A stretch of DNA of 64,000 bases from Patellaria atrata CBS 101060 (lineage: Eukaryota): assembly GCA_010093705.1 (NCBI GenBank), contig MU006095.1, positions 620,001 to 684,000 on the forward strand, in the 5' to 3' direction. Positions 1-64,000 of this stretch are shown here, piece by piece; the first letter of the stretch is position 1; every line of letters begins with the position of its first letter. The position numbers were made by a program, and so were the translations under genes. The notes under the pieces are model-generated. The model was not told the DNA's origin. It saw only the letters and a program-made list of their open reading frames with translations, and ran no database searches.

Positions 1-983
1 CAAGCTTTGCAACGCAGGTCTGGCATCTCATTCTGTTCCAAGGCATCTTGTACGGGCTCGGATGGGTAATATGTTACATTCCGTTCCTCATCATGATCAA
101 CGAATGGTTCGACAAACGACGTGGTCTTGCATACGGGATAATTTTTGGAGCATCTGGTATCAGCGGTCTAATTCTTCCCTTTGCCTTGGAGACTCTTCTG
201 CATAAATATGGATTTCGCAGCACATTACGAATGTTCGCTGTTAGTGTCGTTGTGGTTAGCAGTCCTGCTTGGTTTCTAATAAAACCGCGTCGCTCACCAA
301 AATCCACACTTCAAGCCGGACCGTACGAGACCGAAAAGAGCAGTAATCATTGGAGATTCCTCCGTAACCCATACTTTTATCCCTTCGTTTTCGCTGTCCT
401 GCTTCAAGGATTTGCCTTTTTCCTCCCTAACATATTCCTTCCGTCGTATGCAATGGAAATGGGTCTTTCCGCGTCTTCTGCTGACATCTTACTTTCTATC
501 ACAGCATTGGCACAAGTTCCAGGTCAAATATTCAACGGTCACTTTTCTGATAAGACCAATGAGCATCTCCCCTCATTTGTATCTTGCCTAGTGTCCGGTT
601 TCGCGGCCCTTCTTCTATGGGGGCCGGCAAAGGATTTTATGGTTCTGGCGGTGTTTTCCCTTGTTTGGGGTGCATTCGCGGCTAGTTATTCGGTTTTGTG
701 GACACAAATCTCCAAAAAGCTCTCATCAGGCCCAGAGGAAGCAATGACTATATATGCGGTCTTATCTTTCGAGCGAGGTATTGCAAATGTTCTGGCAGGA
801 CCTATCAGCGCAATACTAATCACGGAAGAGGTCAACATAAAAGAATATGGACTGGCAAAGTATAAGAGCATCGTGCTATTTACAGCTATTTCCCTTTTAC
901 TCGGGAGTTTAGCAGGTGTAACGTGGATATTCGATCGTCGGAGAAAGGCAAAGCACCATACTAGAACACTGGGAAGCTTTTAG
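1..983 (+). CDS. MFS transporter, monocarboxylate-porter (MCT/Mch)-like; 5' end outside window
   Basis: Frame is open from nt 3 (SFATQVWHLILFQGILYGLG...). Contains 'EWFDKRRGLAYGIIFGASG', typical of fungal MCT-like MFS proteins, and many hydrophobic helices; stop at 983. Confidence 0.88.
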   Translation, partial: SFATQVWHLILFQGILYGLGWVICYIPFLIMINEWFDKRRGLAYGIIFGASGISGLILPFALETLLHKYGFRSTLRMFAVSVVVVSSPAWFLIKPRRSPKSTLQAGPYETEKSSNHWRFLRNPYFYPFVFAVLLQGFAFFLPNIFLPSYAMEMGLSASSADILLSITALAQVPGQIFNGHFSDKTNEHLPSFVSCLVSGFAALLLWGPAKDFMVLAVFSLVWGAFAASYSVLWTQISKKLSSGPEEAMTIYAVLSFERGIANVLAGPISAILITEEVNIKEYGLAKYKSIVLFTAISLLLGSLAGVTWIFDRRRKAKHHTRTLGSF

Positions 984-1494
984 TCAATTACCCTAGGTAT
1001 GGATATACCTTGTCAGACTAGCTCTTTGTCTTGTCACCGCGGCTTGAAAGCAGCACCTTAAAATCAACTCTCGAGATTAGACGTACCACTTTCGTTCTTA
1101 TTCGAATCATGGCTTATACAGGCGCAAGTTAGAGCGGATTGATCGATTGGCAAGCATGACGAAGTAACTCCAGAAACCACCGTGCCCCCGTGGCCGATCA
1201 TCTGGTGCCCCGTAGTCCTTATTCGTTAGCAAAAAATACGGAGCGCAGAACGGTCAGCTAGAGGATGGCCATTTTGTGCGTGGAATGTCCTACTAAAGAG
1301 TATAGTAAAACCTCCCGAGTCACCAGACTGAGAAGGTTGGAATGCAAACTGAAAACGCCCTATACTTTTAGCAAAAGAAATCGTAATCATCATTTTAATC
1401 TATGAGTGAGAACAATTTGTATACCGCCCAACCCATCTCTTCGAGGTCTTCCCTGTGGATGAGCATGATGGATCCATGTTTCTAAGAATACGGA

Positions 1495-1900
1495 GCCAAG
1501 GCTTTGTCATCTAGATCATTAGATTTGTCGGAGGGGTCATATCCCCGGTTACAGAATGAATCTTAAAAGATTTCTTAGATGTCGGCTATTCCTAGTCGAG
1601 GAATGCTCCCTTCTTATCTGCGCCGGTTATCTTGTTGCGCTATGAGATATCTGCATGACAACCACATCCGTCGCCACGACATCAAACCTCAGGTCCAACA
1701 AGAAGAGCAAAATCGTTAATAGAGCTGAACTAATACCCGAATGCACCTGTTAACGGGGATTAAGTTTACCTCACCAACTTCGGCATTGGTTGTGACTGGA
1801 CGAGCTTCGGGCAGAGCGGATTCACTAAGCGCATCAAGAAATACTTCCTCCGATGTCTGGTCCCAAGCGTGCTTATTCTTAGAGATTATGCTCCGTTTTA
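1495..1900 (+). pseudogene. Degraded protein kinase relic
   Basis: Kinase motifs in the correct order but in different frames: MRYLHDNHIRRHDIKPQ (1642-1692, catalytic loop), VYLTNFGI (from 1764; DFG reads NFG), RNTSSDVWSQACLFLEIM (~1838-1890, subdomain IX). Confidence 0.7.
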
Positions 1901-2500
1901 CTCCACTTAGAAGTACACCAGCAGTATTGCTCTACATGAATATAAACGAATAGCTCAAGGGAATTGTAAGTCTGAAATTCAATCACAATTATATACCACA
2001 GATGCTCAGACGTATTAACTCTACTAGCCATCCATTATCTGTCAACAAAAAGCAATCAACACCACTCATACTTGTATATTTGGCAAAACGAAGGCTGGAT
2101 GCGTAAGGCTGGGACCCCAACATCACCGCACCCGCCATTCGAAGCCTTATTAGTAAGGTTCTCGCTCAACTGGAGCTCTGAATCGGCTGGGTGGCCTTTT
2201 ATCAAGCTCAAATATTACCAGGTATCCCTTCAATTCTTTAGTTTACGCCTTACATTTCGCAGCGATATCAGATGCTCGAAAAGTGAAAGTGCTGACCCTC
2301 TCTATTGAAAGGAGATTTATGATTCGAGCTAGTTCAAAGCGAATAGATTAACTACATTAGCGCATGCATAATATCAAGGATGGATGCTCTCCTTCTCGTA
2401 GTACCAGGACCCAAAACGTATTACTTCTTTTTCTCTCATATATGCCGTACATATATATATCCTACAACACCCCAACTGTGCTGATACTCAAATTCTAAAA

Positions 2501-3564
2501 ATGACCAAAACGCACGACGAGACGTAATCTAGTTCACAACTTCCCGAGCTTTCGGTTGCCTGGATCCACAATACCGAACTTGTCGAGGTTCCGCACCGCG
2601 CAAGAAACTTACTTGAAAATTACGCTCAAGTGCCTAGAAACCATGTTATGTATCACATAAACAAAGTGGTACGTCCCGACCACAATCATGCAATTATACT
2701 ACATATTCAGAACTAAGAGCGATCTAGAGAGCGCAAGCTTTGGAAATAGTACAATTACCATAAACCCTTGGGTGCTTGGCCAAATACTGATGAAATCCAA
2801 GTATCCGTATCCATGTATCGGCCACTATCGCTTTCTAGACATCCAGATTGTCAAATCGCCAGTGTATGAAGAGTTAGTGTCTCGTCTGAGCAAGGGAGAA
2901 CGATTACTCGACGTTGGATGCTGTATTGGACAGGAATTGAGACAATTGGTACGATTCAGAAAAGGGTGCATTGCATATTTATGCAAGCTCGGAACGTGAC
3001 GGCTGATGGCCATGAAGGTATCGGATGGAGTCAATTCGGAGAATCTCTATGGCATTGACCTTTATGAAACATTTTTCGATATTGGATATGCGCTTTTCCC
3101 AAGACCACGACACGTTTCGAGGCACATTTCTTTCGGGGGATATGTTTCAACCCACCGCCACTACCTTGTCGAAACTTGAGAGTTCGATGGATTTGATTTG
3201 GACCTGCAATGTTCTGCATTTGTTTACTTGGGAGAAACAATGTGCTGCTCTAGTTTTCATGCTAAGAGCGTTGAACGATTCTCCAAATACAATGATAGCG
3301 GGGAGATTCATGGGACATGAGAACCCAGGAGAGTACAACTACAGCTTTCGGGGTGAGGATGTGTCCATTTATCGGCACAATGATGAATCGTTCAAGAAGC
3401 TGCTTCGAGAGGTAACTGGGGGGTTGCCGGCGGGTTGGGAACTCAATGTTGAGGCTCATGATTGGATTGAGACATTGGAGCTTCGAACACAGGGTAGAGA
3501 CGATTCCACGTGGACGCTGGAGGTCAAGTTTGTTGCTCGCAAAGCGGGGACACACATGTGGTGA
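2501..3564 (+). pseudogene. SAM-dependent methyltransferase (fungal secondary-metabolite type), disrupted
   Basis: The spliced model reads ...ARNLLENYAQVP...HINKV/RAQALEI/YPYPCIGHYRFLD...RLLDVGCCIGQELRQL/VSDGVNSENLYGIDL... There is an in-frame TAA at 2525-2527 (codon 9) and a frameshift at ~3097-3100 (GYALF then QDHDTF in another frame). Confidence 0.8.
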
Positions 3565-3968
3565 AAACTGCTGGCACAATCCGATATCTGAGAGACTTAT
3601 ATAGACTGGAAAACCAAAATGGGAAATATTGAGCACCTATCAGGAAAATGAGAAGATGCTTGAGGCAAACACTATGATAGACCGAAAATTAGCAAAAAAC
3701 TACTCCGTGAGTGCATTTATTACTGACTGACCTGTACCATGAGTCTAGTGTGGCTGAACCAAGCTGCAATTATCAGGTCACATTTGAATAGAGAGAATAT
3801 GGACAGCATGTTGTAGATGGGAAGGCATATGAATTTGGAGCTATAGTTGCAGTTCTAATAGACCAAACAGATTTGTCGCCTCCTATCCTTTAACCACATC
3901 CCTGCCAGAAGTCCCCCATCCTCCCACCTCCCGAAACTTCCCCCCTAATCTTCTGCTCTAAAAGTAGC

Positions 3969-4190
3969 TTCTGTTCAACCACCAAGTTAGAGAGACCTTT
4001 TTTGAATACAACTTTACTCACAATTGGCGTTGATGTGAACAATACGGCCCTTAGTGTTAGAGGCATGGCTGCCGAAGGCACGCTGGTTGGCGACCTCCTC
4101 AGCGGAGAGTCCCTCAGGGATGACGGCAGCTTGATCGACAGCATTGACTGGGGGCCAGACGGCTTTCCAGGGTTGAGTGGTTGGAGCCAT
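3969..4190 (-). CDS. 56-aa microprotein MAPTTQPWKAVWPPVNAVDQAAVIPEGLSAEEVANQRAFGSHASNTKGRIVHINAN, unknown function
   Basis: ATG at 4190 in CAAACAATGG context, TATATAA at 4301-4295, C/A-rich leader, and codons biased to GCC/GTC/AAC/GAG. A 51-nt intron at 4021-3971 (GTGAGT...CTAAC...CAG) splits the stop codon T|AA. Confidence 0.75.
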
Positions 4191-4294
4191 TGTTTGGATT
4201 GGTTTGAAAGTGGTGATTGAAGTTTTGGAAAGTGTTATTGTGAGCTGTGGGAGCGTGATGAGGAAGGTTCTATCTTCCGTCTCAACTCTGATAC

Positions 4295-4301
4295 TTATAT
4301 A
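4295..4301 (-). promoter_or_regulatory. TATA box of microprotein gene
   Basis: TATATAA on the minus strand ~105 nt upstream of ATG 4190, followed by a CA/CT-rich leader. Confidence 0.55.
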
Positions 4302-4925
4302 TCGATTAAGGGAGCCCAAAGTTTGGAAATATTATTATATTGTGGGACTGCGAATTCTGCTCGAACTTGCTCATGGAGGAGCAAGTATTTTCTTGCAGCT
4401 GCAACTCCATGCATCTGAATGTTTCCCCAAGATCTGAGGACAGTGATAGGAACATGCCCTGGAGTAGACTTGCATGATCGTCCCTATCAGCTCTTATCTT
4501 AACCTTGCGGGGTTGATCAGCTGGCACGAGGCAGTATAATCATCTACAATATTTTGCTCTCTTTGAGAGATAGCATGGATTTGGACAACCACGATCACTA
4601 TCGATATCTGCAGGAGCGGCAGATTGGCCTTTCAACTGGACAAAACAGCACATAGTGCAATAGCTATAGGAAGGGGAAGCGGAAATATGCTCTAACATGC
4701 TCAGAATTGAATAACTAACTCAAAGGTTTTATGAACAGAGAGTTGGGGAACTCCGTCTTGTCTTCCCCGGGTGATTTCTTTTTCCAAATCTGTAAGGTAT
4801 ACCAAATTATAGACCACGAAGGCCCCCCCCTCAAGGGAACAGATGATATCCCCTTTAACCTTTGCGTATCCGAAAAGAAAATATTCCGTACTCTTTGTGA
4901 AAACATTCAGTTGAACACTTACAAG

Positions 4926-5876
4926 ATGAGCGAAGCGGTTTTGGGCTCGATCCGATATGTCAACAAGAACGAATCCACTGACCCCTGTGAGAAGGGCTTC
5001 ATCCTCCACTATGCCGCTCCACCAGGGTTTCCACAGAACAACTTCAGCATCGAATCCTACAAAGGGATCAAGATACACAACCTGAGGACAGCGAATCTAG
5101 CTTGGGACGAACATGGTCCTAAGATAGCTTCAATCAATAGCAATGGGATGGCACCAGAAAAGTTCGATGATGACGATTGGATTGAGAAAGTCTATCTGCC
5201 AGAGCTACACAGATCGATTTGCAAAGCTCTCGGTGGAAAGGACGTCACCGTCTTTGATTGGATGCTGAGGAAAAGAGCGGTGTCATTTCCGCAAAGAAAT
5301 GTGGGAGAAAAGAATGAAGACCAGCCACAGCCTTCGCTGTCAGCGCATATTGGTGAGTTAGATTTCCTTCACACGAAATAGCCCGGTTGACCGATGGTAG
5401 ATTATACGACGGGGGAGCTTGATGGCAGAGTGGACCGGTATTTTGGGAAGGAAAGAGAACGCCTTAGCAATCGACGTTACCAAGTTATCAAGTCAGTCCC
5501 CCGTCAGGTTGGCAATTCACCGTGAGAGGTTACATTACTGATCATTCGCAGTGTATGGAAGCCACTTGAAGGCCCATGCCGTGACTTCCCAATGGCATAT
5601 TGCGACCCTAAAAGTGTCGACCGCGAAAAAGACCTTTATATGGTTGATGAAGTCTTTCCTACCGTAGCTAATGAGGTCTTCCAAGTTCATTACAACCCAA
5701 AGCATAAGTGGTACTGGGTACGTGATCAGCTGGATTCGGAGATCACAATCTTCCAAGCGTATGATACGGAGAAGGCGCAGGAGTTGGCTGTTCCTTACTG
5801 CTCCTTCGATCTTGGTGCTGCGGGCTCAGGTATTCCTCGACAAAGCATTGAAGTTAGGGCGTTTGTATTTTATTGA
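4926..5876 (+). CDS. AsaB/CmcJ-like (GA4-desaturase/NvfI-related) Fe-dependent oxygenase, 3 exons
   Basis: Family motifs 'VFDWMLRKR', 'AHI/D' (HxD across intron 5353-5400), 'NVWKPL..P..DFPMAYCD', 'YNPKHKWYW' and C-terminal 'RQSIEVRAFV'. The expected distal 'PH' reads 'PY'. Confidence 0.85.
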
Positions 5877-6600
5877 CGAGATGATTGTTGGGTGAGGAGA
5901 TCAGTCCCTTTTCAATGAATCAAGTCCAGTACGGTTATACGAGTGAGATTTTATGATCTATTAACCTCACGAAAGATTGTATAAAGTTATCTTGTAGTCC
6001 TAGAACTGAACTAGAACTCTTACGGCAGCGGCGTGTGCCAAGAAACCAATGCGGACGCGGACGGGACGGGTCGCACAGAAGACTAGAACTAGTAAGGCAG
6101 AACTACCTTAGTATTAGTTCTACGTCCGCACTGTAGTTCTATGTACAGAGTAGATTAATAATAACGTGCGCAAAGCTTAATTACTTATTCTATAGGCTCT
6201 GGCGGTTAAAACAAAATCAGCTACTTGTAATTTCCGGCGGTGATGAAGTTAAAGTTATTAGGTTAGGGAGCTGCCGAGCTGGTCACAGGGGGTTTAGCGA
6301 AAAGGGGTGAACCAGCAAAGTAGGTAGTGATAGTTTAAACAAAACTTACAGGACAATACAATAGTCTATGCCTAGGGAACGATTTTCCCTAACCTCACGT
6401 CTAAGGTAGAGAGAGTCTAAGTACTACTTTGTAGCAAAATAGAATCTAGCAGCGCCACTGCCAATGTCCTCAAAGCTTGTACCGACCCAAGATTAGAACT
6501 ATCGAGGTGAAACTACACTTTTATCCGATGCTTCCAGCAGTCAGCAGTAGTTCTAGTGAGGTATTATTGCGAGCGTTACAGCACTTTGTAACAATTTATA

Positions 6601-7190
6601 TTGCCTCAAGCACCAGAAACCATTCACTCGATCTCACCTTCAAGAATTGTCCCTAGCAGTTTCCATCTGATGGACGTTGACTCTGGTGCTGGTGACTTCG
6701 GGAAAGCTCACCTCGCGGGTTGGATTCCCACTCCACCCAACAGTGCGCCCCTATTTGACCCTCTTTCCATCTCTGCCGCTGCTCTCCAGCGCCTACTCGC
6801 CTCCGGGAAGATCACGAGTGTCCAAATCCTGAACGAGTACTATCGCCAGATTTTGTCCTATAATGGCTATCTCAAAGCGATCTACAAACTTGCACCCGGT
6901 GCCATTGCTCGTGCGGAGCAACTGGATGCTTTAAGAAGGAATGGTACGTTCCTTGGCCCGCTACATGGCATTCCGGTCCTCTTGAAGGACAATATCGGGA
7001 CGGATTCGAGCTTCGAGATGGACACCACCGCTGGGACAATGGCGCTTGTTGGCTCTTTTGCGGTCAGGAACGCGCCGATTGTTGACCGGGTACATGAGTT
7101 ATTCAGTTCCCTTTGCCTCGAGAGCTCGGTTTGACCGTGATTTAGCCAATTGCTGCTGGGGCAATCATTATGGGAAAGTGTACGCTCTCG
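6601..7190 (+). pseudogene. Amidase-signature family gene, N-terminal part only, interrupted by LTR
   Basis: 'LASGKITSVQIL', 'GPLHGIPVLLKDNI', 'TTAG..AL' and, after an intron, 'AAGAIIMGKCTLS'. The next intron runs into an LTR at 7202, and no GGSS signature region follows in the window. Confidence 0.82.
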
Positions 7191-7298
7191 GTGTGTACTA
7201 ATGTTACGGCCATAGGACGAAGGCACAGCATCACCAGTAGAACGGTAGTACGAAGCGACGGAACGGAACAACCATCACGGGACGGGAGGTCACGTGAC

Positions 7299-7620
7299 GT
7301 GATCGGGGTGCTCGACGTGCTCGACATGCACAGGAGCGAGCAGAGCGATCAGAGCGATCAGCGTGATCGGGGTGCTCGACGTGCTCGACATGNNNNNNNN
7401 NNNNNNNNNNNNNNNNNNNNNNNNNNNNNNNNNNNNNNNNNNNNNNNNNNNNNNNNNNNNNNNNNNNNNNNNNNNNNNNNNNNNNNNNNNNNGCGTGATC
7501 GGGGTGCTCGACGTGCTCGACATGCACAGGAGCGAGCAGAGCAATCAGAGCGATCAGCGTGATCGGGGTGCTCGACGTGCTCGACATACACAGGAGCGAG
7601 CAGAGCGAGCAGAGCGATCA
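7299..7620 (+). repeat. 64-bp tandem minisatellite inside LTR, spanning gap
   Basis: Units starting GTGATCGGGGTGCTCGACGTGCTCGACA at 7299, 7363, 7495 and 7559. Confidence 0.92.
7393..7492. other. Assembly gap (100 N)
   Basis: Run of N. Confidence 1.
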
Positions 7621-7975
7621 AACAACAAAATTGACTATGGAGGATAGGAATATTTAAGGACGGTCTTTCCCTCATGTATTTAGATTCTTCGTAGTTATTC
7701 TTACCATCAATCTTACCCATAGATTTGGATGTTACGGTTTTGAACTTGACTTCACTTGTTACGCTGTTTCCATACAGTACGTCTTGTCTCATCGTGAGCA
7801 TTACCCGAAGTCAAGGAGTCAGCAAGTTGTATCGTCAACTTGAAGTGCCTTTGTTATACGTATCCTATCACTTTGCCAAACCTACCTTTGTGGTTGACCA
7901 CGTTAAGTGAGAAGCCAGGCGCGTTTCTAGACTTATCCAGTTCTGTCTCGATAAGTATAGACTCCCGTTGTAACA

Positions 7976-8333
7976 GGTATCAGCTCGAGAGCGTGCTACT
8001 GAGGCTCGTCAGGCTCAACAACAGCTTATTGGCGATATCAGACAGTCACGGCTACGCAATAAGGTATCAAAAGGTGTATTTACTACCACTCAACAGAAGG
8101 AAGTTGTTGTTCTATCTCCATTAAAAGTTCAGGATAGTGGTGAAGGTAGTTCTCGTCCAAAACGCACGCGCAAAGCACCAGCACGATTTTTAGATTTTGA
8201 AACATAGATAGATCTATTTCTTACTATCTAAATAACTATGCTACCAAATTTGAATATAAACGGACTTATGGTTGTTGAGATATTCGTAATTCAAAAGCCA
8301 TACTGTTGGTGGTGATCACCGTGCACGGAGTGT
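7976..8333 (+). mobile_element. 3' end fragment of a Fot1/pogo-like DNA transposon
   Basis: Open frame 7977-8207 ending ...GSSRPKRTRKAPARFLDFET*, which resembles the basic C-terminal tails of fungal pogo-type transposases. It is followed by an AT-rich tail and TIR-like GGTGGTGATCACCGTGCACGGAGTGT (ends 8333). Confidence 0.55.
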
Positions 8334-8577
8334 CCAAGACTTCTAACCTTCTAGAACAGAAATTGATCTGTGCAGCTTTGCCGAGACTTGAGCCGACTGG
8401 AACTAGTTATAATTTTAGGTCGTTTGTATCTTATCAGATCTGTGAGATCGTCACGGACGTATGTAGACTAGTCTTGTTTACATTTAGTCCTTTAATTCAA
8501 TCTACTCTACTTCGCACAGTTCCATATTTAGAAGCAGCCGTGATGGATCAAACTAGACTCAACCTCAGTGGTGGGTG

Positions 8578-9830
8578 CTAGTTGAGAATGGACCCATGAT
8601 AAACACTTCCCCAACTATCAAAAAGGCCATCAGTCCACCCAATAATCATTCCTCGAAGCCCCGGTGAATTGAGGCTTCCCCAACATACCGAACCATGTGT
8701 TTCTTTGTCGGACTTCCGAAACACCCAAACCATATTTGAAATCCCAGGAGGTAGTCTTCCAGCAGTAAAAATACCAAACACAATAAGAATTACAAGGATC
8801 AATACTCCACCAAACATCGTCAACCAGGGCCTTTGCATCTTCACTCCACGGAATTTCCGCCCATGAGCACACCTCAGAAGTATTACATCCATCAACTGAA
8901 AGATTACACTAGCCGAGAGACAGACAATTGTGCCAGTAAGCCAATCTGCTTGTTGACGAGCGGAAAGTTCGATGCATCCAATGCCGTTACTACTGCTACC
9001 GGAAACGGGGTAGATGTCGCAAGTGCCAGGTACGACAACAGCTACAGCAAAATCTCTGAATGCTGGCGAACACCACTTCACTTTCTTATCTGGTCCATGT
9101 TTGCCCTTGACTGCGAATACCAGTCCTATGATTTGTAGGACAACCATGATCAGGAGGAAAACGAAAGCGAACAAGGCAACGACGGCGTGTCTGAGCACAT
9201 CGTTATGACGCGCCTGCGGAATAGCTTCGACTTCTCCTATTGTCGAGACTGTCACGTATCTCCCTTTGGCGGATTCATTAGCTTCGGGGTCTGTTGGCGG
9301 GTCTAAATCTTGGTTCCGATTAGCCGCAGCTCGTGAATTGACAAAGGACAAAGCTTACCTATTTGAACTACAGGGGCTGAGGATGGTACGGAGCTGCTTT
9401 TCCTTCCGAGCTCTGATATAGCCTTGCAAAATGCTTGAATAAGATTTCGAAAACCATGCTTTTCAACGATAAGGACAATCATCTGCAGCATTGCCCCAAC
9501 ATCTAATATGAGCGTTAAAGGCATCCATACCAGGACCATCTCAGCTTTGAGGGAAGTGCCGTCATACGATTGGATAGTCAAGGCGATACCCAACACCGCA
9601 AGCCCAAGAGCTAGATATTGCGCGGATTCCCATCGGACTGCCCGGATGATGCATGCAGGGAGATGGAAGAGTAAGAGAAAGAGGGCATATAACCAAGGGA
9701 TCAATGCACCTCCTGGATCTGGTCGCAAATAAGTCTGCATGCAATTGAGCTTCAACGAATATGAATCATCAAACAGTGAATATTGGAGATTGCGAACGAT
9801 AGTGGTGTTAGCTGAAAATTCGCATGACAT
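8578..9830 (-). CDS. Hypothetical multi-pass membrane protein, 2 exons
   Basis: ORFs 9303-9917 (ATG 9830, MSCEFSANTT...) and 8578-9351 joined by an intron at ~9358-9309 (GTAAGC...GCTAAT...AAG); several hydrophobic segments. Confidence 0.75.
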
Positions 9831-10404
9831 GTTTAGTGGTAGATAAAGAAAATGGAATTCTAACAGAGTTTTGAGGTATTTTAGAGCAGCTTGACGTGAC
9901 AAGTAATGTTCTTGCAATTAAGTTCCAGCGAAAGTGAGGCTGTTGGGCTTCAGGTAGAGCTATTGTCACTAGGCGACAGATGCATTAAATATCTTCAGCT
10001 AGAATGGGGCATTGGAAGTAGCTAAGTTTCAAGGCAACAGTCATAGCCGCGAGGCTGAAAGTCTGTATGCAAGGCTATCTTCACAAATTCAGCGATGTTC
10101 GCAGACTTGGTTGCGCCAACTTTACGGAGTGAGAATTGAGGATCGAATAAACGACAGACTAATACAGTTTGCTGTGCCCCGCTTAGGCAATACAAGGTGG
10201 TTTAAGATATATAAAACTCTAAAAGAGGTCATTCTAAAGGTTTGCGGTGAGGCATTTAGGCGACAAGGCTGTAGGAAGAAAAGCTTTATCAATGTGTGCA
10301 GGAAATGGATGGAACGTTGCGACGAGGGAGGTATAATGAAGACGATAATGTAGCTGCCAGATATCATCTAATTTAATACTGAGTATTTCAAGGGAACAAT
10401 ATCA

Positions 10405-10947
10405 TATTAGATACGGCCACAAGTTGTGAGAACAGGCAATTGACGAGTGGGGGAGAGAAGGAAGCCACTCGGCACAACCACGGGGGAAAGTCAGTGCTAC
10501 GGGAGTCACGTGACTTGGACGCGGTGGACGTGGTGGACGCAGTGGACGTTGGACGGGCAGTACGGCCAGCACGTCCAAACACTCAAATAGAACTCTGAGG
10601 AGGAATACTTAAGAAAGCTCCTTTGCGCATGTATTTAGATTCTTCGTAGTTCTTTTTACTAACATATCTTACTACAAGATTGGATGTTACGGTCTTTGAC
10701 AACTCACCTTTGTCTTACTGTGTTCGTACAGTATCACTTGTCTCTACTGTGAAGCCTTTGAGAGAGAGTTAGGGGGAAGCAAATTATATCATTAACTTGA
10801 AGTGCAAACCTTTACACGTTCTATCACAAAGCGGAAACCAAACCCTTTTCGTAAGAGAAGGAGGTGCCTCCCGAGTGAGAAACCTTGCGCGTTTTTATAT
10901 TTGTCGTGTTCCGACTAGACAGGTATAAACTCCCGCCATTTTTAACA
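10405..10947 (+). mobile_element. Diverged LTR related to 7202-7975
   Basis: Collinear similarity to the first LTR (GTCACGTGAC, internal GGACG-type repeats, shared U5-like blocks). Termini TATTAG...TTAACA are consistent with a transition-mutated TGTTAG...CTAACA. Confidence 0.7.
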
Positions 10948-11854
10948 TTATTCGACCGGTAACCTTGGTAAAATTTATGCTTAGCTTTAGTTCTGATTTA
11001 GCTTAGGATATGAGTCGACTTACCAGGCCATCCCTACCACTTAGCGTACATCTTACCCTTCTGAGCGACTTAAGCTAGTTGGAAAAAAAGTTCGGTCTCT
11101 GTCTATTTGTTAGATGGTGGAGCTATCGGGGTGTTGATTCTTGTGGTAACCAGGGGTAGTGAGCTAGTCGCCTATACCACCACAATTACGGTATCGTCGT
11201 AACCTAGGGTTTCTAAACTAACATAACACTATCTTTTAGTTCTTATGTTGGTGCTATTTTCGTTATTTTCTGAGACATAGATTTCATACTGTTCCGTCCG
11301 TTTTAGTACACACCTACAGTATATAACAGCTAGATAGAACCTCTCTGCTGAGAATCAAGCGACATATTCCATGCACCTGCAGATCCAGTTTATCTCACAC
11401 TATTGCTAGACGGAGGTGGACTGCGATGGTGTTAAGTTTTAGAACTATGTCGAGCCTTGGCATGGTCATGTGACTATCAGGGAAATTTTGAATATCGGAT
11501 CGGAAGTTTTATTCTTCTAAAGATAAACTCATATGAAATTATTGCTAATAGATTTGTTCATACAACATAGAAATCGCTCCATAACATGTGACCAACAGTG
11601 ATAGGAACTGATTCTTATCCATTCACACCTAACACGGTTTAGGAGTCGTAGAGGTTGGGCAAGACTTATATACTAACAAGTAGCAGTGGAACAGCTAACC
11701 TATAAGGAGGACATCTACTTTTGATAATTGCTCTCAAACAAACATACTTCATAATTAATGTGTAGGGATGAACTAGGACAGCAAGTAATATAAACAGCTC
11801 CCTAGGTTACAACTTCTTTTCATCATGATACGATTCCCAGTAGCCGACCTCATG

Positions 11855-12766
11855 CTAAAGCCGCACATGAAGGCCGTACTTATCATATGGAAAGTCCTCT
11901 AGACTATGTCTCATCTCTGCCCGTCTATCCTCTGACAGCAAACCATGACATTCACTCGCGTCCTCCATAAGCCCTTTGTTGAGCCTACTGTCCCTGAAGT
12001 CTGGTGGTTGACCGTCCTCTTCCGTTCTCCCCATGAGCACGTCCATTTCTATCCCTCTACAAATCTCCGCCAACCCAGGATGCGGGACCCAAACCACCCT
12101 CATACCTGCTCTCCTTCCTGCCTCAACACCAGCTATCGAGTCTTCGAATACAAGACATTCCTCTGGTTTCAATTCTGGCTCTCCATCCGCCACAGAAACA
12201 TGATTCAGGCGTCTCAAAGCAAGTAAGAAAATATCGGGACTAGGCTTTTTATCGCAGTACGCCATTTCTGAGTCGTCCCCGAAGACTTGGCAGGATGTTT
12301 CAGCAAAAGTAGCAGAGATGATCGGTATGTGGGATGTCTTTAGATTGAAGAGATGGTGACCGGCTGAGCTAGCTAGGGCGAGTTTGGTGGGCGGGGAAAC
12401 CTTGGTGCTGAGCGTCGATAGGAGGGTATCTACTCCAGGAAGCAGCCTGCTATTCGTGAAGAGATTTGTATACGCTTCTTCTTTCGTCTTCCATTCTGAT
12501 ATCGAGAGGGGCACTTCTGCCCATTCGAGAAGGCGCATGGTTCCCTATTACAACTTGAGGAAGAGAAAATGAGAAGATGCGATAAGGTAACAAGATACCG
12601 AAGTCCCTCGACTCTGCTGAACAGCCTTGATCCTCCATGGATAATTGAGCTTTCCGTACTCTTGCAGGATATTGTTGTATATGTCAGAATAAATGTCCTC
12701 GGAGTTTATGAGGGTACCATCCACGTCAAAAATACAAGCGCGAACGCGCGGGAAATTCGAGACCAT
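11855..12766 (-). CDS. HAD-superfamily phosphatase (HDHD1/pseudouridine-5'-phosphatase-like), 2 exons
   Basis: Motif I 'CIFDVDGTLINSE', 'LASS', 'KPSPDIFLLA', 'ECLVFEDSIAGVEAGRRAGMRVVWVP'. Confidence 0.9.
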
Positions 12767-13208
12767 TTTTCTCTGACAGCTAGCTGGGTTTTTGCTTTTT
12801 GAAGGATAACGTAAGATAAGCTATAAAGCGTATGCTCTCCACTACCTAAAACTAGAGTACTCTGTGGAAAGTAGAAATTAGGTGAAATTACTCCCTGTCG
12901 AGGTAAGGATATTTTCAGTCTGTGCTGCCTTAGAATTACTGTAGTTCTAGAACTAGGACTAGTTCTACAGTAGCTACGGTACCAGTGTAACCTACAGCAC
13001 TTGGCAGTCGCTCTTTTATCTCAACGCCGCAAGACGAATTTTTTGGCCTAAACTTGAGGAATCTCAGTTTTTACAGTAGATTATAATATACTATCATAGC
13101 TAAGAGTCCGCATGTTGCATCATTTTTATACTATAATCGCAGTCTGATCATCACCTGAACATGTCCTATCGAGTTGGTGCTGTTTCATTACTATCACAAC
13201 AACCGAAT

Positions 13209-14832
13209 TCAGAGTGGTTCTTCCTCCTCCTCTTCTTCTTTGTCAAGCGTAATCTCATGTTTTCCCTTCTCCTCCGTTGCTCCAGTCATAGTGTCTTGTA
13301 CAACCTTCATCATCTCGGCTTTGTATCTGCATTTGGAAGTACAATTAGCACGTTTCTTATAAACCCGAGAGATCAAAGGCCCAGATAGAGCTAGGGTTTT
13401 TTCACATCATTGGACGTACGTACTCTTGTGGACAAAACATCTTGCACAAAGTGGTCATATCGTCGTACACACTGTGCGGGGTTAACAATCTATTCAAGAT
13501 GCCTAAATGGTCTAGGGAACACAAACATCTGTCGCTGTTGAGATCCAGGAATATAGATCGTATTTCCAATGTTGAAGGTCAATGAGTAGAGTAAGTTCCG
13601 TGCGTCCCAATCCTCAACAGGTTCCGATACAGGGAAGTGTTTCTTATAACTTCTAATATAGGCTTTATTGCTCAATCGATGCCTCGGGGCTCGCCAGTTG
13701 CCAGTGTCATACTCATTGTGTCCATAGAAAGAGCAAACATCGAAAACAAATGCTTCCCCTGTCTTTGCATCCATCGCGGTATTGCCATCCCAGCAATCCC
13801 CGTGAACGAGGCAAGGCTTTAGCGTACGACCGTCGGACTGAAGCGGCAAGAGAAGACGTGGAACGACTTTCTCAAGCGTCAATTTGCAAACAACGTCGAA
13901 TTCTGGCCATTTGAGGATTGGCTTTGCTAATTCCATAACATGGCTAAGATGCCGCCGGAATAGTACACACCAGGAATCTTCCCAAGTGTTGACAGCCTGG
14001 GCAATTCGAGCATGACAGGTAGCCATGTGGAAGCCAAACTTCCCGGTAGGAGAAACGGAGCGTTGATGTAAATCTGCAAGTCCTGCGGCCAACTTGATGG
14101 GATCCGCAGGCTTACTGCGTTAACAACCTACTGTAAATTTGCTTTGACTCCGTTCCATCATGCGCACCAACTGTGCCGAACACGACTTGTGGGAGATCGC
14201 CTGGAAATTGAAGGAAAGAAACGACCAGGCCTTCACATAAGTGAATCCTGAAGTTCCCAGGGGATATCAGAGAATGGGACACACCTGTTCTCCAACATCT
14301 CGGAATTCAGCAAGAAGAAAATACGTCTCGTGCTCGGCTTGTTCGTATTTGCCCCATGCGTATGGCTTCGGTACAAAAGAGGGTGAAAGTGCATGGATAG
14401 CTTTGAGAGATTCATATTCACCCTCGCACATGTGTCGTCCAGTCTCACCGAGGGACACTACCTATGAAAATCGCAAGACATTAGACCTCTCCACATTGTC
14501 ATGATCGTAGGGACCAAACCTTCAAGAAATAGTACTGTGTCTCTCTCGAGGGCAATCGAACCAGGACCTTCGCCGTCTTGCCCCATAAGGATTCTCCATA
14601 ATTAAGGGCCCGTACAACTTCAGTTCCAGGGATAGGAAAAGCTGGAATATGAGTCAATCACAGTGTTTGAATCATGTAGATTAGCGTTCATACCCGCAAT
14701 GACGCTTTGATCTACTTCATAGGACCCACCAGCCTTGGGCGGCAAAAAGGGTTCGGATGGAGTCTTTTCTACCTCTCTTTGTGCCTTACTAATAGCGATG
14801 TTCGATATAGTGTGCTCTATTTCGACAATCAT
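13209..14832 (-). CDS. Fructosamine/ribulosamine-3-kinase family protein, multi-exon
   Basis: 'YFLK', 'MCEGEYESLKAI', 'SPTGKFGFH..TC', 'KPCLVHGDCWDGN', 'FD..SFYGHNEYD.GNW'. Terminal exons VYDDMTTLCK... and ...EEEEEEPL* (stop 13209). Confidence 0.88.
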
Positions 14833-15345
14833 GTTGAAAGGGTCATGTAAAATTGGTGTCTTGACGTGAGCGTAGCTGTCTCAGGGCTAGAAGAGTGAGC
14901 CAGCTCATTCCCGCCTCATAAGTAGGAGCTAATATTTAATAAGGAAGGTGGGCTGTACGTGAAAGCTATTCCTTATCAATTAGGTGTTATACATGTTAGG
15001 GGCCACAATAGAATGTGGAACATTGCTTTTCGAGACCCTAGCCTTGGTACAGTAGCTGGCGAATTGTAACTGGAGAAGGGGACGGCATGGACGTAATTCT
15101 ATATTGAAGGTGGGCAACTTGAGTTTTTGGGGCTTTCTTACTCAGCTCCCACCTACCGGGGCGCGAACATCACGAACCATGAGTTCAGCACGACGCATTC
15201 AGTCACTTTATATCGTCTCTGTCTTTAATAAACCCATGGGTGCGTGTTCGATACATGCTAGTGTCGTATGGCTTCAGGCCCTAGCGTAGTAAGTGCAAGT
15301 TTCTCAAGTTAGTTTCTTTTAGCTTTCTCAGCCTTGCTCTCTTTC

Positions 15346-18300
15346 ATGGTTCGTTCGCAGGAAATCGTGCCCTACCATTCTCGATTTGCTATAATACTAG
15401 AGAGGCATGATATAAAAAGTAGTATGCTCATCCTAACTTGTGTAGTTTTCAAGACTGAGACTACGGTCAGATCCAGTCCTCGACTGCAATGATGACGAAG
15501 GTTTGGCCAATGTCCCTAACGAGGCTGAGCGACGGCGGTCCGAAAGCTCCTCCAGAATGCTATCGACAGTTCCTACGCGTCTGAAAAGCAACATCCTCCA
15601 GAGAAGCGCTTCATCGGCGTGCAATACGAGCACTTTTGCCCTTAAGGATATTCGCAAAAGCCACATCCCAGAACGGTGCTCTGATGGGCTCGGATTGCAG
15701 CTTGTATTTGATCCACCTTCCCATACTGGGGACATCATATTTGTCCATGGCCTTGGTGGTAGCGCTTGGAAAACCTGGAGTTGGAACCGGGACACGGCCA
15801 ACTTCTGGCCCGGCTGGCTGTCGGACGAAGAAGACTTATCAAGTTTCAGGACATTTACTTTCGGATACGACTCTGACTGGAAGGGCGCCGGGACGAACCT
15901 TAATATATCCGATTTCTCGAAAGACCTCCTACTTCAGATGCTGACGTTTAGGAGTGATGATCGCCCTACCATTGGAAGTAAGGATATTATTTTCGTAGCC
16001 CATTCGATGGGCGGGTTGCTCGTCAAGAGAGCCTACCTTCTGGCGAAACTGGATATCCAGTATTCCGATATAGTTTCCAAATTTCTTGGGATCATCTTCC
16101 TCGGAACTCCACATCGAGGGGCGCAATCGGCAGCCATGCTGAACAATATACTGGCAGCCCTTCCACTGGCTCCGCCACCGAAAGCGTACCTTGCCGATCT
16201 CCAAGTTACCTCGAGTGCGCTACACGAGATTAACGAACAGTTTCGTCACCACTGTCAAGAGTTAGCATTGATATCATATTATGAAACAGAAAAGACGACT
16301 CTGGGTATGAAAGACGTTCTTATTGTAGGAAAGGAGTCTGCTGTGTTACAATATCCAAAAGAGCTTTCAAGTCCCCTATATGCTAATCACCATACTATAT
16401 GCAAGTTCCAAAGCCGACTAGACTCGAATTACGTCAAAGTGAGGGATACTATCGCCTACCTAGCAAAGCGGTCGAGTTCTAGAGGTGGGACTATAGTCAA
16501 CACAGTGGAAGACAATCAACAGATCGAGGCGATATTGGGCATTCACGACGTCGTAGAAGAGGACCTCAAATCAGCACATAATCGAGTAATGGATGGCACC
16601 TGCCAATGGTTGACGCATAAACCAGACTTTATCAAATGGCAAGCAACGGAAGGAATGGAGGATTGTGCCCGAATATTCTGGCTGTTCGGCCTACCGGCGA
16701 CTGGGAAAACGACGCTCACTAGCGTAGTAATAGATCATCTTAAGACTCATACTGGCAGATGTCAATACCATTTCTTTTCCACTGGACACCAGATGAAACG
16801 AACTGCTGCGTACTGTCTCCGGTCGATTGCTGCGCAACTAGCAAGGACAAACCTTGAGTTCAGAGAAGCGTTGTTTGCCTTCCATGCAGGAACGGGAATA
16901 AAGTTCGCTTCGCAAGATCAGAAATTTGAAACGATATGGGAAAAGATTTTTGAGGGGATTATTTTCAAGACAGCGTTTCAGACACCTCTATTTTGGATTC
17001 TTGATGCTATCGACGAAGCGGATGCCTACTCCGTGTTGATTAGTCGCCTCATGAAAATACAGTCAGTGACCCCAATCAGGGTCTTTCTGAGTAGCAGACC
17101 TACAGAGATTGTCCGAACACTAGGAACGCACACTCTATCCATCACACCACTATTTTTATCTGATCGAGACACCGAGAACGATATCCGTACCTATGTCTAC
17201 AACACCATGCGCAATATTCTTCCTGCTAATGAACAGGTTCAAAAGAAAATCTCCGATCAGGTACTCAAAAAGGCATCAGGATCATTTCTCTGGGTCCGGT
17301 TAGCTCTGGATTCGCTTAGAGGATCATGGTACACACAACACGATATCCAAAAATCCTTGACAGAATTACCAGCCGATATGGCATCGCTGTACGAACAAAT
17401 GCTAGAGAAGATCATCTCACAACCTTCCCCAAGGTCCCGACTATTAGCAAAGAGGATTCTCACTTGGGTCGCCTGTAGCTGGAGGCCCCTTCGTATTGAC
17501 GAGCTAATAACTGCGCTCGAACCAGAATTCAGTGATTTTGTGAACTTTGAGGACACGGTTACGCAAATATGTGGCAACTTTGTTTCGATTGAGGAAGGAC
17601 GTCTCTCCCTTATCCACGCGACCGCTCGTTCGTTCCTAACCAGCGAAGGAGAAGGAGGTCCCAGATACATTAAAGTTCGACAGTCTCATAGCGATATGGC
17701 CGTGCGATGCTTAACATACCTTTCGAAAGACGATTGGCGGCGCTTGTTTCGAGCATTCTCTCCAACTGATTATGCAGAGGCTGGCCACTTACACCGGCCG
17801 AATCGGCTCCTCCTAGCGGAACAAGGTTTCCCGTTATTAGGGTATTCGGTATGTTATTGGGCATATCATGTATCAAACTCCCCCACCTTTTCAGCGGAGC
17901 TCACGGAAGCTTTGAAGACCTTCTTTTCCAGGTATTGCTTGTCTTGGATTGAGGCAATTGCTTTGTCGGCAAATCTACGCTACTTGATAAAATCCGCGAA
18001 GTATATAAAGGCTTACGCGAAAAGAAAAAGATTGGCAAAATCACGACCCGAATCCTCACCAGTTCTCGGAAGTCTGAAGGCCGTACCTGAGGATGATCCA
18101 AAATGGCTCCAATCTTGGGCTACTGATATCATCCGCGTAGTAGGTAAATTTGGGCCAATTTTGATATCCAACCCTGCCTCGATCTATGGGGATATTCCTC
18201 CTTTCTGCCCGCGAAACTCGATGATTTGGCAAACGTACGGCGAATTTGTACCGAATCAACTTTATGTCAGTGGATTGCCAACAGACGGTTGGGATGACCG

Positions 18301-20290
18301 TCTCGCAAGTATATCAGTCGGTGATGATCGAATGATCTCTAAAGTTCTTGCTACGGATGCTTATTTCATTATCCTAATCAGTAGCGTCGGTAGTATTACT
18401 ATCTGGCATGCTGAAACCTGTGAGCAAGCTAGAGCGATCGAACTGAACGAGTACACGCCAATCATTGCTTTGAACAAAATCGGGACATTATTAGCTGCAG
18501 CAAGTCTTACAAGTTACACTATCTGGGAAGTGTCCACCGGCCGTTTGGTGTCTCGGATTCCGAAAACTACAGAAACACGCACTACAACTGTCGCATTTAA
18601 TGATGATAGTTCCCAATTCACAACTTGTTACGATGATTGTTCCATATTTAGCTACGATGTTTACACATCCATCGAAATTTCGAGACAGATCTTCACGCCT
18701 CCGCAAGTAGAGTATCATAGCTGTCCGAAGGTAATGAGTATTAGTCCTGACCACACGACTGTCGCCATTGGCTGGCGCGGAAAGCCTCCACTCATATGGC
18801 ATTTCAAAGCCACTCCGTACCAGCCCGTCAAAATACGCAAAGCCCGCCAGATGAGTGACTCGCTTTGCGCGCCGGAATCATACCTTTGGCGGCCCGATGG
18901 AAGCTCATTGTTTATCCTCTGTCAGGATACAAATGTTATTGAGTGGCAATTGTACGATGATCAACAAATCGCGTACCCTCACCTAAACCCACGAGAGTTT
19001 GGAATCAGTCGCGATGGTACCCTATTGCTCACTTGTGACAATATCGGAACGATCAGCGTTTGGAGTTTTCCAAAGTTATCTCTTGTATACCAGTTGAAGA
19101 GTGAGAACGAATTCATTCGAGATATCACCTTCAGCCCAGATAACCAGCGCATATATGATGTACGATGCTTTATGTGCAATATCTGGGAGCCTGATGTTTT
19201 GGTTCGCCCCGATGAGCAGGACCTTGAAGATCACTCCAGTGTCGACGAGGTTGCCTCAGGCAGCTATCTTTCAAATGAGCCCGCCATAGCGCATGCAGAC
19301 ACTACGCAAACCGTAGTGACTGCAATATCTGTGAGCACTACGGACGACTATTACTGTTGTGGAAGCGATGATGGAATGGTCATAATCCACGAAGCTACCT
19401 ATGGAAAAGCCATTCGGAAGGTCTACGGCCATCCGCCTTCCAGCGCTGTACTCCAACTCTGCTGGTCTGAATCAGGAAGATTTATGGTATCAAGCGACGA
19501 CTCCGCGAGAGTCATCGCGAAGAGACTTGAGGTAAAAGAAAAAGATAAATGGGGTGTTTTTCCCGTCCTGGACATACGCGCTCCCGACTCTGTTCAACAG
19601 TTTCTCTTCAGTTCCGATGAGAGGTACCTTCTTGTTTCCACGTCCTCAACAGATCACATATATGATCTTCGCACAAAGAAACAAGTTTGCTCCAGGCTCT
19701 GGGGCACGAGAAATACTCGGCGCTGGGTACAAAGCCCGCCCGGTACAAACTTGCTCATATCTGTTGGTCCATGTGATATCCAAATATGCAATTGGTCAAC
19801 ACTAGAGACCGAGTCTTTTGCGGACCTTATATCGGAGACGGACAGAGATAGGGGAAAATTAGCTGTCGTATGGACTGCTTGCACGACCGCACAGGGGCAC
19901 ATTCTGTATGGAACGCTTCCTACTGCCAATATTCGAGGCAGTGTGACTTGTCTGTCTCACTCTGGCCTACATCTTGAGTACATTGACTTTCCCCGGAGCT
20001 TCGATTCATCCCTGAGCTCCTTTGCCTCAGAATGTAATCCGAATCTTGCACATCGAGTGAAGAGGCTGATTGGGATTTACGAAGGCAGAGTTGTCTATCT
20101 AGATCATGACCATCGATTATGCACATGGGATCTTAGTATCGATGGACATGAATTGAAGAGGCATTTTGCTTTACCGAGAGATTGGCTGGATGTCAATTCT
20201 CTAGACCTTGCGGTCGTTAACCGATATGGTACCATGTTTTGCCCAAGGGATGGACATGTAGCTATAGTTAGGAACGGTATTAGGCTTTGA
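15346..20290 (+). CDS. Fungal NLR-like STAND protein: alpha/beta-hydrolase (SesB-like) - NACHT - WD40
   Basis: 1595-aa ORF with 'IIFVHGLGG', nucleophile elbow 'AHSMGG', 'FLGTPHRG', 'NHHTICKF', Walker A 'GLPATGKT', Walker B 'WILDAIDE', 'ASGSFLWV' and degenerate WD repeats. Likely start ATG 15346 plus intron 15349-15445 (GTTCGT...CTAAC...TAG), which is in frame. Confidence 0.9.
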
Positions 20291-20323
20291 TTGATTGTTA
20301 CGGGCAAGAGTTAAGATAGCACG

Positions 20324-20496
20324 TGTCACGGGTTAGACCCGATAGGTATAAGTGCCTTGGATAATCCAGCGGCTTAGTCATACTATACTTTAGTAGAACA
20401 GCATATGCTGTCTCAACACTTTCTTTCCTTAAGTTTAAGCTTCATGTACATATAGCAATATACCTTTCAGCTTTCATCTGAGGTTGAGCCATGACA
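20324..20496. mobile_element. Solo LTR (173 bp) with 5-bp target-site duplication
   Basis: TGTCACGG...CCATGACA termini flanked on both sides by GCACG (20319-20323, 20497-20501). Confidence 0.88.
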
Positions 20497-20757
20497 GCAC
20501 GCAGCTGACGTTACCGGGAAATAAATATTATACGCTTGTGGAGATACCTTATACTACGCCAAAACCTTCCGCTCGGCCTTCGCTCTGTTCAAGTGTGAGT
20601 GGCGTCAGTCCAATAGACGTACCCAAGTGTTCCAAACTGTAGTAAACAAAAGCTTCCTTGACTTGCGGAACGGTTGCTTGCTTGCGCTCGCTTAGGCAGA
20701 AGTGTTAATGATTCTTTCTACTTTAGTTCTAACACATTAAAATACGCATAGGCAACC

Positions 20758-23700
20758 CTAGTGCGTCTCTCTATCCAGACTCTGTCCCAAACACATCTCC
20801 CAGTAGACACCCCTTCTATCAAGCAATTCTTGATGTGTTCCTGTTTCTACAATACCTCCCCTTGCAAACACGAAAATACAATCCGCGTCCTTTATCGTGC
20901 TCAATCGATGCGCAACAGCAATGGTCGTTCGGCCGGCCGATGCCCTCTCAAGTGCAGCCTGCACTATCTTCTCGCTCTCGGTATCTAGCGCAGATGTCGC
21001 TTCATCAAAGAGTAGGAGGCGCGGGCGGCGTATCAGAGCTCTCGCGATCGCAATACGTTGTTTCTGGCCCCCGGACAATTGTGTTCCTTTGGACCCAACG
21101 AGTGTCCCGTAGCCCTCGGAAAGCGAGCTGATGAACTCGGCGATGTTGGCTTCTTGACAAGCTTCCTCAATTTGGGCATCGGTAGCCTCCGTTTCTAAGC
21201 CAAGTGCGATGTTTTCTCTTATTGACCCTTGGTACAGCGTGGGTTCCTGCTGTACGAGAGCAATGTGCCGACGATATCGTCGAGGGCATATTGTTGATAT
21301 ATCCGTGCTGTCAAAGCGAATGTGGCCGGAAGAGGGGTCATAAAACCGTTCGAGGAGGGCGATCATCGTTGATTTACCGCAACCGGAAGCTCCTACAAAT
21401 GCAACTACTTGCCCAGGAATGACCTAGAGAGGTTAGTGATGGATACATAATCGTTAAATGACATGAACATACAGTAGCGCTTGCACCGCGGATAACTTGA
21501 ATGTGAGGACGTTGAGGGTACGAGAATTCGACTTCTTGACACTCTACTTGCGCCCCACCGTCTAACGGTTTTTCATTCGAACCAGATGCTATGGATTCTC
21601 TGATCGATGGTTCTTGAGCACGGAGCCAGAACACATAATTCGCCGCGCTTTCAGCTTTAGTAATACCTGCCAGATGAGTAAGGAGTAAGTAATGTACAGT
21701 ACCATATAGAGATTCGTTTACTGACTAGTTGTGTAGGCGAAAAACTGGGCTGCCGCTTCGCCGGAAAAGATGACACCAATAAAGACCACAAAGAACTGCG
21801 TCGTTGTGTATTCGCCCCTAGACATAAGTTGACCACCATACCTAAGGAATATAAGCAATGGATTTTATATGTTGTAGAGTAAGCTAACTTACCAAAACCC
21901 CAAAGCCATGGCCAAAAAAGAAACGGATTGCGTTAGTGAGTACCAAAACATCGTCCAGACTAGAGCTTTGATTGAGCGTTTCTCGATACCTCTCAACCGA
22001 TCGCTATATTTCGACAGGATACTTCGTTCTAAGGTCAGAGAAGCAACAGTCCGAATTGACGAAACAGCTTCCGTGGCTAATGCAGCGCTATCCGCAAATC
22101 GTGCTCCTGTAGCATCATCAAGTTTGAATTCAAGGCGAATTCGAATATATCCAGCCCCTACTAATGGCGGTAGTGCCCCGAAGACGACAACTAAGCCAAG
22201 CTTCCATCCGTACGCCAGCGCCAGGATGCAACTGCTAAACAGATTCACCACTATCGTTAGTATAAGCGCAATGTTGAAGCCCAGTAGCTCCTGCAGCTGG
22301 GTTGGGTGTGTGGATAAACGCGATGCTAATGCTCCAGTTGTGTTTTCTGGTTTGTCAAAGAAGGAACGGTCCTGACGAAGGACGTTGTCGAACATCTCAA
22401 GACGATACCTATATGTCAAAGTCTCATCAAAGTTAGGTTTGTTCTAATAGCAAGCATATGATGTAACATACCTGGCTGACTATATTTGAAAACCAACCAA
22501 GCGCACCATAAACGAATAGGTTTGCAATTGCGATGACGAAAAACATTAGTCCATAAAAATCTCCCTTCTCAACCATTTCATCAGGGGTAAGCTGAAATGT
22601 TTTCATTGTCTGTGAGAAAACGATAGCAAGAGCAGGGTACGTTAGTCCTGTGTCCATCCCCGAATGTTAGCGACCGCAGAGTCCTTAGGAAAGGTTTTGG
22701 GAATAACACACCTCCAACTACACAGGAGATAAAGACCATGAGAAACGGTAACCAAAGGTAAGATGCTTCCCAAAGAAGGATAGCCAAACACTTCAACAGA
22801 TTGTAACCCATGGTCGCTTGCTCCTCGCCGTTTGCTTGTTGGCCGGATCCCGACGTTGCTGTGTGTGATTGGGAACGGATCAGTTCAAGGTTACTCTTCT
22901 CCATATCGAACTTTTCGTTTTCAGACCTTTCATCTTTCCCATAGCCGAGATCTTGAGCCTTGACGAGTCGAGCGTAAACTCCATTTAAGTCTATCAGCTT
23001 TTCATGAGAACCTTGCTCTACGACTACTCCATTTGATATGACCACAATGTTGTCCGCTTTTCGTACGGTAGAGAGTTTATGTGCAATGACGAGTGTTGTG
23101 CGGTTGCTAGAGACATTATCCAAAGCTTCTTGTACGATGCTTTCTGCTTTAGGATCTAGTGCACTGGTAGCTTCATCCAGGAGAAGCACCTTAGGGTTCG
23201 AAATTATACTTCGAGCAATTGCCAGACGTTGCTTCTGCCCTCCGGACAGCATACCAGCACGTTCTCCTACTTGTGTTTCGTATCCCTACAAATATTAATA
23301 TCTTGGTTATACTAATGGGCACAAACTAGATTTTACCTGCGGAAGATTTTCTATGAATTCATGAGCATAGGCTGCTTCACATGCTTCCTGAACTAGTTTC
23401 AATTTGTTCTGGTCTGATGTATTCGCAAAAGGGGTGCCCATAAGTCCATACGATACGTTTTCAAACACAGTACCATTGAAGAGAACCGGTTCCTACAATG
23501 GTTAGAACCATTTCGGAATTCATTCTCCAGATGACTTACCTGCTGAACCAATCTTATATTGGTGCGAAGCCATTCGATATTCAAGTTACTTATCTCCTGC
23601 CCATCCAGACAAATTGAGCCGGCGAGCGGGCTGTACCACCGCTCTAGTAGGCCGATGATTGTGCTTTTGCCACAACCACTAGGTCCCACAAGTGCTGTGG

Positions 23701-25158
23701 TCTTGTTTGCCGGAATAGACAAGGTAAGGCTTCTTAGAATTTGGGCATCGGGCCGTGATGGATATGTAAATTCGACATCTTCAATTTCAATCGCACCAAT
23801 GCATTCTTCGGGACGCTCCCCGGAATCAGAAAGTGAATCAATTTCCGGCTCATGGTCAATCACTCGGAAGAGTTCATTTGCAGCAGAAGCAGCCTTTGTG
23901 ATCTGCAAGATTTGTGGTGCTACTTGAGTAAGAGCTGTAGCAGCAACGATGACAGCAAAGATTACGCTGTTACAAATATCAGTACTATCCATTGAGACAT
24001 ATTCAGGGGTCATACGTCACAATACTACCAGGTTGTGTAATCTCACCTTTGGCATACATCCTAATACCTTGCCAAAACGCAAGTCCATACCCTGCCAAAA
24101 CGCAGAAGAATTCAGTAGAGAAAAGAACCATATAATTCGGAGATTTTTTCATCCCTTCTTTCTTTGCTTCTGCAAGGAGTGCGCTATACTTAGCTGAGAG
24201 TTTTGGATGTGCCCAAAAGGCGTGCACGGTACCAATGCTTGAGAAGACCTCCTCTGCAAGTTGACCGGCTTTAGAATATATCGGGAGAATCTTGGATTCA
24301 TTCTTAGTATCAATACCGATACAAATAGAGGTTACAACGATAATTGTCGGAACTATTGCCAGGGTAATGAGGGTGAGCTTCCATTGAACGGCAAACGCCA
24401 CCACAAAAGCGGATACGAACGTTGAGATTCCTTGAACTGTTAAGCCAAGTTTCTCAGAAATTCCTTGATTGACGAGATTTCCATTCGTAGTGACCTGTAC
24501 CGAGGCGGAGCCAAACTTGGGAGAGTCAAAGAAGCCAACGTCTTGTCGAAGTGTGCTCTCTAGGAATTTGATACGTATCGCTTTCGTCGTCCGTATAGCT
24601 GATATAGAAATGCACATCTTTACGATAGTAAGTATGTATAGCTATATGGTTCAATTTCAAAACTTACCGACCATATATATGCCAAGCAGAATTTTGCGAT
24701 GAACAAATATACAAAGTAAAGTCTACCACATTGAATCAATGCCCGTGGTTAAGGATTAGGTTCTGAACGAGCAGACGTACGTATATTTTCTAACTTCACC
24801 ACGAAAATCAGATGCACTCAGAGCACCAATCGCAAAATTGTTGAAGGCTGTGGTGAATTTGCCAAACACCAAATCCATCAACGGTAAGAGTGTCCCAGCA
24901 GCTATAGAAGCTACAGATAGTCAGTTGAGATCAGCAGTTGATATATGAGCAGACTCACAAACAAATGCAATCCCATTGAGTGTCCAGCTTGCTGTATCTG
25001 CAAAACTGAAGATCCTCTTTGTTTAGCAATTAGCAATTATGGGATTGTGACATTTTCAAGGTAGTTTTGCACACCCAATATCCGTTCATACCACCCTCAT
25101 CCTGAGAGGACTTTTCGGAGCCACCATCATGGGTAGCGTCTTCTCTTTCCTTTCCCAT
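20758..25158 (-). CDS. Full-size ABCB (MDR/P-glycoprotein-like) transporter, multi-exon
   Basis: TMD-NBD-TMD-NBD layout; Walker A 'GPSGCGKST' and 'GASGCGKST', two 'LSGGQKQR' signatures, '[10 protein letters not shown]'/'[10 protein letters not shown]'. Probable ATG 25158 (MGKERED). Confidence 0.95.
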
Positions 25159-25610
25159 CTCTAATGAATTTTTCGGGATTGGATTGACGTCCGATGGAGT
25201 AGTTCTAGTAAGACGCAAATGTCTTCATTGAAATACATGTTGATTCCATTCCGCTGCACGTGCCGACGCGCGTTAATTCTAGGTTACATCGTCATACAAG
25301 GAGGCCGGGTTCTTCGGATTCACGCCTTCAAGACAAGAATTAATATTGGCATCTCGGCGACCAGAATGAAATTCTATGATCCGTTCGAAAGAGGAAAAGT
25401 TACGAGCAAGTTCGCTCGTCTTGATTTGCTCGTTGGCGGCGATTTCAGGCAGCGCTTGGCTTCTACTACTCCGTACTAAGCTCGGCGTCCGCGGGATGCG
25501 CGTATGGTCAGAATTACTCGCTGCCCTCCAACCATCCCATTCATCTCATTTTGATTTTAGCATTCTAATGTTTTCACGCGTTCTTGGAATTCCGTTGCTT
25601 AACTATCGTT

Positions 25611-28529
25611 ATGGACATTGATAGGGAAGGCGAAGAAGACGGAACCCGAGAAATCCTGCAAGGACAACGAGCAGTATGAAATCATATCAATGGCACTTTT
25701 GTAGAGTAACAACTAAGATGTAGACAATGATCAGTGTGACAATTGTCGCTCTCGAAAGGTATCTCATATCTTGGCCTTTCATCTCGTTCGATATTCTCTA
25801 CGAATTTCGGCTAAATAATAAAACTACCAGATTCGATGTGACAAAGGCTCACCATGCTCGAGCTGTCGCGCGTCAAAATCGATATGTCGAACAACGCAGC
25901 CACAAGCCAAAGACAGAAAGCAACGAGTCCTCATCTCGTCTCAATAGTAATCAAATCGGATTCACCGTCTTCAACCTTAAGCTAACTGTTCCTGCTCCTG
26001 AAGTGAACAGAAAATCGACCGTATCGAGGAGCGTTTGGGAAGCATTGAAGAGATCCTTCAAAATCTCACGATAAAAGCATCATCTGCGTCCACTTCTTCC
26101 GGTACCATTAGCGACGGTGAACGCCAACCGTCATTGTTTCGACCTGTTTCCACACATGGGTCTCTAGCATATGCTTCAAAACGTGACCGGCGCCATCCAG
26201 ACATTTCCACTTTCGAGGGTGGATCATCTCTTAGCGCTCATTCAACCTATGCGAATGAATTCTTAGAAAGAGCAGTGGGTATTGGTGCAAAAGATATGTC
26301 TGAGACCAATTCTGAGATGTCTGCCGCTCTGAAATCGTTGCGACATATTGTCGAAAGGCAAAACATGCAACATGTAGTCACCGAGGCTAGGTTTCCGCAC
26401 CACATTGACCCTCCTTTACCCAGTCCCATGGAGATGCCTCCTGCAGACCTCGTTTTAGCCGTTCTTCGTCGAACTAAGGGTAAGGGTATTCCGTCTACGT
26501 CGTAATGCACTAGTTGATGACCACAGATCGATACCATGCTTCCTGCCTCAGTATGTTTACCTTGCTTAGTGTCGAGAATATTGCAGATATGTGCAAATCT
26601 CTCTACTTTAACTTAGACGAGTGCTCGCTAGCAATGCGGATCCTCGTCAACGGAGCTCTTTATTACATATTCATGGAGTCGATGACTTGGGACGCGGATG
26701 ACCCTAGGGCATCCGAATTTGAGCGTTATGGTGATATGTGCGGTAAAAACTTTGAAATTTGTCTTGGGTATCTCACGATGTTTCCCGCCGCGACAGATGA
26801 AAATATCCAGGCACTCCTTTTAGGTGTATGTGTTCCTCGATAATCTTTAAATGCTTCGTACTGATCTGCATAGGCTTCTTACGCTGTGGAGATATCCAAG
26901 CCATCACTGTGTTGGAACCTCATTTCAATTGCGGCAGGCTTATGTCAAACCTTAGGATATCATCGCGCCACTACCATGAAAAATAATACACCAGAAGAAA
27001 AGTTTAACAAAATTATCACCTTTTTTTGGATCTATATACTTGATAGAAGTTTGTCTATAAGACTGGGTCGAGCGCCTATCATTCAAGACTACGATGTATC
27101 ACTACCGATGCCCTCCACTATAGGTCAGATACATTCAATTTCGTGGACTCAAACACTCTGCTGTTGGATCAAGATAGCATCCGTCGAAGGCAGAATATAC
27201 CAGCAACTTTACAGTCCCGTAGCATTGCAAGAGTCAACAGACCGACGTGTCCACAAAGCAAAAGCCTTAGCCGAAGAACTTGAGCGAATACGAGAAGAGT
27301 ATATTCAGGTAAGTCATCTCCATTAATTGAGTCAACCCATCACCATAGCATTCCTAGGCGTCTGTACCCTCGCGGGACAACTACTGGCAGGTTGTTGGTG
27401 CTGCAGCCTCAGCCGCCGCCCCTAGCTGTTCCGTCCGTTAGGGCTCTTCCGTAAGTTCTCCAGTTTCTTGAATATAGGAGTGAGAGATAACGGTAAGAGT
27501 GAGCGTACAGTCGGCCAGAGATACCACCCCAGGGAAGGGAATACACCCGAATACATCCCAACTTCTTCTCAAAAGAGATTATTAACCCTAACTATATTAG
27601 GCCTCTGTCGAGAGCCACTTTCAGTCACTCTATAAGGATGTTCTCATCAGCGTAGACAAAGTTATTCATTATAGCAACTTAACCCTCATCTACCGCGCCA
27701 TCCCACCTTCTAAAACCGATTCGTCGAAAACAACTTTCAGTGATCTCTGCATCTCCGCTGCCCGCTCCGCCCTCGAATCTCATAATGCGTGCGCAGAAAA
27801 GTATCAAAACACTGTCGACTTGTGGCTTGGATATCTGGCATGGTACATTCCCCGTTGAACAAATTTCCCCGTATTATCTACATCTTCCTATATTCCCACA
27901 AGTAGCTCGTTTTCAACTCTAATTTTATCCCTCTATTTATAATTAACTCACTTTTCTCACTTGCTTATCAATATCTCTCGCATCTCTCGGCCGTATTCCT
28001 ACTGACCCCTTCTCTTAGGGCAATCCTCCATGCGCCCTTCACACCATACATAATAATCTTTTGCCACGTCATCTCCACACGTTCCGTCGCTGATCTCGCA
28101 CGACTAACCTCCTTCGTCATCTCCCTCGTACCCGCCATCCGCATCTCTGAAGCCGCGGAGAAGCTGCACAAGTTATGCAGCGTCTTTCTCCAGGTTGCGA
28201 AATTGCATGTCGAGGGGAGTGCTCCACTTCGAAATCAGGATGAAATTCTAATGGCACAGCTACACCAACAAGTAGAAGGTACTGGATTTTCGACAGTGCA
28301 ACCGGGACAGTTCGACCAGTTTAACCCCTATCTTGATGCGCTGGGCCTCGCGCCCGCGAGGTCTACTGTTAATGGGTTGGCGCAGACGACTGCAGAGCCG
28401 TTGACTACCCAACAGCAGGAGGACTGGGACACCGAAATGTTATCGAGTAGTCTTGGGGACTGGTTCTCGGGAAATCAGTATATTATTGGCCTACTAGAGG
28501 ATGATCTCAGTTACCTCCAGCCCTTATAA
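25611..28529 (+). CDS. Zn(II)2Cys6 transcription factor with fungal-specific TF middle domain, multi-exon
   Basis: The spliced N-terminus gives C-DN-C-RSRKIR-C-DKGSP-C-SS-C-RASKSI-C. Later exons contain 'CQTLGYHR' and 'FFWIYILDRSLSIRLGRAP'. Confidence 0.9.
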
Positions 28530-28639
28530 TCTCTTAAAAGTTAGTAAGATGTTTCTTAAGCTTAGATAGTAGCTGCTAGCCGCGAGCGCAGAGAAGTCCA
28601 TTTTTTAAGGTAATCATTTATTAGCTATTAGTTATCATT

Positions 28640-28820
28640 TGTCGTGTTGTTTGTCGTGCGGTCTGTCGTGCGTTTTGTCGTCTCGTTTGTCGTCTACCGT
28701 TTGTTGTGTCGTTTGCCGTGTCGTTTCTCGTGCCGTTTGTCGTGTCATTTATCTTTATCGTTTATCCTTATCGTTTGTCGTTGTTGTTTGTTATTATCGT
28801 TTGTTAGTATCGTTTGCTGT
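28640..28820 (+). repeat. Degenerate TTGTCG/TCGTT low-complexity repeat followed by AT-rich, stop-rich tract
   Basis: Many imperfect T/G/C short repeats. The downstream 28820-29200 is TpA-rich, as expected of RIP-like decayed repeat DNA. Confidence 0.6.
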
Positions 28821-29404
28821 ATACTTACTATAAGCCTAACCATATACTCTAAACCTAATACTATAACAGATAATGCTAATCTATTACGTCGGAGGCTATC
28901 TCGAATGTTAAACCTTCTAGTACTATATACTCGAAATATAGAATAAAGGGAAGCGCAAAGTTTAGGATAGTAATATACCCCCCTTTCTAAGACCTGATAC
29001 TTTATCTAAGTTCTAAGAATTGGACGCCCCTCATATTATCCCACAAGAATACCCTTTCCGCAAAGCGATCAGGGGATTCGGGATCATGATGGTCTTTGGT
29101 GGCATGATACCCAAGAATAAGGGGGTTTAAAGGTTATTACGGAGAAATAGTTCTCTTAAAACTTATATATTATAAAAATAATGCTCATACTCTATAATTG
29201 CTATTATGAGTATCAGAACCATCTTTTTATATATCGTAATAATGCCTATACTTTTAAGACTATGACATCCCCTGAAAGTAACATCAACTTTTATGGCGCC
29301 TTCGTCCTCAGCACGACAACAACCCCCAAACAATTCACTACGCCCTGGCAATGCTTCAACCAACATCTAAGCATCGTCAACATCGTTATCATGCTTAAGG
29401 TCAT

Positions 29405-32400
29405 CTAATACCTGCGCTCATAACCGTCGTCACCGTAGCCCCTAGGTTCGCCATAGCCTCTCCACTCACCATACTCATCCCTTCCTCCATGCTCCCGCCT
29501 CTCACCATACTCATCCCTTCCTCCATGCTCCCGCCTCTCACCATAGCTCCCTCCAGAGCCGTATTCATTGTGCTGACCATAGCCTCCGCCAGACCCATAC
29601 TCTTCACGCCGGCCGTAACCGCTGGATCCATATTCCTGGAGTCCGCCATACTCCTCACGAGAGCCATATCCTCCACTAGAACCATACTCCTGTTGATGCG
29701 AGCCATATCCGCCCCCAGAACTATATTCCTGGCGGCCGGTATATCCATCGCCGGAACCATACTCTTGCTGCTCCGAATGATACTCGCGTTCTCCACCACC
29801 ATAACCTGGGCGTTCACCGTAGCCGGTGCGCTCACCCTCTCCTAAGCTACCTCCGTACTTTTCACGTTTCTTGCGTTCTTTCTCAGCCTTCTTGCGTGCC
29901 TTTTTCTCGTAATCATCATCAGAGTCATCATCGTCATCTTCATCGTCATCGTCATCGCGACGGCCGTATTTCTTCTTCTGCTCTTTTTCGCGCTTCTTGC
30001 GCTCTTTTTCAGCCTTCTTACGTTGCTTTTTCTCGTAATCTTCATCAGAGTCATCTTCTTTGCCGTACTTGCTGCCGTAGTGCCTAGTTCGATTAGAATA
30101 TTGTCCTAATAGCTATGATAACAGCACTTACCTGGATTCGGAAGAGTAGTACTCGCCGCTACGAGTGAAACCTTCAGTCTTCTCCTCAGACTGCCATTGA
30201 CCACCAGGGCGTTCGTATCTTGTCTCCTCACGACGCTCATATCCTCCTCCATATGAGCTTTCATGAACTTCAGTCTTATACCCGTAGCCTGTAGTGCTTG
30301 ATCTGCCATCCTGCTCATATCGAGAGTACTCCTCACTCCTTGCACCACCAGGGTATTCAGTGGTCTTGTACTCTGCCTGACCGTACCGGTCATCACGTTC
30401 ACGCGAAGCCTTTCGGTGTCCAGTTTCCTGATAACTGGAGGAATAGGAGCCGTCTTTGTTATACCCTTCTTTTTTAGACTTTTTCTTCTCACTCTTGTCA
30501 TCTTGAAATGCCCCACCGAGAAGACTGGCCCCAACACCACCAACTAGGCCACCGACAAGACCACCGAGAGCTCCACCACCAACCGCTTCGCTAGCTGCCT
30601 TACTTACTTCGTGTACAGCCTGCTTTTCTGCTTTACTGCCACCAAGATTTCCGAGAACATTGCCACCAATAGCACCAGAGCTCAATGCGGTATTCATATT
30701 AGGCATACCAAGGGGCTTACCACATCCATGGCCTTTGTCGTGGACACCTTCTTTATGATTGCGGCCTTGCTCAACACCATTACGGCTTAACTTATCCCGA
30801 AGATCGTCTTTGGCTCGTTCGCTCTTATCATGCCACCAGTCTTCGACAATACGAAACATAAGCTGGCGGCCATCGCTAGCACCGTCATCGCCGTAGTTAC
30901 GTAGTGCTGGGTGATGGAAAACGCCGTTAATGATGCGACTTAGGGTGCGGTCAATATCAACACGATCGTTATCCCAGCATTCAACGATCTGCGGTACAAC
31001 CCATTTGAGAACTTGAGACGCGATCTTTCCGGCTGGCTCATTCAAGACATTACTGAAGTGATCTTTAGAAAGCATAGAATGTGTGGGATCAGAGCAACTA
31101 TCATCATGGAAGACAATATGCTGCTTTTCACGGCTGCTCTGTATGATTTCTGAGGACCCCGTGGCTAGTTCGTTTTTCACCTGCCGGATGATTGGAAGAA
31201 CATAGGGTGCAAGAAGCGAAAATACAAAGATGTTGACCTGTTCTTGTAACTGCTCGAGCAACTCCGGCAGGACGGGAATTTGCTCGATAGCTTCTGTGAT
31301 AGAGTGCATAATTTCATCGTGAAATTCTAAGATAGGGTAGATCTGCTTCGTAATCTCTTGCATTTGACGGGTGAATTCTTCGGGTTCACGGGGCGTAATA
31401 TGCATGTTCTGCATCTGGTGTGCCTGAGCGTTTTGCTGAAGCTCGTCGGCCTTTCCAGCTTCATCTTTCCCACCAAAGAGGCCCTCGGGAAGTTTATCGA
31501 GAAGATCCTTAAGTGCGCTATTGTTTGGAGCGTTCTCTGAGGCTGCTATAGTGCCTTCGAGTTCTTGGACCTCGGATTGCGTAGCTTTATCGGAGATTTC
31601 TCCCATGACAGAGTGTAGGAAGTCAACACCACCGAAGGTACCGGTGACAAGAGGCCAAATTGGACCGCGAGCGCCTCGAACTTCAACCTGCGTACGACGG
31701 CCTACGTGGGGAAAGACATCTCTTTCACCGAGTTCAATCAATGCTAGCTCAGTATAATTGGAGTGAGCGGAATAATCTAATCCGTCAGTCTTATTCCGGA
31801 TGTTTAAAGATTTAGACCTTACCTTCCAAACAATGGCAACCAGTACCAAGAAGTCTCAATGCTTCATAAAGATCTGCCTTGTTCTTCGACCTATTGTAAC
31901 GGCGACCAAGCTGGATAGACCGAGTGAACAGGTTGCGGACAAGACCAGCAGAAGTGGTAATTCCATAATCCTCTGAAGCGATGTATGTTTTAAGGCCGGT
32001 CCGCTCGTCGATGCTGAGTTCGCGGTGTTCGTCAATAGGGCCTCGCAAGCGTCGATCATACTGACGGGCATCGATGTTGTCGGCATAGTCTTTAGGGTTA
32101 TCGATATGTTCTTCTGGTCTATAGGAAGTTCGTATTATCAGCCATAGTTCTCCACATAAAGAGTGTTTCATACCTATAGCAGCCGAGTCTTTCGTGAGTG
32201 ACTTCGAACTCGCCAGTACCGTACCCAAAGCTCATAAAGCTCAGCACCCATAACAGAATACGAATAGCTTCGGCGCTGACCATCTTGAGTGTTCCCACCT
32301 AAGAGCAGTATTAGCATTGGAACCGACATTCAAAGGTATTGGTTGGATTTTACATCAACAGCTTGAGAATAGTCACGGAGCCAGTTACCAAAGTAAACAC

Positions 32401-32617
32401 GCTTGACATCCATCTTATTGAATTTCTTATTTGTAGTTCTCGAGATGAGCAAAGTGAGTAAGGTATCCTCGATATCGCCATGACGCCAATTTGAGCCTTC
32501 AATCTTAGCTGTCGAGGCAATATTTCCGGCACCAAAGGCATGGGTAGGCTTAGCCCAGAGGATGAAGAGGAGCAAGCATGGTAGAAGAAGGGATGGGGAG
32601 GGCCTCAGATCAGGCAT
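29405..32617 (-). CDS. het-c: HET-C family protein (Neurospora het-c / Aspergillus TinC homologue), multi-exon
   Basis: Signal peptide then 'AFGAGNIAS', 'WRHGDIED', 'KRVYFGNWLRDYSQAVDV', 'YRPEEHIDNPKDY', 'AHSNYTEL', 'PLVTGTFGG.DF', 'DPTHSMLSKDHFSN'. Gly/Tyr-rich last exon ends ...GYERRY* at 29405. Confidence 0.93.
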
Positions 32618-33346
32618 TCTCCTTAGCAGTTTGAAGGTAAAGCGTATTGAGTCTAAGACTAGGTAGTCAACAAAAGTTTTATGGACGTGGTTGAGAGTGA
32701 ATTAGAAATGCCTTGAAGGGTACAGGTTTGAGTAGTTATAGCAAGGTGTAGCAGTAGAGGGGTGATTTGGGATTTAGTGGGGGTGTCTCAGGTTCAGCTG
32801 CTGTCGTCACGGAGATCCCACAACTGGTCAAAGCTTCTGCAGTTAAAGCAGGATTTGCCTGTGATAATCCAAGAAATACCAAGCCGAGTTTTAAACCAAC
32901 CTCACTTCATCCTCTGATGTATGTTTGTTCAGCAAGTTCTCTGTACAGCTTAAGATACAGTTGAACAGCTTTTTACAAGTCAATGTCCCCTCCAATAGAA
33001 CCTCACATATATGTTAGAGTCATAATCAGAACTATAGGACTTAGTACACAAGCACAATTTCATGCAATTGGGTCCTATTGCGATAAGGGTATGAGATAAG
33101 GTCCCTTGATGATGAGTATGTCGCACCGAGCAGTTATGGAGAAAAGCCATTTCCAATATCCGTGAAAGAGCAAAGTTGTGACTCCACGAAGTAAAACTTC
33201 TCTGAGCTAGCCCTCTTCAAGAAATATGAAGATGATTCCAATCCTTGAAATGTTCCGGGATCAGATCCACTAATGAATGCAGGAGACCTTGAATAGTAGG
33301 TCCCCCAATGTTGCACCACCTAGGGAATAGTAGACCGATCATATCT

Positions 33347-33834
33347 TCAGATCCAGCAGCGCACACTACTGAGTCTATCCGCGAAGCCGTAGTTCCTCAG
33401 CCAATTTTGCTTACGCGGGCTGCCATCGCTACCGGCAGTATGTGTGCTACCTTTGCAGTTACCATCGCTAGACAATCAATATTTCAGCCAAGTTGTCGCC
33501 GAGTCTAAGATGGGAAATAATAAAAAAAAATCCAATGTACGTACGCATACAAGACGCAGTGACTCTTATCTCCCTGGACCTCGAAGGCCTCCGCCTTGTC
33601 ATTCATACCACGGTTCAGATTGACGCACTCAGAGTCATTGTAGTTATAGCTTTCACAGTCGCCGTGGAATCCTTTGGCCGTGCAGATACGCCACTCACGA
33701 CGGGCCATCGCTCTTCCTGAGTCTGTGACGATCTCAGTGAGAGCAGAGGACTCATCGGGAAGAGGGGTCGCAGTTATGACGCAAGAGAAAGTGAAGAGGG
33801 TAGCAATGAGAATTGTGAAAGGGAGGAAACGCAT
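33347..33834 (-). CDS. Small secreted cysteine-containing protein, beta/gamma-crystallin-like (136 aa), 2 exons
   Basis: Signal peptide, pro-region ending RR, 'ICTAKGFHGDC', 'CVNL..GMNDKAEAFEV', 'CVLYA/DGNCKG', 'FADRLSSVRC'. Intron 33544-33468. Confidence 0.8.
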
Positions 33835-34006
33835 GATCTTTGATGAAGTTGTGCTGAACTGTGGAGTCAGTGAAGTGAGTTCTTGGTATATGAATTATGA
33901 TGAAGTTGCTTGGTAGATGTTGCAAAATTTTCAAGAACAGGAGAATGAAAGAGCTTTTATACTAAGGCATTCGAAGGGTATAAAGGCCGCATGACTCACT
34001 CAGAAG

Positions 34007-34280
34007 GTATGGATATGGCAGTCATACGGCTTCCAAGACTGTTCGTTCGCAATCATAAGATCTTTTACACGTCATGGCGTCATAAGGAAGACGGTATGGT
34101 ATGGCAGTCATACGTTATTTCAGATTGCTCGTTTGAAATCATAAGGTCTTTTACACGTCATGGCGTTATAAAGAAGAGTTGTTCCTGATAGCAGGCGAGC
34201 TTGAGAAGGTATGATGCGGCAGTGTAGTCATACATTATTCTAGATTGTTCGTTTGCAATCGTAAGATCTTTTACACACGA
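34007..34280 (+). repeat. Three imperfect ~75-85 bp direct repeats
   Basis: GGTATG...GGCAGT..CATAC...TCGTT.G.AATC.TAAG.TCTTTTACAC recurs at ~34007, ~34093 and ~34208. Confidence 0.8.
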
Positions 34281-35202
34281 TGTTTATTCCGGAGCTATTT
34301 TGTTAAATCGAGCATTCCGTATAGGCCATTACTAGTAATTTACATGAATCTACTTATGATAGTATTTCACATCCGACGATTGCCTATCAAGCCGATATTT
34401 GCATTTATGAACCCCTTAACCCGACAAAGGGAAACCGGTAGCATCGCCATGTTGACCCGACACATTATCAGTGCATCATTAGGACACAGTAAGATTCGCT
34501 GGCTCGAGCAACCGTATTCAGCTCGTTCCTCATCAGAGCGGTTGCGTGTAAGACGCAACAATTCGCATCTCAGTTTCCTGTTAAGATGTTCCTGATACAA
34601 AATGTATCCTAGTATAACGATACTAAAAGATATGAAGAAATTATGTAATGAATCAACAAGATAATTGAACAATTAATTCTTCGAATACATTTAGAACAAA
34701 TTTAACTTCCAGAAATAGGCAACAAAGATTTACTCGAAATAAGTAATTAGGACTCTTATGACGTCTGGATGCTTGGACTGGCTGTGGTATTCAGTCTGAC
34801 AGGGAAGATCTATTAACCGAATTTTTCTAACCTTTGATAGCGTAAAGTCTAGCCTTCCTTAGAAAGTTAAGGTTACTGTTTAATAGTAATAATCCATATC
34901 TAATTATTCTCTAGTTAAGTCCCTAGTTGTTCGGAAATCCATTCAAGAAACTGAGAAGTAGCTACCGTTAAAGAAGATTTAAGGAGTAAGATGATATTTT
35001 TGATGGAAGGTCACCTACCTGTGGGTTTAGGATAACAGATAGTTAGAGGAATAGTTGAAAACTTTGCATAAAGTTAATTGTCTGAGACTTATATGTAGAG
35101 TTTAGATTATACATGTATATGACTGGGTTATTCGTTATATGCCACTTGCCCCTGGTTTTATAAACCTTCTCAACGTTTCACTAAGCAGAATCACTAGAGG
35201 CC

Positions 35203-36293
35203 CTAATTTCTGATGCAGCCGCTCTTATTAGTCAACTCCGATGGGCAAGTAACCGGCTCCCAGTTTACGTTAGGATTGTCGGCCCCCTGAAACCAATCAA
35301 ACCGCCAATAGCAACCAGGTTTCAACTTCTCCGGGAATGAATCACATTGCGATCTAGATGATATCCCACCGTACTGCGCTCCCCATCCATTTGGTGGTGC
35401 CCCCCATTGATTCGTGCAGGCGTTAAATTGACCGACGCCGCCGCCGGGCATAGCGATGTCGAAGTGATTGTTACCAAGGTCTCCACCTGTGTTCGTAGCT
35501 TGGACAATCATGGTTTTGCCGGACACCGGACCGGATGTAAAGGTGAGTCTGTATCGAGGTCAATTTCTGGCTGATATGATGTTGTATAAAACCCTAAGAT
35601 CGAGGGCGGGTGAAGTGCATCCTTTCTCTCTTCAACCGGTTTACTGTACACTTGCTCTCATATTACCTCTGAAGAGAATGTACTACCTCTCAGTACTCCT
35701 CAATTCCCCATAGTCGAGGTTATAAAATGCGGCAGAATAAGTGTACAATTACCCACAGGCCGAACTCGATGGTATATCACGGCCTGTACAGCAAGTATAC
35801 AGTAACCGACAAGCCAGAATCTCTAGTAAGGCGGAGATTATACGAAAAGGGAACAACAAGGTAGGGCGGCCACTTTGTGAATGAATATGGGGCGTAAAAT
35901 TGAGGAAGACTTACTTATAGCAAGCACAACACCAACTGCTCTCAGTCTGTCCTTGGAGCCTAACAGCAGCAAATCCATAGGCGAGGTCATCACTGACGGC
36001 CCATGGGCTTTGGTTTGTGCACATATATGCCTCGCCTCCCCCGTTGTCACAGGCATTGCGAGCTGCCATGTTGGCAAGTGGATTGTCATTCTTGTCACAG
36101 GACTGGATCGGACGGTTGACGGGAGCCTTTCCTGACCACCCACAAGATCCTTTACAGCAATCCCAGTAGCATGAAGGTGGTCAGCGCGCCCTGAGGTTCG
36201 TTACTGGTAGGAAACTTACCGTGTCGTACGGCCTGACTGCTGGGCAATGGCGCTGCTACCAAGAGCAAGGAAGATGGCTGATTTGAGGAGCAT
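35203..36293 (-). CDS. GH45 endoglucanase (no CBM), 3 exons; first intron lacks canonical acceptor
   Basis: Signal peptide [17 protein letters not shown], 'TTR/YWDCCK.SC.W', 'WCCACY', '[24 protein letters not shown]', 'GCYWRFDWF'. Confidence 0.9.
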
Positions 36294-37252
36294 GGTAAAC
36301 GTAGTGTTTTATTCTTTGTAGAAAGTGAGAAAAAGTACAATGCGAGAGATTAGCTTGCTCTCTTTTTTAGGTGTTGTCCGAGAACCAGCTGTTCCTGTTT
36401 GACTTTTTCAACGGTCTGGGTTATGGAGCAATGATAGCCTTATATTTACATCCCCACCGCCATTTTTCTCAGTAACTTTGACGAAGGAGCACTAGTAGCA
36501 CAAGGTCTAACCCTCACTTCCTCCACGTTCATTTCCACACTGACTAGAAACTGGGAAGACTCGGAGATCGGAAATGCAGTCGACCCTGATGGCTCCATTT
36601 TCATTAACTGGCGGTTCAAGTAAAGCTTGATTTTTCAGAACGAGGTGGTGGTACCGCTTCATTTTTCATTTGGAAATTCGGCTCTCTCTCGAATAGATAG
36701 AAAGCGGGGATGGTTGTTTCAAAGTTTGGTGTTATCCATGAAGCAATCTGGGAAATCCTTGTTCGATCGTCATGGTTACGCCTGTCCGTTTAATCCATAA
36801 GAGCAGGTTGTTATTTATTTATGATAAAATCCTTTGCGGGGAAACTCTTTCGCAAGACAAACCATTTTACATTTGATATGTCGTTCAGGGGTAGATGAGC
36901 ATATTGCTAGTAGGTACTTCTGGTCGGCCCGCACAGGCCCGTTCCGGCGCCTCAACCTTAAATGTCGGGTCAAAGTCACGAGAGCGAAGCCTACGTTTAC
37001 GTCATAATGTGTTCAGTGTGCGGTAGCCAAAATACAGTACCTAAGTTGTTAATCCGATGTCAAACCTAAGGTAAGCCTGAATCTTCCCCCATCTGCAGAA
37101 TCCTCATCAGTTAATATCTCTTCAACTTCCTGTTATCTCTCCCCAGTGCAATTGCCGAACCACCAAGCCCACTCTGTCTTAGCATTTTCTTGAACCAAAC
37201 TAGCACCATTCTTCTTGTTCTTCTCAACATAAGAGCACCGCAAATTTGAATC

Positions 37253-37483
37253 ATGGGAGGCGCAAACAAACCGACTGGAGGCGACAGCGAGCATAAACCA
37301 AAACCTACAGAATCTCGTGATGATGATGCTCTTGTCCGCGCAGCATGGGATGAAGTCCATGGCGACAAAGCCCCAGCCGAAGAGGGAAATGAGCCGTCTG
37401 ATATTCAGAAGACAACAAAAGGGACAGAGATCGCAAACGAGATACGGAAGGACGAAGAAACATCTTCAAGCAATAAGCTTTAG
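37253..37483 (+). CDS. Small hydrophilic hypothetical protein (76 aa)
   Basis: ATG ORF with coding-like charged composition and a pyrimidine-rich leader; no family recognised. Confidence 0.5.
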   Translation: MGGANKPTGGDSEHKPKPTESRDDDALVRAAWDEVHGDKAPAEEGNEPSDIQKTTKGTEIANEIRKDEETSSSNKL

Positions 37484-37749
37484 TACATTTGCTCTTATTT
37501 TCGGCTACGAAGACTCGGCCCGAGGTACTAGAAACGAGCCCTAGAACTAATTCTACCACAGACAAACCTGTGAAGCTATCCTCAAGCTTTTAGGACAACG
37601 GGTTTAAGATCCTATATGTAAAATGGACAACTATTCAACAGTATTGTATGATATAGATATTTTCCCCAAAACATCCACAGAATAATTCAAAGTTCCACCA
37701 GATAAGTCTTCTACTCAGAGCGTACAAACAAAAAGAGCACACATATACT

Positions 37750-38343
37750 ATGGGCATCACCGGAGTGCCCGTCTCCGCCTGGATCCCCTTATAACCCCTC
37801 ATCTTCATTAGTTCTGAACAAAATTTGCCGCTGCAAAACCGCTATGGACTCCCTCGACAGCTTTCAATTCCACTATTTCGGTTGCATCGAGAACGCTTCC
37901 ATAATATACGTAATTGGTGAATGGAACTCTCTCGCCTCTCACCATGACTTTCTCAAATCTTCACAGATGCAAGAACTGGGTGACTTACTCAAGGGCGTTA
38001 TGTCCATGGATTTCATGTTTCATCTTCCATTGTCACAGTCAGATCTCATGCTCTCTGCGCCGGCGATATCTCTTGGGAGGTACTTCATCAAATCAGGCGA
38101 ATATCAAAGGGATAGTTTTGTTCAAAGCATTTTCTACAGGAGTATGATACCACAGGCAAGGTTACAGGCGGGTGGAGGGTTGATAGGAATGTAGTGAAGG
38201 AGGAATTTGTATTATTCGCACCGTAGGAAACCGTGGAGCAGCGTCTTCGATTTCGGAAAACGGAGGAATGAGCCACGTTTAAAATGATTGAGGAATACAC
38301 GGAAGATGTAGATATTAAACACTTGAAGAAAATTGACTTGTAA
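37750..38343 (+). pseudogene. Dimeric alpha-beta barrel (ABM-like) fungal protein, disrupted
   Basis: 'FHYFGCIENASIIYVIGEWNSLASHHDF' and, in another frame, 'GGWRVD...EEFVLFAP*ETVEQ...EE*...DIKHLKKIDL*'. Frameshifts and internal stops are present. Confidence 0.6.
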
Positions 38344-38682
38344 TACGGTCTGGAATCGTTCCGTAGACGTGGAACTCATATGACAATATTATTTAATGTA
38401 GGTCGTCTGAGCAATTTGTACTGCGTATGTGAATCGGTGTCCTGAATCGATTGAGTGAGTTCCCCTCTGACCTAGGAATAAACTGTACAGCAGACAGCCA
38501 AAAGCCATATCGAGACGGTTCGTACGGGAATATTGTAGCACGGCTGTTCCTTGTCGGGACGCATCTTGTTTGCTGCGCGCTGTATTTGAATTTAAATAGT
38601 TCCCTTGCTAGAAGTTGTAGAATATCTACAGAGCTCGGAATATCTGGAATGAGTATGAGATACTGTCGATAGGGCCATTCAG

Positions 38683-39723
38683 CTAACTAAGCGGCCTCTG
38701 AAGTACCAACCCGCTCCCTTTATTCAATTCCTTACCCACCAATATATTCAACCACGTACCCAGTCTTAACGCCGCTTTGCTAATCTGGAGCTCGACTATA
38801 GGATACGCACCTTTTGCGTAGCCGGATTCAAGAAGGTCGGTATTATTGTAAGCATATTTATAAACGTAGCGGCATGTCCATGTATTGGAGTCGCGTGCCC
38901 ATGCTAACGCACATTGCTGAGGGGTGTTTGGATTTGTACAGGACAGCCATTCACTGGTAGGTACAGAAAAGGAATCTTTATTGATACGATCGACAAGATT
39001 GATCATGAAAGGGTGTATAGACGCGTTTGGGAAGACAGTTACACCTGCATCTGCGTAGATAATCTCACCGTCCCATACCTATATCAAATCAGTATCGGGC
39101 AGACATATTATCACAATCCCCTTGACTTACGGCATGTAATTCCGTTCGTTTCCCCCCAAATGTAACATTGAAAAGATTACCACCATTCCCGAGGCCAGAT
39201 GAATGGAGGGGTTGCGCAATATCTCCCACGAAATGGGTTACCCATTTCAAAGCATTTGAACAGGTCATGTTCGATCCCCCTGACAATAATCCGTTCTTGA
39301 CATTGTCTATACAGCCCCTTAGGATCTCGGTTTGGTTGGCTATCGCTGAAACGATGCAACCTCCTTTAGCACAGTCGTATTTATAATCTACATGGCAGTA
39401 CGTCGGAGGCTAAATCAGTCTGGTTAGCGCTGCTTGATTCAGCTTGAAAACGTACGCACGTTATCGTGGGCATCAATCCAATGCCATTGATACGAATAGC
39501 GACCCTCCTTTGTATGTGCGTATGCATCAGCCCAAGCTGCAGCTAGACCGATGGACTTGTTGTACTGCGACTCTAAGATCTCTCCAAGTATATCTGACGT
39601 GTAGGATGTGAGGAAATTCTCGGCCATGTATCCGATTTGTTGATGAACGTCGGTGTTCCATGCTGCGATGGGTGAAAAAGCGAATGCTAGAACTTCCAGA
39701 GCGACAAAATATCGTGTATACAT
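38683..39723 (-). CDS. S1/P1 nuclease, secreted, 3 exons
   Basis: Signal peptide then 'WNTDVHQQIG', 'AAWAD', 'WHWID', 'ALKWVTHFVGDIAQPLH', 'GGN', 'LHAVWD', 'QISKAALRL..WLN'. Confidence 0.92.
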
Positions 39724-42383
39724 CCTGCATAGAACTTGGTGTGGTCTGGTGAGTTGCCTCGTCGTATTGCTCGTCTACTTCATTGTTCACAGCTTAGGAC
39801 TGGAAGATTTGGTTGAGAGCTATCCATATGATAGATGACGTTCCTCAGAGGTAGGGAAAAAGTTATGACCGGATCAAAAGCGTCTTTCAATTATTCATAG
39901 TTTTTATAAAATGCTCGTTATGTATATTCTGATCGGATGGGAGATTCATTCTGATGTTTACATCCGTGCGCGTCTAGGCGGAAATATCCAATAATAGAAC
40001 TAGGGCCAGGGAAAGCTTGTTTCATCTGTCCTCTGGACAGTATCATGAGACTTGTATGAACTACATTCACTAGAAGAAGTTCACGGAAGCCAGTTTATCA
40101 AGGAGTCTAAACTGGCAGACACACTTCGGGTTCTCTACACAAATCTAACAGTAAGACATGATCCGAACTTGGAAATCCGATATAAAGACATAGCTCCGTA
40201 CTAATTTTGGCGTACCATTATCACAGCGCTGCAGGAAACTAGAGGTACTCTCTAGAGTGCGCTGAACTCACCATATTTCCACTCTATGAGGTATTTTAAG
40301 ATAGTTCCTTCAATAAATGTATTAGGAACGTCGAATCCCTGCAAACTGTCTTTCCTATGCACATAATAAGTACTGTTCCAGTTACCATGTTTCCACATTG
40401 TTTGTACATTCCCTATTGGCACAAAGATATAGCGAGTCACTCATCTGTGATGATATTGACATGAAAGCTGGCCGTAATTCCTGCGCCCTCATTCCTGATA
40501 AGGTCCAGTTCCATGACAACAGCATCTTCCGGGACAGCAAAATAAGGTAATCGCTTGTTGCAAGGCCGGCGCAAGACTCCTTGCATCAAATCGTGCAATC
40601 ATGCTTCACTTTCGTCAAGAGGCGAGTCACAATCCGTAGTGAAAAGGAGGACGTGAATTGTGCTATAATGTCCATTTCCGCCTTATTCTAAGCCTGACCG
40701 ACGTTTTGAATGACTGATAGATCCATACTGTCAGTATGTCTATCAGTCTATATCGAGTGGTAGATATCTCTCCAATCACTCGTCTGGCAGAAATCGTGTC
40801 CTACTCGCGACACCTACCACATCTCAACCGCTATGCGGAACCGCACAAGAAGAGCACCGGACAGAGATTGAATTGACCTCGAATATCATTTTCGCTCTAT
40901 AGCCTAATATTAACGAGGCATCGGGTGGGTAGAAAAGTTGGGACACCTTCATACGGCGAAGTTTAATAACGGCTCTGCGTAGCTATTCCCCTATCATTGC
41001 AAAATCCAATAATGCTGGTAGTTCAAGTAGAAATAGAGGAACCAGTGAGATGGACTGAAAATATATCCCGAATATAGAAGAAGAGTTTCGCAGAGAGAAT
41101 CGTCTTCGACCGAGAGAAATGAGCAAAATTCTTGATATAATCTCACCAATCAAAAGGCAAAGTTTAAATATCCTAATAAGTAATCCATTTAGAACTAGTA
41201 GATATCGAACTAGGTTGTCGTTACACTTAACATTTATACGTGATATGTCAATTGCAGCCCAACTACCTAAAGAACCTTAGACCAAGGGTACTATAACAAA
41301 AGACACCTGACGGGATGCGCTGATGTTTTACTGTAGCCTTGGAGTGAGTACCTTAGTAACCAAAGCAGTGCACCGTACAGTACGTGTACTCTAGACGTAC
41401 TGAGTACCTTACTGGACAGTACAACCAGAAGCTCCCCGATGTCAGCTTACGCCATGCTAAAGGTTCATCCCCCGTATTGCCCCTCACTTATTCTCTCTTC
41501 CCCGCAGGTCAGACAGTTATTCGGTGCGTTTATTCATCTTATACCTTGTCGTCAATTCATAATCGCAGCAAGTCGGAACGTTGGTGAAGGCATGGGTGAG
41601 GATGAGGGTGTGGGTGCTGGTATAGCTCGCAATCATGCCGCCGTTTAAGCAGACGAAGAACAGAGATAAGCGCTCGCTTTTTCATGCTTAGAGTAGTTCT
41701 ATCCCAAGAACCATTGCCGCGAGATGCTTATCACCTGGTGTAGGGAGTATGATAGAAAGGGAGTTCGATAGATAAATAGAAACCGATTGGCAAAACCCCT
41801 GAATCGAATCAATCATCGTTTATTATTAGGGTTCTTGGTTGGCAGTTAGTTTTGACGAGTGAGAAGTCTGGGCGAAGTAATGTGGACGATCAATCAATCG
41901 GGAACCCCCCCGAGCCTTGGAGTGCAACCCCCAAAAACCGTCCTCCGAAATCCTCCCTCCTTATTATGAGCCTTCAATCAATCCTCCACAAAACGTCTAT
42001 CTGACATCTAGCCACGAACACAGGTCCTAAGGCCACTACACTCGCTTCATACTTCATACACCAATTCTGACATTCTGCACTTCTTCACTTCTTCTCTAAA
42101 GTGCTATCGGCCCTTGTATCGTTTCGCACTTCCTTCCATTATTTTAATCTTATCTGTTCCGCGTCTTCCTCACCAGTCACCACTCCGTAAAACGTCCCCG
42201 ACCACCCTAGAAGAAATCCTCCTTGGCTTGTGTCGCGGATCTTCTCGACTTACTGCACTCCCTAACGTCAAATTCGACCTTCATCCTACTATACCCTGAC
42301 AGCGGCGATCCTCCTGTTCTCTTGCGTTCTCCCGCAGCACTTCTACCTTCTCTCCCTTCTATCTTCGCACACGACGCGTCAAG

Positions 42384-44715
42384 ATGCATGGCGACGTGCG
42401 GTTCTTTTCGCTTCTCAGCTTCTTGTCCTTCATCTCGTTATCGCAAGCATTCTATATCCCAGGTAAGCAAAACTCAGCCCTGTCAACGTACTAGAAAGAG
42501 TTCCGGTCTGATTGTGCCTTTAGGATGGTCTATCAAGAGTTATAGTGACGGTGAAGCAATACCACTGTTCTGGAACAAGGTCTACTCAGACAAGACCCAG
42601 CTACAGTATGCCTACTCAGAATTGCCTTTTATATGCCCTCCCAGCGGCCGGAAGAATCCTGGAACTAAGCTAGTCAGTGGTAGCAAGATCTCTCTGAGCC
42701 TCGGCGAAGTATTACGTGGGGATAGGATAATGGTTTCGGATTATGAGCTTACCATGGGAAATGATGAAGAAGCTCGATACCTGTGTAGCCACAAGATTGA
42801 CCGTCCAGCGATGAGGAAAGCACAAGCTATGATCAGAGACGGTTATGTGGCTGAATGGATTGTAGACAATCTGCCAGGGGCCACAAAGTACGTTACTACA
42901 GACAAGTCACGAATGTATTATGCTTCAGGCTTCAAATTGGGCCATGAGGATTACTCTCCAGACACTGGGAAGTCGACGTACTACATTCACAACCACGTTG
43001 ACATTATGATCCGCTATCATAGAGCACCTGGGAGGGATGGAGATAGGGGTAAAAAGGTTATTGTCGGTTTCGAGATATACACCAAGAGTCTGAGTGCTGC
43101 CGGTAGGAACGAAACGGGTCTTCCAGCGGATACAGGCATAGTTGACGATGGTTTTGAACTTCGGATGACACCGAACGTAACCGGGCCACCTGCCCCGAAA
43201 TATGCTGACTCGTCATACATCCCACCGTTCGAGGAGGAGCCACCAGAAGATGATGATGCCACTTTAACGATTCCTTATACTTATTCCGTATACTTTCGAG
43301 AGGAGGAAAAGGTCGACTGGGCGAATAGATGGGATCTGTATTTCAAGGATTCAGAGGATAACACACACGTTCACTGGCTGGCCATTATCAACTCTCTGAT
43401 TATATCCGGCCTTCTTACTGCCGTTGTTGCTGTGATATTTGCACGGACGATTCGTGGCGAGATCAAAGGCTACAAGGAGACAAGCTTAGAGGATGGCAAG
43501 ATTCGAATCAAGCCTCGAAAATCCGCGAAATTATCAGGCAAGATTCCCGAGAAAGGCGGTGTCCTTGATCCCTTAGGTGATAACGATATTGATGCGGATG
43601 GCTCTTCTGATGAGGAGGGCCTGGAAGATGCCACGGGCTGGAAGCTCCTCCATGGGGACGTATTTAGGCCACCGCCATACGGAGGTCTTTTTGCGCCGAT
43701 AATCGGCTCCGGCACTCAATTACTCTTCATGGCCGTTGGTCTTATCTTCCTTAGCACTGTCGGTATTCTCAATCCCAGCTACAGAGGAGGATATGTCACA
43801 GTTGGATTGATACTGTTCGTCATTGCTGGAGTGTTCTCCGGCTACTATTCCGCACGTGTTTATAAGACGTTTGGGGGACAGCTCTGGCAAAAGAACTTTC
43901 TAGTGGTATGTCCTATACGTTATCGTGCAACTATGATTTATTGACTTGTATAGACCGCCACCCTTGTCCCTGGTATGCTTTTCGCTGCAGTCTTCATCCT
44001 CAATCTATTCTGCTGGGCGCAAGCTTCCAGTAGCGCCATTCCATTCGGCACACTCGTTGCTCTCCTGGCGATGTGGCTCCTCATCCAACTTCCTCTTGTC
44101 TACGTTGGCAGCTGGTTTGGATACAATCGGGTCGGACCCTGGGAGCATCCAATCAAGACTAACACTATCTCTCGTCAAATACCACACCAATCATGGTACA
44201 CGAAGAGCATACAAGCGGTTCTGCTTGCGGGCTTGATTCCATTTGCTGTCATATTCATCGAGCTACTCTTCGTGTTTAAAAGCTTGTGGCAGGACAAGAG
44301 CGGGTACTATTATGTATTCGGATTTTTAGCAGTCGTCAGTGTTATTTTAGCGCTTGTTGTTATCGAGGTCACAATTGTGGCGACTTATATTCAGCTCTGT
44401 TCTGAGGTAAGTAATCGCAAAAATCACTCAAAACCCCCTCCAACCTCAAACCAAAGCTAACGTATATACCCACAGAACTACCACTGGTGGTGGCAATCTT
44501 TCTTTGTCGGTGGAGGCTCTGCCCTTTGGGTCTTCCTCTATTGCTCCTGGTACTACATGACTAGGCTCAACATAACGGGCTTCGTCTCCGGGATGCTTTT
44601 CTTCAGCTATAGCTTCCTAGCCTCGGCCGTATACGGCTTACTAACCGGCACCATCGGTTTTCTGGCTGCATACGCGTTCGTCAGACGGATTTATGGTGCT
44701 ATTAAAGTCGATTGA
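42384..44715 (+). CDS. TMN3: Transmembrane 9 superfamily (nonaspanin, EMP70/TMN3-like), 4 exons
   Basis: Signal peptide ...AFYIPG/WSIKSY, 'SLGEVLRGDRI', 'EWIVDNLPG', 'HWLAIINS', 'GWKLLHGDVFRPP', 'ENYHWWWQSF', C-terminus 'IYGAIKVD*'. Confidence 0.92.
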
Positions 44716-46737
44716 CTTTTTTCTGTTTTTGTGGGAGCAAGGTGCAAAAATGGAGAAATGGGTAAGAGGTGATGTGTTGATACACAAGCGTAAGTCTTTT
44801 GTTTGTTGGGTGAGTGGATGAAATTGGGAGGGATTAATTTAATTGTGGATATGATGATGCTTATAGATATTAGACATGAAATAATCTTTATCTTGATCCT
44901 ATGTCTCTCCTTTGCTACTCTTCTTGCACATGTCTTTTCTAGACATCGAACGCCATAATACCAGGGACTTCGTATGAGGTCAGTCTCCTACCTTGGATGA
45001 ATGAACGAAGAAATAGCAAATCTACGCAACCATGAAGCTCAATAGATGCATTCTTACCTATCTCTTATTGCTTTATCACAGCTGCCTGAGATTAATCAAC
45101 ATTAGAATCTAAAGGGCGCAATGTTACCCTTCGAAACAACAAAAGCCCCTTTGGTTAACCGAAGTCAGCCAAACCGAGGGGCGGATGCAGCTCTTTAGAC
45201 TCGCAACGCTTTCAATCAAAGGCGTGAGAAGAAGTTACTGAAGTATCCGGTATTTCACTTGAACAGATTAAGATAAAAAAAAAAAAACTCCAACAACCCG
45301 AGTCATTCAATGGTAGTATAGGTGAATAGGCGTAGGTAATAGTTTATAATATTCATTTCACTGGTCGGTTTCCTATTAGTCACTTTAGGGGGTACGCATC
45401 TCTGAGCTGTCATTTGTATTATGCGTTTTTGGGGTTTTATCTCGTCCTTCATCCCCCCGAAAAGGCTCCTTACTATTATACTTTATCCTAGAATAGGAGG
45501 GAGAAAGTCAAAGTGGGGGGATAGGGATAGGGATATTTTAGAGAAGGAGAGGATGGTTGAGATGGCCTGAAGTTTGGTGTGAGGAAGATCATATCGGGCT
45601 GTTGGGCTGTTAGGGGTAACAAACTGGCCAAACCGGCCTATACTTTAAGAACAGTTTCGGACTGGTGTTGGAGAGATCAGTGTATGGCATATGGTATTGT
45701 TTTTATATCCGTTTAAACTTTGAGCTCAGCTCATATAACTGCAAACTAAATTGTGGACCAGGTATACAATAAGAGTTAAGCTCTTTTAAAAAGTGAGCGC
45801 TCAAATTAAGAAACGATTTCCTGAGTGGTGGCTCGAAATATCTCTTTTAGTGGGATTTGGGGTACTTTAGGGGATTTGGGTTGCTTAGCTCAGACATAAG
45901 AGCTTATATGCCCCGTGAGGAGTGATTCTGATCCCCTAGATGGATCTAGACCAGCAAACCTCCGTGATAGTAGGATGCTGTAAGTATTTTACCAAACCTT
46001 TTTCTTCTTGCAATATACTAGATGGATAGTCAGCTTATATCAAACACGTCTCAATAGCTGTTCGTCCGAGGAGAACAGTAATATGAATAGGAGATTTCAG
46101 AAAAATGAGAAGATGTATGATTGCTGGTTTTGAAAGCATTGCAATAGAGTCGAAAAATTACTTTAAGGGGAATTCGTCGACTATGCCGCTCTTATGGCCC
46201 CAGCGTGCTCGTCATGTGGGTTTCTTTTGTAGATGATCTGATGTAGATGTGGACTTACGAGATAAATGTTTGATTATTTTACTGTCTGAAAGGACCATTG
46301 GACGTACAATTCTGTAGTACCTAGTATGGACGTTTGCACAAGTACGGTAATATGACTACGTAGTTTGTGCTTTGAAGTTGATAGTTAATACGATAACGTG
46401 ATGGAAAAGTTCCGGATACTCGTAGTACACTAACAGCACAGATTGTTAAGACTTGAGAAAAGAGCCGGAAAGTGATTGTTTCAGAATGGAATAAAAATCG
46501 CAAATTGCGGTCATAGGATGTTTACGAAGAGAATAGCTACTGCGTAAAACTAATCTTATGACGAACTATGGTGCTAAACGGTTGGGATGAAAGTGAGGTT
46601 GTTCCAGAATTCTAAATTTAGCGAGCAAAAGAAGTTAGAGCATTTCGGGAAGTTTGTTGTTGCTTGGCGTTTATTGACAAAAAGCGTTATCTAAGGCCTT
46701 GCGCAAAGAATCGCAGCAACGGCCCACACCACAAAGT

Positions 46738-48608
46738 ATGGATTCATTCAATTTGAAGACCGCGTCTACGTATATCAACAACTTGCTTCTTGCCCGTGGC
46801 CTTCTCAGGAATGGCAAGTCTATCGAATTCGCCCGACCCTCGAAAGGCGACGGCGGCACAGAGGCTACGATGGCTCAAATCATCAATCTCGTCCACGACA
46901 TGATTTTACGTCGCGATGTAAGGCTAATCAGGGATATTTCGGAAATGGAATGCTAATCTTCAATGCCGTCAAAAGCGCGAACAAGATCAGCGCGAATCGC
47001 TCGCCCAAACATTGCGAAGCCTTCGATCGGACGCGACGAAGAGCACGGTCGCATTGGAACGCTTACAAACGCGCAACGAGGATCTCGCACGGCAATTATC
47101 TCTCGCACAATCGCAGGAACGAGCTGCGAGGGCTGCACTACGGACTGCGGAATCTACAGCGCGCAGCTTGAGGGAAGATATGTTGCGACAGAAGACGACC
47201 GTTCAGCAAGTGAGGACGGCTTGCGCGAATGATATCAGGAAGAGGGATGTGCAAATACAAAGACTCAAGTCCCATCTTACAGCACAGCAGAGGGGAAATA
47301 AATCTGGGCTCGTAGGCGCAAGCATAACGATCAACCCTGGATCGAACGGAATGAACGGTCAAGGCATGATTCGTGAAGGTGAAAATAATGGTGTTGACGA
47401 CGTGGGATATAATCTCAAGCAGGAGACTACGGAGTTCCTCACCCAGCTAAGCCAAAGCTTGAGCGACGAGAACGATAATCTCATCGGGCTGGCGAGAAGC
47501 ACCATCATCACTTTGAGAGAGCTACAAGGGATGCCGGAGAATGTACAAAGAGCTGAGATCGTTAATGAGGCCCAAAGCACCGATGAAGAAGGCAATATGA
47601 TTCAAGCTCTGCCTACATCCTACGAAGCGTTGTCTACAGATATGGATAGTGTCTTGGAAAACCTGAAGACGCTCCTCACCAATCCGAACTTTGTATCTAT
47701 GGACGAGGTGGAGGTCCGCGATGAGGAGATTACGAGATTAAGAGAAGGTTGGGTCAAGATGGAGTCCAGATGGGAGGACGCATTGGCTCTGATGGAAGGA
47801 TGGAGGAAGCGGATGATGGATGGGGGTGATACAGTCAATCTCGACGAGTTAAAGATAGGCCTGGGATTAAGCGCAGGACTGGATCGTATCGGAACTGCGA
47901 GTGGCAGATCACAAAGAGTAGACGATGAAGCGGAAGAAGACGATGGTTCTGTTGATGATCTGGAGGCCGCATCAGACGAGGGGTTAAGCCTTGAAGATGA
48001 GCCTCCGTTACCATCACCAGAGAAAGAGATGAAGAAGCACGATTCCAAGGACGATATCTTTAACCTTAAGCTACCAGCGAGTAACCGGGTTCTTCAAGAA
48101 GGAAATGGAAATATTAGATCGCCTCGCAAGGTCGCGTTTCTGAAAATTCAGGAAGGGGGACACCGTAGCGGTTTAGAATCGAACGCATCAGAGATTGATC
48201 TCGTCGCGACGGGGGATGAAGCCTTTCTGGAAAAGGGTTCAAGGTCGCAAATACCTCGTAAAGTACGTTTCGCATTTTCTATCATATACATCAAGAAATT
48301 CGCCTGTAGAAGAGACCGCATCTTTACACAGACCATATGCCAGTATTGACCCATACCAGACACGTAAAAGATCATCCTCGCCGCATTCTCATCCGGATGA
48401 ACGGTCGTCCAAATTGACGGTACAGCAAAAACTCGATATTGCGCAAGCAGAGGCGGAAGTCGCAGCAGTTGCTAAATCGAGGAAAGGGGAGGACGATGCA
48501 GTGAGGCCGACAGGATCTCCCAAGAAGACGAAGATATCTGGACGACCGCGAAGGAGAAAGAGCACATTGAGTCCGGAAGAGCTCGATGGAATGTTAGGTC
48601 TAAGTTAG
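46738..48608 (+). CDS. tinA: ADIP/Msd1-family coiled-coil protein (NIMA-interacting TinA-like), 3 exons
   Basis: 'NLKTASTYINNLLLARGLL', 'IINLVHDMILRRD', long coiled coil, 'CANDIRKRD', 'LKQETTEFLTQL', C-terminal 'RRRKSTLSPEEL'. Confidence 0.75.
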
Positions 48609-49780
48609 AGAAAGACTGAAAGAAAAAAAAAAAATAAAGGAAAGAATCAAGCTGGGGAGACTCAGGTGATGTGCAGCTTGGATAGTCGATGGGGAGTTGC
48701 ATGTATCGAGTGCTTTACGAATAATGATGACTAGCCCCTTTTGCAGGAGGTAGTGGTCAGGAAAAGGTATCGTGAAGTCAGTCCATGAGGGACACAATGT
48801 ATTCGGATGAAACGGCGATACCACTTTCGCAAGGGTCCAATAAGATGGGCATGTCCAATGGATAGCCACGCGAGCGCAGGCGGAATCACATCACGATTCA
48901 CGAATTTACGATTACCGTTGACCGAGATGCGGGTACGCGCCCGAAGGATGGTGCCATGACAAACAAGTTTTGGTGGAGCATAAGATGGAGAAGCTTGGGG
49001 ATGCTGCATCCTTGGGCAACTTGTAGCGTACAGTAGCCGAAATCTTCGAAGCTGCCTAACCGTACGACTTTTGACATTTTCAGCTTTCATCTTTCTCAGT
49101 GCAGTATTGACTTTGTCGTACTCCGTACAAGTTCTCTTATATCATTTCTGTTTATTAAGATCTATGAACGTTAATGCGGTCTCTCGATTGTTTTGTTTCT
49201 GATTGTCAACATTCAAATAGCGCATGAAAGCAAGGCAGTGCTTTCCGGCAGTGGGAGCATCAATATCCCGTCATTCAAGCCTTCCTCTACTATCAGCGAA
49301 TCAATCTCGGACTCTAGGGACGGAGGTTTATGCTACGTGAAGCTTGAAAGGTGAACGTGTACATAGTAAGCGTGGATCCGGGCGTTATTCATCAAGATAG
49401 GGTCAATAAACTAGAAGAGTTAACTTCGTAACCGCCTGGCCTATCGTATGCAAAGTTACTGCAGGTCGTATGCAGATGATCACGATGGGACAGTGCGTAT
49501 TCGAACATATTGAGTACGAGACTACTGAGAGAGACTTCTTGAGAGACAGGACAAAGTGATGCCTTCAGAGGCACAAGACAAGAGGCAAGAAAAGGCGTCC
49601 CATCGTGGAATAATCAAGCCAGTTCTGCAATGTGATTGAATAGCGGGAGCGGGCAATGCATCTTCCATCACCATGAGTTTACCTGTTTACCACTATTTGA
49701 AGATTATTATTGGTAGCACGGATAAACAAGGACGAACAAGGATCTTCCACAAGCGAAGAGGAAACAAGAGCTCCTAAGGA

Positions 49781-49850
49781 CTCTCTCTCTCTCTCGCGCT
49801 CCCTCTCGCTCTCTCTCGCTCTCTCTCGCTCTCTCTCGCACTCTCTCTCA
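49781..49850 (+). repeat. (CT)n-type microsatellite
   Basis: Imperfect CTCTCT/CTCG array. Confidence 0.9.
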
Positions 49851-50582
49851 GGCACATCACCCAATCATCATAACCCCTCCACGCGCCCGTCTGTTCCCTT
49901 GTCTGCGGGCATCTGCACCCATCTGTACTCCACCTTATCCTCCATCCAGTTGTTTATCGATTTCAAGCGCTCAACTCACCCACCATCAGGGGGCACACAC
50001 CCACCACCAGGGGGCACACACCCACCCACATCACCTAAAAGTGACACCCGAGTGAACACCCCACATAATCAATCCCAAAGCTTCCAAGCCTTCAACGCCC
50101 ACTTACGCTTAGTACTCCGTCTTTGTCCAGCATGCAGGGCCCATTATTCCAGCCAGATGCAGAACAGAATGCATCGAACAAGCGGTGCATCTTTGCATCT
50201 TTGCCCTCTCCTCCTCAGCTCCTAGCCTCCGTCCCCGGTGGCCGGTGAGGAGTGGGAAGACATAAAAGACCGCCTGCGCCGCCTCTTCTTCTCCTTTCTC
50301 TCCTCAGCAAGCATCTAAAACATCAAAGAGTTGTCCTATTAGTTTTTTTTTTTTTAACTCCCTTTTTCATTTTTTGTCTCTTTTTCCAAGGCCTGGTGCC
50401 ATTTTTCCTCCCTCTAATCACTATCATTCTAATTCATCGTCGCCGGTCGACAAATCCAAACTAATCAGCTCTTTACTTGCTCGTCAACACTTATCTCAAC
50501 AACACAATTCCAATCTTTGAATAATTCGATTTTTTTTTCTAAAAAAAAAAAAATAATTAAAACTTCCAAAAATCAAATCACA

Positions 50583-51425
50583 ATGGCCGCTATCCAGCTT
50601 AACTTCTCTCTCCGCACTTCCTCCAACTGCAAGACCGTGCACCTTCTCGGTTCGTGGGACAACTACAATGGTCAACTTCCCCTCTCCAAGGATGCTTCCA
50701 AGGCCGGCGCGTGGAAGGGTACCTTCCGCTTCCAGGGCGCAACCCTCAAGCAAGGCCAGCGCTACTGGTACTACGTACGTTTCCATCTTCCATTGTCAAG
50801 CCTCAGAAAACAATCAATTTCCCTTTTTCTAACATTCCCTGAAAAACAGTACATCATCGACGGATACCACGTCTCCCACGACCCAGCCCGCGAGTTCACC
50901 ACCGAGCCAACCACCGGCCGCAACTTGAACATCCTCGACATCCCCGCTGCCAAGTCCACCTCCGCTCCCGTCGCCGCTAAGCGCCAATCCCGCCGTGTCT
51001 CCGCCGAGATCCCCAAGGGCCGCTCTCTCTCCCCATCCCAGATCAAGAGCCCCAAGCCAATCAAGCCCGGTCAAGTCCGCCAGATCGTCGCCGGCGACTA
51101 CGAGCCAGCCACCCTCGAGGCCCTCAACTCCCGCTTCAGCGCCGCCACCCTCGACGACGAGTCCGACTCCGACGAGTCCGACGCCGAGTCTGACGTCCCG
51201 TCCCTCACCTCGCGCGCCTCCTCCGCCGCCTCCTCCGTCTCCTCCACCTCGAGCTGCTGCACCTGCGAGCGCTACGGCATCACCCGCGCCGGCGAGCGCC
51301 TCAAGCTCGACTGCGGCGGCTCCCGCTGCGGCTACTCCGACGACTCTGAGGACTGCTCCTCCGAGGACGAGGAGACCTACGAGGCCCGCACCACCCGCCG
51401 CCAGGGCATCGTCGTCCGCTCATAA
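50583..51425 (+). CDS. esdC: EsdC-like protein with N-terminal AMPK-beta-type glycogen-binding domain, 2 exons
   Basis: 'MAAIQLNFSLRTSSNCKTVHLLGSWDNY..QLPLSKD', 'RYWYY/YIIDGYHVSHDP', Ser-rich region and 'CTCERYGITR.G.R.KLDCGGSRCGY'. Intron 50775-50849. Confidence 0.78.
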   Translation: MAAIQLNFSLRTSSNCKTVHLLGSWDNYNGQLPLSKDASKAGAWKGTFRFQGATLKQGQRYWYYVRFHLPLSSLRKQSISLFLTFPEKQYIIDGYHVSHDPAREFTTEPTTGRNLNILDIPAAKSTSAPVAAKRQSRRVSAEIPKGRSLSPSQIKSPKPIKPGQVRQIVAGDYEPATLEALNSRFSAATLDDESDSDESDAESDVPSLTSRASSAASSVSSTSSCCTCERYGITRAGERLKLDCGGSRCGYSDDSEDCSSEDEETYEARTTRRQGIVVRS

Positions 51426-52134
51426 ATGCATGAAACGTACAAAAATCACCTCTTTTTCTCCGTTAGAGTCATCCAGATAGACTTTTTCCCTTGGCATCTG
51501 GCATGCACAACAGCGGAGCCTTTTGTACCACATGCGCGGGGACGCGCTCATAAATCTTTACGGACGCTTTCATCATCCGATCAGCCTCCTGACCGCGCAC
51601 ACAGACGGACTAGCATCGTTTTTCCCTTTTTGGTTTAACACCCAACGTCGAGACAAAAACGGTTCTTCAACCCTATTGCAGTAATTGGATGGATCCAGAA
51701 CGAACAGAAGTTCCAAACCATCGCACGCTCTTTTTGGAATTTTTTGATTTTTTTTTTTTTCAAATCGAATTGTTTTCCTGAGTGTCTTCTTTCCTGCTTC
51801 CTTCCGTCCTGCATGCCGCCACCACCGTCGCGCTTCAGCTGGTTCTGTCGCTGCGAGCTGCTGGCGGTGCGGGGTGGGGGGATGTGGGGGACACTCGCCC
51901 CGTTGTCGTCGCTACTTGGACGCTGCGGTTAGGACAATTGGCTTCGCGCCTGCATGTACACGTCGGGACCGGCGATAGCGAACTTAATATTCCGGTGAGG
52001 GGGATGTGGATGAAGGATGAAGTTGGTGGGGGAGCGGATTATCGAAGTGGTCAAGCCAGGCAGATCAGTTTTGTATCGCAAACGTATTCTGCACCTGAGG
52101 AAAGAATCAGAGAAATGCGGTGGGATGTGTGAGA

Positions 52135-52136
<2 letters not shown>

Positions 52137-52179
<43 letters not shown>
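52137..52179 (+). repeat. Poly-G homopolymer (43 nt)
   Basis: Uninterrupted G run. Confidence 0.95.
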
Positions 52180-52181
<2 letters not shown>

Positions 52182-53067
52182 GCATTCACTTGATCAACCC
52201 GGGTGCTCGTCAGGCGCTTGGTGTCGTTAGAAAACTCTCTCTTGTTGAATATATCCACACTTCCACCCCCAACCCAACCAAAAAGAAAAAAAGAAAAAAA
52301 GAAAAAAAAAAAAAGCAGATTCCAAACATGACTGATTCCGCTTCCTCTGTTCCTGTGACACCCCGTTGATTGTTATTCAGGCGGAGCTTTCCCCGTAACT
52401 TACCTGACAAATCACCTAGGTTTCCGACCCCGTCCCCATCAGCCCCATGGACCCGAACGGCCCAGGACACTTGGATCCTGTTCCTTTGAGAATATATAGA
52501 ACGTCCTTGGTCCTGGCCCCGGGATCCACTTCTCTCTCTTTCTCTCTTCTCGCCTTTTCTTTCTTTCTTTCTTTCTCTCTTCTTGCTTTCCCCCCTTCCC
52601 TGCTATGGTCTGGTGTGAGCATTCCCAAAAGAAGAGGAGAGGACTCAAATTCCTGCTTTCCATTGCGATTTGAAACGGTATTTGGTGCATATGCCCTACC
52701 GAAGAGCTTCCATTGCCATCATAACCCTCCAACCCACCTATGAGTGTGAAGTGTGTTTTAGCCCTCCAACACCGCTCCTTAGTCCCCGTGAGATACTTCT
52801 GGGGTGAATTTGTCGTTTTGTAATTGTTCAAACTTACCTATCAGTGTGGTATTAGCCCTCCAACGCCCCGCTCCCCTACATTAGCTCGTCCCTAGTCCCC
52901 GTACACACTTCTGGGGTCAATTTGTCATTTCTTTGTTCTCGTCTGTGTGTTCTGCGTCGGGGATTTTTTTTTTCTTTTGCACTATACTTGAGGTACGTAC
53001 AGTGATGAACTAAACCTCGCCGCGGGAACCTATGGAGAGGGCCGGCCCGTTGGGCTGGTAAGATGGG

Positions 53068-53068
<1 letters not shown>

Positions 53069-53100
<32 letters not shown>
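53069..53100 (+). repeat. (TG)n microsatellite abutting assembly gap
   Basis: TG dinucleotide array directly before the N run. Confidence 0.95.
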
Positions 53101-53200
53101 NNNNNNNNNNNNNNNNNNNNNNNNNNNNNNNNNNNNNNNNNNNNNNNNNNNNNNNNNNNNNNNNNNNNNNNNNNNNNNNNNNNNNNNNNNNNNNNNNNNN
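53101..53200. other. Assembly gap (100 N)
   Basis: Run of N. Confidence 1.
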
Positions 53201-56200
53201 TGTCATGTCATGTGCTCACGATGAGGATTTCCTAGACGAAGGCTACATGGTAAGGCGCACATGACGATGGTGTAGTATGCCCTTGCTGTGCCATGGGAGA
53301 GTTGGGTGAACAGCATCATGTACATGTGCGTCATCTGTTGTTTGGAAATCCCATGATGGGGGGAAGGAAGAGTTGTCATGCGGTGTGCATGTTCCGAGCG
53401 GGACTGGGGAACGTAGATGCGTACCCTCCTTGCGAGATGTACAGGTGGGTGATGGCTGATACTCGAAACGGAGAGAGAACTCTTCACAGGATGAAGCGGC
53501 GTGCATGTTCTGAGTGGGACTGGGGAACCCAGATGCGTATCCCTTGCGAGATGTACGGGCTAATACTCGAAAGGGAGAGAGAGAGCTTCACAGGATGAAG
53601 GGGGCGTACCGAAGTCTGGGGTCATCATCACCCTTTGTCCCTTCCCCCGCCCCCCTTTCTGCGGTTCTCGGTTCCCTGTTGTGGCGAACGAGAAAGTCCG
53701 TAGGGCTACGAAACATGAGACTGAGGCTTGTCCCCTGCCTGCCCGGGGGATATGCCAAGTTTAACCCCAAGGGGCTGAATCGAGAGTCCAGTAACCGGGT
53801 CGGCCCGATGCTCTGTTGGTTCATTCGCCTGTGTCGCTGACTTTCTTGAGGGTTAATACCGCAACCCACTCTACCTACAACCAGGCAAGGGGAAGCCGAG
53901 ACACAGCGAAAGGCGGAGAAGATGGCGCTTTCTATCGAATGGGCCGGGGGACATGTTGAAGGCATCGGTTGAAGCCCTTCTCCCAACGAGGCGGGTGTTT
54001 ATGCTCGCCGAAGCTTTGGTTTGTGCCACACTTCAATTCAGGAGGCTCGTCCCTGCGCCGACGTACGAACGTCCGCCTCTGCATGGAATGCATAATGCTT
54101 GAGTTGGTTTTTGCCTTAATATCGCATGGAATTTCTATTTGTGCCTCGGAACATGATGGACGTTGTGCTTTCGAACACGGAATAGTTGGATCGACGGACT
54201 TTTCCTCTCCATTTATACCTTCCTCCCTAACAACTGATGAAAAAGCGCCTTGCGGCGTGCAAAAAGAAAAAGACTCTGTTGTAGACTAAAAGATTCCTAC
54301 TATAGCATCTTTGGGTACACCGCCGCGGGTTCCAGCAATAGCGAAAAGGGCATTTGCTGCAAGACCATAAATAACAATACAATGGGAACTAATTGCATGC
54401 ATCAGAAGATGCGTGACCATCTTCGAACGGTTATTGGACTTCTTTCATATCAAGAATAATAGATCTCTTAATACAAATAAACGTTCCGAGCGTGGTGATA
54501 ATGAAAAGAAACGAAATACGTCCATCAGCACCTTCCTCTTTGAATGATTTGATTGGAATGAGCACCGAGATACTGCATATTTTGAGTTGCCAATAGGTCC
54601 ACTTAATCCTATCTCATGAAAATAAAAGTGTAATAATCTGTTCTTACTTGCAGAGCTTCCTCGAAAATAGAATGATGATGGGAGAACTCGTCCATCCTTG
54701 GTATAGTACAATTTCAGCACATGTCGTCCTTAGTCCGTCGCACGAAAACCTAGACCAACGGCCAAGCTAAGAGAAGAATAATAATATTTTGTTGGAGTAG
54801 TCTAAAAGAATAAATGCAGGGGATTTTCTTACGAGAGTTGTGGCCTAACTGACGACTGGCTATTATGAGGTGCAGTAAGTAAGTGAGTTTTATTCGAGGT
54901 TGCCAATATTTGCGGCCTATTTTTAGGCCTTGGAATTGGCAGCGCGGAAAGCAAGGTACTCCGTACACATATAGGTCGGGTACGAATGAAGTGCAGTGTC
55001 TTGACAAAGCTAAAGAGTCTAAGGTTAAAATGCTTCCACCTCTTAGGGTTTCCTTTAACGAGAAGAATAATAATTAAAAGTGAATAACGCGCGCCATACG
55101 AGCACGAATAGCTCAATTGCAAGGTGAGGTTCAAGGATGACAATCCTCAGCTGGGTGGCCTACATACCAAGCCATAATTGCAAGCAACCAAGTTGTGAAT
55201 CGACTTTCCTGTCGATCAATCTGCAGGCACGAACTTGAGCTACCGGCTCATTGTCTTGTTTCGTTTCTCGATAAGATCGCTACCATTATTTCGAAACAGA
55301 GTAGTCGAAAACCGCGTATCTTCCGAGTTGTTCAACATTCAGAGTCGTATTACCCTGGAGCATAGCAAGAACTTACTGCGGTAACATTTGGAATTTTCCC
55401 AGTCCAAGTTTTTCTTGTATGCCCTGCCATGAAATATTGATTGTGATGTCGAAGCCTGAATCCTCCGATCCTACCAACAACCGCGAATACGGGAAATTAA
55501 TACTTTCTGGACAATACTCCGCTTCCACTGCAAGACGATGAGTGAACGACTATCCAACAAATCAGCAATAATAATGATAGAATAACTTGCAATTGAAATT
55601 TAGGGGCTTAGCTCGAGACGAAGATGTTTGTGAGGGTCATTGCTGCCTGGCCATCCATAAAGTAGGATAGAGTTTCAAAACTGAGCCCCACTATTCGGAC
55701 GTTCTATGAGTCAAATATACTTTTGGGGCGCAAAGAGCTTGTGATCTGATTTGGATTTTGTTACAGTTATAGACCAGACAAAGGAAATCTTGTGATGTAA
55801 GAAAGGGAATACCACAAAGAAATCTATCTGAATGACCTGAGAAAGGAAATAAGATGTTGTGAAGATGGTAGAATAAATCGGTTGAGATGTGTAAAAAAAA
55901 AATTGTAGACTCCTCATCCAATGCATATTCCTTCTTCTTCTATAGATGCACCAAATGCTCCTTAAATGCTAATCATAATGTTGTACACGCTAAAATGACC
56001 GTCCATTTCGTTTAGTCGTTCCTAAAATTTCCATCAATTCGTGAGCGTCATGAGCCTTTGAGCAAGAAAGGTGTCCCCTCAGTAAAAGTAATCCCGTTGG
56101 ACGACAAGTATGAGGTTCCATTGTGAAGAATGACAACCCAGGAAAATTATAGAAGACTTTTCGGGGAGATGATCTCGTAACCGCAAAACGTAGATTCGTT

Positions 56201-56254
56201 GATACCGTTGATGTTGAGGCAAAATCGATATTTGAGGGTTCAGAAAGATGACCA

Positions 56255-56482
56255 TTAACCCCCATACCCGCTCTGATAGCCTGAGTCAGGAAGTACACCA
56301 TGGCCCGGGACGGGATGTGTATCTGGTCTATGCGAAGTGTGGAGTTGGCATGCATATCCAACAAGAACGGTCTTCTCTTGAACAGTGTGACCGCGTTGTC
56401 CATATGCCTGGCATGGATCAACGGCGTGTTTGTAGTATAGACAGCGGCAGACAGAGTATCGTTCGACAACTTGATAGCACAT
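56255..56482 (-). CDS. 75-aa Cys/His-rich microprotein (MCYQVVERYSVCRCLYYKHAVDPC...VLVGYAC..H)
   Basis: ATG ORF with the pattern MC-x9-CxC-x4-H-x4-C...GH...GYAC-x2-H, which I recall from small hypothetical proteins of filamentous ascomycetes. Confidence 0.7.
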   Translation of the reverse strand: MCYQVVERYSVCRCLYYKHAVDPCQAYGQRGHTVQEKTVLVGYACQLHTSHRPDTHPVPGHGVLPDSGYQSGYGG

Positions 56483-59288
56483 GCTGACTAGTATAGAGGG
56501 ATTCCTTCCCGTGGAGAATCAATGTAGGAAGTGGGGGAATGATCTTTTGACTTTGAAAATTGATGGAGTGATAAGGATGAAATGAGGATGTTGGTGCTGA
56601 TATAAGAGACAGTGCGAGACTTTTAGAAACTGTGGATGATTGTGTATGAAGCCGGTTTGATATTGATAGTTTTGGAGAAGAGAAGACGGGTTTATATGTC
56701 TTCCTGTTTGACATAACGTGGAGACCAGAGCATCCACAATGAACTCATGCAGTGTTTACCTATGTATGCAGGAGATCAGGCACCGAATGCAAGCAGGAAA
56801 GTGTGGGAGGACAGTCAGCATAACGGCCTAGCACTGCCATCCCGGAAACTTCCAAACTTCCTTGGGGTCAAAACGGAGAACCGCCAGTACGGGAGGTGTG
56901 GTAGACATGAGTTTTGGAAACGGAGACCGGCAGGGTGGCTCGTCTTCAGCTTCCGCATGGAACGAGCCGATTTGTATGGTGCCACCAACGGGTATGTGGG
57001 TCTGCAAACATGTTCGAGGGGATGGGCAACGCATATAGAGATGCTAAATGAGTGACATGAGGCCTGATGTTGAAATGCCAACCAATCAGGGGCGATTATG
57101 ACCTACCTAAATCCGCCGTTAGCAACGGGGGCTATTTGGGTATGCCCGTGCTGCATGGAGATCTGGATAGGGGAATACAGATCTTTGGTAGTGTAGTAGT
57201 AACGGCAACCACCACTCTGGAGTGAAAAGTGATATAATGCTAGGGCGTATAGGTGGTTGCTCGGGGGGCGGAGTATTAGTTATGAGGTAGTCTGCAGTTT
57301 ACGTGAGACTTTTCCTAGTGAATAATCAAATTTATCCCCCATCTTTCACGGAGAAATGAAGCATACGAGAGATGCAGTAGGATAAAGGCCTAGACACGAT
57401 TAAGAGTGCAGATGTTTTGCGCTTAAACAGCACCATTTCATACCTGGCTTCCGATGGTAAGTTCTGGGGGCCAAATATGATAGAGTATGAGGTCGAGTTG
57501 GCTGTGTGATGGAAAGGCAGATGTGTGTATGGAAATGTTGAAAGTAAAAAGTTACGGTAGATTCGAATAACTAAGAACAACAAGCGATTTGCTAGGCCAC
57601 GTTTGTTTTAGCGTCAAAGCCTAGTCAAAAAGGGGCTAGTAATAGTGCCAAAAATAATATCCGTCAAACACCTCATAAGCTAAGGTATGCCATGCTTCTA
57701 TTGCATTGAATGTCTTTTATTAACCTCAGTACTTACTATAATGATGAGAAAGCTCAGTGGCAGACTTCACTATATTCAGTTTTTAGACACGCGGTTGATA
57801 ATGCTCAATATACCACTATAAAATACCCAGCAGCAAATCAGATAGGGGCAATCAGCAGTTGACGGTGATGTTCAGTTTGCGCACCAGTAGAATCTCTGAT
57901 ATATCGACGGGCGGGTTATCTATGTTACTTCAAACGTGTGTATTTGTGGCTATCTACGCCGCCTATCCATGCTGTTGGAAATAATCTCGGAAGGCTTATG
58001 CTATGGTTGTCGGAAATATGAGTGTAAGCAGCGAGGCGGCCGATGCCCTGCATGCTACCGTCACCACGTGGAAAACAGGTGGCAGTGTTTCAGGCACAAC
58101 CAGATCGACGGGTCAAGATGGCCTTGGTAATTCTGGAGACGCCAAAAGACTGCCAGATTCGCGGAGGATACAATCTTTGGTACATGCATACAAGATTCAG
58201 CCCTACGCAGGGGCGTAGACAGAGACGACTGTCCAATACGCTGCTTATCGTACTTCAAATGTCAAGAGACTTGGACTATCCAAAGGAGGTTTTTAATCTC
58301 ACCGTCACAAGATACGAACTCGCGGTTCTGCTTATTAACGTTTTGGATGTCTTTCCAGACCCAAAGTACCTAGACACTACAGAAAGATGCATGGCAACTA
58401 CTCCAGAATGCTTTGTAAAACGACTCCAGCTTCTGGCGTGAAGTACTCCGTAGTTTTCTGCGCAATGTAGCAAAGATATTATCGTAGCTGATGTGTGATG
58501 ATTAAAATCACATGTAAAGAGTGTGTGTACTGTTCAAGACTCATTTACAAACCGTACCCTCTAATCTCAACTGATCATCAATGCTGAGAAGTTGCAAATG
58601 TCAAATAACGTGGACAAGCATCTCTAGTGAACGATGACGTATAAATAAATTTCGGTATGGAAGTTTCCAGTGGCAGACTCGAAAGGTGTTTCTTGAAGCT
58701 TATCTCACGTTGATTAAGTTACTAAAACGAGGATTGCTTAAATCAGATTCTGATTCCTACTGTATTCGGAACGATAGAGGGGATTGTGTTTCATCATCCA
58801 TGCTTCTGTTTCAGTCTGGCTCTAATAGTGCAAAAATACCCGGGATGGTAATTCTAGAAGAAAGTTTCTGATGTCGCATTTGTAATTACTCTGGGAATCG
58901 GTTCGTGTTTAGAAGATTTATGTGCCTATTCCCATTCAGAGAATAGGTATTCGGCGAGAGCTGAAAACGAGGGTCGGCTGATGTATTTTGAGATGTAAGA
59001 ATTGCAGAAAGTCGGATTCGGGCGGGGGCTGAGGTGCCAGGTAGTTCTATTAGTATCTCGGTTCGGAAAAGCCCTTTCGCCGCGTTGACGTCTAACCTCC
59101 AGGCGTTTAGCGGCACGGACAACAATAGGGTTCAAGGTCAGTAGCTCGAGATCAAAGACGGAGGAATATCATAGGTATATCTCAATCACCAACAATTCAT
59201 TCAACACATGTGAAATCAGGGACTGTCCTTTTCGTGGAGTTGACTAGGAGTTAGTGGCATAGGAACTGAATAAGAGAGGAGGATAGCA

Positions 59289-61134
59289 ATGGCTTCCCCA
59301 GCCGCGAAGAACAAGCGCGGGCCAACTGTTCTGGTAAGCTTTCAGGTTCTCTGTCCCCCTATCGTGCCAATTCTCCCTGTGCTTAAGGGTTGTGATGTCT
59401 GGAAGCTGACGAATTGTTGTGTAGGTCACTGATGCGCGGGAAGCTCCGTTGAGAAGGCAACATTCAAGCACACAGCGACCTGGGGCGAAGCTTATTAGTG
59501 TCGATAGCATCCTACAATATGCGAGCGACATACCCTCAGCTCAAAGGCGAGGACCCCCCGAGCGGCCACGACAGATCCGCACCCCCAGTGGTAGACACCC
59601 ACTCGACCCCAAACTGACCGGTCGTCTTGCCCCACAGCATATTCCCGCTCGATCCTCAAAGGTCTCCGAGAAACTTGTCCTCCTACCCGAAACGAGTGAG
59701 CAGGTAGACGATGAGAAGGATGAATTTGGGGAAGATGATACTGCACCTCCCACGGACGACGATCTGGAGAGGCGCAAGAAATCGGGGCCAAATGATAAAT
59801 CCCACGCGGAACGGTTACCAAAGGCTCGTCGGACTGAGCTCCCACGCGCAACAGCATACTGCACTGCCCAGGCATATAAGATGAAGGAAACTGCAGAATT
59901 TGTAAAGGCACAACATGGGGCACGCACAAAGTTGTATGACGATTGTCTGTACACCGTGTACCATCTACCACTTCTTCCCGGTAGCGGTGGCTATCGAGTG
60001 CGTAGTAGCCCCGTTCTTAAGAGCCCGGGCGGAAAAGCAATCCTGGATGAGGAAATAGAACGCAATGAACGTCGGGAGTATATTGAGGGCTACTTTGGAG
60101 AGTCCGAACGATATGGGGTCAGGGCCGCGGAAGACGGGTATAGCTCAAGCCCGACCCTAAGTAATTACATGCCGCATGAACTAGGATCTCCAGTCAGACC
60201 GAGCTCTCCACAACGGTTTGGAGTTGCTCCTGATGCTCTATCCTTCGCCGAAATGTTCGTGTTTAGTTACGGAGTAGCTGTCTTTTGGAATTTCTCTGAG
60301 GAGCAAGAAAAAGACATTCTCGCAGACCTGACATTCTCGGAATCAGAAACGGGTGTCTCCCTTGTGACACGCCCACATGAAGAAGAGGACTTTGAAATTG
60401 AGGCGTTTCACTTTGAGTATAACCCAGAGATTCCTAGGCCACGTATCTATAATGATATGATCACTTTGCGTTCAGGAGATCATATGATAAAGCTTAGTAT
60501 GTCTCATGCAATCGCACAGAGTACCAAACTTTCTTTCTTCGAAGAGAGAATGGCGACAACAATGTCGGAAGCACAATATGTGCCGCGGAGATTAGCACTT
60601 ACGGGTGGGCTTGGTTTAAAACGCGAGGAGGTAGTGAGGATTCTCGGACGGTTGTTCACCAGTCGGGTAGACGTTAATCTCTGTAAGTATATACTATTTT
60701 CCCTGGATTGTTTGCTAATGATATTCCAGCTTCGAACATGCTCGACGTCCCCAACTTCTTCTGGGACAGTGAACCCACTCTTCGCCCGCTCTATTCGGCA
60801 ATTCGTGAGTATCTAGAAATTAAACCTCGCATACAGGTCCTTAATGAGAGATGTCGTGTCTTTCTAGACCTTGCAGAGATATTAAGTGATTCTATTGCCA
60901 CGAACAAAATGACAAGTATGCATGGCATTCTCATTGGGCTCGAAAACCTACTAACACGGTATAGGTATCACTTGGATTATGATCACCCTAATCGTATTAT
61001 CGATCTTCGTCACATGTTTCGAGGTTTTCCTCCGGTTCGCACTTATTGCTAAAAACATGCCTAGCGATAAGCATATGCTATCAGGTGCTCTTGATGACGC
61101 AAGGGGTTTTATGACTGCTTCGGGAGATCTATAG
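59289..61134 (+). CDS. RMD8: DUF155 sporulation protein, Rmd8/Sif3-like, 4 exons
   Basis: 'SEKLVLLPE', 'PRATAYCTAQAY', 'EMFVFSYG.AVFWNF', 'PRIYNDMITL', 'SHAIAQSTKL', 'NMLDVPNFFW', 'REYLEIKPRIQVLNERC', C-terminal TM helix. Confidence 0.85.
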
Positions 61135-62619
61135 ATTTTAGCATTGTTGGTAAATATTCGGATCCTAAATTTCTGGGCGGTGACACCATGGGTTTACCTT
61201 TCCAGATACCAATACTACAGTCAAATTGGGCGGCAATCTTCTTCTCCTACACTTGTGAATACTTAGATGTAGTCTAGCGAGTTGTTACGCGGATCATCCG
61301 CCGTCTACATAAGCCTCATTATCCCAAGCCCTCTTTCCCCTCTCTTGCGGCCCCCAGATATTCCAGAGCAGTAACGACCCTTATCCCTCTAGTGTCCCTC
61401 CCTCTTCCCAGGTTTCGCATGTAAGGCGGATCACACGCCTTTATTACCAAAACGATATCTTGCGGAAGGAAACATCACCCCTCCCTTTGCATATCATAGT
61501 AGCAGCCTGATTTCCCCGGTTCCAACGATCTGCGGCTCTCGCGAGTTGCGACGCGACGCATGATGCAAGCAAAACAGCAAGTTGTGCGAACAACTCACAG
61601 CACCGGGGCGGGTGGCACAAGTACGGTCTTTCAACCTCTCCTCGCAAGGCTTACCTCGATTTCCTCCGTTGCGAGGTTCCCCGTTGCGAGATTCTCGTAT
61701 TGCGCCTATTTGTTGGACCCCACAAGAAACCGCTTCATTCATGCACGGACCTGGTTTTCTATTTCGGAGATTTACACCCTTCTCGATAAGGTATCGATAT
61801 CGTGGCTGGTGGTTTCACGCGTACGCAACTTGGAACTTTGTCGCATCTGGGGTTTACCTTACCTTGTTAGGCCTTCTGCTGCGCTGTTTCCGGAGTTGAG
61901 TTATTTCCTATTTTGTGCCTTTGAATGCGAGGTCGGGAAAGGCGTGGAGTGGAGAAGGGACTGCTAGTCGGCTGTGGTAGAAGATGCGATGGTTGTTCGA
62001 GTTACGCAAGGAGAGGTGCGATCGCTGTCTTTGAGGGTTTTTCTCCTCGCTCTTCTACAGGACATGGAATTCTTACTTCTTCACCGCGGGCTGCTTCGAA
62101 ATCTTTTACGGATCGACGAATCACGTGGAGGTAGGAGTATCTACCATTCTCAAAGCGTCGGAGCATTCTCCTCCTCAAAGCAGAACAATTCAGGCGGCTG
62201 AACGAGCAAGTAGACAACGGCCTCAGAGCTTAAGCTAAGTCCTCTGTGCCCTCACCAGGCAATCAAAAGAAGAAAAGGAAGTGAGGACAGAAATATATAA
62301 AATATTCATTTTACAATAGAGAAAGTAGCCTAATCGCATATCAAAAATATCCCGTATCATAGCCGAAAAGAACGCACTAGAAATGACCTAAAAAATATAT
62401 TCCAGAACATCTAGTTTTGCACCTGGCCCTCAGATCCCCGATGAAACACCATGACACCGATATGGGAGAGTGGAAATCATCTCGTCCGCATTCCTTCCAT
62501 TTCCCGAATATAAATCCTTTTACCCCTATACGCCTTCTAAATTACTGACTCCGTAATATCAGTTCCGAAAACGCCTCGTCGAAAACATAAATGAAATGAC
62601 AGGAAAGGAAGGAAAACTT

Positions 62620-64000
62620 CTATCGCCTGCCTTCGTGGATCTTCAGATCCATGACGTATTGCATAAGGCTGCAATCGTCACATTTGACAAGCATCTGCAG
62701 AGCCTTGATTCTCTTCCTCAGAAGCATGTTCTCTTCTTCAGCCTTCTTCTTTTCCTTTTCCACTTGCTTGATATAAGCCGTCGCGGTGGCTAGGATCACA
62801 GCTTTGGAGGGCTTTCCATTCGTCGGGGTAGGTAAGTCCTCAATGTCTGGATTAGACCCAGGGGAACCGTCCTTTTCTTGAAGAGAGGGAACAACGCGAC
62901 GTAGAGACTCAAGCTGAGTGTTTAGCGTCTCCCGATATTTTCGTTCCACTTGATTGTGTGGCACGCGACGGCGTACCTTTCCCGTTGCCGTCTTCTCGAC
63001 CGTCGGCATCGGTGAATCTTGATCTGCCGCTGACGGAGAGCTCTCATGTTTCACCTGTGGCGAATCTTCTACCTTCTTCAGGTCCAGATCGCGGCCGGAG
63101 GCTCGACTAGAATCGCTTTCGGTACGTTTCAGCCTGGGTCGAATCTGGACGACCCCGGAATCTTCTGCAGCAAGTACTTCCTGATTGAGGAGAGAACCAT
63201 TCACTGTTCCAGAAGGTGGTGAGTCCGCGAAAAGGAAAGGTGCACAAGCCCCGTTGCAAGTGGAAGGATTGGGTGGAGTTCCTTCTTCAGCGTGATTTGG
63301 ACACAGTGGGGAAGTCCAGCAAGCAGATATTGGATCGGTTGGACCCCTATTCCGTTTGGTTGAAGTGGAATTGGAATTCGGAGCAGACGCGGTCTCAAGG
63401 GCGTCGACAGTCGGAAGATGTTGATATGTCAAATCCGTCGCGAATGTCGGGTCATCTGGATCAAGAAAGAGTGATGAAAGTTCTGCGCGGCTAAAGGTAG
63501 GGGTTTTGTTTACGGTCCTGCCAGTCTGTACCAGTGTAGGGTTCTGCTGAGACACAGTTCTTGCTGTCGACGTGGGAGGAGACAGCCTGAGTCTTGACGC
63601 AGGTTGAGTCGGTCGTGGCGTCAAGACTTCTTCCAAGTTTGTGTTGAAGGGTTCTGGGGAAGAATCTGAGGTACTGTCACCGGCGAGAGTCCTACTAAGC
63701 GGCTCAAGGATTTCGCCATCACTGAGAAAGTAATCGCCCAATCCGTAATATGCGTCTGAGAAATACGAGTCCGGGTGTGCAGAAGCTTCGTCTGGAGTGG
63801 TAATTGATGAGGCTGGATTTGAGTATTGCGTCATCTGGGTTGAGAGTTGAGGATTCGGTCGTTGTTGCGATAGCTGTTGTCTTTGCCCTAATTGAGCCAT
63901 CTTTGTTCGTTGGATTTGTTGCGAGGATGCTGCGTTAGACCAAGTTCCTGTAGCAGCTGAGACGAGGACATTGTCTAGAGGCAGCGAGCTCCAGTTGTAG
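62620..64000 (-). CDS. bHLH transcription factor with C-terminal zipper; frame stays open past window end
   Basis: 'RRVPHNQVERKYRETLNTQLESLRRVVP...KPSKAVILATATAYIKQ' followed by a coiled coil. No stop upstream of ATG 63900 within the window. Confidence 0.88.
   Translation of the reverse strand, partial: YNWSSLPLDNVLVSAATGTWSNAASSQQIQRTKMAQLGQRQQLSQQRPNPQLSTQMTQYSNPASSITTPDEASAHPDSYFSDAYYGLGDYFLSDGEILEPLSRTLAGDSTSDSSPEPFNTNLEEVLTPRPTQPASRLRLSPPTSTARTVSQQNPTLVQTGRTVNKTPTFSRAELSSLFLDPDDPTFATDLTYQHLPTVDALETASAPNSNSTSTKRNRGPTDPISACWTSPLCPNHAEEGTPPNPSTCNGACAPFLFADSPPSGTVNGSLLNQEVLAAEDSGVVQIRPRLKRTESDSSRASGRDLDLKKVEDSPQVKHESSPSAADQDSPMPTVEKTATGKVRRRVPHNQVERKYRETLNTQLESLRRVVPSLQEKDGSPGSNPDIEDLPTPTNGKPSKAVILATATAYIKQVEKEKKKAEEENMLLRKRIKALQMLVKCDDCSLMQYVMDLKIHEGRR

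What the first reader, a model, noticed from the sequence alone, without database searches (positions are those of the whole stretch)
1..7190. Candidate peptide-modification (RiPP-like) locus: microprotein flanked by methyltransferase, Fe-oxygenase, MFS and amidase
Seen: a well-formed 56-aa gene lies between a SAM methyltransferase (convergent) and an AsaB/CmcJ-like oxygenase (divergent, ~735 bp shared upstream region), with an MFS transporter and an amidase on either side and no PKS/NRPS/terpene core in the window. Known: described fungal RiPP classes use MSDIN, borosin or Kex2-repeat/DUF3328 precursors, and this peptide has no signal peptide, no KR repeats and matches none of them. Inference: it could be the precursor or small partner protein of an undescribed cluster type, with an acidic leader-like middle (PEGLSAEEVA) and a candidate C-terminal core (FGSHASNTKGRIVHINAN). 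The backbone enzyme could also simply lie left of the window.
Basis: partly seen in the sequence, partly recalled or inferred. Interest (0 to 1): 0.8.

Follow-up and report, generated by a model that had tools for sequence, protein, structure and literature searches.

The report
Fungal peptide–oxygenase gene pair
A tiny fungal gene for a 56-residue peptide is repeatedly found next to one particular iron-dependent oxygenase across many ascomycete fungi, and its relatives come in repeated leader-plus-core form, which points to an undescribed way in which fungi make modified peptides, perhaps under copper control.

Summary
The 56-aa gene (4023-4190, minus strand) is real. It has 29 homologues, and pN/pS is 0.08-0.10 in two motifs against 0.82 in the linker. 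The conserved unit is two genes, not five: the peptide plus a CmcJ/NvfI (AsaB-type) Fe/alpha-ketoglutarate oxygenase. The oxygenase lies beside it in 18 of 21 metagenome loci (the other 3 end too early), in 5 of 5 named pairs checked, and in a second copy in this genome. The window's methyltransferase, MFS and amidase recur in 0 of 21 loci. The methyltransferase and amidase are broken, and this oxygenase copy has lost an iron ligand. Distant relatives are tandem repeats of QPWKxxWP-linker-core, some with other cores; one such gene sits beside a different AsaB-type oxygenase. There is no signal peptide, Kex2 site or DUF3328. Best reading (0.6): a precursor peptide and maturase of an undescribed cytosolic fungal RiPP class. 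Ferric reductase, Ctr and copper-fist neighbours and enriched CuRE-like motifs suggest copper regulation. No product, binding or expression is shown. The window copy is probably decaying; the C8 copy looks intact.

The parts
4023..4190 (-). Peptide gene, 56 aa: QPWKxxWP motif (res 6-13), variable linker, short acidic helix, conserved NQR[AS][FY]G-SHASNT-KG[RK][IV]VH block, variable 2-5 aa tail
   Evidence: AlphaFold2 mean pLDDT 64, pTM 0.30, one helix 30-39
3969..4022 (-). Stop codon T|AA split by a predicted 51-nt intron (3971-4021); position conserved in relatives
   Evidence: not confirmed by RNA
4191..4925 (.). Shared divergent promoter with six TGCTC cores (4356, 4366, 4386, 4553, 4686, 4696), three of them T.TGCTC, resembling Mac1 copper-response elements
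   Evidence: AfMac1 motif TGTGCTCA from PMC7593903
4926..5876 (+). CmcJ/NvfI (AsaB-type) Fe/alpha-ketoglutarate oxygenase, exons 4926-5352, 5401-5491, 5552-5876. HxD kept, distal His replaced by Tyr (5796-5798); probably inactive in this copy
2501..3564 (+). Methyltransferase pseudogene (SAM motif DVGCCIG; family assignment recalled, Pfam gave no hit). Stop at codon 9, frameshift near 3100. Local neighbour, not part of the conserved unit
1..983 (+). 3' part of an apparently intact MFS transporter that starts about 490 bp left of the window. Not conserved with the pair
6670..7190 (+). 5' fragment of an amidase gene cut off by a repeat. Not conserved with the pair
7195..8334 (.). High-copy repeat with a 94-nt direct repeat and an assembly gap that interrupts the amidase
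   Evidence: (summed depth 80,000-190,000 vs 320-450 in flanks; not a copy number)

Best explanation
A two-gene cassette for a ribosomally made, post-translationally modified peptide. Shown: the peptide and one clade of CmcJ/NvfI-fold Fe/alpha-ketoglutarate oxygenases are inherited as a pair, mostly head-to-head on one promoter, and neither has a signal peptide. Inferred: both are made in the cytosol; the oxygenase binds the QPWKxxWP motif and the acidic helix as a leader; it oxidises the segment between the conserved [FY]G and KG flanks (SHASNT, THASNT or THAPNS), most likely by beta-hydroxylating or cross-linking the near-invariant His or Asn. General proteases then release the core, and lineage-specific neighbours (DMATS prenyltransferase, P450, methyltransferase, hydrolase, MFS) may tailor or export it. 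Also inferred: expression under a Mac1-type copper factor, with a product used in metal capture or competition. The window copy is a decaying paralogue; the copy at G000:C8 is the likely working one.
For: Oxygenase match in 18 of 21 metagenome loci, which are 12 distinct loci; the 3 misses hold only 30-438 bases upstream. Consecutive GenBank accessions in 5 of 5 named pairs checked, plus a sixth among cluster members. 13 of 29 peptide hits share a longest-contig length with an oxygenase hit (counted by eye). A second pair sits among housekeeping genes in this genome, while 3 other AsaB-type matches of the genome have no such peptide within about 1.5 kb. Peptide and oxygenase distances correlate (Mantel rho 0.38, p 0.0002, n=20). 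pN/pS is 0.10 (leader), 0.08 (core) and 0.82 (linker), n=15. Tandem leader-core repeats and forms with the same leader but other cores exist. L035 pairs such an other-core peptide with an oxygenase only 29% identical to this clade, in convergent orientation. Fe/2OG enzymes are known to hydroxylate bacterial RiPP precursors: CinX, ThoJ/TsaJ, CanE, CzlI (PMC11575548, passage). Copper link: ferric reductase in 4 of 4 long loci, Ctr in 2 of 4, copper-fist factor in 1 of 4. T[TGA]TGCTC occurs 16 times in 10 of 11 promoters against 3.5-5.1 expected.
Against: No product, modification or expression is shown. No protease or transporter is conserved with the pair. The characterised relatives of the oxygenase found here (NvfI, CTB9) act on small molecules. 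The core is highly conserved within each type rather than hypervariable, which also fits a binding motif. Adjacency to an oxygenase could not be tested for the tandem-repeat forms; the other-core link rests on one locus (L035), and a search for relatives of its oxygenase found none. The five named pairs were picked because both genes had been hit in that species. Both trees have low support (4 and 0 of 17 starred branches), and kinship alone gives correlated distances. Neither copy in this genome has a ferric reductase nearby, the four long loci may share ancestry, and 12 motif patterns were tried.
Confidence: 0.6

Rival explanations
1. The peptide is the oxygenase's substrate but is not cut. 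It is a modified, largely disordered microprotein (for example a His-containing metal-binding or signalling peptide), and the repeats only raise valency.
For: No conserved protease. Core nearly invariant with two His. Low-confidence, mostly unstructured model. Copper-related neighbours and motifs.
Against: Same leader with unrelated cores and variable repeat number is typical of precursors. Prenyltransferase and P450 neighbours in some loci.
Confidence: 0.15
2. The peptide is a small binding partner (activator, chaperone or inhibitor) of an oxygenase that acts on a small molecule, such as a prenylated product of the neighbouring DMATS.
For: NvfI and CTB9 act on small molecules. Related DMATS genes (55% identical) lie beside the pair in L016 and L033, with a fragment in L026. 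Strict conservation of two short motifs.
Against: The C8 pair and several others have no substrate-making enzyme nearby. Tandem and core-only repeats (P0140, P0145) are hard to explain for a stoichiometric subunit.
Confidence: 0.15
3. Two functionally separate copper-regulated genes are held together only by a shared bidirectional promoter.
For: Head-to-head layout in 11 of 12 distinct loci and enriched CuRE-like motifs.
Against: L035 is convergent, with a different oxygenase clade and a different core. The promoters align poorly (36% mean column identity) while the pair persists in changing neighbourhoods.
Confidence: 0.07
4. The first reader's five-gene cluster (MFS, methyltransferase, peptide, oxygenase, amidase) is one working pathway.
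For: The genes are adjacent. Unrelated methyltransferase and MFS genes lie beside the pair in L017 and L020.
Against: 0 of 21 loci carry the window's methyltransferase, MFS or amidase. The methyltransferase and amidase are broken and the oxygenase lacks a ligand.
Confidence: 0.03

Closest known systems
Dikaritins and epichloecyclins (ustiloxin, phomopsin, asperipin, victorin)
   Same: Ascomycete precursors with repeated cores beside an oxidative enzyme (PMC9233826 section 4 part 1).
   Different: No signal peptide, no KR/RR sites flanking the cores, no DUF3328. The repeat includes its own QPWKxxWP motif, and the enzyme is a non-heme Fe/alpha-ketoglutarate oxygenase.
MSDIN (amatoxin/phallotoxin) and borosin precursors
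   Same: Short or cytosolic fungal precursors with a leader and a core.
   Different: No MSDIN leader, no prolyl oligopeptidase beside the pair, no fused methyltransferase; found in Ascomycota.
CmcJ/NvfI/AsaB-type oxygenases (NF041278; NvfI, CTB9)
   Same: Family score 176-183 bits against a cut-off of 80; fold TM 0.75-0.82 to NvfI and CTB9; HxD...H and RxS motifs.
   Different: NvfI is a meroterpenoid endoperoxidase (PMC6030086 passages) and CTB9 acts on pre-cercosporin (PDB titles). This clade is about 23-25% identical to NvfI and is tied to a peptide gene, not to a PKS or terpene cluster.
Bacterial RiPP Fe/2OG hydroxylases (CinX, ThoJ/TsaJ, CanE, CzlI)
   Same: Fe/2OG enzymes that hydroxylate Asp, His or Phe on a precursor peptide (PMC11575548 passage).
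   Different: They are tailoring steps in larger bacterial clusters and only distantly alike in fold (ThoJ E 1.8e-3). Here the oxygenase is the only conserved enzyme.
Copper-responsive crm isocyanide cluster of Aspergillus fumigatus
   Same: MacA-regulated cluster with a Ctr gene and poorly conserved accessory genes (PMC9381783 passages).
   Different: Its core is an isocyanide synthase; no peptide precursor.

Membership tests
Dikaritin / Kex2-processed repeat RiPP | N-terminal signal peptide | tested here: not met
   Highest 11-residue hydropathy in the first 30 aa is -0.5 to 0.95 in 8 of 8 peptides tested; a crude test, SignalP not available
Dikaritin / Kex2-processed repeat RiPP | KR/RR sites delimiting the cores | tested here: not met
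   0 KR/RR in the window peptide and in 10 of 14 peptides examined; in the other four they lie outside or after the cores
Dikaritin / Kex2-processed repeat RiPP | Clustered DUF3328 (UstY) oxidase | tested here: not met
   No DUF3328 among the neighbour ORFs scanned with Pfam (a selection of ORFs, not all); none recognised around either genome copy
Dikaritin / Kex2-processed repeat RiPP | Repeated core sequences | tested here: met
   Met in relatives (2-4 units), not in the window copy
MSDIN family | MSDIN leader, Pro-flanked core, POP | tested here: not met
   Alignments; no POP among scanned neighbours
Borosins | Core fused to, or split from, an alpha-N-methyltransferase | tested here: not met
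   Peptides of 55-250 aa without an enzyme domain; no methyltransferase conserved with the pair
RiPP (general) | Gene-encoded precursor clustered with a modifying enzyme | tested here: met
RiPP (general) | Enzyme modifies the peptide and a mature product is released | not testable with these tools
   Needs biochemistry and MS
CmcJ/NvfI oxygenase family (NF041278) | Family HMM score and DSBH fold | tested here: met
   Window copy 126.9 bits over a cut-off of 80; orthologue fold
CmcJ/NvfI oxygenase family (NF041278) | Complete HxD...H iron triad | tested here: not met
   Window copy has Tyr at the distal His; His in 21 of 21 aligned orthologues and in the C8 copy
Mac1 copper regulon | CuRE motifs in the promoter | tested here: inconclusive
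   Enriched 3-5 fold over genomic background; T.TGCTC 20 in 9.2 kb vs 8 in 6 kb upstream of four Ctr matches; the exact AfMac1 motif is not in the window promoter
Mac1 copper regulon | Induction by low copper | not testable with these tools
   No RNA holder listed

The most novel reading that the evidence does not exclude
A widespread, so far unrecognised class of ascomycete RiPPs made in the cytosol. QPWKxxWP is a portable leader read by AsaB/NvfI-type Fe/alpha-ketoglutarate oxygenases, different oxygenase clades go with different cores, and the His-containing type is a copper-regulated peptide chalkophore, a fungal counterpart of methanobactin (comparison recalled).
Probability: 0.25. Interest if true: 0.93.

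Novelty: new variant of a known kind. Interest (0 to 1): 0.8.

Why it matters
Fungal RiPP mining looks for DUF3328, MSDIN or borosin signatures and for signal peptides with Kex2 repeats (PMC12048977 passages). This family has none of them. If the oxygenase modifies the peptide, it adds a fungal RiPP class, gives the CmcJ/NvfI family a peptide substrate, and supplies a searchable leader motif. It would also explain some orphan AsaB-type genes that have no PKS or NRPS nearby. The system is two small genes, so one co-expression experiment can test it. The copper link bears on how filamentous fungi acquire or compete for copper.

Tried and rejected
A longer protein beyond the intron: rejected, because the intron splits or follows the stop codon; database tails such as -CE, -CK and -STFRAED are unspliced or differently spliced models. 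Core synthase left of the window: none in 40 kb. Known family or structure for the peptide: none in Pfam, NCBIfam or PDB; two ESM Atlas searches gave no usable hit, which shows neither novelty nor absence. Prokaryote or virus copies: 0 of 29 pattern matches in viral contigs; 1 of 39 in GTDB genomes passed, a 59-aa frame sharing only the QPWK motif, judged chance. P0157, 1 of the 37 profile hits, is an unrelated repeat protein and was dropped. Further QPWK genes in this genome: only the two known copies matched exactly; the 3 one-mismatch hits are at control level. Relatives of the L035 oxygenase among longer proteins: 0 of 38 candidates, weak evidence. Expression: no RNA holder listed. RIP as the cause of decay: dinucleotide indices over 1-6000 are ordinary and only 6001-7000 is shifted. 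Literature: ten searches, among them the peptide motifs and six locus tags, found no description of this pair. The library lacks most subscription journals, and supplements were not searched.
Full report
Observation. The window is fungal DNA at G000:C7:620001-684000. The small gene reads 56 codons at 4023-4190 on the minus strand. Its stop codon is split, T|AA, by a predicted 51-nt intron. The same arrangement, a T|GT donor two to six codons after the last His, appears in 10 of 14 non-redundant metagenome copies of this type; 3 stop within the exon and the L035 form differs. No PKS or NRPS was seen in the window or the 40 kb to its left.

The gene is real. A homologue search returned 29 of 29 candidates, from Dothideomycetes, Sordariomycetes and metagenomes. 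In an alignment of 34, QPWKxVWP and NQxxxGSHASxTKGxxxH are invariant or nearly so. Across 15 coding sequences pN/pS is 0.10 in the first motif, 0.08 in the second, 0.50 in the acidic stretch and 0.82 in the linker. No Pfam, NCBIfam or PDB match was found. The AlphaFold2 model is low-confidence, with one helix.

The conserved unit is two genes. The genome holds a second peptide gene (80% identical) head-to-head with a second oxygenase on C8, among housekeeping genes. Of 21 metagenome loci fetched with the peptide, 18 have the oxygenase; the other 3 hold 30-438 bases upstream. The 18 collapse to 12 distinct loci: 11 head-to-head (two of them, L029 and L034, damaged by deletions) and one convergent (L035). 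Five of five named pairs checked have consecutive accessions (Polyplosphaeria fusca, Ophiobolus disseminans, Cenococcum geophilum, Lasiosphaeris hirsuta, Cladorrhinum sp. PSN259), as does Cladorrhinum samala among cluster members. These pairs were chosen because both genes had been hit in that species. The genome's three other AsaB-type matches have no such peptide within about 1.5 kb. Peptide and oxygenase distances correlate (rho 0.38, n=20), but the trees are weakly supported and kinship could produce this. The window's methyltransferase, MFS and amidase matched none of the 21 loci and none of five C8 stretches; only four distinct loci are long.

The window copy is decaying. The methyltransferase has a stop at codon 9 and a frameshift near 3100. 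The amidase ends at a high-copy repeat. The oxygenase differs at 8 of 117 near-invariant positions, including the distal His ligand, against 1-3 in six other copies. The peptide is intact. The contigs laid agree with the window but probably are its source data.

Distant relatives look like precursors. A profile search of 1.84 billion representatives gave 37 hits, one of them spurious. Several are tandem repeats of the whole QPWKxxWP-linker-core unit or of the core alone, with THASNT or THAPNS between [YF]G and KG. Others keep QPW but carry different cores (YG-YND-KG, YG-VN-KG) in two to four units. Named ones come from Zymoseptoria brevis, Seiridium cardinale, Cadophora malorum, Cercospora beticola and Pseudocercospora fuligena. 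L035 carries a 109-aa peptide of the other-core type convergent with an oxygenase only 29% identical to the main clade. With 5 family matches in 28.7 Mb, a 4-kb contig would hold one by chance about once in a thousand (my estimate). This is the only context available for the other-core forms, and there is none for the tandem forms. None of 8 peptides tested has a hydrophobic N-terminus, and dibasic sites do not delimit the cores.

The enzyme. Orthologues score 176-183 bits on NF041278, fold confidently (pLDDT 83) and match NvfI and CTB9 with TM 0.75-0.82. They keep HxD...H and RxS. NvfI is an Fe(II)/alpha-ketoglutarate endoperoxidase on a meroterpenoid (PMC6030086, passages). Other Fe/2OG enzymes hydroxylate bacterial RiPP precursors (PMC11575548, passages).

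A copper link. All four long, distinct loci carry a ferric reductase of one subfamily (46-70% identical, in differing positions); two have a Ctr gene, one a copper-fist factor just behind the peptide gene, and two a related DMATS. This genome has 20 ferric-reductase matches in 28.7 Mb, none near either copy. An unbiased k-mer scan of 11 promoters ranked TTTGCTC sixth among 7-mers. T[TGA]TGCTC occurs 16 times in 10 of 11 promoters, against 3.5 and 5.1 expected from two genomic backgrounds, while three control words were not enriched; 12 patterns were tried. Upstream of four Ctr matches T.TGCTC occurs 8 times in 6 kb. AfMac1 binds TGTGCTCA (PMC7593903, passages); a TCTGCTC[A/G] variant in Histoplasma is tentatively ascribed to the high-copper factor AceI (PMC9040751, passages), so the direction of any copper control is open. 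A MacA-regulated cluster with a Ctr gene is known (PMC9381783, passages).

Mechanism. Shown: a coding microprotein with two constrained motifs, fixed linkage to one oxygenase clade, and repeat and other-core relatives. Inferred: the oxygenase recognises QPWKxxWP, oxidises the core (His or Asn hydroxylation or a cross-link), and the core is released by proteases encoded elsewhere (0.6). Rivals: an uncut modified microprotein (0.15), a partner subunit of a small-molecule oxygenase (0.15), co-regulation only (0.07), and the five-gene cluster (0.03).

Comparison and novelty. It works like a multi-core RiPP precursor with its maturase but fails the membership tests for dikaritins, MSDIN and borosins as described in PMC9233826 (abstract and section 4 part 1) and PMC12048977 (passages). 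Ten paper searches found no description of the pair (other papers seen only as listings; supplements not searched; most subscription journals are missing). Verdict: a new variant of a known kind, probably a new fungal RiPP class, testable with two genes. Interest 0.8.

Noticed in passing
L035:1172-1498 (+) and 2021-3020 (-): 109-aa peptide with QPWKAVWPP but a YGREAGEMLYIDG-type core, convergent with a distinct AsaB-type oxygenase; a likely second type of the system.
   Followed up: partly
L034:427-857 and L029:700-1502: Two loci from one metagenome carry deletions in the pair (L034 joins the peptide's 3' half to the last oxygenase exon; L029 lacks the first ~50 oxygenase codons), suggesting frequent loss.
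   Followed up: partly
L016:4818-6059, L033:11833-13197, L026:2991-3161: Related DMATS prenyltransferases (about 55% identical) beside the pair, with a P450 or P450 fragment in two loci; a possible prenylated variant.
   Followed up: partly
L033:10597-11370: Copper-fist transcription factor directly downstream of the peptide gene; a proline-iminopeptidase-like S33 hydrolase lies about 8 kb away (737-1831).
   Followed up: no
window 3969-4022 and homologues: An intron that splits or directly follows the stop codon is conserved; database gene models therefore give the peptides false C-terminal tails.
   Followed up: yes
window 6001-6460: Stretch with short repeats and a raised TpA/ApT index (1.42 in 6001-7000), possibly a RIP-mutated element relic between the oxygenase and the amidase.
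   Followed up: no
window 7195-8334: High-copy repeat with a 94-nt direct repeat around an assembly gap; part of it (7646-7848) is 72% alike to about 10601-10805.
   Followed up: partly
window 15446-20290: 1614-aa single ORF that looks like a hydrolase-NACHT-WD40 fungal NLR (recognised from motifs, recalled).
   Followed up: no
window 30128-32701 (-): HET-C-like gene with a long Gly/Tyr/Glu-rich repetitive tail running to about 29405 (recognised from motifs, recalled).
   Followed up: no
window 8578-9917 (-): Membrane-protein-like ORFs with no Pfam match right of the repeat.
   Followed up: no
window 13490-14119 (-) and G000:C7:604919-605788 (-): Two fructosamine-kinase-like genes about 28 kb apart on either side of the locus (the first by Pfam, the second by motif).
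   Followed up: no

What the first reader, a model, noticed from the sequence alone, without database searches (positions are those of the whole stretch)
3969..4301. Spliced 56-aa microprotein gene whose stop codon is created by splicing
TATA box, CA-rich leader, strong start context and optimal-looking codons suggest high expression. The single intron (4021-3971) interrupts the stop (AAT T|AA); unspliced RNA would end ...INANCE* instead of ...INAN*. Gene finders would probably miss it. It looks intact while its neighbours are decaying.
Basis: seen in the sequence. Interest (0 to 1): 0.72.

Follow-up and report, generated by a model that had tools for sequence, protein, structure and literature searches.

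The report
Split-stop microprotein gene paired with oxygenase
This is a real, conserved 56-residue fungal protein gene whose stop codon is most likely completed only by splicing, and it always sits beside the same iron/2-oxoglutarate oxygenase gene, which probably modifies or binds it.

Summary
The sequence features are all present. On the minus strand there is a TATA-like box at 4301-4294 and an ATG at 4190, followed by 56 codons plus a T. A 51-nt intron (4021-3971) runs GTGAGT...CTAAC...CAG, and the next two bases, AA, complete a TAA stop.

No RNA data could be obtained, so splicing is inferred from comparison. Of 15 distinct homologous coding sequences, 12 have the same T|GT donor in phase 1. 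A mechanical splice rule rebuilds a stop in 10 of them (TAA 8, TGA 1, TAG 1). One is ambiguous and one is cut by its contig end. The other 3 carry an intact stop 1-5 nt before the same intron.

dN/dS is about 0.04-0.5, so the frame is under purifying selection.

The gene was not missed. A 100%-identical 63-aa model exists that uses the AAG of the CAG|AAG tandem acceptor.

The main new result concerns the neighbour. In 18 of 18 informative metagenome loci, and in the window, the microprotein gene lies next to a CmcJ/NvfI-type Fe(II)/2-oxoglutarate oxygenase gene. The arrangement is head-to-head in 17 loci and the window, and tail-to-tail in one.

The family has no Pfam match, looks disordered, and includes forms with 2-4 tandem units. 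My best reading is that it is a dedicated substrate or partner of that oxygenase. That reading is untested.

The parts
4294..4301 (-). TATA-like box TATATAAG, 111 nt upstream of the ATG. The transcription start is unknown.
   Evidence: Read directly. Similar TATAAA/TATAAG boxes lie about 100-115 nt before the ATG in several relatives. No RNA evidence.
4191..4293 (-). CA-rich upstream leader ending CAAACA before the ATG.
   Evidence: CA-rich leaders occur in all 10 intergenic regions printed.
4022..4190 (-). Exon 1: ATG, 56 codons (4190-4023) and the T (4022) that is the first base of the stop codon.
   Evidence: There are 29 homologues. dN/dS is 0.04-0.5.
3971..4021 (-). Predicted 51-nt phase-1 intron: GTGAGT donor, CTAAC branch at 3990-3986, CAG acceptor.
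   Evidence: The same donor phase after a T is found in 12 of 15 distinct homologous sequences. Splicing was not observed.
3969..3970 (-). AA, the first two bases of exon 2, which complete TAA. The 3' UTR follows, and its end is unknown.
3945..3968 (-). Alternative reading used by the public 63-aa model. The acceptor is the AAG ending at 3968. Then CT + ACT TTT AGA GCA GAA GAT TAG gives the tail STFRAED*.
   Evidence: The tail of P0002 matches this reading. The tail has no counterpart in any homologue.
4191..4925 (.). 735-bp region between the two divergent start codons, presumably a shared promoter.
   Evidence: The ATG-to-ATG distance is 640-1065 bp in relatives. No shared k-mer rose above shuffled controls.
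4926..5876 (+). Divergent partner gene: a CmcJ/NvfI-family Fe(II)/2-oxoglutarate oxygenase of 280 aa. Exons are 4926-5352, 5401-5491 and 5552-5876. Introns are 48 and 60 nt.
   Evidence: NCBIfam NF041278 scores 99.4 bits on exon 3 against a cut-off of 80. End-to-end alignment with P0083, P0086, P0093 and P0113 shows no break inside the exons. Splice sites were read. NvfI (7DE2) matches at E 3e-21.

Best explanation
A real protein-coding gene on the minus strand encodes a 56-residue protein that is probably disordered.

Gene structure. The last sense codon (AAT) is followed by a T. A 51-nt intron comes next, and the first two exon-2 bases (AA) complete the TAA stop. The stop codon therefore exists only in spliced mRNA. 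Unspliced RNA would add the residues CE. The neighbouring AAG acceptor would add STFRAED, which is the annotated 63-aa form and is probably a minor product or an annotation artefact. This split stop is an old, conserved feature of the family.

Function. The gene forms a conserved two-gene module with a divergently transcribed CmcJ/NvfI-type Fe(II)/2-oxoglutarate oxygenase gene. I infer that the microprotein is that enzyme's dedicated substrate or binding partner. In that reading the enzyme oxidises one of the two conserved motifs, QPWKxVWP or NQRAFGSHASNTKGRIVH.

Shown: the gene, its selection, the splice signals, the conserved split stop and the conserved adjacency. Inferred: the splicing itself, the choice of acceptor, and any physical or enzymatic link.

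Odds: real gene above 0.97. Stop completed by splicing as the main form, about 0.75. Functional coupling with the oxygenase, about 0.65. Substrate rather than non-substrate partner, about 0.4 against 0.25.
For: Gene and selection. One search found 29 homologues of 53-87 aa at E <= 0.01, 28 of them at E 1e-29 to 7e-13. Source names, where given, are all Dothideomycetes or Sordariomycetes. The profile search gave 37 hits, 27 of them at E <= 1e-10. Thirteen columns are invariant. Mean pN is 0.17 against mean pS 0.55.

Split stop. In one search, a fixed rule (first strong donor, CTRA[CTA] branch, first AG at least 8 nt after it) was applied to the 15 distinct coding sequences.
- 12 have a T|GT donor in phase 1.
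- 10 of these rebuild a stop: TAA in WIN, L003, L006, L010, L015, L016, L018 and L019; TGA in L012; TAG in L013.
- L008 is ambiguous, because only one of its two branch candidates gives TAA.
- L014 is cut by its contig end.
- 3 (L001, L009, L011) have an intact stop, then the intron 1-5 nt later. In these the base before GT is G instead of T.

Only 17-26% of AG sites in these loci are followed by AA, AG or GA. Intron lengths range from 51 to 96 nt and the intron sequences are unalignable, yet the T...AA/GA/AG pairing is kept. Read-through tails of protein models nearly all begin with C[EK], which is T|GT[GA]AG.

Module. In one search, 50, 18 of 21 metagenome loci carry the oxygenase gene next to the microprotein gene. 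The other 3 (L009, L011, L013) have only 53, 24 and 393 bases upstream and so cannot show it. No other gene is shared across the loci. In 13 further microprotein/oxygenase pairs the two proteins report the same longest-contig length, so they probably lie on one contig. One of these pairs is a second, paralogous pair in the source organism. L021 has a very divergent small protein that keeps QPWKAVWPP, and it sits beside a 29-34%-identical oxygenase.

Oxygenase. It is intact and keeps the H-x-D...H pattern and the R-x-S pattern aligned to NvfI.

Microprotein. The AF2 model has mean pLDDT 63 and one short helix. Some relatives carry 2-4 tandem units.
Against: No RNA evidence of any kind was obtained, so neither transcription nor the junction was seen.

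The public model uses the other acceptor of the CAG|AAG tandem. I cannot see whether transcript data supported that choice.

The 10 stop-rebuilding cases are related by descent, so the binomial figure overstates independence. One case (L008) is ambiguous.

Adjacency does not prove interaction, and the complex prediction could not be run.

The family members I know of act on small molecules, not proteins. This rests on the NvfI paper passages and on recall for CmcJ and AsaB.

No conserved promoter element was found.

Taxon sampling of the loci is unknown because they are metagenome contigs.
Confidence: 0.6

Rival explanations
1. The annotated 63-aa protein is the true product. Splicing uses the AAG acceptor ending at 3968, the stop is an ordinary TAG at 3947-3945, and no stop codon is created by splicing.
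For: P0002 is 100% identical over 56 residues and ends in STFRAED. Both acceptors lie 16-19 nt after the CTAAC branch. Tandem NAGNAG acceptors can both be used (recalled).
Against: The STFRAED tail has no counterpart in any of the 28 other homologues. Conservation stops 2-7 residues after the invariant His. In 10 relatives the first usable AG rebuilds a stop. CAG comes first and is the preferred acceptor type (recalled). Gene callers commonly cannot end a CDS in a split stop (recalled), which would explain the model.
Confidence: 0.2
2. The microprotein is functionally independent of the oxygenase. The two genes only share a bidirectional promoter region or stay together by chance linkage. In this reading the microprotein is, for example, a small disordered stress protein.
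For: No interaction was tested. Known CmcJ/NvfI-type enzymes act on small molecules (passages; recall). Tandem-unit forms also occur in hydrophilic stress proteins (recalled).
Against: The pair is kept in 18 of 18 informative loci while every other neighbour changes. Synonymous sites in these loci are near saturation. The pair was duplicated as a pair in the source organism. It persists in L021, where both genes are highly diverged and the orientation has changed to convergent. That change argues against a shared promoter being the only tie.
Confidence: 0.25
3. The intron is not removed, or is mostly retained, and the product is the 58-aa read-through form ending INANCE.
For: The unspliced frame stops after only two more codons, so retention would be harmless here.
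Against: In relatives the unspliced frame runs on for 5 to 73 unrelated codons, with in-frame stops at +15 to +219 nt. Donor, branch and acceptor signals are nevertheless kept in all of them.
Confidence: 0.05
4. It is a chance ORF or a non-coding transcript, not a protein-coding gene.
For: There are no Pfam, NCBIfam, PDB or Atlas matches, and the structure model has low confidence.
Against: Strong cross-class conservation in the coding frame with dN/dS well below 1. No Rfam match.
Confidence: 0.01

Closest known systems
Plant EUL (Euonymus-lectin) genes with a conserved intron inside the stop codon (PMC2788552; passages read)
   Same: An intron sits in the stop codon and is kept across a whole gene family, so the stop is complete only in spliced mRNA.
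   Different: A different kingdom and an unrelated protein. There it is one of several introns in a normal-sized gene and was confirmed by cDNA. Here it is the only intron of a 56-codon gene and rests on comparison alone.
Tandem NAGNAG acceptors (recalled, not looked up)
   Same: The CAG|AAG at 3973-3968 offers two acceptors 3 nt apart. One gives the 56-aa form and the other the annotated 63-aa form.
   Different: Usually such a pair inserts or deletes one residue. Here the choice decides between an immediate stop and a 7-residue tail.
CmcJ/NvfI-family Fe(II)/2-oxoglutarate oxygenases (NvfI: PMC8292354, passages read; PDB 7DE2)
   Same: The neighbouring enzyme passes the NCBIfam NF041278 cut-off and keeps the metal-binding pattern.
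   Different: This subfamily is unusually conserved, at 62-78% identity to relatives named from several fungal classes. It is tied to a microprotein gene rather than to a secondary-metabolite cluster.
Fungal RiPP precursor and tailoring-enzyme systems: amatoxin MSDIN, dikaritins, borosins (class names from the abstract of PMC9233826 in the listing; details recalled)
   Same: A short ribosomal peptide gene sits next to a modifying-type enzyme. Some members carry several tandem units. No signal peptide is apparent, as with the MSDIN and borosin precursors.
   Different: There are no Kex2 (KR) repeats, no signal peptide, no fused methyltransferase, no nearby protease, and no hypervariable core. 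The whole peptide is conserved. No CmcJ-type enzyme is known in a RiPP pathway; the search found none.
Protein-modifying 2-oxoglutarate oxygenases with one dedicated protein substrate (for example lysyl or prolyl hydroxylases of translation factors; recalled)
   Same: This is what the pair may work like: one oxygenase and one conserved target motif.
   Different: Those enzymes belong to other oxygenase families (JmjC or prolyl-hydroxylase type), and their substrates are not encoded next door.

Membership tests
Genes with an intron-split stop codon | The donor site falls after the first or second base of the stop codon | tested here: met
   AAT T|GTGAGT, phase 1, G at 4021. The same is seen in 12 of 15 distinct homologous sequences.
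Genes with an intron-split stop codon | The acceptor is followed by the bases that complete the stop | tested here: met
   CAG|AA gives TAA. A fixed rule rebuilds TAA, TGA or TAG in 10 of the 12 split-type sequences. One is ambiguous and one is cut.
Genes with an intron-split stop codon | cDNA or RNA-seq shows the junction | not testable with these tools
   No RNA run was listed. The two runs laid were DNA contigs without joints.
CmcJ/NvfI family oxidoreductase, NF041278 (the neighbour at 4926-5876) | Score above the curated cut-off | tested here: met
   Exon 3 alone scores 99.4 bits against a cut-off of 80. Exon 1 adds 33 bits.
CmcJ/NvfI family oxidoreductase, NF041278 (the neighbour at 4926-5876) | Metal-binding His/Asp/His pattern of 2-oxoglutarate oxygenases | tested here: met
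   SAHID and VPHCSF align with VHCD and SAHCAF of NvfI. The two His are invariant in 22 relatives. The NvfI paper names the iron triad.
CmcJ/NvfI family oxidoreductase, NF041278 (the neighbour at 4926-5876) | Oxygenase activity | not testable with these tools
   Needs an enzyme assay.
Fungal RiPP precursors (dikaritin type) | N-terminal signal peptide and core repeats flanked by Kex2 (KR) sites | tested here: not met
   The 56-aa sequence has no hydrophobic N-terminus and no KR dipeptide. The tandem-unit relatives are not separated by KR either.
Fungal RiPP precursors (amatoxin MSDIN type) | Conserved leader and follower around a hypervariable Pro-bounded core, with a prolyl oligopeptidase | tested here: not met
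   The Pro-bounded stretch P-WKxVWP-P is conserved, not hypervariable. No third conserved gene accompanies the pair.
Any Pfam, NCBIfam or PDB family (the microprotein itself) | A significant profile match | tested here: not met
   0 families in Pfam at E <= 10. 0 in NCBIfam. The best PDB hit has E 4.8. The Atlas gave no usable hit.

The most novel reading that the evidence does not exclude
The pair is a previously unrecognised peptide-modification system of filamentous ascomycetes. In it, a CmcJ/NvfI-type Fe(II)/2-oxoglutarate oxygenase, a family known only from small-molecule tailoring, acts on its own ribosomally made microprotein. The conserved unit of that microprotein (QPWKxxWPP ... [FY]G[ST]HASNTKG) can be multiplied in tandem like a multi-core precursor. 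The product would be either a new type of fungal RiPP or an oxidatively modified signalling or sensor peptide.
Probability: 0.25. Interest if true: 0.8.

Novelty: new variant of a known kind. Interest (0 to 1): 0.55.

Why it matters
First, the split stop explains why public models of this family disagree at the C-terminus. They show read-through tails, 'partial' flags and an invented 7-residue extension. The case is a clean example of a conserved stop codon that exists only after splicing, and it is useful for improving fungal gene callers.

Second, and more important, it exposes an uncharacterised microprotein family with no Pfam entry that is locked to one highly conserved oxygenase subfamily across at least two fungal classes. 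That gives a directly testable hypothesis about what this orphan enzyme subfamily acts on. If the microprotein is its substrate, this would be a new kind of ribosomal peptide modification in fungi.

Tried and rejected
RNA evidence. The two runs found are DNA contigs identical to the window, possibly its own source, and show no joints. This says nothing either way on expression.

Whole genome. None is held for this window, so paralogues could not be searched in the DNA.

Complex prediction. The queue was full and the tool was then declared unavailable, so nothing was folded.

The taxa of the tandem-unit relatives therefore remain unknown.

Structure. AF2 on a 29-sequence alignment gave mean pLDDT 63 and pTM 0.28. 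That is too weak for a fold search, so none was run.

Other database searches found nothing for the microprotein:
- The Atlas searches gave no usable hit.
- Pfam, NCBIfam and PDB-sequence searches found nothing.
- Rfam found nothing at 3400-5000.

Promoter. A k-mer search over 10 intergenic regions found nothing above shuffled controls.

Literature. Searches for a CmcJ-type enzyme with a precursor peptide, for the enzyme family names and for six locus tags of homologues found nothing on this family. Supplementary tables were not searched.

P0056 (899 aa) and P0062 (541 aa) were set aside as spurious, because they are long perfect repeats with no family motifs.

A chance ORF was considered and rejected on conservation and dN/dS.

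Full report
**1. The observation**

On the minus strand a TATA-like box TATATAAG lies at 4301-4294. A CA-rich leader ends CAAACA before ATGGC, and the ATG is at 4190. The open frame runs 4190..4014 and reads MAPTTQPWKAVWPPVNAVDQAAVIPEGLSAEEVANQRAFGSHASNTKGRIVHINANCE*.

After codon 56 (AAT) comes a T at 4022, then GTGAGT starting at 4021. CTAAC lies at 3990-3986 and CAG ends at 3971. Removing these 51 nt joins the T to AA (3970-3969) and makes TAA.

Third codon positions are 46% C and 29% T, against 24-27% C in three neighbouring genes. This agrees with 'optimal-looking codons', but no reference set was available.

**2. The gene is real**

One search found 29 proteins of 53-87 aa at E <= 0.01, 28 of them at E 1e-29 to 7e-13. 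Source names, where given, are all Dothideomycetes or Sordariomycetes.

One hit, P0002, is 100% identical and is named as a hypothetical protein of Patellaria atrata CBS 101060. A paralogue from the same organism, P0007, is also listed.

A profile search of 1.84 billion representatives gave 37 hits, 27 of them at E <= 1e-10. Two long repeat proteins, P0056 and P0062, were set aside as spurious after reading them.

Thirteen columns are invariant. They fall in two motifs, QPWKxVWP and NQRAFGSHASNTKGRIVH.

Among 15 distinct coding sequences from 20 of the 21 metagenome loci plus the window, mean pN is 0.17 and mean pS is 0.55. Pairwise dN/dS is 0.04-0.5. The frame is therefore under purifying selection.

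Pfam, NCBIfam, PDB sequences and the ESM Atlas give nothing. Rfam gives nothing either.

**3. Is the stop made by splicing?**

No RNA could be found. The only run search listed two runs, and both proved to be DNA contigs identical to the window. The answer therefore rests on comparison.

I applied one fixed rule: the first strong donor, then a CTRA[CTA] branch, then the first AG at least 8 nt after the branch A. Results for the 15 distinct coding sequences:

| Outcome | Number | Sequences |
|---|---|---|
| T\|GT donor in phase 1, stop rebuilt as TAA | 8 | WIN, L003, L006, L010, L015, L016, L018, L019 |
| T\|GT donor in phase 1, stop rebuilt as TGA | 1 | L012 |
| T\|GT donor in phase 1, stop rebuilt as TAG | 1 | L013 |
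| T\|GT donor in phase 1, ambiguous (two branch candidates, one gives TAA, the other adds 8 codons) | 1 | L008 |
| T\|GT donor in phase 1, contig ends inside the intron | 1 | L014 |
| Intact in-frame stop in exon 1, same intron 1-5 nt later | 3 | L001, L009, L011 |

In the three intact-stop sequences the base before GT is G, the usual donor context by recall, not T.

The predicted split-stop introns are 51-96 nt long and cannot be aligned with one another. In the same loci only 17-26% of AG sites are followed by AA, AG or GA. Nine or more of ten would have P of about 3e-5 if the cases were independent. They are not fully independent.

The protein models tell the same story. After the invariant His come 2-7 variable residues, and then nearly every read-through begins with C[EK], which is T|GT[GA]AG.

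I conclude that a phase-1 intron at the stop codon is ancestral to the family. In most lineages the stop exists only in spliced mRNA.

A conserved intron inside the stop codon is already documented for plant EUL lectin genes (PMC2788552, passages read). The phenomenon itself is therefore known.

**4. The annotated model**

P0002 ends INAN+STFRAED. Reading, this is the same donor joined to the AAG acceptor 3 nt further on. T + CT ACT TTT AGA GCA GAA GAT TAG (3967-3945) gives exactly that tail.

The gene was therefore not missed by gene finders. The acceptor is a CAG|AAG tandem.

The STFRAED tail has no counterpart in any homologue. CAG is the first AG after the branch. I give about 0.75 to the 56-aa form being the main product. 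The 63-aa form may be a minor isoform or an artefact.

Models in other genomes end in unrelated tails or are flagged partial. That is what a split stop would do to gene callers.

**5. The neighbourhood**

Local tblastn with the window's ORFs against the loci, and with a full-length homologue, shows that 18 of the 21 loci carry one particular gene next to the microprotein gene. That gene is the homologue of window 4926-5876 (+).

The three loci without it (L009, L011, L013) have only 53, 24 and 393 bases upstream and cannot show it.

In 17 of the loci and in the window the two genes are head to head. Where both start codons lie on the contig, they are 640-1065 bp apart (735 bp in the window).

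- L020 is a remnant in which a deletion has removed the front halves of both genes.
- L021 has a very divergent small protein that keeps QPWKAVWPP. Its [FY]G...KG skeleton resembles P0061 and P0063. It lies tail to tail with an oxygenase that is 29-34% identical.

An all-against-all tblastx of 12 representative loci found no other block shared throughout.

In 13 further microprotein/oxygenase pairs, the two proteins report the same longest-contig length. One of these is the paralogue pair P0007/P0113 of the source organism. This suggests, but does not prove, that the two proteins of each pair lie on one contig.

**6. The partner enzyme**

NCBIfam NF041278 (CmcJ/NvfI family oxidoreductase) scores 99.4 bits on exon 3 alone, against a cut-off of 80.

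The gene is intact. It aligns over residues 1-280 with P0083, P0086 and P0093 at 65-67% identity and over 1-282 with P0113 at 62%. The only stops lie inside two canonical introns, 5353-5400 and 5492-5551.

The closest solved structure is NvfI (7DE2, E 3e-21). The SAHID and VPHCSF stretches align with NvfI's metal-binding stretches, and PRQSIEVR aligns with PRESIDVR. The two His are invariant in 22 relatives. The NvfI paper describes the iron triad and the small-molecule substrate (passages).

The subfamily is unusually conserved. Identities to the window are 62-78% for proteins named from several fungal classes. The window's own enzyme did not appear, and I cannot say why.

**7. How it most likely works**

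The microprotein is predicted to be mostly disordered, with mean pLDDT 63 and one helix at residues 30-39. It has two short conserved motifs.

In some relatives the whole unit, or the second motif alone, is repeated 2-4 times in tandem. Examples are P0033, P0043, P0045-P0048 and P0039.

These features are typical of a substrate or docking peptide, not of an autonomous enzyme. So are the co-inheritance with one oxygenase over large divergence, the duplication of the two genes as a pair, and the persistence of the pairing after a change of orientation.

I therefore commit to the reading that the microprotein is the dedicated substrate or binding partner of the CmcJ/NvfI-type oxygenase. My odds are about 0.4 for substrate, 0.25 for non-substrate partner and 0.25 for merely co-regulated.

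It fails the defining features of the known fungal RiPP classes. It has no signal peptide or KR sites, no hypervariable core and no third conserved gene. If it is a RiPP-like system, it is of a new type.

**8. The other neighbour**

The methyltransferase-like gene at 2534-3564 (+) aligns with P0160 and P0161 in three pieces. Between residues 138 and 139 the frame shifts by +1 at base 3099, with no room for an intron.

This is either a pseudogene or a homopolymer error. The DNA contigs agree with the window but may be its source. 'Decaying neighbours' therefore holds for one of the two flanking genes.

**9. Verdict**

The split stop is a conserved but already known kind of gene structure. The gene is already annotated, with a doubtful C-terminus.

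The unexpected result is the tight microprotein-oxygenase module. I found it in no paper, and it gives a testable lead on an orphan enzyme subfamily.

Noticed in passing
window 2534-3564 (+): The methyltransferase-like gene, convergent with the microprotein gene, has a +1 frameshift at base 3099 in a TTTTCCC run, relative to its homologues P0160 and P0161. It is either a pseudogene or a homopolymer error. In Polyplosphaeria fusca, the homologues of this gene, the microprotein and the oxygenase report the same longest-contig length, 28,729 bases.
   Followed up: partly
L021:1172-1500 (+) and L021:2021-2993 (-): A divergent small protein keeps only the QPWKAVWPP motif and a [FY]G...KG skeleton like P0061 and P0063. 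It lies tail to tail with a 29-34%-identical CmcJ-like gene. The motif-plus-oxygenase association may therefore extend to a wider superfamily.
   Followed up: partly
L020:427-860: A remnant locus in which a single deletion appears to have removed the N-terminal halves of both the microprotein gene and the oxygenase gene, together with the region between them.
   Followed up: no
window 4035-4061 (-), residues 43-51 of the microprotein: The invariant stretch ASNTKGR resembles, from memory, the NIKS-loop region of release factor eRF1, whose lysine is hydroxylated by a 2-oxoglutarate oxygenase. This is a recalled resemblance of a short motif. It is untested and may well be chance.
   Followed up: no
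window about 7400-7500: A run of N (an assembly gap) flanked by a short tandem repeat, inside or just after the amidase-like gene that starts near 6592.
   Followed up: no
window 4926-5876 (+): The window's own oxygenase protein did not appear among the 96 hits, where the best hit is 78% identical, although the microprotein's model did appear. The public annotation may lack a model for this intact gene or model it differently.
   Followed up: no
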